From contig CAYIGA010000002.1 of the NCBI GenBank assembly GCA_964362925.1, positions 4,951 through 28,950 on the forward strand: a stretch of 24,000 nucleotides of DNA, written 5' to 3'. The stretch is from an uncultured Candidatus Saccharibacteria bacterium. Lineage in GTDB: Bacteria > Patescibacteriota > UBA1384 > 2-12-FULL-50-11. The notes beneath the pieces are model-generated. The model had not been told where the DNA came from and did not search any database. It saw nothing but the letters and a program-made list of their open reading frames with translations. Of this stretch, positions 1-24,000 are shown in pieces (the stretch's first letter is position 1; each line of letters opens with the position of its first letter). Position numbers and translations under genes: made by a program.

Positions 1-19
1 GTATGGACTACGAGGGGAA

Positions 20-949
20 ATGAAAATTCTAAATTCTAAATTCAAAATTCTAAATTCTCGATCGGGGTTCACACTAATCGAGTTATTGGTCGTTATCACC
101 ATCATCGGGATTTTGGTGACGTTAGTAACGGTGGCCGTTGTCCCGATCCAGCGTAAAAGCCGCGACGCGAAGCGCAAGGCCGAAATCAACAGTTTATTGT
201 CAGGAATTAATTTGTTTAAGGCCGATTTTAAGATTTATCCCAATTCGACATTTTATTTAGGAAGCTACGGCGGTTCGGCCTTCGATACCGACAATCCGCG
301 GAACCCCAACTCCAACTACGCCGTCGCGACCGATATTGCTAACAACTGCAACAACGCTACTGTTGGCGCGACCAGTACATTTTTGAACCTGAACGGCCAA
401 ACGATCGACGCTCCCGGTAAACCAACAATCATCGAGATGGATACAAAGCCCTTACTGATGAGTCCCGGTTTCGTTTCGGTCAACAATTTCCTCATCTGCT
501 TGCGTTATATGGATCGCTTGCTGGCCGATCCCAAACCACTGACATCGGCTGACGCTGATAAGTATCAGTACAGGGTTTCGTACGACTACGGCGATGTGAT
601 CGTGACCTCACGGCTCGAGAACGATACCACCGATACCGACGCCAGCTATATGTTCAACGACACTCTGGCCGCCGCCGGCGGAGCACCGAAGCGCTACTAT
701 CGCGGCAGCGGCGTGGTCGTACGGCATCTGGACGACAGTAGTGATGTAGCCGGTTTCTTCTCTAACCTAAGTGGTACAAATGTTGATGGCAAATATCTCT
801 ACCAGTGCAAGACTGATAGTCTCAACGTCGCCATCGCCCGGGACAATCGCGTCATCAATGAACCGATTGTCAGCGATCAAGGGGTTTACGCCGCCAACCC
901 AACTTGTCAAAATCAACCGGGAGGACTTGATGTTATTCCAGCGTACTAA
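20..949 (+). CDS. Type IV pilin-like protein with prepilin-type N-terminal cleavage/methylation motif (309 aa; candidate major subunit)
   Basis: ATG at 20 is preceded by GAGGGG (12-17). N-terminus MKILNSKFKILNSRSG|FTLIELLVVITIIGILVTLV has a basic leader, G-1, F+1, E+5 and a ~20-residue hydrophobic helix. It is followed by RKSRDAKRKAEINSL...YPNS, typical of the pilin helix/head junction. Several Cys residues lie in the C-terminal half. Confidence 0.85.
   Translation: MKILNSKFKILNSRSGFTLIELLVVITIIGILVTLVTVAVVPIQRKSRDAKRKAEINSLLSGINLFKADFKIYPNSTFYLGSYGGSAFDTDNPRNPNSNYAVATDIANNCNNATVGATSTFLNLNGQTIDAPGKPTIIEMDTKPLLMSPGFVSVNNFLICLRYMDRLLADPKPLTSADADKYQYRVSYDYGDVIVTSRLENDTTDTDASYMFNDTLAAAGGAPKRYYRGSGVVVRHLDDSSDVAGFFSNLSGTNVDGKYLYQCKTDSLNVAIARDNRVINEPIVSDQGVYAANPTCQNQPGGLDVIPAY
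24..58 (+). repeat. Heptanucleotide tandem repeat (AAATTCT)x5, third unit AAATTCA, inside codons 2-13 of the pilin gene
   Basis: Direct reading gives aaattct aaattct aaattca aaattct aaattct at 24-58. The unit length of 7 is not a multiple of 3. Confidence 0.9.
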
Positions 950-2216
950 CAATCGGAGCTACTCGTTAGTCGAACTACTAGTAGTGATCGGCGTTGTCAC
1001 GACCATTGGCATTACTAGCATCCCCAATCTTTTCAACCGCAACGATCGGCTCTTGTTGGACTCTAGCGCCAATCAACTTCGTCAGGTCATGATCGAAGCG
1101 ACCACCCGCGCCCAAGCGCCTGATAAAAACGACTCGTCTGGTTCCCCGCAGGTTTTCCAAGTCTCATTTGGCAAATTTACTAAGGACGCCACCACGACTG
1201 GTGTCGCTGTGGGCGATGCGACGACCAACACCATTGCTCTTGAGCGCGGACTCGTCCAATGCGATACTGGCGATCTTCAAGGTGGCTTTACAACCTTGCG
1301 GAGTTTCACCCTGCCCCGCGGCATTTATCTGTCGTCTTTCTACCCATCTAACCAAACCGCCAGCGACGATCGGGCGGTCATTCGCTTTGCCGTTGGCGAC
1401 AACGGTTTTAGTTGCGGCAGTTACAACAAACCAGTCTACAAATCAGGTCAGCTATTTCTAGGCGATTGGTTGGGTGTAGATAAGGCCAATAGCCTGACCG
1501 TGGCTCGTTATTTAGTCGTCGAGCTTGCCAGTCAAAAAGTCGGCGACAAACGCTTTGTGACGCTTGATCGCGTCACTCATCAAGTCGCCGTGACCCGGTC
1601 TAATCCCCAAAGCTATTTCACGCCCGTGGTCGATAAGCTTGCTCCGAAGTGGAACGATGTCGATCTCAACAACTTCACGATGTCAGTGGCCTGCGGCTCG
1701 CCAGAGTCAAGTATCATCATCAATTTTCCCCGAGCCAAGGATCGGGTTAATGACCTGGATAAAGTCGACGCAAACCTCTTTGTCGCTTACAATATTAACT
1801 GGAAAGTCGGCGGGGTAGACCAGCCGTTGGCGATTAATTATTTCTATGATTTAGCGCTCTCGACGATTCGATTTCAATTTATAACCGATTTGTTTACCGT
1901 CGCCAACCAGCCAAAAAAGTTGGTCGTTACCGTCGCCGCGGTTGACGGATTGGGGAAAATACAGCCCGCCTACGACGCCGCTGCCCTAGACCCGGCCAAT
2001 CTTCTCAATCAACGTCAAAAGGCCTTCGTGGCAACTTGCGGCTCGGTTATCTCCGATCCAGACCCCGATCCAGACCCGCCGGACAAGCCAATCGATCCGC
2101 CCGGCGATACGGAGGCCTGTAATCCAATATCGAACATTAAACCTAATTTAACTAGAAGAATTACCCAGGTCTTAATCGGTCGCTCGGTGGCGGCTCGGCC
2201 TTCTTGCCTACCTTAA
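930..2216 (+). CDS. Minor pilin-like protein with non-canonical prepilin N-terminus (428 aa)
   Basis: ATG at 930 has GGGAGGA (919-925) 4 nt upstream and overlaps the upstream gene by 20 nt. N-terminus MLFQRTNNRS|YSLVELLVVIGVVTTIGITSIPNL gives S-1, Y+1, E+5 and a hydrophobic helix. The GVT-track start at 771 (GTG) adds 53 residues that overlap the previous gene. The C-terminus has a DPDPDPDPPD tract. Confidence 0.7.
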   Translation: MLFQRTNNRSYSLVELLVVIGVVTTIGITSIPNLFNRNDRLLLDSSANQLRQVMIEATTRAQAPDKNDSSGSPQVFQVSFGKFTKDATTTGVAVGDATTNTIALERGLVQCDTGDLQGGFTTLRSFTLPRGIYLSSFYPSNQTASDDRAVIRFAVGDNGFSCGSYNKPVYKSGQLFLGDWLGVDKANSLTVARYLVVELASQKVGDKRFVTLDRVTHQVAVTRSNPQSYFTPVVDKLAPKWNDVDLNNFTMSVACGSPESSIIINFPRAKDRVNDLDKVDANLFVAYNINWKVGGVDQPLAINYFYDLALSTIRFQFITDLFTVANQPKKLVVTVAAVDGLGKIQPAYDAAALDPANLLNQRQKAFVATCGSVISDPDPDPDPPDKPIDPPGDTEACNPISNIKPNLTRRITQVLIGRSVAARPSCLP

Positions 2217-2227
2217 GAAGAGTCATC

Positions 2228-2752
2228 ATGACTAAATATTACCATTGGATAAAGAAAAGTTGTCTCTTAAACTGGCAATGTCTTTTTCGGGTTAAGTCTC
2301 GACCGGGATTTTCTCTCATTGAAGTCCTTTTCGCGATTACATTTTTGATTTTGGTCGGGACGGCGATGACTTCGCTTAATTATGCCGCTGCTCGCCTAAC
2401 CGAGACAACCGAATTGAAACAGATGGCGCTGGGTTTAAACGAGCAGTCGCTCTCTTTTGTCGCCCTAAAGAAACGGGCCTTGGGTGGCGCTTTTGCGACT
2501 ACCTACCAAGGATGTATCACCCCAGTCGGCGCAGTCACCGCAGTCATCTGCTATGTCATCTGCCCGACCGACATCAATCAGGATTGTCTTTTGAAATTAA
2601 CTAGGGAGGCGGTAAAAGTCGGGACGAGCAAATTGCAATTTGTGCCGTCGGCCATCATTCGGCCAACAGGAAGCAGTTACCTCGTTAACGCCACCACATC
2701 TTGGGGCAGCGGCATCCAAAGACAGTTAACAACAGCGAGAATAATCGAATGA
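2228..2752 (+). CDS. Minor pilin/pseudopilin-like protein (174 aa)
   Basis: RVKSRPG|FSLIEVLFAITFLILVGTAM matches the prepilin motif with G-1, F+1 and E+5. ATG 2228 is preferred over TTG 2204. The leader is unusually long at 28 aa, so the start is uncertain. Confidence 0.65.
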   Translation: MTKYYHWIKKSCLLNWQCLFRVKSRPGFSLIEVLFAITFLILVGTAMTSLNYAAARLTETTELKQMALGLNEQSLSFVALKKRALGGAFATTYQGCITPVGAVTAVICYVICPTDINQDCLLKLTREAVKVGTSKLQFVPSAIIRPTGSSYLVNATTSWGSGIQRQLTTARIIE

Positions 2753-3999
2753 CGGTGAAGTCAAATCACCACCTCCACCTGGCAGGTGGAGGTGGTTCAG
2801 CGCCAAGGGGCTTTACCTTGATTGAGCTCGTCATCAGCGTCGCCCTGTTTATTATCGCCATCAGTATCGCTCTATTTACTGTCGTCGGCACCAACGGGCT
2901 AATTCAAAAAGCCGATGCCCGAAGCGCTATTAGTGAAAGCACTCGCGGTGTTGGCGAGGCCGTTCGACGGGCAGTCGATAACGCTTCGGTTGGCGCTGTC
3001 AATATTCTCTCCGACCAGGGCAGTACCGTCGCCGTTCAGATCAAAGCATTTTCCGATTTGCAATCGGGTAACACCTGTACCGTCATCGGCCGATCGACCG
3101 CCAGTACCGATCCGGGCGGGGAGGAGAAATATACTCTCGCCAAGGGCGGAACGGTGATCGCGCTCCTCGTTTATAACATCGATTCGGCTGGGCTCTGCCC
3201 CAGTCTAAGCACCGATCCGATTTACCAAAATCGCTTAACGAACGCTCAAGCCGTTGTTAAAGATATCCAGTTCTCTCTCCAAAATATCGTTTGTACCCCG
3301 ATTACGGCCAGTTGTGTCGTCAAGCAGTTACTCCGTTATTCCCTGACGCTAGAGCTGCTCCAAAAGGGCAGTGGCGGGATCAGCGAAGCTCGTTCTCCAA
3401 CGCTAACTATTCAAGAAGGGCTGCCAATTGGCTTGGTTAACGAGGCGACGATCGTTTTGAAAATCGAGACGTCGACACTTTTCGGTGGAACAAAAGATCA
3501 GGCTTACAACGACATCGTCACTGCTAGCGGCGGCATCCCCAACTATACCTGGTCAATTAGGGGCGGATCCTTGCCAGGTGGTTTGTCGCTCAACGGTTCA
3601 ACCGGCGCCATCACCGGCACGCCGACTGGATCTGGCCTAAGTAATTTCACTATTAAAGTGACCGATAGCGTCGGTGTCAGCGCCGAAAAGCCGCTGTCAA
3701 TTATAATTGTCGCTGGCCAGAAGCTGTCAATTACAACCAGTTCTTTACCCTCCGCCTCGGTCGGCTTCTCTTACTCAACTACTCTAGCGGCTAACGGTGG
3801 CACAACACCTTATACTTGGTCGTTGGCCGTTGGTTCTTTGCCGTCTGGTCTGTCACTTAACCCCACCACTGGTCTAATCAGCGGTACCCCACTCTCAGCA
3901 GGAACTCACGACTTTACTGTCCGAGTGACTGACGCGGCGGCGCCTAACGACGCCGCTACTAAACCGCTTACGATCAGAGTTGATTTTGGGCCACTATGA
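2749..3999 (+). CDS. Pilin-like protein with two C-terminal Ig-like (He_PIG-type) repeats (416 aa)
   Basis: ATG 2749 overlaps the upstream stop as ATGA. The motif SAPRG|FTLIELVISVALFIIAISIAL is present. The C-terminus carries two ~80-aa repeats: GGIPNYTWSIRGGSLPGGLSLNGSTGAITGTPTGSGLSNFTIKVTD and GGTTPYTWSLAVGSLPSGLSLNPTTGLISGTPLSAGTHDFTVRVTD. This is the Y-x-W...LP-x-GL-x-L....G-x-I-x-GTP pattern of putative Ig domains. Confidence 0.8.
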   Translation: MTVKSNHHLHLAGGGGSAPRGFTLIELVISVALFIIAISIALFTVVGTNGLIQKADARSAISESTRGVGEAVRRAVDNASVGAVNILSDQGSTVAVQIKAFSDLQSGNTCTVIGRSTASTDPGGEEKYTLAKGGTVIALLVYNIDSAGLCPSLSTDPIYQNRLTNAQAVVKDIQFSLQNIVCTPITASCVVKQLLRYSLTLELLQKGSGGISEARSPTLTIQEGLPIGLVNEATIVLKIETSTLFGGTKDQAYNDIVTASGGIPNYTWSIRGGSLPGGLSLNGSTGAITGTPTGSGLSNFTIKVTDSVGVSAEKPLSIIIVAGQKLSITTSSLPSASVGFSYSTTLAANGGTTPYTWSLAVGSLPSGLSLNPTTGLISGTPLSAGTHDFTVRVTDAAAPNDAATKPLTIRVDFGPL

Positions 4000-6900
4000 A
4001 AAACGAACTGGCTCAAAAATCGGCTTCGGCGTTGCTACTGACAGTGATGATAATCGCCATTCTGACGACAACGACCTTGGCTTCGATCGCCGTCCGCTTC
4101 GACCAATTAGCATCAACTGACAAAATTGCCAACTCGGCCGTGGCTAAATCGGCCGCTGATTCGGCTCTCGTCAAAGTCAAAGAAAAACTGGCCGCCCAAA
4201 CACCGATAACGCCGAAGGTCTTTAACCTTGACGACAACACCGAATCCGATCTCTCGCCAACCACTCCGTTTCGGCCTAACCCGCGCAAAATTGTCTCCAC
4301 CTACGCCAAGGTTCCTTCTTCGCTACCGCGCTGCAGTGGCGTCATCGTCTTGGTGCCGTGGACCAACGACGGTAAATATCTATTGAGCCAGAGTAACGAA
4401 TCCAACCCGGCCTTGATCTTTCACTTGGCTAATATCGTCAACGACACGCCGCTTGGGATTATCCCCGGTAACGGCGATCTAGGCGGTAACGGCGACGATA
4501 ATCCCGAAAAACAAAAAACCATCTCCCAGCTGACCAATATGGGCCATTTCTATAACCCCTTCGCGCCGGTTGGCGCCAAGCAGAAAGACTTGAACTACTG
4601 GATCGTTAAACTCGGCGGGCCCCAGGATCAGTTTTTAACCCGAAAGGCCGCCGATGGCGCTAGTTCTTTTTACAAAAATGTCGACTTTGTCTACTTGCCG
4701 TACTTGCCCCGCTGGCAGGATTCGGGGCTGTTCACCACCGCCTCGGGCTCGAAAGTTGATCGAATCTCGGCGACTGATTTACGGCTGAAATTTGAGTCGA
4801 TTATTAAAGACAATAATTTTAAAGTTTGGATCGACGCCTCGATAACTGATTCTGATCTTTATCGATACGGCTTTGGCGATCTCTTTGTCGACTCGACTGA
4901 TTATCGCCTGAAGTGGCTTCAGCCCTCGCTCTGGAACGACACGCCAGAGGCCGATAATTTCTCGACACCGTACATCACCGAAAATGCCGAACCCTCCCAG
5001 ACCTTGAAGTGGAGTAAGCAAGACCAGCCCCTAATGACTGATAAGGAAGGCGGTTGGAAGGTGGCGATAGTCAAGGGCGCCCAATCGTTTTCATTTGTCA
5101 AGCTGGCCGATAACAACCAAACGTTTACTGCCGGCGCCACCATCACTGGTTTAGTCTACGGCTCGTTGGAGGGATTACGCTTAAATCAGTCGATCACCTT
5201 GTTACTGCTCAATAAGGATCAGCAACCGCTGAATCTCCAATCGCGCCAACGAGACCCAGGGCGATTATACCGAGTTGAACTGACTAAAATTGGCTCGGAA
5301 ACCATCTCGAACAACGTCAAGTCGATCAGCCTTGATTTCCAGTTGAGTAGCGTTGCCTACGATACGCCGCCAAAAGCCGACGGTATGGCCGTTACCGGGT
5401 CGGATCTTGACGTCATTGCCGTCTTGGCCCCGCCCCAGTTCTCGACGACCAAGTCGATCGATTCAGTCAAAATTGAATCGCCTGGTGGCAACGGGACGGA
5501 AATTACTTTCTCCCCTGGCTCTAAATGCCTAACCCCCTGTCCAGCCGTCGGCGATTTGGTTAACCTTACTAAAGCCACTAAAACGCCCGTTTGGGGCAAA
5601 GTGACCGATGTTGATTACTCTGATGGGACCGAGCTGGTCAGTTTTAGCGTTGACAAACTCCGCCTAAGCCCGCTACCAACCCGAGAGATGGCTTATACCT
5701 CTTTTGATGATGATGGCAAGACGAAAATCGCTTACTACGGCGGTAGCATCACCACCAACGACTACGACGGCGGTTACGCCACCGAATCGGATCAGCTCTG
5801 GATTTACGACCCGGAGGAGGCCGATCCTTCAAAGTCTTGGGAATTCAAGGCCTCGGACGATCCTGCTGGTCCCGGTCGTCGAGCCGGCGCCTCAATGGTT
5901 TACGATTCGGAAAATAATCGTTTAGTCATGATCGGCGGCTACTATCACCAGTCGATCGACGCTTCCGGTCAGGGGGACTGTGAGGAATTTCAAGCCCTTT
6001 GTCTCAATACCAATTGGCCCGGTCTACGAATTGCCAAGCGAGTGACAAACGACGTTTACGTCTTTGACTTAAAGAACGCCAAATGGAAGAAAATTGATTA
6101 CACCTTTGATGCTGACAAAAAAATTCAACAGGACGGATCCTATCTGGTCCGACTAACTTCAAGTCTGGCCGACCGCTCGGGTCTGGAACGGTGGGAGATG
6201 ATTGCTAAAAATCCGATCAATGTCCCTCAAACCTTATATGTTGACGGTAATCCTTCGACAATTACTCTTTCTCCTAGCGCCGCCGGCTTGGCAAAAGGCG
6301 ATGAAATTTATCTTTACGGTAGCAAATTGGACAACAGCAAATTTTACGCTTGGGGCAAGATTGACGAGCTTAATTACCCAGCCGATAGCGTTACCGTTTC
6401 GACCTACGGCTATAAAGGTGATCAAGTCCAAGTGTCAGTCAAGATGAATTCTCTGGCCATTCAAGTTGTCAAGCGACAAATTACCACTACTACCTGTACT
6501 GGTGTGGTCTCCGCTGTGGTCTCCGGCTCGCTTTACTCCTGCCTACTAGCCGACACGACCGGATACGCCGTTGGCGATTCGGTCGTTTTGGAGCAATACG
6601 ATCTTAATAATAACTTAAGCAACACCCTGTCCGGTTTTATTAGCTTCATTAACCCCGCCAATAGTCAGGCTTACTTCATCGCTGACGAGCGAGTTACGCC
6701 CGCTGGTTTTAAAGATTATTCCGTTCAAAGTGCGGGAATAGTCGATAACGACTCGGTCATCGCTTTCCCTTCGGCTCGCTACGGCGCTACCTTTGCCCTT
6801 CAGCCAACAACGCCAACGGAAGCCGTTTATTGGCAGGGGACGGCCAGAAACATTAACTCCAATCACCGCTTTACTGATTTGTGGAAGGTTGAGTTTGTCA

Positions 6901-9065
6901 AAGGACAAGACGAGAAAAGCGCCGTTTGGTCGTTCCAACCAACCGACAATAGTATCGATCCCGACTTAAATGATAAATACAATTTTCAGGTTATTCAGCC
7001 CAGCTACTCTTATCAGATTCGCACGACCAAATCAGCTGGCAATAAGAAGGTTGTAAAAGATAAGTCCGACCTTGATCATCGAACTCAAAAGAACACGACA
7101 ATTTGGGACGACGAGAAGCGTTGGCTATTGGAGATCGACCCGAATGACGCTGGCAAAGTTGTCGTTGGCGCCTGGGCAACCTTGGAGCGGCGCTTGGACG
7201 CTGACGGTACTCGAGAAACTTTCCACGGCATCGTCGAGGATATCTACTCCGCTAATAACCGCTGCGGTGTCTTCGTCTATGCTGAAAATATACTCTGTCT
7301 TCGCCATAATCCAACCTATCCCGGAGATTCCGGCCTAGCCGATGATTCCAAGAACGTTAAAGTGACGATGACGCCGTCGTTTCGGACTGATATTGCTAGC
7401 GGCGGCGTCTTTAAGGGCGCGACTGATTCTGTCACGCTCAAGAACGTGCCGAGCGCCAAGCTTGGCAGCGTTCCCGGTGTTGGGGCGATGGTGATGATCT
7501 GGAAAGACGACGGCAACTGGCCAACAAACGCCTACACCTTTATTGTTAGCGGACGAGCCTACACTCCCAACAATAAGACTTTCAAGTTTTTATTTGACAA
7601 GCTGACCGCTTCACCTCATCCGATCGGTTACAGCACCAGCCAGATTGCTCGGGCTGGTAGTACTGATCGCTTAGTGACAATTACCGATCACCAGATGAAT
7701 TATTACGATGATACTAACGGCCCGGAATGGATCAAAAACACCTCTTCTGGGGCTTGGAAAATCCGCTTGGCGACAAAAAATCCCGGTCTCCTCTATCGAC
7801 CGGCGCCCCGTCGAGGTGGAATGATGGCCAGTATTTATATTGACGAGGCCGGATCTAAAACCAGTAAGCTATTTGTGGTCGGCGGGACGTTTGGTCAATA
7901 CGGCTCGTTATGGAAAGAAGAAAATGCCGGTCTCGATAAAGGCGCGACGCTCAAATGGCTGCCCCAATACGTCTCGCCTGACTCAACTGAAGATATCCCT
8001 AATCTATTCGGCGGCTCTTTAGTTGTTTATAAATCAGGCCGTAATATTAAGGCGGTTTATTTCGGCGGTAAACAAAAAACCGATCTTTCGAGCGCTGATT
8101 ACGGTCGCTCAATCGGCGCCAAGATGCTCGGCCGACCAGACAACGGGACAATGATTGACGGTAGTTATTATATTATTGACTCCGATGTCGCCGATCCAAC
8201 TGCTCGGGCCCTAACCAACACCATTGAGCAGAACGACGCCAACTGGCCAACTGGTGTTGATAAATCACTAAAATTTAAGGGCGGTGATCGGAGCACTAAG
8301 TCGGTCTGCGCTTATCTTGGTCAGGTCAATTCCTCCTCCTGCTCGTCAAAATCTCTCCTGTCGCAGTTGGGCGACCTCGGTCGCCTTGATGATTCGGCTC
8401 CGAATGACCCGTACAACGGCTGGACCTGGGGCAAATCGGCTATTTTGTCGGAGCTGGGCGATGCCTTCAAAAAACAAAATGTCGGTGGCACAGTTAAAGC
8501 CAGCTTAATAATGTCCACCCCGACCCTATCCGGTAGCGGCGTTAACGGCCGCTGGGAGCAGGACGGCTACCGCCCGTACTGCAAGGATACTGGCGCTGGA
8601 CCCTGTGGCAACTGGGTCTCTCAAGTCTACGGTCGGCTTGGAACTGACTTTGCTTCCAATAAAACCGCCGCCCTGGTCGCCTATAGCTCGATTAATAACG
8701 CCGAGCATAAAGGTGGGGCTATTTTGGCAACGACCGTTGGCGTCGGCCTGGCCATTGCCAACAATCGGGGCGGTACAACTGGAACCAATGGCGGATGGTA
8801 CAGCTACTGCGCCGCTAGCGAGATTGAAAAAGACAACGGCGAGCCGGTTCTGAAAAATAAACTCTATCAATGCCAATCGACCGCCAGTCGCTATATGTCG
8901 ACCGTGCCAGATGCCGAAGACTTGTTATTTATGCTTAACGCCACTCAAGCCCTCTCGGCCGTTAACACCTACAAAGTCGTTGGCTATTACGGCGGAGTCA
9001 AGCGGGGCTATCTGGTTACCTCAACCTCCGGCACCTTGCCGAAAATCTACGAAATCGTGCCCTAA
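3996..9065 (+). CDS. Giant pilus-associated protein (1689 aa) with PilX-like N-terminal hydrophobic anchor and Kelch-like beta-propeller blades; candidate tip adhesin
   Basis: ATG 3996 overlaps the upstream stop (ATGA) and opens an uninterrupted 5070-nt ORF. N-terminus MKNELAQKSASALLLTVMIIAILTTTTLASIAV resembles the PilX N-terminal segment and lacks E5. Kelch-like signatures occur at aa ~565-705 (IAYYGGS, LWIYDPE, RAGASMVYDSENNRLVMIGGYY, DVYVFDLKNAKWKKI). More occur at aa ~1270-1360 (RRGGMMASIYID..KLFVVGGTFG, GGSLVVYKSGRNIKAVYFGGK). Confidence 0.75.
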   Translation: MKNELAQKSASALLLTVMIIAILTTTTLASIAVRFDQLASTDKIANSAVAKSAADSALVKVKEKLAAQTPITPKVFNLDDNTESDLSPTTPFRPNPRKIVSTYAKVPSSLPRCSGVIVLVPWTNDGKYLLSQSNESNPALIFHLANIVNDTPLGIIPGNGDLGGNGDDNPEKQKTISQLTNMGHFYNPFAPVGAKQKDLNYWIVKLGGPQDQFLTRKAADGASSFYKNVDFVYLPYLPRWQDSGLFTTASGSKVDRISATDLRLKFESIIKDNNFKVWIDASITDSDLYRYGFGDLFVDSTDYRLKWLQPSLWNDTPEADNFSTPYITENAEPSQTLKWSKQDQPLMTDKEGGWKVAIVKGAQSFSFVKLADNNQTFTAGATITGLVYGSLEGLRLNQSITLLLLNKDQQPLNLQSRQRDPGRLYRVELTKIGSETISNNVKSISLDFQLSSVAYDTPPKADGMAVTGSDLDVIAVLAPPQFSTTKSIDSVKIESPGGNGTEITFSPGSKCLTPCPAVGDLVNLTKATKTPVWGKVTDVDYSDGTELVSFSVDKLRLSPLPTREMAYTSFDDDGKTKIAYYGGSITTNDYDGGYATESDQLWIYDPEEADPSKSWEFKASDDPAGPGRRAGASMVYDSENNRLVMIGGYYHQSIDASGQGDCEEFQALCLNTNWPGLRIAKRVTNDVYVFDLKNAKWKKIDYTFDADKKIQQDGSYLVRLTSSLADRSGLERWEMIAKNPINVPQTLYVDGNPSTITLSPSAAGLAKGDEIYLYGSKLDNSKFYAWGKIDELNYPADSVTVSTYGYKGDQVQVSVKMNSLAIQVVKRQITTTTCTGVVSAVVSGSLYSCLLADTTGYAVGDSVVLEQYDLNNNLSNTLSGFISFINPANSQAYFIADERVTPAGFKDYSVQSAGIVDNDSVIAFPSARYGATFALQPTTPTEAVYWQGTARNINSNHRFTDLWKVEFVKGQDEKSAVWSFQPTDNSIDPDLNDKYNFQVIQPSYSYQIRTTKSAGNKKVVKDKSDLDHRTQKNTTIWDDEKRWLLEIDPNDAGKVVVGAWATLERRLDADGTRETFHGIVEDIYSANNRCGVFVYAENILCLRHNPTYPGDSGLADDSKNVKVTMTPSFRTDIASGGVFKGATDSVTLKNVPSAKLGSVPGVGAMVMIWKDDGNWPTNAYTFIVSGRAYTPNNKTFKFLFDKLTASPHPIGYSTSQIARAGSTDRLVTITDHQMNYYDDTNGPEWIKNTSSGAWKIRLATKNPGLLYRPAPRRGGMMASIYIDEAGSKTSKLFVVGGTFGQYGSLWKEENAGLDKGATLKWLPQYVSPDSTEDIPNLFGGSLVVYKSGRNIKAVYFGGKQKTDLSSADYGRSIGAKMLGRPDNGTMIDGSYYIIDSDVADPTARALTNTIEQNDANWPTGVDKSLKFKGGDRSTKSVCAYLGQVNSSSCSSKSLLSQLGDLGRLDDSAPNDPYNGWTWGKSAILSELGDAFKKQNVGGTVKASLIMSTPTLSGSGVNGRWEQDGYRPYCKDTGAGPCGNWVSQVYGRLGTDFASNKTAALVAYSSINNAEHKGGAILATTVGVGLAIANNRGGTTGTNGGWYSYCAASEIEKDNGEPVLKNKLYQCQSTASRYMSTVPDAEDLLFMLNATQALSAVNTYKVVGYYGGVKRGYLVTSTSGTLPKIYEIVP

Positions 9066-9084
9066 AAAATCAACCCTTAAAGTT

Positions 9085-9160
9085 CAAATCTCAAAGTGAC
9101 AATTCAAAATTAATAATAACCATCGCCAAGCGATACCGATATTTTGAGATTTGCATTTTG
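9085..9160. repeat. Left arm of the 76-bp inverted repeat flanking efp; contains its own 11-bp terminal inverted repeat
   Basis: The reverse complement of 9085-9160 matches 9736-9811 at 75 of 76 positions. The single difference is A versus G in ...cttggcgAtgg... Internally, CAAATCTCAAA (9085-9095) is the reverse complement of TTTGAGATTTG (9143-9153). The 14-mer ATTTTGAGATTTG(C) repeats in tandem at 9141-9153 and 9155-9167. Confidence 0.95.
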
Positions 9161-9179
9161 AGATTTGAGATCTTGGGCT

Positions 9180-9731
9180 CTACGCTCGGCTGTCGTACTG
9201 TCCTGTCTCGGTATTGACAATTATCTTGTCACCGGTTTTTATAAATAACGGCACTTGAACCGTGGCGCCGGTTTCTAAGCTGGCCGTCTTGAGGGCGGCG
9301 TTGACGGTATTGCCAGCAGTTGCCGGCTCGGCAAAAGTTATTTCAAACTCAACTTTTTTTGGTGATTTGACATCAATCACTTCGTCTCGCCAAAAAAGCA
9401 GGTCTACGGAGCCGCCTTCTTTTAGATACTTAAATCGTTCCAGAGAAAGTTTAACTGACGTCTGCTCGAAAGTGTCGGCAATCATCACTTGGGCGTTAGT
9501 GCCTTGGCGGTAAAGAAAAGTGGCGGCCTTGTATTGCAGGGACGCTTCTTCGATTCGGTCGTTGCCCTGAAAAGTTTGGCTAAAAATGGCTTGAGTTACG
9601 AGATTGCGCAACTTGGTATCGAGTTTGGCCTGACCGCGACCGGCCCGAACATGGTCGGCCGAAATAACCTCGTGCGGGGCGTCACGAAACATTATTTTCG
9701 AGCCGATTTTCACCTGAGCGAGGGAGTACAT
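9180..9731 (-). CDS. efp: Elongation factor P
   Basis: MYSLAQVKIGSKIMFRDAPHEVISADHVRAGRGQAKLDTKLRNL... has EF-P layout, with the loop xGxGQA followed by KLRNL, and a length of 183 aa. ATG 9731 is preferred over the TTG at 9752, which lies inside the repeat arm. Confidence 0.9.
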   Translation of the reverse strand: MYSLAQVKIGSKIMFRDAPHEVISADHVRAGRGQAKLDTKLRNLVTQAIFSQTFQGNDRIEEASLQYKAATFLYRQGTNAQVMIADTFEQTSVKLSLERFKYLKEGGSVDLLFWRDEVIDVKSPKKVEFEITFAEPATAGNTVNAALKTASLETGATVQVPLFIKTGDKIIVNTETGQYDSRA

Positions 9732-9735
9732 AATC

Positions 9736-9811
9736 CAAAATGCAAATCTCAAAATATCGGTATCGCTTGGCGGTGGTTATTATTAATTTTGAATTGTCAC
9801 TTTGAGATTTG
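9736..9811. repeat. Right arm of the 76-bp inverted repeat flanking efp
   Basis: See the left arm. This arm begins 5 nt upstream of the efp ATG in the efp sense and ends 25 nt downstream of the rpsR stop. Confidence 0.95.
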
Positions 9812-9835
9812 GATTTTTGTTGCTGGCAGATTGGT

Positions 9836-10045
9836 CTATTTCTTGGCGGTTGAGAGTAGGCCTAAATAGCGGGCTCGTTTAATGGCGATCGCCAAGACGC
9901 GCTGATACTTGGTTGAAGTATTGGTTTCGCGGGCCGATTTTATTTTGCCCCAACTGGTGATGTAACGATTAAGCATCGACGTATCACGATAGTCTATCTC
10001 CTTGACCCGGTTTTTCTTAAAGTAACAATCGACTCGACGCTTCAT
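9836..10045 (-). CDS. rpsR: 30S ribosomal protein S18 (bS18)
   Basis: [50 protein letters not shown] matches the conserved S18 core (IDYKD...GKI...KYQR.LA.AIKRAR.L.LL). Classic rpsF-ssb-rpsR context. Confidence 0.92.
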
Positions 10046-10092
10046 CTTAGGGAAGAATATAGAATTTAGAATTGTCGCTTCGCTCGCTTCTC

Positions 10093-10108
10093 CCCGCCAG
10101 CTGGCGGG
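10093..10108. other. Perfect 16-bp GC-rich palindrome/hairpin CCCGCCAGCTGGCGGG in the ssb-rpsR spacer
   Basis: Read directly from the sequence. It has a 6-bp GC stem and lacks a flanking T-run, so it is not a canonical intrinsic terminator. Confidence 0.6.
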
Positions 10109-10132
10109 TCGGAGTAGGAATTAAGAAGGGCT

Positions 10133-10147
10133 TGTCACAAAGTGACA
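10133..10147. promoter_or_regulatory. Palindrome TGTCAC-AAA-GTGACA; candidate operator sharing an 11-mer with the efp repeat arms
   Basis: Perfect 6-bp half sites with a 3-bp spacer. CAAAGTGACAA (10138-10148) also occurs at 9092-9102 and, reverse-complemented, at 9794-9804. The regulatory role is inferred only. Confidence 0.3.
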
Positions 10148-10197
10148 AAATGGAGTTTGGGTTCTTTATTCTTAATAATACATTCATCATTCTGTCT

Positions 10198-10647
10198 TTA
10201 GAACGGTATATCATCTAAATTTATCTCTTCAGTCCCGTCGGTCTTGTCTGGTTTTTTAGTTTTAGAATCGTCGCTAGGGACGCTGTTAGGCGCCAAATCG
10301 CCTATTGGCGAATCACCTTTCGGTGAGAGGGGAATAAAATTTTCGGCGACAATTTCCGTTCGACTTCTTTTAATACCGTCGGCACCTTCCCATGAATTTG
10401 TCTGGAGGCGACCCTCGACGTAAACTTTTTTCCCTTTGGTTAACATTTGGGCGGCCAATTCACCGAGCTTGCCCCAGGCGGTAATCTCGTGATATTGAGT
10501 GTCTTCTTTGGTGTTGCCGTCTTTGTCCTTCCATCTTCGGTTGGTCGCCACGGCAAACGAGCAAACGGTCTGTCCGCTCGGTATCGCCCGAGTTTCTGGG
10601 TCTCGAGTCAGGTTACCAACAATGCTTGCCCGATTTAAGCTAAACAT
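10198..10647 (-). CDS. ssb: Single-stranded DNA-binding protein
   Basis: The OB-fold N-terminus is MFSLNRASIVGNLTRDPETRAIPSGQTVCSFAVATNRRW. A disordered tail ends in the canonical acidic tip DDIPF. A strong SD AAAGGAGAGG lies upstream of ATG 10647. Confidence 0.92.
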   Translation of the reverse strand: MFSLNRASIVGNLTRDPETRAIPSGQTVCSFAVATNRRWKDKDGNTKEDTQYHEITAWGKLGELAAQMLTKGKKVYVEGRLQTNSWEGADGIKRSRTEIVAENFIPLSPKGDSPIGDLAPNSVPSDDSKTKKPDKTDGTEEINLDDIPF

Positions 10648-11182
10648 TGACCTCTCCTTTTTGACGCTCGGCCGGACGGCTCCTCGACAAGTTTAGAGTC
10701 ACCCCAAGCCCAGTCGAGGGGCGGCGTTTTGGCTCCTCTAGTCCAGCTCGCCAGGTGGAGAGAAGGTGTCGCTCGATTGTTTCGGTGTGTTTTAATTCGC
10801 TCTCCAGTTTTTTGATCGATAAGGCGTCGGCATGAAAAAAGACTGACACCAGCGACAGCTCCCGATGTTGATTAATTGGAAATGCCAGTCGCTTGACGCC
10901 TAAATCCTCGGCCTTTTCTACTTTTGAACCAACGGCCAAGACCAAGGCGGACAGTTCAGCCAGGGCACTGTCGGCGTCTTTAGCTAGGGCCGAGAGCAAG
11001 TAGATTTGGGCTTTAGAGTCTCCGGCCGTAGTTTCGGCGACCACATCAGCGGCCGTAGATTGTTCTTCAACTTCTTTGATATTGTCCAGTGTTGACTCTT
11101 CAACCCCGGCCGTGGTTTCGACACTTCCTATCTCTTTAACTACCATTGTCAAAATTTTATCAGGAAAGGGTCGATTAATCAA
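10640..11182 (-). CDS. rpsF: 30S ribosomal protein S6-like (bS6) with N-terminal acidic extension and C-terminal basic tail
   Basis: The core is YLLSALAKDADSALAELSALVLAVGSKVEKAEDLGVKRLAFPINQHRELSLVSVFFHADALSIKKLESELKHTETIERHLL. This fits the S6 pattern G.R.LAYPI...G.Y..F......I..LE..L.....V.R.L, and the gene sits directly upstream of ssb. Start is ambiguous: TTG 11182 with GAGGGGGG upstream, or ATG 11146 without an SD. Confidence 0.7.
   Translation of the reverse strand: MINRPFPDKILTMVVKEIGSVETTAGVEESTLDNIKEVEEQSTAADVVAETTAGDSKAQIYLLSALAKDADSALAELSALVLAVGSKVEKAEDLGVKRLAFPINQHRELSLVSVFFHADALSIKKLESELKHTETIERHLLSTWRAGLEEPKRRPSTGLGVTLNLSRSRPAERQKGEVNV
10701..10723. repeat. Copy A of dispersed motif ACCCCRARCCCAGTCGWRGGGC
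   Basis: caccccaagcccagtcgaggggc lies inside the rpsF 3' tail. It matches copy B (19834-19856) at 20 of 22 positions. Confidence 0.7.
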
Positions 11183-12152
11183 CCCCCCTCTTGTCTGGTG
11201 GTTGACCCCGAACGGAGTTCACCCCGATTCCAGATGAAGGGTCGAGAGACGGTTGACTATGAAAACGGCGATGGACGTCTCGGAGCGACCGATCGGTAAC
11301 GTGAGTGTAAATTTGGGTGGTCGTGATTGAGGAGTGGCCGAGCATTGCTTGGACAGAGCGCAAATCAGCCCCGTTTCGCAATAAATCAGTGGCGAAGCTG
11401 TGGCGGATTTGATGGGGGGTGACATTTTGAGTGACGCCAGCTCTTATTGCCGCCTGGCCAATTAGCCGCTGAACTGTCCGATCACTAAGATGGTTCTTTT
11501 TTGAGTCAAGGAGGCTGTTTTGATGATGCCGGATGAAAAGATATGGGCTTGTATCGGCTCGAGTGTCAATATAGCCGCCAAGCTCATCGAGGGCTTCTTC
11601 GGACAGAAATCCCGGCCGGACTTTTCCGCCTTTGCCCCGGACACTGAATTCCCCCGTTGCTAGGTTGACTTGATTGCGCTTTAAGTTCGTTAGCTCGCTG
11701 ACGCGGAGGCCGCTCGAAAAGAGGACGGCGATTATCGCCCGGTTCCGTCGGCCGATTCTCGAGTCGTCGCCGGCAACTTCGATTAATAGCAAAACCTCCG
11801 CCCGGTCCAAAAAATTGATCTGCCGAGAAGGGACTTTACCTAAAGTGATTTTTTCTGGCGGTAAGACTCTTAGATCGCGGCCAATCAAGTACTTAAGTAA
11901 GGCTCTGACGGCAATCAAATAGTAGTTGACGGTGGCTCGATTCCGTTTTACTCCCGCCGAATCCAGAAGGGCTAATTGGTAGTCGACCGCATCTTCGCCG
12001 CTAAGTTGATCTATTTTTGTTACTTTATTGGCTTCGGCCCAACTCTGAAAACTGGCGAGATAGTGTCGATAATTTTTAACGGTTGAGGCCGAGGCGCCGC
12101 GGGAGGTCTCCAGATATCGGAGGTAATCCTTAACGGCTCGACTAATGGTCAT
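11175..12152 (-). CDS. Tyrosine site-specific recombinase, XerC/XerD-like
   Basis: The N-terminal SAM-like domain reads YLRYLETSRGASASTVKNYRHYL. Catalytic signatures are GLRVSEL, HQIRHSFATDLLRNGADLRSVQAMLGHSSITTTQIYTHV (H-x-x-R ... Y). The stop overlaps the putative rpsF start by 8 nt. Confidence 0.85.
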   Translation of the reverse strand: MTISRAVKDYLRYLETSRGASASTVKNYRHYLASFQSWAEANKVTKIDQLSGEDAVDYQLALLDSAGVKRNRATVNYYLIAVRALLKYLIGRDLRVLPPEKITLGKVPSRQINFLDRAEVLLLIEVAGDDSRIGRRNRAIIAVLFSSGLRVSELTNLKRNQVNLATGEFSVRGKGGKVRPGFLSEEALDELGGYIDTRADTSPYLFIRHHQNSLLDSKKNHLSDRTVQRLIGQAAIRAGVTQNVTPHQIRHSFATDLLRNGADLRSVQAMLGHSSITTTQIYTHVTDRSLRDVHRRFHSQPSLDPSSGIGVNSVRGQPPDKRGVD

Positions 12153-12201
12153 CTGATCAAATTTAGAAATTATCGCCGTCTAGCCCGGAAATGTCTGACT
12201 T

Positions 12202-12231
12202 TTGAATTATCCCACACATATCGGCTACACT
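12202..12231 (+). promoter_or_regulatory. Candidate sigma70-type promoter TTGAAT-18-TACACT for the PAP2 gene
   Basis: Hexamers at 12202-12207 and 12226-12231. The -10 ends 10 nt before ATG 12242 and no SD is present. Confidence 0.3.
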
Positions 12232-12241
12232 GTAGCAAAAT

Positions 12242-12832
12242 ATGTCACTACTCGTGCTCGATCAAAATATTACCGAGAGTCTGTCCGGCCTAACTAGAGA
12301 TAATTCTAATCTCCAAAAAATAATTTACGTCGTCGCCACCTACCCAATATTTTTAGTCCCGATCACCTTGCTGTGGTTGTTTTGTCAAAAAACTAGCCGT
12401 CATCTGGCGGTAAAGACGTTTATCCTGACTATCTTCACCTGGCAGGTTATCAGTAAATCCGTTGGAGAATTTTTCTATACAAACTACGGTTTTCGGGATC
12501 GACCGTTGGCCTTCTCTGGTCTCCAAGAATTCTTATTTGAGCAGCCCCAAAAATCTTTTCCGTCTGATCACGCGGCGGTCTTGATACTCGTGACCTTGGC
12601 GCTGTTTTACTACCGACAAAAAAAGTTGGCCTGGGTATTTCTAGCGGCGACGCTGTTGTCCAGTTTGGCTCGAGTAATGATCGGTTTCCATTTCGTCGGC
12701 GACATCCTCGGCGGAATGCTGATCGGTCTAGTTGGTTTTGGTTTGTTGGTCGCCTTGGATCAACCGCTCCAAAAACTGTTAGAAAAATTATCGGGTCTAA
12801 TTGGCCAAAAAAATGAGTCAAAAAATGTCTAA
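12242..12832 (+). CDS. PAP2-family membrane phosphatase (undecaprenyl-diphosphatase/BcrC-like)
   Basis: All three PAP2 motifs are present in order: GFRDRP (K/RxxxxxxRP-like), FPSDH (PSGH), and SLARVMIGFHFVGDILGG (SRxxxxxHxxxD). The protein has several TM helices. Confidence 0.8.
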   Translation: MSLLVLDQNITESLSGLTRDNSNLQKIIYVVATYPIFLVPITLLWLFCQKTSRHLAVKTFILTIFTWQVISKSVGEFFYTNYGFRDRPLAFSGLQEFLFEQPQKSFPSDHAAVLILVTLALFYYRQKKLAWVFLAATLLSSLARVMIGFHFVGDILGGMLIGLVGFGLLVALDQPLQKLLEKLSGLIGQKNESKNV

Positions 12833-12849
12833 CTGTTTTTACCACGTTC

Positions 12850-13431
12850 ATGGCAAGAAGACTGGCTAAATTCATTTCTCTAGTGACCAATCCGGCCCTG
12901 GTAGTTTCAGTCAGCGTGATCGTGGTAGTTAGTTACTATACCAACACTATCGAAAAATTCTGGCAGGGAAGCGCCATCGGCATCGGCTTGTTGGTTGGGC
13001 CGGGCGTCATTTACAGTCTTTACCTCTGGCGGAAGGAGGGTACGGTCGATTTTGATATATCCGATCGTCACGACCGGATCTTGCCGCTTCTACTGGCGAG
13101 CTTAGGGGCAGTCATTGGCAGTAATATTATTCAGTCTTCGCTCCATAGTCGGACTTTCACCGAAATAAGTTATATCCTGGCGACGCTGTTAGTTAGCCTA
13201 ACCATCGTCACAACGGTTTGGAAAATCAGTCTCCACACGGCGACGTTAGCTGGTTTAACCTCAATGTTAGCTATCTATCGAGGGGAATGGTTTGGGCTTG
13301 GCTATTTAGTTTTGCTACCGGTCGCTTGGTCTCGTTTGAAGCTCAAACAACACACGCCGAATCAACTGATCGGCGGTATCTTGTTTGGAGCGGGGCTGAC
13401 GTTCGCCGCCGCTTGGTATTTTAGTCGTTGA
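12850..13431 (+). CDS. Polytopic membrane protein, degenerate PAP2-like
   Basis: Hydrophobic throughout. ISLHTA and SRLKLKQHTPNQLIGG resemble PAP2 motifs 2 and 3, with Q in place of D. Assignment is tentative. Confidence 0.45.
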   Translation: MARRLAKFISLVTNPALVVSVSVIVVVSYYTNTIEKFWQGSAIGIGLLVGPGVIYSLYLWRKEGTVDFDISDRHDRILPLLLASLGAVIGSNIIQSSLHSRTFTEISYILATLLVSLTIVTTVWKISLHTATLAGLTSMLAIYRGEWFGLGYLVLLPVAWSRLKLKQHTPNQLIGGILFGAGLTFAAAWYFSR

Positions 13432-13436
13432 ACTGG

Positions 13437-14909
13437 TTAGATTTCCAGATCTTGGACTGTCGGTAAAGGCGAAGGCAATTGGCTACTAGTTGCCGGTGTC
13501 TGGCTTTGAACCGGAGCGCTGTTATTGACTTGGGGCGGCTGATTAGTCGGATCGTCACCAGGTTCGAGAATCGTTGTTGGTGGCTGATCAAACGAAATGG
13601 TCTCGGCCGGTTTGGGCGTAACAACGGTCCCAGACGGCAAATTTTGGCTAAACGGCGCCGGGACAGTGGAAATTGGCGGTGGAGGCAAGGAAGCGACCGG
13701 CATCTGGACACTAGCTTCTGGCTTTAGAGCGGGAGGAGTTAGCGGAGATTGATTTTGGCTCGTCGTTAGACTACTCGCTTCGACTGACTGTTTACTGACG
13801 TTGGCCGGAACCTCTTGGAAATTGCTTGGTATTCTTGGGAGTGACGACAGTGGCGGCGGCGGTGGCGGTGGGACTAGCTTTGGCAGAGGGAGGATCGGCT
13901 CTGAAGGTAACGATGGGTTTACTCCAGGCGAAGTCGAGGGGGCCTGATTTACGCCCAACTGACTCGAGGGGCTAAGTGATGCCCCTGACCGGTAGCTACC
14001 GGCTGATGGTTTGGAGATCAGTTCGGTCGGCAGTTGATTTTGGCTAGTGGCGGGACTGCTCGGAACAAGTGGCTCGGCCACTTGAGGTGGCCTCGGCGGG
14101 ACAATCGCCGGAGACTCATATCCCTTCTCGGCCACTTGAGGTGGCCTCGGCGGGACAATCGCCGGAGACTCATATCCCTTCTCGGCCACTTGAGGTGGCC
14201 TCGGCGGGATGATCGGCCAAGGGTTTATTGAGGGTTTGTTGGGGGTCGACGGCGATGAAGTTAACTGGTTGGATTGCCCGTTTGGCGACTGTGAGGTCTT
14301 TGGCTGGTTGCCGCTGGCGGTTGCCCCTAGAACATCGGCCGAAACCGAAGGAAGTTGATTTTGGCTCGTTACTGGACTGCTTTGAGTTTGTTCTTTTGGT
14401 TGTTCTCCCGTCCAGGTTGGATTGATGGTTGGCTTGACATTGTAGCTGCTGGGGGGCGAAGAGGCAGTTGGCGCGGGGCTATCGGCTTTCGGTCCACGGG
14501 CGTCCTCTAGAATCGGAGAAGTTGGAGATTGCCGGCTACCGGAGAACTCGGTTGAAGGTGGCGCTATTTTTGGAACTTCAAAATTGGGCTTTGGGGACAG
14601 AGTAGGCGCCTGGGAACTAGGAGCTGGGGACTGGTTGTGGGGGGTCAATCTTATGTCCTTTCTCTCTAGTTCCGAGTTCCGAGTCCCTGGTCCCTCCTTA
14701 CCTACCAATATCTCTTCTAAATATTTTATACCAATCAAAGCGATGGCCGGTTTTCCGCCCTTGGTCAAAACATAAAGGCCATCGGCTGTATTTTCAACAT
14801 CGGCAACCAGACGACTAAAGTTGTCGCGAGCGTCAGTCAATGGAACGATACGATCGATCGGTACGCTAATCAAATTTCCCTCCTCCAATTCAGAGTAACC
14901 GAGCCCCAT
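13437..14909 (-). CDS. Phd/YefM-like N-terminal domain fused to a ~400-aa Pro/Ser/Gln/Thr-rich low-complexity region
   Basis: The N-terminus VPIDRIVPLTDARDNFSRLVADVENTADGLYVLTKGGKPAIALIGIKYLEEIL fits the antitoxin Phd_YefM pattern (seaRnnls.l...V......v.it..gkp.avl.s...ye.l). The remainder is low complexity, with a PPPPPPP run, 3x ESPAIVPPRPPQVAEKGY and 3x TSQNQ(L/S)P. Confidence 0.65.
   Translation of the reverse strand: MGLGYSELEEGNLISVPIDRIVPLTDARDNFSRLVADVENTADGLYVLTKGGKPAIALIGIKYLEEILVGKEGPGTRNSELERKDIRLTPHNQSPAPSSQAPTLSPKPNFEVPKIAPPSTEFSGSRQSPTSPILEDARGPKADSPAPTASSPPSSYNVKPTINPTWTGEQPKEQTQSSPVTSQNQLPSVSADVLGATASGNQPKTSQSPNGQSNQLTSSPSTPNKPSINPWPIIPPRPPQVAEKGYESPAIVPPRPPQVAEKGYESPAIVPPRPPQVAEPLVPSSPATSQNQLPTELISKPSAGSYRSGASLSPSSQLGVNQAPSTSPGVNPSLPSEPILPLPKLVPPPPPPPLSSLPRIPSNFQEVPANVSKQSVEASSLTTSQNQSPLTPPALKPEASVQMPVASLPPPPISTVPAPFSQNLPSGTVVTPKPAETISFDQPPTTILEPGDDPTNQPPQVNNSAPVQSQTPATSSQLPSPLPTVQDLEI
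14073..14209. repeat. 54-bp tandem repeat, ~2.5 copies, in frame (18-aa unit)
   Basis: ctcggccacttgaggtggcctcggcgggacaatcgccggagactcatatcccttc starts at 14073, 14127 and 14181. The first two copies are identical as read. Confidence 0.9.
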
Positions 14910-14971
14910 TTTGGTGTCAAATCATCCGTCCCAACTGTCCAGCCACTCTTCCGTCCCCGCTCTTGCCAAGG

Positions 14972-14977
14972 TATAAT
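14972..14977 (+). promoter_or_regulatory. Consensus -10 box TATAAT 7 nt upstream of the M16 peptidase ATG (leaderless candidate)
   Basis: Reads gTATAATtaaaccgATG with no SD and no convincing -35. Confidence 0.35.
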
Positions 14978-14984
14978 TAAACCG

Positions 14985-16304
14985 ATGTCTCCACTCTCAC
15001 CTAAGTTCGAAACCTTGCCCAACGGCCTCCAACTAGTCCTCATCGATCTGCCCGGCTGGCATTCTATCACCAATTTTTTAGTTATTCGGAGCGGTAGTCG
15101 TTACGAAAATAAAGCCAATAACGGAATCGCTCATTTTCTCGAGCACATGGTTTTTAAGGGCACCAAAAAATACCCCAACACCCTGGCGGTTGCCGAAGCG
15201 ATCGAAGGCGTCGGCGGTTATTTTAACGCCTGGACGGCTAATGACCATACCGCCTACTGGAACTCGGTGCCGATATCGGCCTGGCGCATAGGGACGGAAA
15301 TGCCGTTCGAACTGGCGTTTGAGGCTCTGTTGCGTCCGGAAGATTTAGAGCGGGAGCGCGCGGTTATAATAGAAGAGATCAAACGGATGCGCGACGATCC
15401 GTCGAGCTTTGTTGACGACCTGCTCGGTCAAGTTCTTTTTCCCAATCACCCGCTGGGGCAGTCGGTGATCGGCAGCGAAAAAAATATCCAAAGCATGTCC
15501 ATTGAACAGTTTAACGACTATCGACTGACTTATTATCACCCGTCCCAGGCCTTATTTGTAGCGGTTGGCAATATAACTGGTCAAGATATTCGTTCGGCGG
15601 TTATCGCCCAGACCAAAGATTTAAAAGCTTCATCGGTGACCAGACCGAAGCGTTTCGAGTCGTCAAGTATTAGCGGCCTGAATTTTTACCATAAAAAAAC
15701 CGATCAAACCCACTTTATGTTGGGAATGGCTAATCCAACTTTGGTCGCTGGCGGTCCTCAAAATCCAATCGGAGTGGTACTTAACGCCGTCTTAGGCACT
15801 GGTATGAGCTCTCGATTATTTCTCAATATCCGCGAAAAGAAAGGCCTAGCTTATGCGATTTCGTCTAGTTTTCACTCCTTCGAGGATACCGGTCTTATTC
15901 AAATCTACGGCGGCGTTAATACCGAAAAAGTTGACCAAACTCTGGCCGCCCTCGACGAAGAACTGTCTCGTCTGGCGACCGATATAGTCAGTGACGAGGA
16001 GTTTGCCAAAACCAAAGCCCTAATTGTTGGCTCACTCGATATGAGCGCCGATCGGCCGATTGACTTAGCTCGTTGGTACGGGGTGGCTCGATTATTGGGC
16101 GATGAGGAATCGATCGAACAGGCCAAAAAAAAGATTCTAGCCGTCACGGCCGAGTCAATCCGTGACTTAGCCAAGATTGTTTTTGCTAAGAAGCGACAAA
16201 CGCTGGCGGTCATCGGCCCGTATGAAAACGACCGAATGTTTCGCGAGTTCTTGGGTCTATCAAGTGTAGCCCCACAAGGGGCAAGGATTAAGTCCGAAGT
16301 CTAA
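14985..16304 (+). CDS. M16-family zinc metallopeptidase (insulinase/pitrilysin-like)
   Basis: The inverted zinc-binding motif HxxEH is present in GIAHFLEHMVFKGTKKYP, with a downstream ERERAVIIEEI glutamate region. The 439-aa two-domain length is typical. Confidence 0.85.
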   Translation: MSPLSPKFETLPNGLQLVLIDLPGWHSITNFLVIRSGSRYENKANNGIAHFLEHMVFKGTKKYPNTLAVAEAIEGVGGYFNAWTANDHTAYWNSVPISAWRIGTEMPFELAFEALLRPEDLERERAVIIEEIKRMRDDPSSFVDDLLGQVLFPNHPLGQSVIGSEKNIQSMSIEQFNDYRLTYYHPSQALFVAVGNITGQDIRSAVIAQTKDLKASSVTRPKRFESSSISGLNFYHKKTDQTHFMLGMANPTLVAGGPQNPIGVVLNAVLGTGMSSRLFLNIREKKGLAYAISSSFHSFEDTGLIQIYGGVNTEKVDQTLAALDEELSRLATDIVSDEEFAKTKALIVGSLDMSADRPIDLARWYGVARLLGDEESIEQAKKKILAVTAESIRDLAKIVFAKKRQTLAVIGPYENDRMFREFLGLSSVAPQGARIKSEV

Positions 16305-16407
16305 TTTAAGTCTAAAAAAATCACTCGCTCCTTAGCTGGCGGTCATGTTGTCGTTTAAAGAAATTTTGGTCTTGGCGGCCAGTCGGATTTTAAGGTAAAA
16401 TCAGTTG

Positions 16408-16920
16408 ATGTCAGACATTAATCGGACTCTGTTTATCATCAAGCCCGATGGTGTTGAGCGCGGGGTTATTGGTAAAATCATCACCCAGCTGGAAGATCGG
16501 GGTCTAAAGATAATCGCTCTGAAGCTGATGCGCGCCTCACGGGAGTTAGCCGAAAAGCATTACGGCGATCTGGACGTTCGCTTGACCAAAAAAGATTTAG
16601 ACGGAGCGACAATCAAAAGTCAAATGATTGATTTTCTCCTAAGCGGACCGGTTGTGGCGATGGTAATTGAAGGCGTTAAAGCGGTCGAATACGTCAAACG
16701 TCTCTCCGGCTCGACTTACCCGAATGAGTCCGACTTAGGGACAATTCGGGGGATGTTCGGCCACATGACTCGATTCCATGCCAATAACACCAATCGAGCG
16801 GTGCGCAATCTGGTTCACGCTTCCGATCCGGACGAAGATCCCGAACATGAGATTGGTCTTTGGTTTACTGCCGACGAATTGGTTAGTTACGACCATGTTC
16901 ACCAGGCGCACACCTGGTAA
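16408..16920 (+). CDS. ndk: Nucleoside diphosphate kinase
   Basis: RTLFIIKPDGVERGVIGKIITQLEDRGLKIIALKLM, SGPVVAMVIEG, GTIRGMFG and NLVHASD (active-site His) are present. The track start at 16405 is TTG; ATG is at 16408. Confidence 0.9.
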   Translation: MSDINRTLFIIKPDGVERGVIGKIITQLEDRGLKIIALKLMRASRELAEKHYGDLDVRLTKKDLDGATIKSQMIDFLLSGPVVAMVIEGVKAVEYVKRLSGSTYPNESDLGTIRGMFGHMTRFHANNTNRAVRNLVHASDPDEDPEHEIGLWFTADELVSYDHVHQAHTW

Positions 16921-16923
16921 CCC

Positions 16924-17979
16924 ATGACTCCATACTGGCTTTTTGGCGCAACGGCGTTTATTCTCTCGGTCGCTTTCAACGGCTGGCTAATCGCCTTAGC
17001 CAGAAGGAAAAATTGGTTTTTACCGGCGATTCGATCTCGAGATGAGCATACCGAACCGATTCCCCGAATTGGCGGCGTCGGTCTGACGATTGCTTCTATC
17101 GTGACGATCGGACTAACCATCCTCATCACGCCCTCGTCTCTCAACTTTACTGATCAAAATTATCTGGGCATCGACCGCAACTTAGTTGGGTTTTTGGCGG
17201 CGATTATTTTCCTTGGCATCGTTAATACGATCGATGACTATCGGGGTCTTTCTTGGCCAAGCAAACTCCTCGGCCAGATTATTGCCGCTGTTATCATTAC
17301 CAGTTTTGGCATCGAAATTACCAGTCTCTCTAATCCCTTCGGCGATAAAATTATGATCACTAACTTTTCGTCAATTCTGGTCATTATTTGGCTAATTATT
17401 ATAAGTAATGTCGTTAATTGGCTTGACAGTATTGACGGCGTTGCTGGTGGGGTCAGCGCGATTAGTCTGATGACGCTGTTTTATCTATCGATTAGCGTCG
17501 CCGTTAGTCAGCCAGCCAACGCTATGCTGGCAATAATCGGTCTAGGGGCGACGAGCGGCTTTCTCGTTTATAACCTCCGGGGTAAAGTTTTCTTAGGCGA
17601 TACCGGTTCGATATTTCTGGGCTTTTTAATTGGCGTCTTGGCGATTATTTCTGGTGGAAAAATGGCGACTGTCTTTCTGGTTTTAGCGATCCCGTTTTTG
17701 GACGCGTTGGTGGTCTTTATCAGCCGAATTAAAGATCATCAGTCGCCGTTTTTGGCTGATCGACGCCACCTCATCCACCGTTTACTTGATCGTGGCTACA
17801 GCAAGCGGGCGGTTCTCCTATCTTTTTATGCTCTTAGCTTGCTTTTCGGCTTAATCGCCCTTAATACCCAAACGCTAGGCAAGTTCTTCGCCATCGGTCT
17901 ATCGTTTGTGGTGATGATTGGGTTTATCTTGCTTGGTTCGAGGAAAAGGCCAATAATTAAGACCAATGGCTCAGGCTGA
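16924..17979 (+). CDS. Glycosyltransferase family 4 polyprenyl-phosphate sugar-1-phosphate transferase (WecA/TagO/MraY family)
   Basis: The protein is polytopic with NTIDDYRGL, NVVNWLDSIDGVAGG (NxxDGxDGL-type) and FLGDTGSIFLGFLIG. No MraY-specific PTMGG motif was seen, so it is WecA-like rather than MraY. Confidence 0.8.
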   Translation: MTPYWLFGATAFILSVAFNGWLIALARRKNWFLPAIRSRDEHTEPIPRIGGVGLTIASIVTIGLTILITPSSLNFTDQNYLGIDRNLVGFLAAIIFLGIVNTIDDYRGLSWPSKLLGQIIAAVIITSFGIEITSLSNPFGDKIMITNFSSILVIIWLIIISNVVNWLDSIDGVAGGVSAISLMTLFYLSISVAVSQPANAMLAIIGLGATSGFLVYNLRGKVFLGDTGSIFLGFLIGVLAIISGGKMATVFLVLAIPFLDALVVFISRIKDHQSPFLADRRHLIHRLLDRGYSKRAVLLSFYALSLLFGLIALNTQTLGKFFAIGLSFVVMIGFILLGSRKRPIIKTNGSG

Positions 17980-18475
17980 AACTTATACTTTTCGCGGTCA
18001 ACGCTCTGACGAATCAGTCGTATTAGTCACGAAACAACATATCTGGCTGTTGATGCCAATTCTTCTGGTCTGGGCAATAGTTGGGGCGATTATTGCCGCC
18101 AGCTTGTTAATATTTGGCGCTTCCAGAGTTTCCTCGATCGTTATCTTTGGCCTTGTTGTCGTTGGCTTGGCCTACAGCTTTTACTTTTGGTTTATCTGGA
18201 ATAACTCTAATTATCTCGTCACTAACCAGCGGGTAATTAAGATCGATCAAGTTAGTTTGTTTAACCGAATGATCTCCGAAGCGGAGATCCACCGTATTCA
18301 AGAGATCTCGACCGAGATCAACGGGCCGATTCGAACAATGCTTAATTTTGGCACCGTCAGGATTAAAACTGCCTCTGACGATTCCAAGCTCGACCTCGGA
18401 GACGTTACCGATCCCTACGATGTTCAACAGGCGATTGTCCAAATTCAAAAACAAACCCCGCCACCCCATACTTAA
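17966..18475 (+). CDS. Membrane protein with bacterial PH-like (YdbS/YdbT-type) domain
   Basis: Two N-terminal TM helices are followed by YLVTNQRVIKIDQ..., which resembles the bPH_2 core. The gene overlaps the upstream gene by 14 nt. Confidence 0.5.
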   Translation: MAQAETYTFRGQRSDESVVLVTKQHIWLLMPILLVWAIVGAIIAASLLIFGASRVSSIVIFGLVVVGLAYSFYFWFIWNNSNYLVTNQRVIKIDQVSLFNRMISEAEIHRIQEISTEINGPIRTMLNFGTVRIKTASDDSKLDLGDVTDPYDVQQAIVQIQKQTPPPHT

Positions 18476-18491
18476 CAGCCGAACCCTTCAA

Positions 18492-19529
18492 TTAGTCGAT
18501 CAGGTCAATATTAATACCCTCTGTATCTATTCTGTCTGTGGTTCCAGTTCTTGAAGAGCAAGATATCCCAACAAAAACCCGATCTCCCAAACTAAAACCA
18601 GGCTGGGGGCTAGCAAGTAAAACCACACTACCGGAAAGTGGCAAGCTATGGTCATCCCACAACTGATCGGCCGCGATTTTAAATGCGTTGATATCAGCAG
18701 AGCAACTGGAGTAGTTTGGGGTAGCATCCCACGACAGAGTAAACCTATGTCCTCGTTTTATTGTCTGCCATAATTGATCAGAGCCATTTACCAGAACGGT
18801 CAGCACTTGGGGCGATATAACCTCTTTCTTCCCTACTGGTATATCTGCCGCGGAGTAGCAACGACGAGGATTGTGCTCATAATTAATACAAAGTGAGTAG
18901 TCTTTTGGTAATTTTTTATACTCATAGGGCTGTTTTGTCTGTGGATCTAGAAGTGGCCGCACCTCTTCCTCATACGGATAGCGGCCATTTTTGTAATCTA
19001 CATATCTTTCCCTGTCTAATTTTAGTTCCATCAACTCGTTGGGGTACTCCGCATTATTTAGATAATATTGATGCAGCTCTGTTTGTAGACCCTCGACTTG
19101 TTGGGTGCGTTGATTATCTCGACTACTCCTACGGTAATCTTCCCTTGCAGTCGAAGATGTAGCAATCAAAACAATTATGGAGACCGCAACTACCGCAACG
19201 AGAGGAAGAAAAATGAAAACTCTCGAGAAGTTTTGCCTCTTTACTCGGAAAAGCCACGAGACCAGACCGAGTGAAAAGGTAATAATACCAAGCACGCTCA
19301 AAGCCCAAAACGCTACTTTAGCTAAAGACTCCGCTACCGCCTGATCTTCAGAGCTTCCGCCAAATGCGGCTAAAACCACGAGAAGTATTACTCCATGGGT
19401 GCTTCCTAAAAATGTTACTCCGAGTAGCAGTAGCCTTATAATTTGTCCACGACTTGGAATGACCAACTGATTGCTGTTGTCTGGGGGTTTACTTTTAACA
19501 AGATCGAGCTTGTTAAATTCTTTTAGCAT
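18492..19529 (-). CDS. Polytopic membrane protein with pilin-like extracellular core and C-terminal beta-rich domain
   Basis: There are three to four predicted TM segments. The last is followed by REDYRRSSRDNQRTQQVEGLQTELHQYYLNNAEYPNEL...LLDPQTKQPYEYKK..DYSLCINYE. This copies the pilin pattern ARD.qR..Dl..lq.AL..Yy.dng.YP..L....DP.t...Y.Y....y.lc..le. No G|FxxxE cleavage motif is present. Confidence 0.6.
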   Translation of the reverse strand: MLKEFNKLDLVKSKPPDNSNQLVIPSRGQIIRLLLLGVTFLGSTHGVILLVVLAAFGGSSEDQAVAESLAKVAFWALSVLGIITFSLGLVSWLFRVKRQNFSRVFIFLPLVAVVAVSIIVLIATSSTAREDYRRSSRDNQRTQQVEGLQTELHQYYLNNAEYPNELMELKLDRERYVDYKNGRYPYEEEVRPLLDPQTKQPYEYKKLPKDYSLCINYEHNPRRCYSAADIPVGKKEVISPQVLTVLVNGSDQLWQTIKRGHRFTLSWDATPNYSSCSADINAFKIAADQLWDDHSLPLSGSVVLLASPQPGFSLGDRVFVGISCSSRTGTTDRIDTEGINIDLID

Positions 19530-19611
19530 TGACTAGAGAATACTAAAATTGGTCTCTCTCTGCAACCCGAGTTCGCCCCAATCGGAACGAAAACTGTCGA
19601 GCTACCATGCG

Positions 19612-22600
19612 CTAGCTATTTTTACCGAGAATTGCTTCAAGCGCGGCCGATAGCTCGCCTGATCGCTCGACGGTTATTTTGGTTGGAACCAATTTAAGGC
19701 GCTCGCCCTGCATCATTCGTAATTCGACAGGTAATGTGCCGGGGTGAGCTTCCAGGATCTTTTTTAGCTTAGAGATCGTCTCAATGTTTGCCGATTTTGG
19801 CAGGTCAATGATGAAGCTTTCGGTTGGTGGCTTTACCCCGAACCCAGTCGAGGGGCTGTCGGCTTTCGGCTTTTGATAATTTGCTGATTGCTGACCCCGA
19901 ACCCAGTCGTAGGGCTGACGGCCGTTAGCTGATCGCTGGTTTATCTTTGGTAGATTGAGCGGATTTAGGCCGGGCAACGCCCAGGCGCGGTCAACCAGAA
20001 CTTTGACGGCGTTGTCTTTGTCGGAGATTTTACCCTCTATTAAAATCATCATTTCCGCCTGCCAAAGATGAGCCAGTTCCTGAAAATGAGTCGGAAAGAC
20101 AACCAATTCGAGCGTCCCAGTCAAATCCTCGAGCTCGATAAAACCCATCGTCTGACCGTTTTTGGTCGTAATTTTTTTGATTGAGTGAATGATCCCGCCG
20201 ACTCGAACAACCTGGCCGGCTTGGCTAATTGAAAGCTCGGCAATAGGGACTGCCACTTCGGCCAAAAGCTTTCCAAACTGTTTGAGCGGGTGATCGGATA
20301 AGTAGAGCCCGAGCAGTTCTTTCTCCCAAGTTAAGTAGGCGGCCGAGTCAACCACGACGACGGGCAAATCCAAGACCGGCAGGGCCGATTCTTTCGAGTC
20401 GTCGCCAAAAATTGAGAGTTGACTAGCGTCCGTTCGGCCAAGCGAGGCGACAAACTTGCTGATCAATTCGACGCCGGCGTTAAGCGTCGCGCGCTCGCCA
20501 AACCGATCGAGCGCCCCGGCTTTAATCAAGTTTTCCAAGACTTTTTTATTAAGTTGGGCGGCGTTACGGAGCAGAAAGTCGTTTAAATCCTTGTATATCC
20601 CAGCTTTTTTGCGTTCAGTGACGATCAACTTAGCCACTCCTTCGCCGACATTTTTAATCGCCGCCAGGCCAAATCGGATCGAGTGGCTTTCCTTCACGAC
20701 GGCAAAATCGCTAAACGACTCGTTGACATCCGGCGGCAAAACTTTCAGTCCAAGTCGCTCGACTTCGGCGATTTCAATCGCCAGACGGTCGGTGTCGCCC
20801 AAGTCGCTCGTCATCACCGCCGCCATAAAACAGTCGGGGTAATGGGCCTTCAGATAAGCGGTTTGGTAGGCAATAATCGCGTAGCAGGTGGCGTGACTTT
20901 TGTTGAAAGCGTAAGCGGCAAAATCCTCCAGTTGACGAAAGATCTCGGTTGCCTGTTCCTTGGCGACGCCGTTTTTCATCGCGCCGTCAATGAATTTGGC
21001 CTTCATCTCTTTCATTAACTTGGGGATTTTTTTGCCGATCGCTTTACGGAGAGTGTCGGCTTCGGCGCCGGTGAAGCCGGACATATCTTTAGACATTCGC
21101 ATCACCTGCTCCTGGTAAACGGGAATACCGTAAGTATCGCGCAAGGCACTTTCGGCCAACGGATGGAGGTACTTGACGTCCTCAAGACCATTTTTTCGGT
21201 TGATGAAGCTCTGAATCGATTGGATCGGGCCGGGTCGATAAAGCGAAACCATGGCGGTAATATCCTCGAATTTAGTTGGCTTCAGCTCTTTGATATACCG
21301 CCGCATCCCGCTTGATTCCAGTTGAAAGACGCCTACACACTCGCCGCGACCAAGTAATTCGAAGGTCTTTTGATCGTCCAACGGCAAATTTTCGATATCG
21401 ATTTTGTCGCCATAAACCGCTTCGATAATTTCCGTTGCTCGATGCATTGTAGTCAAATTTGACAGGCCGAGCAGATCCATCTTTAGCAGGCCGATTTTTT
21501 CAATCGGACCCATCGAGTATTGAGTAATTTGATGAACATCACCGCCCTGCGACGGTTGGACGGCGACGTAGTTTTCGAGCGGTTCTTTGGAGATAACAAT
21601 GGCGCAGGCGTGCTGGGAAGCGTGTCTGATTGTTCCTTCGAGCCGAGTCGCGGCGTCAATCAACTGCTTGTTTTCTGGATCACTGTCGTAGGCTGCTTTA
21701 AGTTCTGGCGCTTCAATAACCAACTGTTTAAGCGGTGTGTGATGGCCTTGAACGGGCGGTGGAACCAACTTAGCCAGAGCATCAACTTTGGTGTAGGGAA
21801 CGCCCAAGACTCGACCAACATCGCGAATGGCCGCTCGAGCCATAATCGTCCCGAAGGTAATAATGCCAGCGACATGATCTTGGCCGTATTTTTGCTTTAA
21901 GTACTCAATTACTTCGCCGCGACGAGTATCCTCGAAATCCATGTCGATATCGGGCATGGAGATGCGGTTCAAATCCAAAAATCGTTCAAAAAGGAGACCG
22001 TACTTAAGCGGATCAACATTGGTGATTCCAATCACATAAGCAATAATCGACCCGGCGGCGCTGCCTCGACCAGGACCAACGTAAATGCCCTTCGATCGGG
22101 CAAATTTAATCAAGTCGGCGACAATCAGGAAGTAACCGGGAAAGCCAGTTTTCAAGACCGTTTCCAGCTCGTAATCAAGTCGATAGCGAACCTCAATGGT
22201 AATCTCGCTGTAACGCTCTCGCAAACCTTTTTCGCACCAGCTTTTCAAGTAAGACTCTTCGGTTTCGTTGCTCGGCAGTTGAAACTTGGGCAGTAAGCTC
22301 TGGTCAAGGGGAATGGTCAGGTCAACCATATCGGCAATCTTGACGGTGTTCGAGAGGGACTCAGGGACGTCGGGAAATGCCTCGGCGATTTCTGACGGGG
22401 CTTTGAGCGAAAAATCACCGGCGTAAATCATTCGGTCGGTATCGCTGACGAGTTTGCCGGTTTGAATGCAAACCAGCAGATCGTGAGAGATTCGGTCGTC
22501 AGACGAAATATAGTGGACATCGTTAGTGGCGACGAGCGGCAGATTAGTTTTTTTAGCCAGATCTTTCAGGTGTTGATTGACGACAAACTGCTCGGGCATA

Positions 22601-23145
22601 GAAGGATGATGCTGGAGTTCGAGATAATAATTGTCCGGACCAAAAATTTCTCGGTACTCATTGATGGTCGTTTCGGCTTGAGCAAAATCGTTACTGATTA
22701 TTGCCCGCGAAGTCTCGCTGGCCAGACAGGCAGTCGTGGCAATTAAGCCTTCCGAATAGCGGGAGAGGAGGTCGCGATCGAGTCGCGGTTTGTAGTAGTA
22801 GCCCTGAAGATGAGCGATTGAGGTTAGCTTAATCAGGTTTTGGTAGCCCTGAAAGTTTTTAGCCAGCAGTAAAAGGTGGTAGGGCTTAACGTCCTCACCG
22901 GCAGTTTTATCGCCAATCTTCCGTCTGGTGACGTAGGCCTCTTGGCCGATAATCGGCTTGATGCCTTGTTTCTGACATTCCAAATAAAACTCAATTGCCC
23001 CGTGCATAACGCCGTGGTCGGTAATCGCAAGCGCCGACATACCCAATTCCGCCGCTTTGATAACTAAATCCGGTATTTTACCCAAACCGTCCAGTAAAGA
23101 ATAATGGGAGTGGACATGAAGATGGACAAAACTGGCCTTGGTCAT
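19612..23145 (-). CDS. dnaE: DNA polymerase III alpha subunit
   Basis: The PHP domain reads FVHLHVHSHYSLLDGLGKI. The polymerase core reads GRGSAAGSIIAYVIGITNVDPLKYGLLFERFLDLNRISMPDIDMDF, with LLKMDLLGLSNL and YRPGP. An OB fold lies near VRVGGIIHSIKKITTKNGQTMGFIELEDLTG. ATG 23145 (MTKASFVHLH) is preferred over the TTG at 23214. Confidence 0.93.
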   Translation of the reverse strand: MTKASFVHLHVHSHYSLLDGLGKIPDLVIKAAELGMSALAITDHGVMHGAIEFYLECQKQGIKPIIGQEAYVTRRKIGDKTAGEDVKPYHLLLLAKNFQGYQNLIKLTSIAHLQGYYYKPRLDRDLLSRYSEGLIATTACLASETSRAIISNDFAQAETTINEYREIFGPDNYYLELQHHPSMPEQFVVNQHLKDLAKKTNLPLVATNDVHYISSDDRISHDLLVCIQTGKLVSDTDRMIYAGDFSLKAPSEIAEAFPDVPESLSNTVKIADMVDLTIPLDQSLLPKFQLPSNETEESYLKSWCEKGLRERYSEITIEVRYRLDYELETVLKTGFPGYFLIVADLIKFARSKGIYVGPGRGSAAGSIIAYVIGITNVDPLKYGLLFERFLDLNRISMPDIDMDFEDTRRGEVIEYLKQKYGQDHVAGIITFGTIMARAAIRDVGRVLGVPYTKVDALAKLVPPPVQGHHTPLKQLVIEAPELKAAYDSDPENKQLIDAATRLEGTIRHASQHACAIVISKEPLENYVAVQPSQGGDVHQITQYSMGPIEKIGLLKMDLLGLSNLTTMHRATEIIEAVYGDKIDIENLPLDDQKTFELLGRGECVGVFQLESSGMRRYIKELKPTKFEDITAMVSLYRPGPIQSIQSFINRKNGLEDVKYLHPLAESALRDTYGIPVYQEQVMRMSKDMSGFTGAEADTLRKAIGKKIPKLMKEMKAKFIDGAMKNGVAKEQATEIFRQLEDFAAYAFNKSHATCYAIIAYQTAYLKAHYPDCFMAAVMTSDLGDTDRLAIEIAEVERLGLKVLPPDVNESFSDFAVVKESHSIRFGLAAIKNVGEGVAKLIVTERKKAGIYKDLNDFLLRNAAQLNKKVLENLIKAGALDRFGERATLNAGVELISKFVASLGRTDASQLSIFGDDSKESALPVLDLPVVVVDSAAYLTWEKELLGLYLSDHPLKQFGKLLAEVAVPIAELSISQAGQVVRVGGIIHSIKKITTKNGQTMGFIELEDLTGTLELVVFPTHFQELAHLWQAEMMILIEGKISDKDNAVKVLVDRAWALPGLNPLNLPKINQRSANGRQPYDWVRGQQSANYQKPKADSPSTGFGVKPPTESFIIDLPKSANIETISKLKKILEAHPGTLPVELRMMQGERLKLVPTKITVERSGELSAALEAILGKNS
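19834..19856. repeat. Copy B of dispersed motif ACCCCGAACCCAGTCGAGGGGC (dnaE 3' tail)
   Basis: taccccgaacccagtcgaggggc, followed by tgtcggc. Translated on the minus strand as SPSTGFGV. Confidence 0.75.
19893..19915. repeat. Copy C of dispersed motif (dnaE 3' tail), 59 nt from copy B
   Basis: gaccccgaacccagtcgtagggc, followed by tgacggc. Translated as QPYDWVRGQ, a different reading frame from copies A and B. Confidence 0.75.
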
Positions 23146-23264
23146 CGCTCTACCGTTGTAACAACAAGGGGCTTTTTTGTCCAAAGAAAGTTTGCTTGCC
23201 GTCGGCGACGGCAAAAGATAGCTTTTCCTATTCCTGGTTAAACACGATTCAGCAAGCTTAGGCG

Positions 23265-23293
23265 TTGACTAAAGAGGTAATAATTGTTATACT
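23265..23293 (+). promoter_or_regulatory. Sigma70-type promoter TTGACT-17-TATACT upstream of rpmA
   Basis: -35 at 23265-23270 and -10 at 23288-23293, with an exact 17-nt spacer. The -10 ends 11 nt before ATG 23305, implying a very short or absent leader. Confidence 0.5.
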
Positions 23294-23304
23294 TTTCAGT
23301 AGAA

Positions 23305-23577
23305 ATGGCCCATACCAAAGCCAAAGGATCGAGTAAGAATAATCGAGACTCAGAGTCGAAACGACTGGGGGTGAAGTTGTACGGCGGTCAAACTGTCAAA
23401 CCAGGCGGTATTATTGTCCGCCAGCGGGGGAGTAAATATTTTATAGGTCAAAATGTGATGATGGCCGGTGACGACACTGTCTTTGCGACCAAGGACGGCG
23501 TCGTCACCTACCAAAAAAAGGTAGTGACCGGTTTTAGCGGCCACAGAAGTCGCAAAACCGTCGTTTCGGTAGTTTAG
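23305..23577 (+). CDS. rpmA: 50S ribosomal protein L27 (bL27)
   Basis: [64 protein letters not shown] matches the conserved L27 sequence ([30 protein letters not shown]....G.NVG.G.D.TLFA..G.V). Confidence 0.92.
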
Positions 23578-23579
23578 TA

Positions 23580-23790
23580 GGTACCTTAATAGTACTCCTT
23601 CGGACCGAAAGGTTTGAGGGTGACGGATAGTCGGCGGGATACGCCTCGTAAAGCTCGCGGTTATACCGCTCGCTATAGTCGGGACGGTTATCCATAGACG
23701 CAGAAAGGCGCGAAACCCGGGCCAAGACGCTCGGGGTCTCTGCATTCGCCGGATTTTTTCCGGCTTGAGATATCAGCGGCCAGATACCAG
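23580..23790 (+). other. GC-rich (~55%) non-coding spacer with multiple short hairpins; possible structured RNA or 5' leader of unknown class
   Basis: No plus-strand ORF of 60 aa or more. Hairpins include ACC-GAAA-GGT (GNRA loop), TCC-TTC-GGA, AGCtcGCGGT-tat-ACCGCtcGCT and GCCGG-atttttt-CCGGC (23748-23764). No signature of a known RNA family was recognised. Confidence 0.25.
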
Positions 23791-23803
23791 ACAGGAGGAC
23801 GGG

Positions 23804-24000
23804 ATGACGCGGCGTTCGTTTGGGGAGATGCGAGAGTTTCTTCGCAATAATCCCCAGTTCCGGCGAGAGAAGAAAGAACCTCCCTTTCGTAGCGAGAAGG
23901 TTCTGGCGGAAATGCTTAACGAGATGTTGAGAAGAGCAGACCCGCTAATCACAGATGTCGAGCTCGCCGCCGACGGCGGTGGCATTGATCAAAGCGTGGT
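23804..24000 (+). CDS. Hypothetical protein, 5' partial (runs off the window end)
   Basis: ATG 23804 has AGGAGGA (23793-23799) 5 nt upstream, and the frame stays open for 65 codons to the window end: MTRRSFGEMREFLRNNPQFRREKKEPPFRSEKVLAEMLNEMLRRADPLITDVELAADGGGIDQSV. It is absent from the ORF track because it has no stop. No family was recognised. Confidence 0.45.
   Translation, partial: MTRRSFGEMREFLRNNPQFRREKKEPPFRSEKVLAEMLNEMLRRADPLITDVELAADGGGIDQSV

What the first reader, a model, noticed from the sequence alone, without database searches (positions are those of the whole stretch)
20..9065. Self-contained five-gene pilin module: four prepilin-type subunits plus a 1689-aa terminal protein, without assembly genes in the window
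Seen: five co-directional ORFs are joined by a 20-nt overlap (930/949), an 11-nt gap and two ATGA overlaps (2749, 3996), implying translational coupling. Four proteins carry class III signal peptides. The fifth has a PilX-like hydrophobic N-terminus without E5. Established: in type IV pili and T2SS, a set of minor pilins plus a large non-pilin protein (PilY1/PilC, ComZ type) forms the tip complex that primes assembly and mediates adhesion or DNA binding. Inference: this is a tip or priming module whose adhesin is directly helix-anchored and far larger than PilY1. If the organism is an episymbiotic Patescibacterium, this is a prime candidate host-attachment or DNA-uptake organelle with an uncharacterised tip protein. 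The first subunit is also large for a major pilin at 309 aa.
Basis: partly seen in the sequence, partly recalled or inferred. Interest (0 to 1): 0.7.

Follow-up and report, generated by a model that had tools for sequence, protein, structure and literature searches.

The report
Berkelbacteria pilus operon with giant tip pilin
This is a real, conserved type IV pilus gene set from an ultra-small groundwater bacterium (Patescibacteria, Berkelbacteria lineage); its last gene encodes a 183-kDa pilin-anchored beta-propeller protein that probably sits at the pilus tip as an adhesin, which is an unusually large variant of a design already described in related Saccharibacteria.

Summary
There are five co-directional, tightly coupled ORFs: 20-949, 930-2216, 2228-2752, 2749-3999 and 3996-9065. 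Four have class III signal peptides with E5. The fifth (1689 aa) has a [G/A]|SALLLTVM N-terminus without E5.

The module is not self-contained. In every related locus with upstream DNA, a full-length PilC/GspF platform gene lies directly before ORF1, just outside the window. The unit is therefore a six-gene F-G-H-I-J-K-type array.

The giant ORF is intact (1507-1757 aa) in 36 further protein clusters, down to 32% identity. All named sources are Berkelbacteria or Patescibacteria MAGs.

Its predicted layout is:
- a pilin-length N-terminal helix;
- an alpha/beta domain and beta-sandwiches with no PDB match;
- a discontinuous Kelch-type propeller with large inserted domains.

It is not a detectable member of the PilX_N, GspK or PilY1 families.

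The most likely function is a tip-located adhesin of a type IV filament. This parallels Saccharibacteria PilX2, a propeller-bearing minor pilin with a non-canonical signal that is needed for host binding.

No PilB, PilT or PilD gene was located in the same genome.

Verdict: a new variant of a known kind, of moderate interest.

The parts
20..949 (+). ORF1, 309-aa prepilin (mature about 294 aa, 31.8 kDa). Candidate major subunit (GspG/PilA-like); class III site G15|F16-T-L-I-E.
   Evidence: N_methyl 32.6 bits. TIGR01710 GspG N-terminus E=9.5e-11, below cutoff. The orthologue profile hits major pilins in PDB over the first 60-105 residues: Geopilin, M. xanthus PilA 8tj2, Thermus PilA4 6xxd, GspG 5wda. 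Four conserved Cys, including a C-terminal pair C248/C281 in mature numbering. It is the first gene after pilC in all loci.
930..2216 (+). ORF2, 428-aa prepilin-like minor pilin (position of GspH/ComGD). Site S|YSLVE; orthologues have A or G at -1.
   Evidence: N_methyl sub-threshold at 13.7 bits. E5 and Y+1 are invariant in 10 orthologues. PDB profile hits cover only the N-terminal helix of pilins. Overlaps ORF1 by 20 nt.
2228..2752 (+). ORF3, 174-aa prepilin with a 27-aa leader and a 147-aa mature protein (15.8 kDa). Small minor pilin in the position of GspI/PilV/ComGE.
   Evidence: G|FSLIE. Weak NCBIfam hits to PRK10332 (E=6e-4) and PilV (0.031). Orthologue alignment. No PDB sequence match.
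2749..3999 (+). ORF4, 416-aa modular minor pilin (position of GspJ/PilW/ComGF). Pilin core of about 210 aa plus two C-terminal He_PIG Ig-like domains, roughly nt 3450-3990.
   Evidence: N_methyl 23.6 bits and He_PIG 98.7 bits in 2 stretches. Weak GspJ N-terminal hit, E=7e-4. The Ig part resembles SraP adhesin modules 4m03, E=1.2e-10. Orthologues carry 0-3 He_PIG domains.
3996..9065 (+). ORF5, 1689-aa giant pilin-anchored protein (mature about 183 kDa). K-type (GspK/PilX/ComGG-like) N-terminus without E5, then a multi-domain beta-rich ectodomain.
   Evidence: Full-length homologues of 1507-1757 aa down to 32% identity. Exhaustive HMMER finds no relatives of aa 1-550 outside the family. Conserved Cys: C113, C511/C515 and C834/C849 are invariant; C662/C669, C1438, C1605 and C1626 are at least 90% conserved.
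3996..4193 (+). ORF5 leader (aa 1-10) and predicted pilin-type alpha1 helix (aa 10-44 and 48-66). Putative cleavage after A10; G in 22 of 34 homologues.
   Evidence: Alignment of 34 N-termini. AF2 secondary structure H10-44 and H48-66, with low pLDDT as expected for a protruding helix.
4320..5735 (+). ORF5 aa 110-580: conserved alpha/beta domain (110-340) and beta-sandwich domains (350-580) with no solved structural relative.
   Evidence: AF2 pLDDT about 80-90. Foldseek against PDB gives nothing better than E=3.9e-3, and only Fab Ig matches at TM<0.2. This is the most conserved third of the protein.
5700..9062 (+). ORF5 aa 570-1689: discontinuous Kelch-type beta-propeller with large inserted beta domains. 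Conserved hydrophobic-GG blade motifs at aa 579-583, 644-648, 1293-1297, 1354-1358 and 1664-1667. Most variable region is aa 800-1300. The extreme C-terminus is highly conserved.
   Evidence: Pfam Kelch hits at aa 595-701. AF2 confident for aa 560-1360, pTM 0.74. Foldseek hits Kelch propellers LZTR1, FBXO42, TYW4, RAG2 and KLHDC2 at prob 1.0, E 2e-6 to 1e-4, with alignments longer than the targets. PDB profile hits are Kelch only. Motif positions and conservation.

Best explanation
The five ORFs are the distal five genes of a conserved six-gene type IV filament operon of a Berkelbacteria-lineage Patescibacterium. The order is pilC-like platform (just upstream of the window), a major-type pilin (ORF1), three E5-bearing minor pilins (ORF2-4) and a giant K-type pilin-like protein without E5 (ORF5).

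Proposed mechanism (inferred):
- All five proteins insert in the membrane through their N-terminal helix and are trimmed by a prepilin peptidase encoded elsewhere.
- ORF2-5 pre-assemble on the PilC platform as a priming complex with ORF5 on top. As in GspK/PilX/ComGG, ORF5 needs no E5 because no subunit sits above it.
- ORF1 then polymerises beneath, driven by a PilB-type ATPase encoded elsewhere.
- This displays the 183-kDa ORF5 ectodomain (novel N-terminal domains plus a split Kelch propeller) and the Ig-like domains of ORF4 at the filament tip, where they bind a host-cell or surface ligand.

Shown: gene structure, motifs, synteny, conservation and domain and fold content. Inferred: processing, tip location, priming, adhesion and the identity of ORF1 as the major subunit.
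For: Gene coupling and motifs.

The T2SSF gene lies directly upstream in every locus that retains upstream DNA: L001, L002 (with L003 and L006, the same genome), L004 (with L005), L007, L008, L010-L015 and the more distant L019. The order T2SSF-O1-O2-O3-O4-O5 is invariant. In most genomes the junctions are within a few nucleotides or overlap.

The platform protein is a full-length GspF/PilC homologue (GspF 281 bits, PilC 236 bits).

The gene order F-G-H-I-J-K equals gspF-K and comGB-GG (established knowledge).

The ORF5 N-terminus [G/A]|S-[AIV]-L-L-L is invariantly E5-less, and its predicted helix of about 55 residues matches pilin alpha1 length.

The ORF1 profile matches major pilins.

ORF4 carries adhesin-type Ig modules that vary in number. 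ORF5 has a Kelch propeller.

In ORF5 the base (aa 1-350) is conserved while aa 800-1300 are variable. This fits a conserved docking end and an evolving binding end. Conserved Cys pairs fit an extracytoplasmic location.

Precedent: TM7x PilX2 is a minor pilin with a non-canonical signal and a 7-bladed propeller. It is required for efficient host binding but not for filament extrusion, and it sits in a five-pilin locus separate from its machinery (PMC12206443).

Type IV pilus machinery is widespread in CPR (PMC6744442). A MAG labelled Berkelbacteria has a canonical pilO-pilB-pilT-pilC-pilin-pilD cluster.
Against: No PilB/PilT Walker A motif and no PilD lie within +-10 kb in any of the 15 loci checked (L001-L015). 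None could be placed in a genome that carries this operon.

ORF5 is not significantly matched by PilX_N, T2SSK or PilY1 models. Its N-terminal domains have no PDB fold match.

ORF2 and ORF3 are below the N_methyl gathering score.

The H/I/J/K assignments rest on order, size and weak N-terminal hits only.

No complex prediction was made, and no expression or imaging data exist. The ligand is unknown.

At about 294 mature residues, ORF1 is large for a major pilin. The true major subunit could be encoded elsewhere.
Confidence: 0.65

Rival explanations
1. Competence (Com-type) pilus. The operon is the Patescibacterial counterpart of comGB-GC-GD-GE-GF-GG, and the filament captures extracellular DNA for uptake rather than binding hosts.
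For: The gene order is identical to comGB-GG, that is, platform, major pilin, three E5 minors and an E5-less last subunit (ComG order from established knowledge). Weak ComGC/GD/GE/GF N-terminal hits exist. CPR are thought to depend on DNA uptake, and pili are linked to competence there (PMC6744442). aa 1001-1600 of ORF5 are mildly basic, with pI about 8.7.
Against: The ComGB model scores lowest of the platform models (126 bits, against 281 for GspF and 236 for PilC). No comGA-type ATPase is adjacent. ComGG-type proteins are small, from my own knowledge. A 183-kDa Kelch-propeller ectodomain and adhesin-type Ig domains are not needed for DNA binding. Overall pI values are acidic. No known DNA-binding domain was detected.
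Confidence: 0.15
2. ORF5 is not a pilus component. It is a signal-anchored cell-surface protein, an S-layer-like or envelope adhesin, that is merely co-transcribed with pilin genes. The pilins alone form the filament.
For: There is no significant PilX_N, GspK or PilY1 match. The -1 residue in this window is Ala, not Gly. The N-terminal helix has low pLDDT. The size is extreme for something that must pass through the cell envelope on a filament tip.
Against: The motif [G/A]|S-x-L-L-L-T-V-M lies at a fixed distance behind a short polar leader and is nearly invariant over 34 homologues that otherwise fall to 32% identity. ORF5 is always the last gene of the pilin block, with ATGA-type or few-nt junctions. 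The first 350 aa are its most conserved part. In TM7x, PilX2 has the same features and its deletion phenocopies loss of the pilus in host binding.
Confidence: 0.13
3. T2SS-like pseudopilus. The F-G-H-I-J-K block drives protein secretion across the envelope rather than forming an external pilus.
For: The best platform and ORF1 hits are to GspF and GspG models, and the order equals gspF-K.
Against: All these hits are far below equivalog cut-offs. No gspC, D, E, L or M is nearby. CPR lack an outer membrane and PilQ/secretin (PMC6744442). A 183-kDa cap and Ig-decorated subunits are hard to reconcile with a short piston.
Confidence: 0.05

Closest known systems
Saccharibacteria (N. lyticus TM7x) T4P-2 pilin locus three with PilX2 (Grossman et al., ISME J 2025, PMC12206443)
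   Same: Both are Patescibacteria. Both have a five-pilin locus with one major-type pilin plus minor pilins. In both, the largest subunit has a pilin-type N-terminal helix but no canonical PilD signal and carries a C-terminal beta-propeller. PilX2 is proposed, and partly shown, to be the host-binding tip adhesin.
   Different: PilX2 has an RCC1-type 7-bladed propeller. ORF5 has a Kelch-type propeller interrupted by large insertions, plus about 550 aa of novel N-terminal domains. No sequence homology was detectable: exhaustive HMMER found no Saccharibacterial relative of aa 1-550. Here a dedicated pilC is fused to the pilin block, whereas in TM7x pilC2 lies in another locus with pilB2.
T2SS gspF-G-H-I-J-K and Gram-positive comGB-GC-GD-GE-GF-GG blocks; GspK/PilX/ComGG class of E5-less cap subunits
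   Same: The same order: platform, major subunit, three E5-bearing minors and a last, largest subunit lacking E5. ORF1 and PilC give their best, sub-threshold hits to GspG and GspF.
   Different: No ATPase gene is adjacent. No T2SSK, PilX_N or ComGG family match exists for ORF5. ORF5 is several times larger than these cap subunits (sizes from my own knowledge). The organism is a monoderm-like CPR without a secretin.
PilY1 / PilC (Neisseria) tip-associated adhesins of T4aP
   Same: A large protein of more than 1000 aa with a beta-propeller, encoded at the end of a minor-pilin operon. It is thought to sit on the minor-pilin tip complex and mediate adhesion.
   Different: PilY1 is a non-pilin with a Sec signal that docks through its C-terminal propeller. 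ORF5 is itself helix-anchored. No PilY1 Pfam hit was found, and no PilY1 structure appeared among the top 50 Foldseek matches, which were eukaryotic-type Kelch propellers.
Modular minor pilins (S. sanguinis PilB vWA and PilC lectin; ETEC CofB; V. cholerae TcpB)
   Same: A pilin module is fused to bulky functional modules displayed at the tip. ORF4 (pilin plus Ig domains) and ORF5 fit this concept (PMC8179133, PMC9934059 and PMC5207764 appeared in the search results, where their titles and abstracts were seen).
   Different: Those proteins are far smaller than ORF5 and most keep a canonical class III signal (from my own knowledge). ORF5 is 1689 aa, lacks E5 and has an unrelated domain set.

Membership tests
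Type IV pilin / class III signal peptide (PF07963 N_methyl, TIGR02532) | HMM match above the curated threshold | tested here: met
   ORF1 scores 32.6 bits and ORF4 23.6 bits against a gathering score of 21.2. TIGR02532 gives 31.3 and 19.6 bits against 16.3. ORF2 (13.7) and ORF3 (14.6) are below threshold, and ORF5 has no hit.
Type IV pilin / class III signal peptide | Short polar leader, small residue at -1, F/Y/M at +1, Glu at +5, then about 20 hydrophobic residues | tested here: met
   ORF1-4 have G|FTLIE, S|YSLVE, G|FSLIE and G|FTLIE. E5 is kept in all orthologues matched, and -1 is G, A or S. ORF5 lacks E5.
Type IV pilin / class III signal peptide | Cleavage and N-methylation by a PilD-type A24 peptidase | not testable with these tools
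   No A24 peptidase gene lies within +-10 kb. One is present in another MAG labelled Berkelbacteria (L022), but not shown to be the same genome.
GspK / PilX / ComGG class of cap minor pilins | Pilin-like N-terminus with a small -1 residue but no E5; last gene of the minor-pilin block | tested here: met
   34 of 34 homologues have [G/A]|S-[AIV]-L-L-L. ORF5 is always last in the block.
GspK / PilX / ComGG class of cap minor pilins | Sequence membership (PF14341 PilX_N, T2SSK models, ComGG models) | tested here: not met
   No hit at E<=0.1 on the full protein. PilX_N reaches E=2.7 and 8.5 bits in one orthologue only.
GspK / PilX / ComGG class of cap minor pilins | GspK- or PilX-like globular fold | tested here: inconclusive
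PilY1 / Neisseria PilC adhesins | PilY1-type C-terminal propeller domain (Pfam Neisseria_PilC), Sec signal, non-pilin | tested here: not met
   No such Pfam hit. The propeller matches are Kelch type. The N-terminus is pilin-like.
PilC/GspF platform protein (PF00482 T2SSF), for the upstream gene | Full-length T2SSF architecture of about 400 aa | tested here: met
   PF00482 on record for the gene. The GspF profile is covered at positions 1-398 of 401 in L002 and 24-398 in L001, at 281-285 bits. PilC scores 236-257 bits. All are below equivalog cut-offs, so the subfamily is unassigned.
Complete type IV filament system | Extension ATPase (T2SSE) and prepilin peptidase in the same genome | not tested
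   None was found in any +-10 kb flank. The PilB search returned proteins labelled Berkelbacteria, but none on contigs whose lengths match genomes carrying this operon. Whole genomes could not be fetched.
Kelch beta-propeller | Repeated four-stranded blades with the hydrophobic-GG motif; structural match to Kelch propellers | tested here: met
   Kelch_3 scores 24.0 bits against a gathering score of 22, with other Kelch models sub-threshold. Foldseek gives prob 1.0 to LZTR1, FBXO42, KLHDC2 and RAG2. Five conserved GG blade motifs are spread over aa 579-1667. The discontinuous topology is inferred, not verified on a full-length model.

The most novel reading that the evidence does not exclude
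The operon encodes a second, dedicated type IV filament of Berkelbacteria-lineage cells. It has its own platform paralogue but borrows the motor and peptidase of a primary pilus. Its lineage-restricted 183-kDa pilin-anchored split Kelch propeller, together with the copy-number-variable Ig domains of ORF4, is the host-recognition determinant of these still uncultured episymbionts. The variable region at aa 800-1300 would then track host specificity, and the ectodomain could be used as bait to identify the unknown hosts.
Probability: 0.3. Interest if true: 0.65.

Novelty: new variant of a known kind. Interest (0 to 1): 0.45.

Why it matters
Berkelbacteria have no cultured representative and no known host. 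Type IV pili are the best-supported host-contact organelles of Patescibacteria, and in Saccharibacteria a propeller-bearing PilX-type pilin has been tied experimentally to host binding.

This locus provides, for a different lineage, a compact and strictly conserved candidate host-contact set: platform, filament subunit, three minor pilins and a giant tip protein. All members of the giant protein family are currently labelled hypothetical. Its N-terminal 550 residues have no detectable sequence relative among 1.84 billion representative proteins and no PDB fold match.

The locus gives a concrete target for host-identification experiments. It also extends the modular-pilin concept to the largest pilin-anchored protein I am aware of. 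It does not reveal a new kind of machine.

Tried and rejected
- The exact look-up of P0001, the 100% identical NCBI protein on a 49,675-bp contig, failed. The listing of cluster members gave no name or accession. The window's own contig beyond L001 could therefore not be read.
- I tried to locate pilB in a genome carrying the operon. I took PilB from the closest non-orthologous pilBTC locus (L020), searched it and looked for contig-length fingerprints such as 768791, 495617, 629280, 685065 and 241868. None appeared among the best 120 hits. The hit labelled Berkelbacteria, P0296, lies in a canonical T4P cluster but cannot be tied to this lineage.
- The supplement search of PMC12206443 for 'Berkelbacteria' gave 0 hits.
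- The 89-aa ORF called between pilC and ORF1 in L001 was rejected as a gene. pilC ends with a normal C-terminus, and the small ORF lies in the 264-nt spacer in another frame.
- An apparent 5' truncation of pilC in L001 was rejected. The missing N-terminal residues are encoded in frame behind AAGGAGG and start at ATA/CTG.
- Profile searches of ORF2, ORF3 and ORF4 against PDB sequences gave no GspH, GspI or GspJ assignment.
- No sigma-70-like promoter or convincing + strand terminator was found at the 3' end of ORF5. One weak promoter-like site lies 44 nt upstream of ORF1 in L001. These results were not used as evidence.
- A mobile-element origin was considered because of the tyrosine recombinase at 11175-12152. 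It was rejected because the whole neighbourhood (PRC-barrel gene ... efp-rpsR-ssb-rpsF-xer) is syntenic across divergent genomes.

Full report
**1. Observation**

The window carries five co-directional ORFs on the + strand: 20-949 (309 aa), 930-2216 (428 aa), 2228-2752 (174 aa), 2749-3999 (416 aa) and 3996-9065 (1689 aa).

- ATG at 930 lies behind GGGAGGA, and ORF1 ends with TAA at 947-949, giving a 20-nt overlap.
- ORF2 ends with TAA at 2214-2216 and ORF3 starts with ATG at 2228, giving an 11-nt gap.
- ATGA overlaps sit at 2749-2752 and 3996-3999.

An independent gene caller on a public ENA contig that contains this sequence (L001, Hainich groundwater well H51, 0.1-um fraction) made the same five calls.

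ORF1-4 have class III sites: G|FTLIE, S|YSLVE, G|FSLIE and G|FTLIE. Pfam N_methyl passes its gathering score for ORF1 and ORF4 and is sub-threshold for ORF2 and ORF3. NCBIfam gives only N-terminal, sub-cutoff hits to GspG/H, ComGC-GF, PilV and GspJ models. A motif regex over all six-frame ORFs of the window hits only these four, each at its N-terminus.

ORF5 begins MKNELAQKSA|SALLLTVMIIAIL. In 34 aligned homologues the pattern is a short polar leader, G (22 sequences) or A (12) at -1, then S-[A/I/V]-L-L-L-T-V-M. Position +5 is always Leu.

**2. The module is cut by the window edge**

In L001 a T2SSF gene ends 264 nt before ORF1. It is a full-length GspF/PilC-family platform protein (GspF 281 bits, PilC 236, ComGB 126, all below equivalog cut-offs).

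Its apparent lack of a start codon is explained by an in-frame ATA/CTG behind AAGGAGG, at the position where orthologues start. The 89-aa ORF called in the spacer is spurious.

The T2SSF gene precedes the pilin genes in every related locus that retains upstream DNA. These are L002 (with L003 and L006, the same genome), L004 (with L005; the complete 768,650-bp genome CP066697.1), L007, L008, L010-L015 and the more distant L019. The order T2SSF-O1-O2-O3-O4-O5 is invariant, and in most genomes the gaps are only a few nucleotides or the genes overlap.

PilC is 62-85% identical among these loci, while the pilins are 30-71% identical. PilC orthologues form a tight group at 46% identity or more, about 64 clusters. 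The next hits are 39% or less and belong to ordinary pilB-pilT-pilC clusters.

The wider neighbourhood is also syntenic. It has a divergent PRC-barrel gene upstream and efp-rpsR-ssb-rpsF-xer downstream. This is therefore a chromosomal, vertically inherited locus and not a mobile island.

No PilB/PilT Walker A motif and no A24 peptidase occur within +-10 kb in any of the 15 loci checked.

**3. The giant protein is real and lineage-restricted**

The word-indexed search found 36 further clusters at 90% identity. Of these, 33 are full length (1507-1757 aa) and reach down to 32% identity. All that carry a name are 'hypothetical protein' from Candidatus Berkelbacteria, Patescibacteria or unclassified 'bacterium' MAGs. 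Two genome records are titled Saccharibacteria or Saccharimonadales.

An exhaustive HMMER pass of aa 1-1200 over 1.84 billion representatives found only about 24 clusters of the same family. Everything else matched only the Kelch repeats at aa 560-660. Frameshift or assembly artefacts are excluded.

**4. Anatomy of ORF5**

The AF2 models were built with 34 sequences.

- aa 1-580 (mean pLDDT 74):
  - a helix at 10-44 plus 48-66, about 55 residues in all, which is the length of a pilin alpha1; pLDDT is low, as expected for a protruding helix;
  - an alpha/beta domain at 110-340;
  - beta-sandwiches at 350-580 with pLDDT 85-95.
  - Foldseek against PDB found nothing meaningful for this piece.
- aa 560-1689 (pLDDT 75, pTM 0.74):
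  - the first 800 residues are confident and all-beta;
  - the last 330 residues have low confidence.
  - Foldseek returns Kelch propellers (LZTR1, FBXO42, TYW4, RAG2, KLHDC2; prob 1.0). The alignments are longer than the targets, which indicates inserted domains. No PilY1 structure is in the top 50.

Profile search against PDB sequences gives Kelch hits only.

Conserved hydrophobic-GG blade motifs lie at aa 579-583, 644-648, 1293-1297, 1354-1358 and 1664-1667. I therefore infer a discontinuous propeller with two large insertions, closed by the highly conserved C-terminus.

Small 'GDxVxL' modules of about 50 aa recur at about 519, 768 and 860 (hhalign prob 70-91%). Weaker copies occur at 1058 and 1163.

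Conservation is highest in aa 1-350 and the last 40 residues, and lowest in aa 800-1300. Fifteen Cys residues, mostly in close pairs and many conserved, suggest an extracytoplasmic, disulfide-bonded protein.

**5. The other subunits**

- **ORF1.** The profile of ORF1 orthologues matches major pilins in PDB over the first 60-105 residues: Geopilin, M. xanthus PilA, Thermus PilA4 and GspG. It has a conserved C-terminal Cys pair. It always follows pilC directly. Its orthologue is only 205 aa in the distant L019. I take it as the candidate major subunit; this is an inference.
- **ORF3.** A small pilin, 147 aa when mature.
- **ORF4.** A pilin core of about 210 aa followed by He_PIG Ig domains. Their number ranges from 0 to 3 among orthologues, and they resemble the cadherin-like modules of the SraP adhesin.
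- **H/I/J/K labels.** The PDB profile searches and the Pfam and NCBIfam scans run here did not place ORF2-5 in the GspH, I, J or K families. The H-I-J-K labels are positional analogies only.

**6. Mechanism**

The order platform, major pilin, three E5-bearing minors and an E5-less last subunit is that of gspF-K and comGB-GG (established knowledge). In those systems the E5-less subunit caps a pre-assembled minor-pilin complex that primes polymerisation and ends up at the tip.

The closest experimental precedent is in Saccharibacteria. TM7x has a five-pilin locus separate from its machinery. Its largest minor pilin, PilX2, lacks a canonical PilD signal and carries a 7-bladed propeller. PilX2 is needed for efficient host binding but not for filament extrusion (PMC12206443). 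Type IV pilus machinery is widespread and enriched in CPR, and PilQ is absent (PMC6744442).

My preferred explanation is that ORF2-5 form a priming and tip complex on the adjacent PilC, ORF1 polymerises beneath it, and the ORF5 ectodomain plus the ORF4 Ig domains act as the adhesive head. Gene structure, motifs, synteny and folds are shown. Processing, tip location and adhesion are inferred.

**7. Rival explanations**

- **Com-type DNA-uptake pilus.** It has the same gene order. Against it, the ComGB model scores lowest, no ATPase is adjacent, and the bulky acidic adhesin-type domains argue otherwise.
- **Signal-anchored surface protein unrelated to the filament.** Against it stand the invariant pilin-like motif, the fixed terminal position in the block and the conserved N-terminal third.
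- **T2SS-like pseudopilus.** Against it, there are no other gsp genes and no outer membrane.

**8. What remains open**

- I could not show a PilB, PilT or PilD gene in a genome that carries this operon. A PilB search seeded from the nearest pilBTC locus returned proteins labelled Berkelbacteria. One of them lies in a canonical pilO-pilB-pilT-pilC-pilin-pilD cluster (L022). None lay on contigs whose lengths match the operon-bearing genomes.
- No multimer prediction was possible.

**9. Verdict**

The module is not self-contained. The PilX, GspK and PilY1 labels are analogies rather than memberships. The design, a pilin-anchored propeller adhesin in Patescibacteria, already has a published precedent.

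What is new is the family itself. It is unannotated, lineage-restricted and 183 kDa, with novel N-terminal domains and a split Kelch propeller. Its fixed fusion to a dedicated platform gene in F-G-H-I-J-K order is also new.

I rate it a new variant of a known kind, interest 0.45.

Noticed in passing
window 65, 957, 2306, 2809, 4023 and orthologous sites in L002-L015: The residue at -1 of the prepilin cleavage site is not fixed. G, A and S alternate between orthologues of each of ORF1-4, for example ORF2 has S (window), A (L002) and G (L004). ORF5 alternates G and A. This suggests a prepilin peptidase tolerant of Ala or Ser at -1, as in archaeal class III signals.
   Followed up: partly
window 3450-3990; L002 8205-9878, L013 9330-9989, L015 6373-7071: ORF4 orthologues share a pilin core of about 210 aa but carry 0, 1, 2 or 3 C-terminal He_PIG Ig-like domains. 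This is domain copy-number variation in a minor pilin.
   Followed up: yes
L001 3318-3411 (about 1.4 kb upstream of window position 1): The pilC gene of this organism has no ATG, GTG or TTG where its orthologues start. The homologous N-terminal residues are in frame behind AAGGAGG and begin at ATA-CTG, so a non-canonical start codon is likely.
   Followed up: partly
L002 9829-10008 (also L003, L006): A 59-aa ORF just upstream of the ORF5 orthologue encodes a second leader plus helix start (MKKMYEQELSKTG|SALLLTVMI) and then diverges. It looks like the remnant of an alternative or replaced 5' end of the giant gene. No DNA repeat of 20 nt or more was detected.
   Followed up: partly
L011 3546-4562: The ORF1 orthologue has two class III motifs (AFTLIELL and GFTLIELL) 63 nt apart, which looks like a tandem duplication of the N-terminal segment.
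   Followed up: no
window 5550-7500 (ORF5 aa about 519, 768, 860; weaker at 1058, 1163): Repeated modules of about 50 aa with a G-D-x-V-x-L ... G-x-I signature, probably small beta-barrels inserted in the propeller. Pairwise hhalign probabilities are 70-91% for the first three.
   Followed up: partly
L001 2761-3270 (-); L002 3461-3964; L004 4340-4849; L019 9342-9842: A gene of about 168 aa with a faint PRC-barrel hit is always divergently oriented directly upstream of pilC, even in the distant L019 locus. No NCBIfam match. Its function and any link to the pilus are unknown.
   Followed up: no
window 13437-14909 (-): A 490-aa ORF with only a weak, sub-threshold N-terminal Phd/YefM antitoxin hit (23.9 bits). 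It is conserved at the same length and position in L002 with no Pfam family. It is an unknown conserved protein between the PAP2 genes and an M16 peptidase.
   Followed up: no
window 11175-12152 (-): A tyrosine recombinase (Phage_integrase plus SAM-like N-terminus) sits next to rpsF-ssb-rpsR-efp. It keeps the same position in all related genomes, so it is most likely a housekeeping Xer-type recombinase and not a marker of a mobile element.
   Followed up: partly
L022 1-19000 (MAG labelled Berkelbacteria, ENA ERZ27299977): A canonical Patescibacterial T4P cluster (pilO, pilB of 824 aa, pilT, pilC, a 153-aa pilin, pilD and four more pilin-like genes). It is immediately preceded by a protein of more than 4017 aa with Laminin_G_3, DUF2341 and Vgb_lyase domains, another giant surface protein next to pilus genes.
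   Followed up: no
L004 15150-15929 and L019 8243-9019: A TrmB-family regulator gene lies next to the operon in two lineages, downstream of the giant gene in L004 and upstream of the PRC gene in L019. It is absent from the window. It could be a regulator of the locus.
   Followed up: no

Follow-up and report, generated by a model that had tools for sequence, protein, structure and literature searches.

RNase III processing stems bracket the 16S and 23S rRNA in rrn operons. In hok mRNA, the fold-back inhibition (fbi) element pairs the 3' end with the 5' end, and the message stays inert until it is processed. Phase-variable invertible segments of DNA (invertons) are exemplified by fimS, hin, and the shufflons. 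Correia elements (CREE), ERIC, REP/BIME, RUP, and MITEs are small dispersed palindromic repeats (PMC2649163, PMC3184786). In the icaR mRNA of Staphylococcus aureus, pairing between the 5'-UTR and the 3'-UTR blocks initiation and recruits RNase III (PMC3868564).

Here, we analyze a long, near-perfect inverted repeat around efp, the gene of elongation factor P (EF-P), in a stretch of 24,000 nt, the whole of which is referred to as the window, from a groundwater Candidatus Berkelbacteria (CPR/Patescibacteria). The literature searched yielded no description of repeats around efp or of terminators in Patescibacteria. For this locus, clamping or processing of the efp mRNA is more likely than flipping of the gene in DNA.

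The inverted repeat and its genomic context

The minus-strand genes of the locus, assigned by Pfam, follow in the order Xer-type tyrosine recombinase, rpsF, ssb, rpsR, and efp (Table 1). The plus-strand genes upstream of the 1689-aa ORF are pilin-like and carry the N_methyl motif (N-terminal methylation). The closest EF-P among 5.8 billion proteins is 81% identical, and the homologues, at 81% or less, come from Ca. Berkelbacteria/Patescibacteria. A canonical promoter, TTGACT-17-TATACT, is seen upstream of rpmA in the same window.

The repeat search of the window identified two arms, 9079-9160 and 9736-9817, which form an inverted repeat of 82 nt with 96% complementarity (range 96-98%) and 575 nt between the arms; it found no other long repeat of like kind in the 24-kb window. 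The first-pass annotation had reported reverse complementarity at 75 of 76 positions between 9085-9160 and 9736-9811, with efp alone enclosed, and both statements are borne out: the 76-mer 9085-9160 has a minus-strand match with a single mismatch at 9736-9811, 0 of 100 shuffled controls give any match, and efp is the sole gene between the arms. The distance of 5 nt given there between the right arm and the efp start holds for the 76-nt core; once a 1-nt gap (A9161) is allowed, homology reaches 9165 and 9732 (base reading and BLAST), about 87 nt in total, and the extended end of the right arm is the base preceding the efp ATG (9731-9729). The left arm lies in the gap that separates the end of the 1689-aa pilin-like ORF (stop at 9065) from that of efp, and the right arm in the gap from the rpsR stop codon (9836) to the beginning of efp.

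In addition, each arm forms an imperfect palindrome, AAATCTCAAA...TTTGAGATTT, centered on a small ATCGC-CAA-GCGAT hairpin, with internal inverted repeats at 9084-9112/9140-9168 and 9737-9753/9801-9817. In the left arm, the order is an A-rich heptad arm, the ATCGC-CAA-GCGAT hairpin, and a T-rich heptad arm; the left spacer alone folds at -32.9 kcal/mol on the plus strand (z = -5.8) and at -31.8 kcal/mol on the minus strand (z = -4.3). The small hairpin is terminator-like, with a stem of 5-6 bp, three G-C pairs, and the adjoining GGTTATTATTAATTTTG, being a weak match to the consensus. This internal palindromy of each arm was absent from the first-pass annotation. The Rfam covariance-model search of the element gave mir-3145 as the sole match (E = 0.41), rejected as a chance hit far under the gathering score (21.7 vs. 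98 bits).

Table 1. Genes, repeat arms, and terminator-like hairpins at the efp locus (window coordinates).
Feature	Position	Strand	Description
1689-aa pilin-operon ORF	3996..9065	+	ORF with weak Kelch matches; convergent on efp, bounds the left spacer
Left arm	9079..9165	+	AT-rich palindromic element directly behind the efp stop codon
Small hairpin then GGTTATTATTAATTTTG	9121..9135	-	Terminator-like in the efp direction; weak consensus match
efp (elongation factor P, 183 aa)	9180..9731	-	Pfam EFP_N, EFP, Elong-fact-P_C
Right arm	9732..9817	-	Inverted copy filling the rpsR-efp spacer, up to the base before the efp ATG
Mirror copy of the small hairpin	9761-9775	+	Terminator-like; weak consensus match
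rpsR (S18)	9836..10045	-	Pfam; cistron upstream of efp
Xer-type tyrosine recombinase	11175..12152	-	Pfam Phage_integrase and SAM-like domain

Three ENA assemblies of the same aquifer population (Hainich, well H51), L001, L002, and L136, served as replicates. L001 (12.8 kb) and L002 (2.6 kb) cover both arms and all junctions at 99.9% identity and in the same orientation, while L136 is a contig of 667 nt (window 9124-9790) broken within both arms. An inverted duplication produced by the assembly itself has nothing in its favor save the general risk that goes with repeats; as both arms and both junctions recur in independent assemblies of replicate filters, such an artefact is ruled out, its probability being practically nil. 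A difference between the window and L001 in the copy number of a 54-nt tandem repeat was rejected, since it corresponds to a 100-N scaffold gap. The 76-nt cores are perfectly complementary in the three replicate assemblies: the single core mismatch comes from G at window position 9773, where all three have A, and is a strain SNP. In the sense RNA the SNP yields a C.A mismatch, and in the antisense RNA a G.U pair.

The arms had also been proposed to delimit an invertible segment, with recombination between them flipping efp behind the pilin operon; such recombination would be Xer-type or RecA-dependent. Indeed, an 82-bp near-perfect inverted repeat is a sufficient substrate for homologous inversion, a tyrosine recombinase gene lies 1.36 kb away, and one replicate assembly is broken within both arms. 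The breaks in L136, however, are expected of a k=55 graph with an 82-nt repeat at about 6x coverage. The gene order PAP2 / xer-rpsF-ssb-rpsR-efp / giant pilin-like gene is kept in every relative recovered; most relatives (EF-P at most 81% identical) retain the xer-rpsF-ssb-rpsR-efp order and lack the repeat. The recombinase gene occupies the same position in all relatives examined, with or without repeats, hence the nearby recombinase, correctly noted by the first-pass annotation, is a conserved housekeeping Xer-type neighbor and not a repeat-associated invertase. By-eye inspection of the arms revealed no dif-like Xer site (ATAA-N6-TTAT core). All contigs that span efp (the window, L001, and L002, and, in a second species, L145 and L147) show one orientation at 3-6x coverage, and no flipped contig is found among the spanning contigs of two species and at least five samples, a coverage at which a minority orientation is still possible. 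Finally, inversion would keep the same 82-87 nt on both sides of efp, so that no obvious on/off effect is produced and only the distal operon context is changed. Inversion is thus unsupported, and we consider it very improbable; the case cautions that a recombinase gene beside an inverted repeat is no evidence of a switch.

The element behind efp in a second species and the origin of the right arm

The central 20-mer of the element, CCAAGCGATACCGATATTTT, matches four contigs in JGI metagenomes, two of which (L145 and L147) are syntenic Berkelbacteria loci; it occurs once per JGI metagenome, at the efp locus only. The EF-P of L145/L147 is 77.6% identical to that of the window and 88.5% identical to P0002 (locus L009), and at the DNA level L145 is no closer to the window than the other relatives are. 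The left-arm core (9079-9153) is identical at 71 of 75 positions to an element located directly behind the efp stop in L145/L147. For comparison, identity between the window and L145 is 56.5% at the four-fold degenerate sites of efp and 84.7% at its codon positions 1-2 (binomial P ~1e-13 for the conservation of the element against the efp sites). Between the two species, identity thus amounts to 95% in the element and to about 75% in the genes, while the coding sequence within 100 nt on either side of the element shows an ordinary identity of about 70%. A recombination tract from the L145 lineage was considered and rejected, as the coding sequence beside the element shows no increase in identity. 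The element adjoins the pilin gene in the window, whereas in L145 a stretch of about 500 nt containing a small ORF lies between it and the pilin-like gene; hence, the element travels with efp. L009 and L148 lack the element, although they are closer to L145 than the window is.

In L145/L147, the 29 nt immediately before the efp ATG show 86% complementarity to the element, including a core of 22 nt with a single mismatch. The MFE and centroid folds of the L145 transcript both use this long-range 5'/3' pairing. A covariation check on the four substitutions that separate the window element from the L145 one found the heptads in different registers in the two folds.

These four substitutions, relative to the L145 element, are common to both window arms, and the outer AAAGTT, L145-like, is retained in the left arm only; hence, the left arm is the resident and the right arm the copy. 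It is well supported that the left arm represents a locus-resident AT-rich palindromic element and that the right arm is its lineage-specific inverted copy. As the right arm has all four substitutions, copying followed the split from the L145 lineage. Most likely, the copy would have arisen by gene conversion or template switching, seeded by the older complementarity of 22-29 nt; it replaced the prior content of the rpsR-efp spacer and extended the complementarity from about 22-29 nt to 82-87 nt.

The same history may be entirely neutral: template switching during replication, or else gene conversion, would have placed an inverted copy of the efp 3'-flank palindrome in the upstream spacer, recently and harmlessly, with the RNA duplex an unselected by-product. 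The near-perfect identity of the arms (99-100%) is what a recent neutral duplication would show as well. Relatives from the close clade lack the repeat, and the rpsR-efp spacer turns over fast, its sequences being unrelated and its lengths ranging from 2 to 175 nt (2 nt in L003, 4 nt in L005, 72 nt in L013, 136 nt in L137, and 175 nt in L141, compared to 104 nt in the window); no inverted repeat around efp is found in L003, L005, L009, L013, L137, and L141. Other, unrelated AT-rich hairpins reside in operon spacers, namely in the ssb-rpsR spacer of L005 and L137 and in three spacers of L152. On the other hand, the formation of an 82-bp duplex right at the start codon should carry a cost in a gene for a housekeeping translation factor, a 29-nt version has been kept or independently acquired at exactly the same two positions in the second species, and the element is far more conserved than neutral sites. 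On its own, the neutral origin is rather unlikely in our estimate; still, an RNA clamp or stem is only slightly more plausible than the neutral duplication of a generic AT-rich palindromic spacer.

Hairpins of similar build are frequent in CPR genomes. The pattern AAATCTCAAA-N40-65-TTTGAGATTT has at least 120 matches over genome contigs, mostly of low complexity, of which at least 28 carry Patescibacteria-type names. The 29 CPR hairpin examples among the matches listed are all intergenic (tandem spacers, 14; divergent, 8; convergent, 3; contig edges, 4); since they occur in tandem, divergent, and convergent spacers alike, this is not a 3'-end-only pattern. The arms may be ordinary members of this generic class of AT-rich palindromic spacers. 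Their likeness to the CPR hairpins (65-75%, low-complexity, and alignable in both orientations) is insufficient to show homology. The initial statement that such repeats are unusual in a streamlined genome therefore needs tempering, AT-rich palindromic spacers of this style being common in CPR genomes.

Such hairpins bear on whether the arms could stem from two separate insertions of one small palindromic repeat, mobile or dispersed (MITE/REP/CREE-like), which by chance came to lie in opposite orientations around efp. In agreement with this, each arm has terminal inverted repeats and is imperfectly palindromic; the distribution is patchy, the element being present in the window and L145 and absent from the two loci closer to L145; its identity between species exceeds that of the genes; in L140, efp is flanked by two related hairpin elements of about 130 nt in direct orientation; a gene of Magasanikiibacteria likewise lies between two direct copies of a similar hairpin element; and the AAATCTCAAA...TTTGAGATTT hairpins are over-represented in CPR. 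However, the count is two copies in the 24-kb window and two, one of them partial, in 14 kb of L145, with no third copy in either, and the central 20-mer is confined to the efp locus of each metagenome. No direct repeat that could be a target-site duplication flanks either copy upon inspection of 9060-9180 and 9725-9840, and no transposase is found nearby. Plasmid BLAST, phage BLAST, and two viral-contig scans gave no matches to the element, and the resemblance to other CPR hairpins is of the low-complexity kind described above. A multicopy MITE is disfavoured, and we regard the two-insertion origin as improbable.

Predicted pairing in the efp transcript

Folding of the transcript, suggested by the first-pass annotation, shows that an RNA spanning both arms forms the long stem in its MFE structure (z = -15.4), the inter-arm duplex reaching -127.4 kcal/mol vs. 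-15.4 and -31.8 kcal/mol for the local hairpins. The complementarity joins the initiation region to the sequence after the stop codon, with pairing up to the base before AUG. Among the earlier proposals, the RNA-level stem survives best, given this fold and the shorter version in the second species. We tentatively interpret the pair of arms as an RNA-level 5'-3' clamp or an RNase III stem around efp, and not as a DNA switch; judging from the sequence, this is possible rather than probable.

Scanned for consensus sites on the efp strand, the right arm shows no sigma-70-like promoter, and rpsR and efp are separated by 2-4 nt in L003 and L005; hence, efp is most likely read from the upstream unit. 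The latter spacing shows what is presumably ancestral co-transcription. Without a recognizable promoter of its own, efp would be read from the xer-rpsF-ssb-rpsR unit, placing both arms on one mRNA. Given transcription of the 3' arm, the arms would pair as an 82-87-bp duplex with the efp ORF looped out, burying the U-rich initiation region of efp, which has no Shine-Dalgarno sequence. One possible outcome is a cis 5'-3' UTR lock that limits re-initiation. In the other, RNase III would cut the long perfect dsRNA and excise efp from the ribosomal-protein transcript, uncoupling its stability and translation from those of the latter; the lock and the cutting could be combined. Features of the arms themselves also weigh against the clamp. 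The weak terminator-like hairpins could halt transcription before efp or about 40-55 nt into the 3' arm, and such an early halt would shorten or abolish the duplex. The 9773 SNP, as predicted from base pairing, weakens pairing in the sense strand and spares it in the antisense strand, which counts against an RNA clamp.

An antisense role of the arms was the third of the initial proposals, with a promoter in each arm and the left copy firing into efp. In its full form, the arms make a symmetric unit, each acting as a promoter in one direction and as a terminator in the other, so that the left copy would drive an antisense RNA across efp, ending in the right arm. The terminator-like hairpin with its T-run does read outward-to-inward on opposite strands of the two arms, each arm contains an exact copy of the motif GYGACAATTCWAAATT, found also 17 nt upstream of the rpsR ATG, and the 9773 SNP keeps pairing on the plus strand only. 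Against this, the arms contain no sigma-70-like -35/-10 pair, the motif is not conserved upstream of genes in relatives, there is no antisense ORF, and the 20-codon ORF of the arm is not conserved in L145. The chance of such a sense/antisense unit is, in our view, slim, and a promoter in the arm is unsupported: the efp strand of the right arm lacks a sigma-70-like site, though the window has a canonical one elsewhere. The motif GYGACAATTCWAAATT was rejected as a promoter or operator because of this lack of conservation and a spacing unfit for -35/-10; the 20-codon ORF (MQISKYRYRLAMVIINFELSL) was rejected as coding, its ATG being lost in L145.

Within species, the energy of the 5'/3' duplex is -71.8 in the window and -33.3 in L145, compared to about -19 for cross-species controls; it is exceptional in these two only, the other relatives being no better than the controls. 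No 5'/3' complementarity around efp is seen in seven relatives (L003, L005, L009, L013, L137, L141, and L148). Clade-wide conservation of the complementarity was accordingly rejected, only the window and L145 standing out, and any function of the efp 5'/3' pairing is lineage-restricted. A stronger version of the RNA-level interpretation, which we consider doubtful, is that the element and its complement form a selected, previously undescribed cis-regulatory RNA module gating EF-P synthesis or excising efp, about 95% kept in two Berkelbacteria species with saturated synonymous sites and expanded here to a stem of 82-87 bp.

If the pairing is functional, it would be a cis 5'-3' clamp of unusual length on a gene for a housekeeping translation factor, and would show how a short UTR complementarity grows via inverted gene conversion (from 29 nt to 87 nt). 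If not, the locus would still illustrate clearly how fast AT-rich palindromic spacers turn over and duplicate in streamlined genomes. In either case, it is a concrete anomaly, and a testable one, that a 75-nt non-coding core keeps 95% identity beside genes whose silent sites are saturated. This concerns the CPR/Patescibacteria, where gene regulation is almost unknown and culture study is not yet possible.

Comparison with known systems

As far as the sequence indicates, the locus may be a case of cis 5'-3' UTR pairing or of an RNase III bracket, both of kinds already known, built from a palindromic spacer element; we put this forward as a tentative classification.

The resemblance to invertons consists in inverted repeats that flank a short segment, with a tyrosine recombinase near. 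In contrast to them, the arms far exceed typical recombinase sites in length, the recombinase is not specific to the repeat, and a whole housekeeping gene lies inside, with flanks that flipping leaves unchanged and one orientation observed. With CREE, ERIC, REP, RUP, and MITEs, the arms share the character of imperfect palindromes of about 80-150 nt in transcribed intergenic spacers, hairpin-forming and potentially open to RNase III cleavage, as well as a patchy distribution and a similarity between genomes that is higher than that of the surroundings; they differ in not being multicopy in the sequence examined, in having no target-site duplications, and in being tied to the efp 3' flank in two species.

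As with the hok fbi element, the 3' end of the mRNA would pair with its 5' end; hok, however, is a toxin mRNA with short pairing and exonucleolytic activation, and has no homology to the efp locus. As with the rrn stems, the flanks of a whole gene would pair over a long range, looping out the gene and presenting a long duplex, whereas the predicted efp stem is specific to the lineage, encloses a protein-coding cistron, and runs up to its start codon. Compared to icaR, where the pairing relies on a short UCCCCUG-type motif, the complementarity here, as read from sequence alone, extends over 82-87 bp, is essentially perfect, and involves no Shine-Dalgarno sequence, and efp sits within a ribosomal-protein operon. 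Like in icaR, complementarity links the initiation region to sequence beyond the stop codon of the same mRNA, and the expected consequences would be the same, namely a block of initiation and a substrate for RNase III.

Hairpin elements beside genes in other genomes

Hairpin elements bracketing genes were also seen in other genomes. In other Berkelbacteria (loci L140 and L152), different AT-rich, heptad-based hairpin elements flank efp and neighbouring cistrons. In L024, a Candidatus Magasanikiibacteriota locus, an ORF of 321 aa lies between two direct copies of an A-rich/T-rich hairpin element; this element of about 100 nt is similar in style to the arms, i.e., the inverted AT-rich spacers around efp. 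AAATTCT heptad repeats at window positions 20–63 also resemble the arm motifs; they fall, however, within the stretch of a pilin-like gene that encodes its leader peptide (MKILNSKFKILNS...), and the likeness is probably compositional.

Short leaders and the ssb–rpsR spacer

Genes of the window appear to have very short leaders without a Shine–Dalgarno sequence, and promoter-like sites are found close to several start codons (Table). Judged by the position of its TATAAT, the M16 peptidase gene looks leaderless. The ssb–rpsR spacer contains a perfect palindrome, a G+C hairpin, and the element GCGACAATTCTAAATT, whose 16-mer core is common to both efp arms. GTGACAA occurs eight times in the whole 24-kb window, against 2.2 expected.

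Table. Coordinates of repeats, hairpins, promoter-like sites, and inserted genes
Feature	Sequence	Position	Details
Hairpin element	L024	4684-4795, 5701-5800	each about 100 nt; 86% identity over 80 nt
Hairpin elements	L140	56-190, 743-891	two direct copies; about 65-79% identity
Hairpin elements	L152	445-552, 1881-2000, 2601-2710	three within 3 kb
rpmA upstream	window	23215-23290	TTGACT-17-TATACT; leader 11 nt
M16 peptidase upstream	window	14950-14987	TATAAT 7 nt ahead of ATG
rpsR upstream	window	10046-10060	TATATT 10 nt ahead of ATG
ssb-rpsR spacer	window	10046-10197	
Palindrome	window	10132-10148	TTGTCAC-TTT-GTGACAA
G+C hairpin	window	10093-10108	CCCGCCAGCTGGCGGG
Shared element	window	10063-10078	GCGACAATTCTAAATT; minus strand; 17 nt upstream of rpsR ATG
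efp-pilin spacer	L137	2158-2884	PIN/MazE toxin-antitoxin pair
efp-pilin spacer	L145	about 3930-4320	small ORF
Xer-type recombinase	L141	1-103	gene continues beyond locus edge
Tandem repeat	window	14073-14234	54 nt, perfect, 2.5 copies; inside ORF 13437-14909

Insertions, repeats, and composition

The spacer between efp and the pilin gene is a hot spot of small insertions in relatives: L145, L009, and L141 carry here an ORF of 74–76 aa with its own G+C-rich terminator, and L137 a toxin–antitoxin pair. The Xer-type recombinase encoded upstream of rpsF in L141 (735 aa) is an Xer protein with an intein, having Intein_splicing and LAGLIDADG domains. The tandem repeat of the window lies in a minus-strand ORF of 490 aa with a PhdYeFM-like N-terminus, and in the replicate assembly (L001) a scaffold gap of 100 N falls at the array.

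In the composition profile (window 1–24000), the minimum of the cumulative GC skew, at about 9000–9500, falls exactly where efp and the pilin gene converge. Its probable cause is that the pilin-like genes have a C-rich coding strand, and not a replication landmark.

The EF-P loop

The tip of the domain I loop of the EF-P protein encoded by efp (9180–9731), at residues about 28–36, reads AGRGQA. While in Escherichia coli EF-P the modified residue is Lys34, the EF-P of the window has Arg at that loop position.
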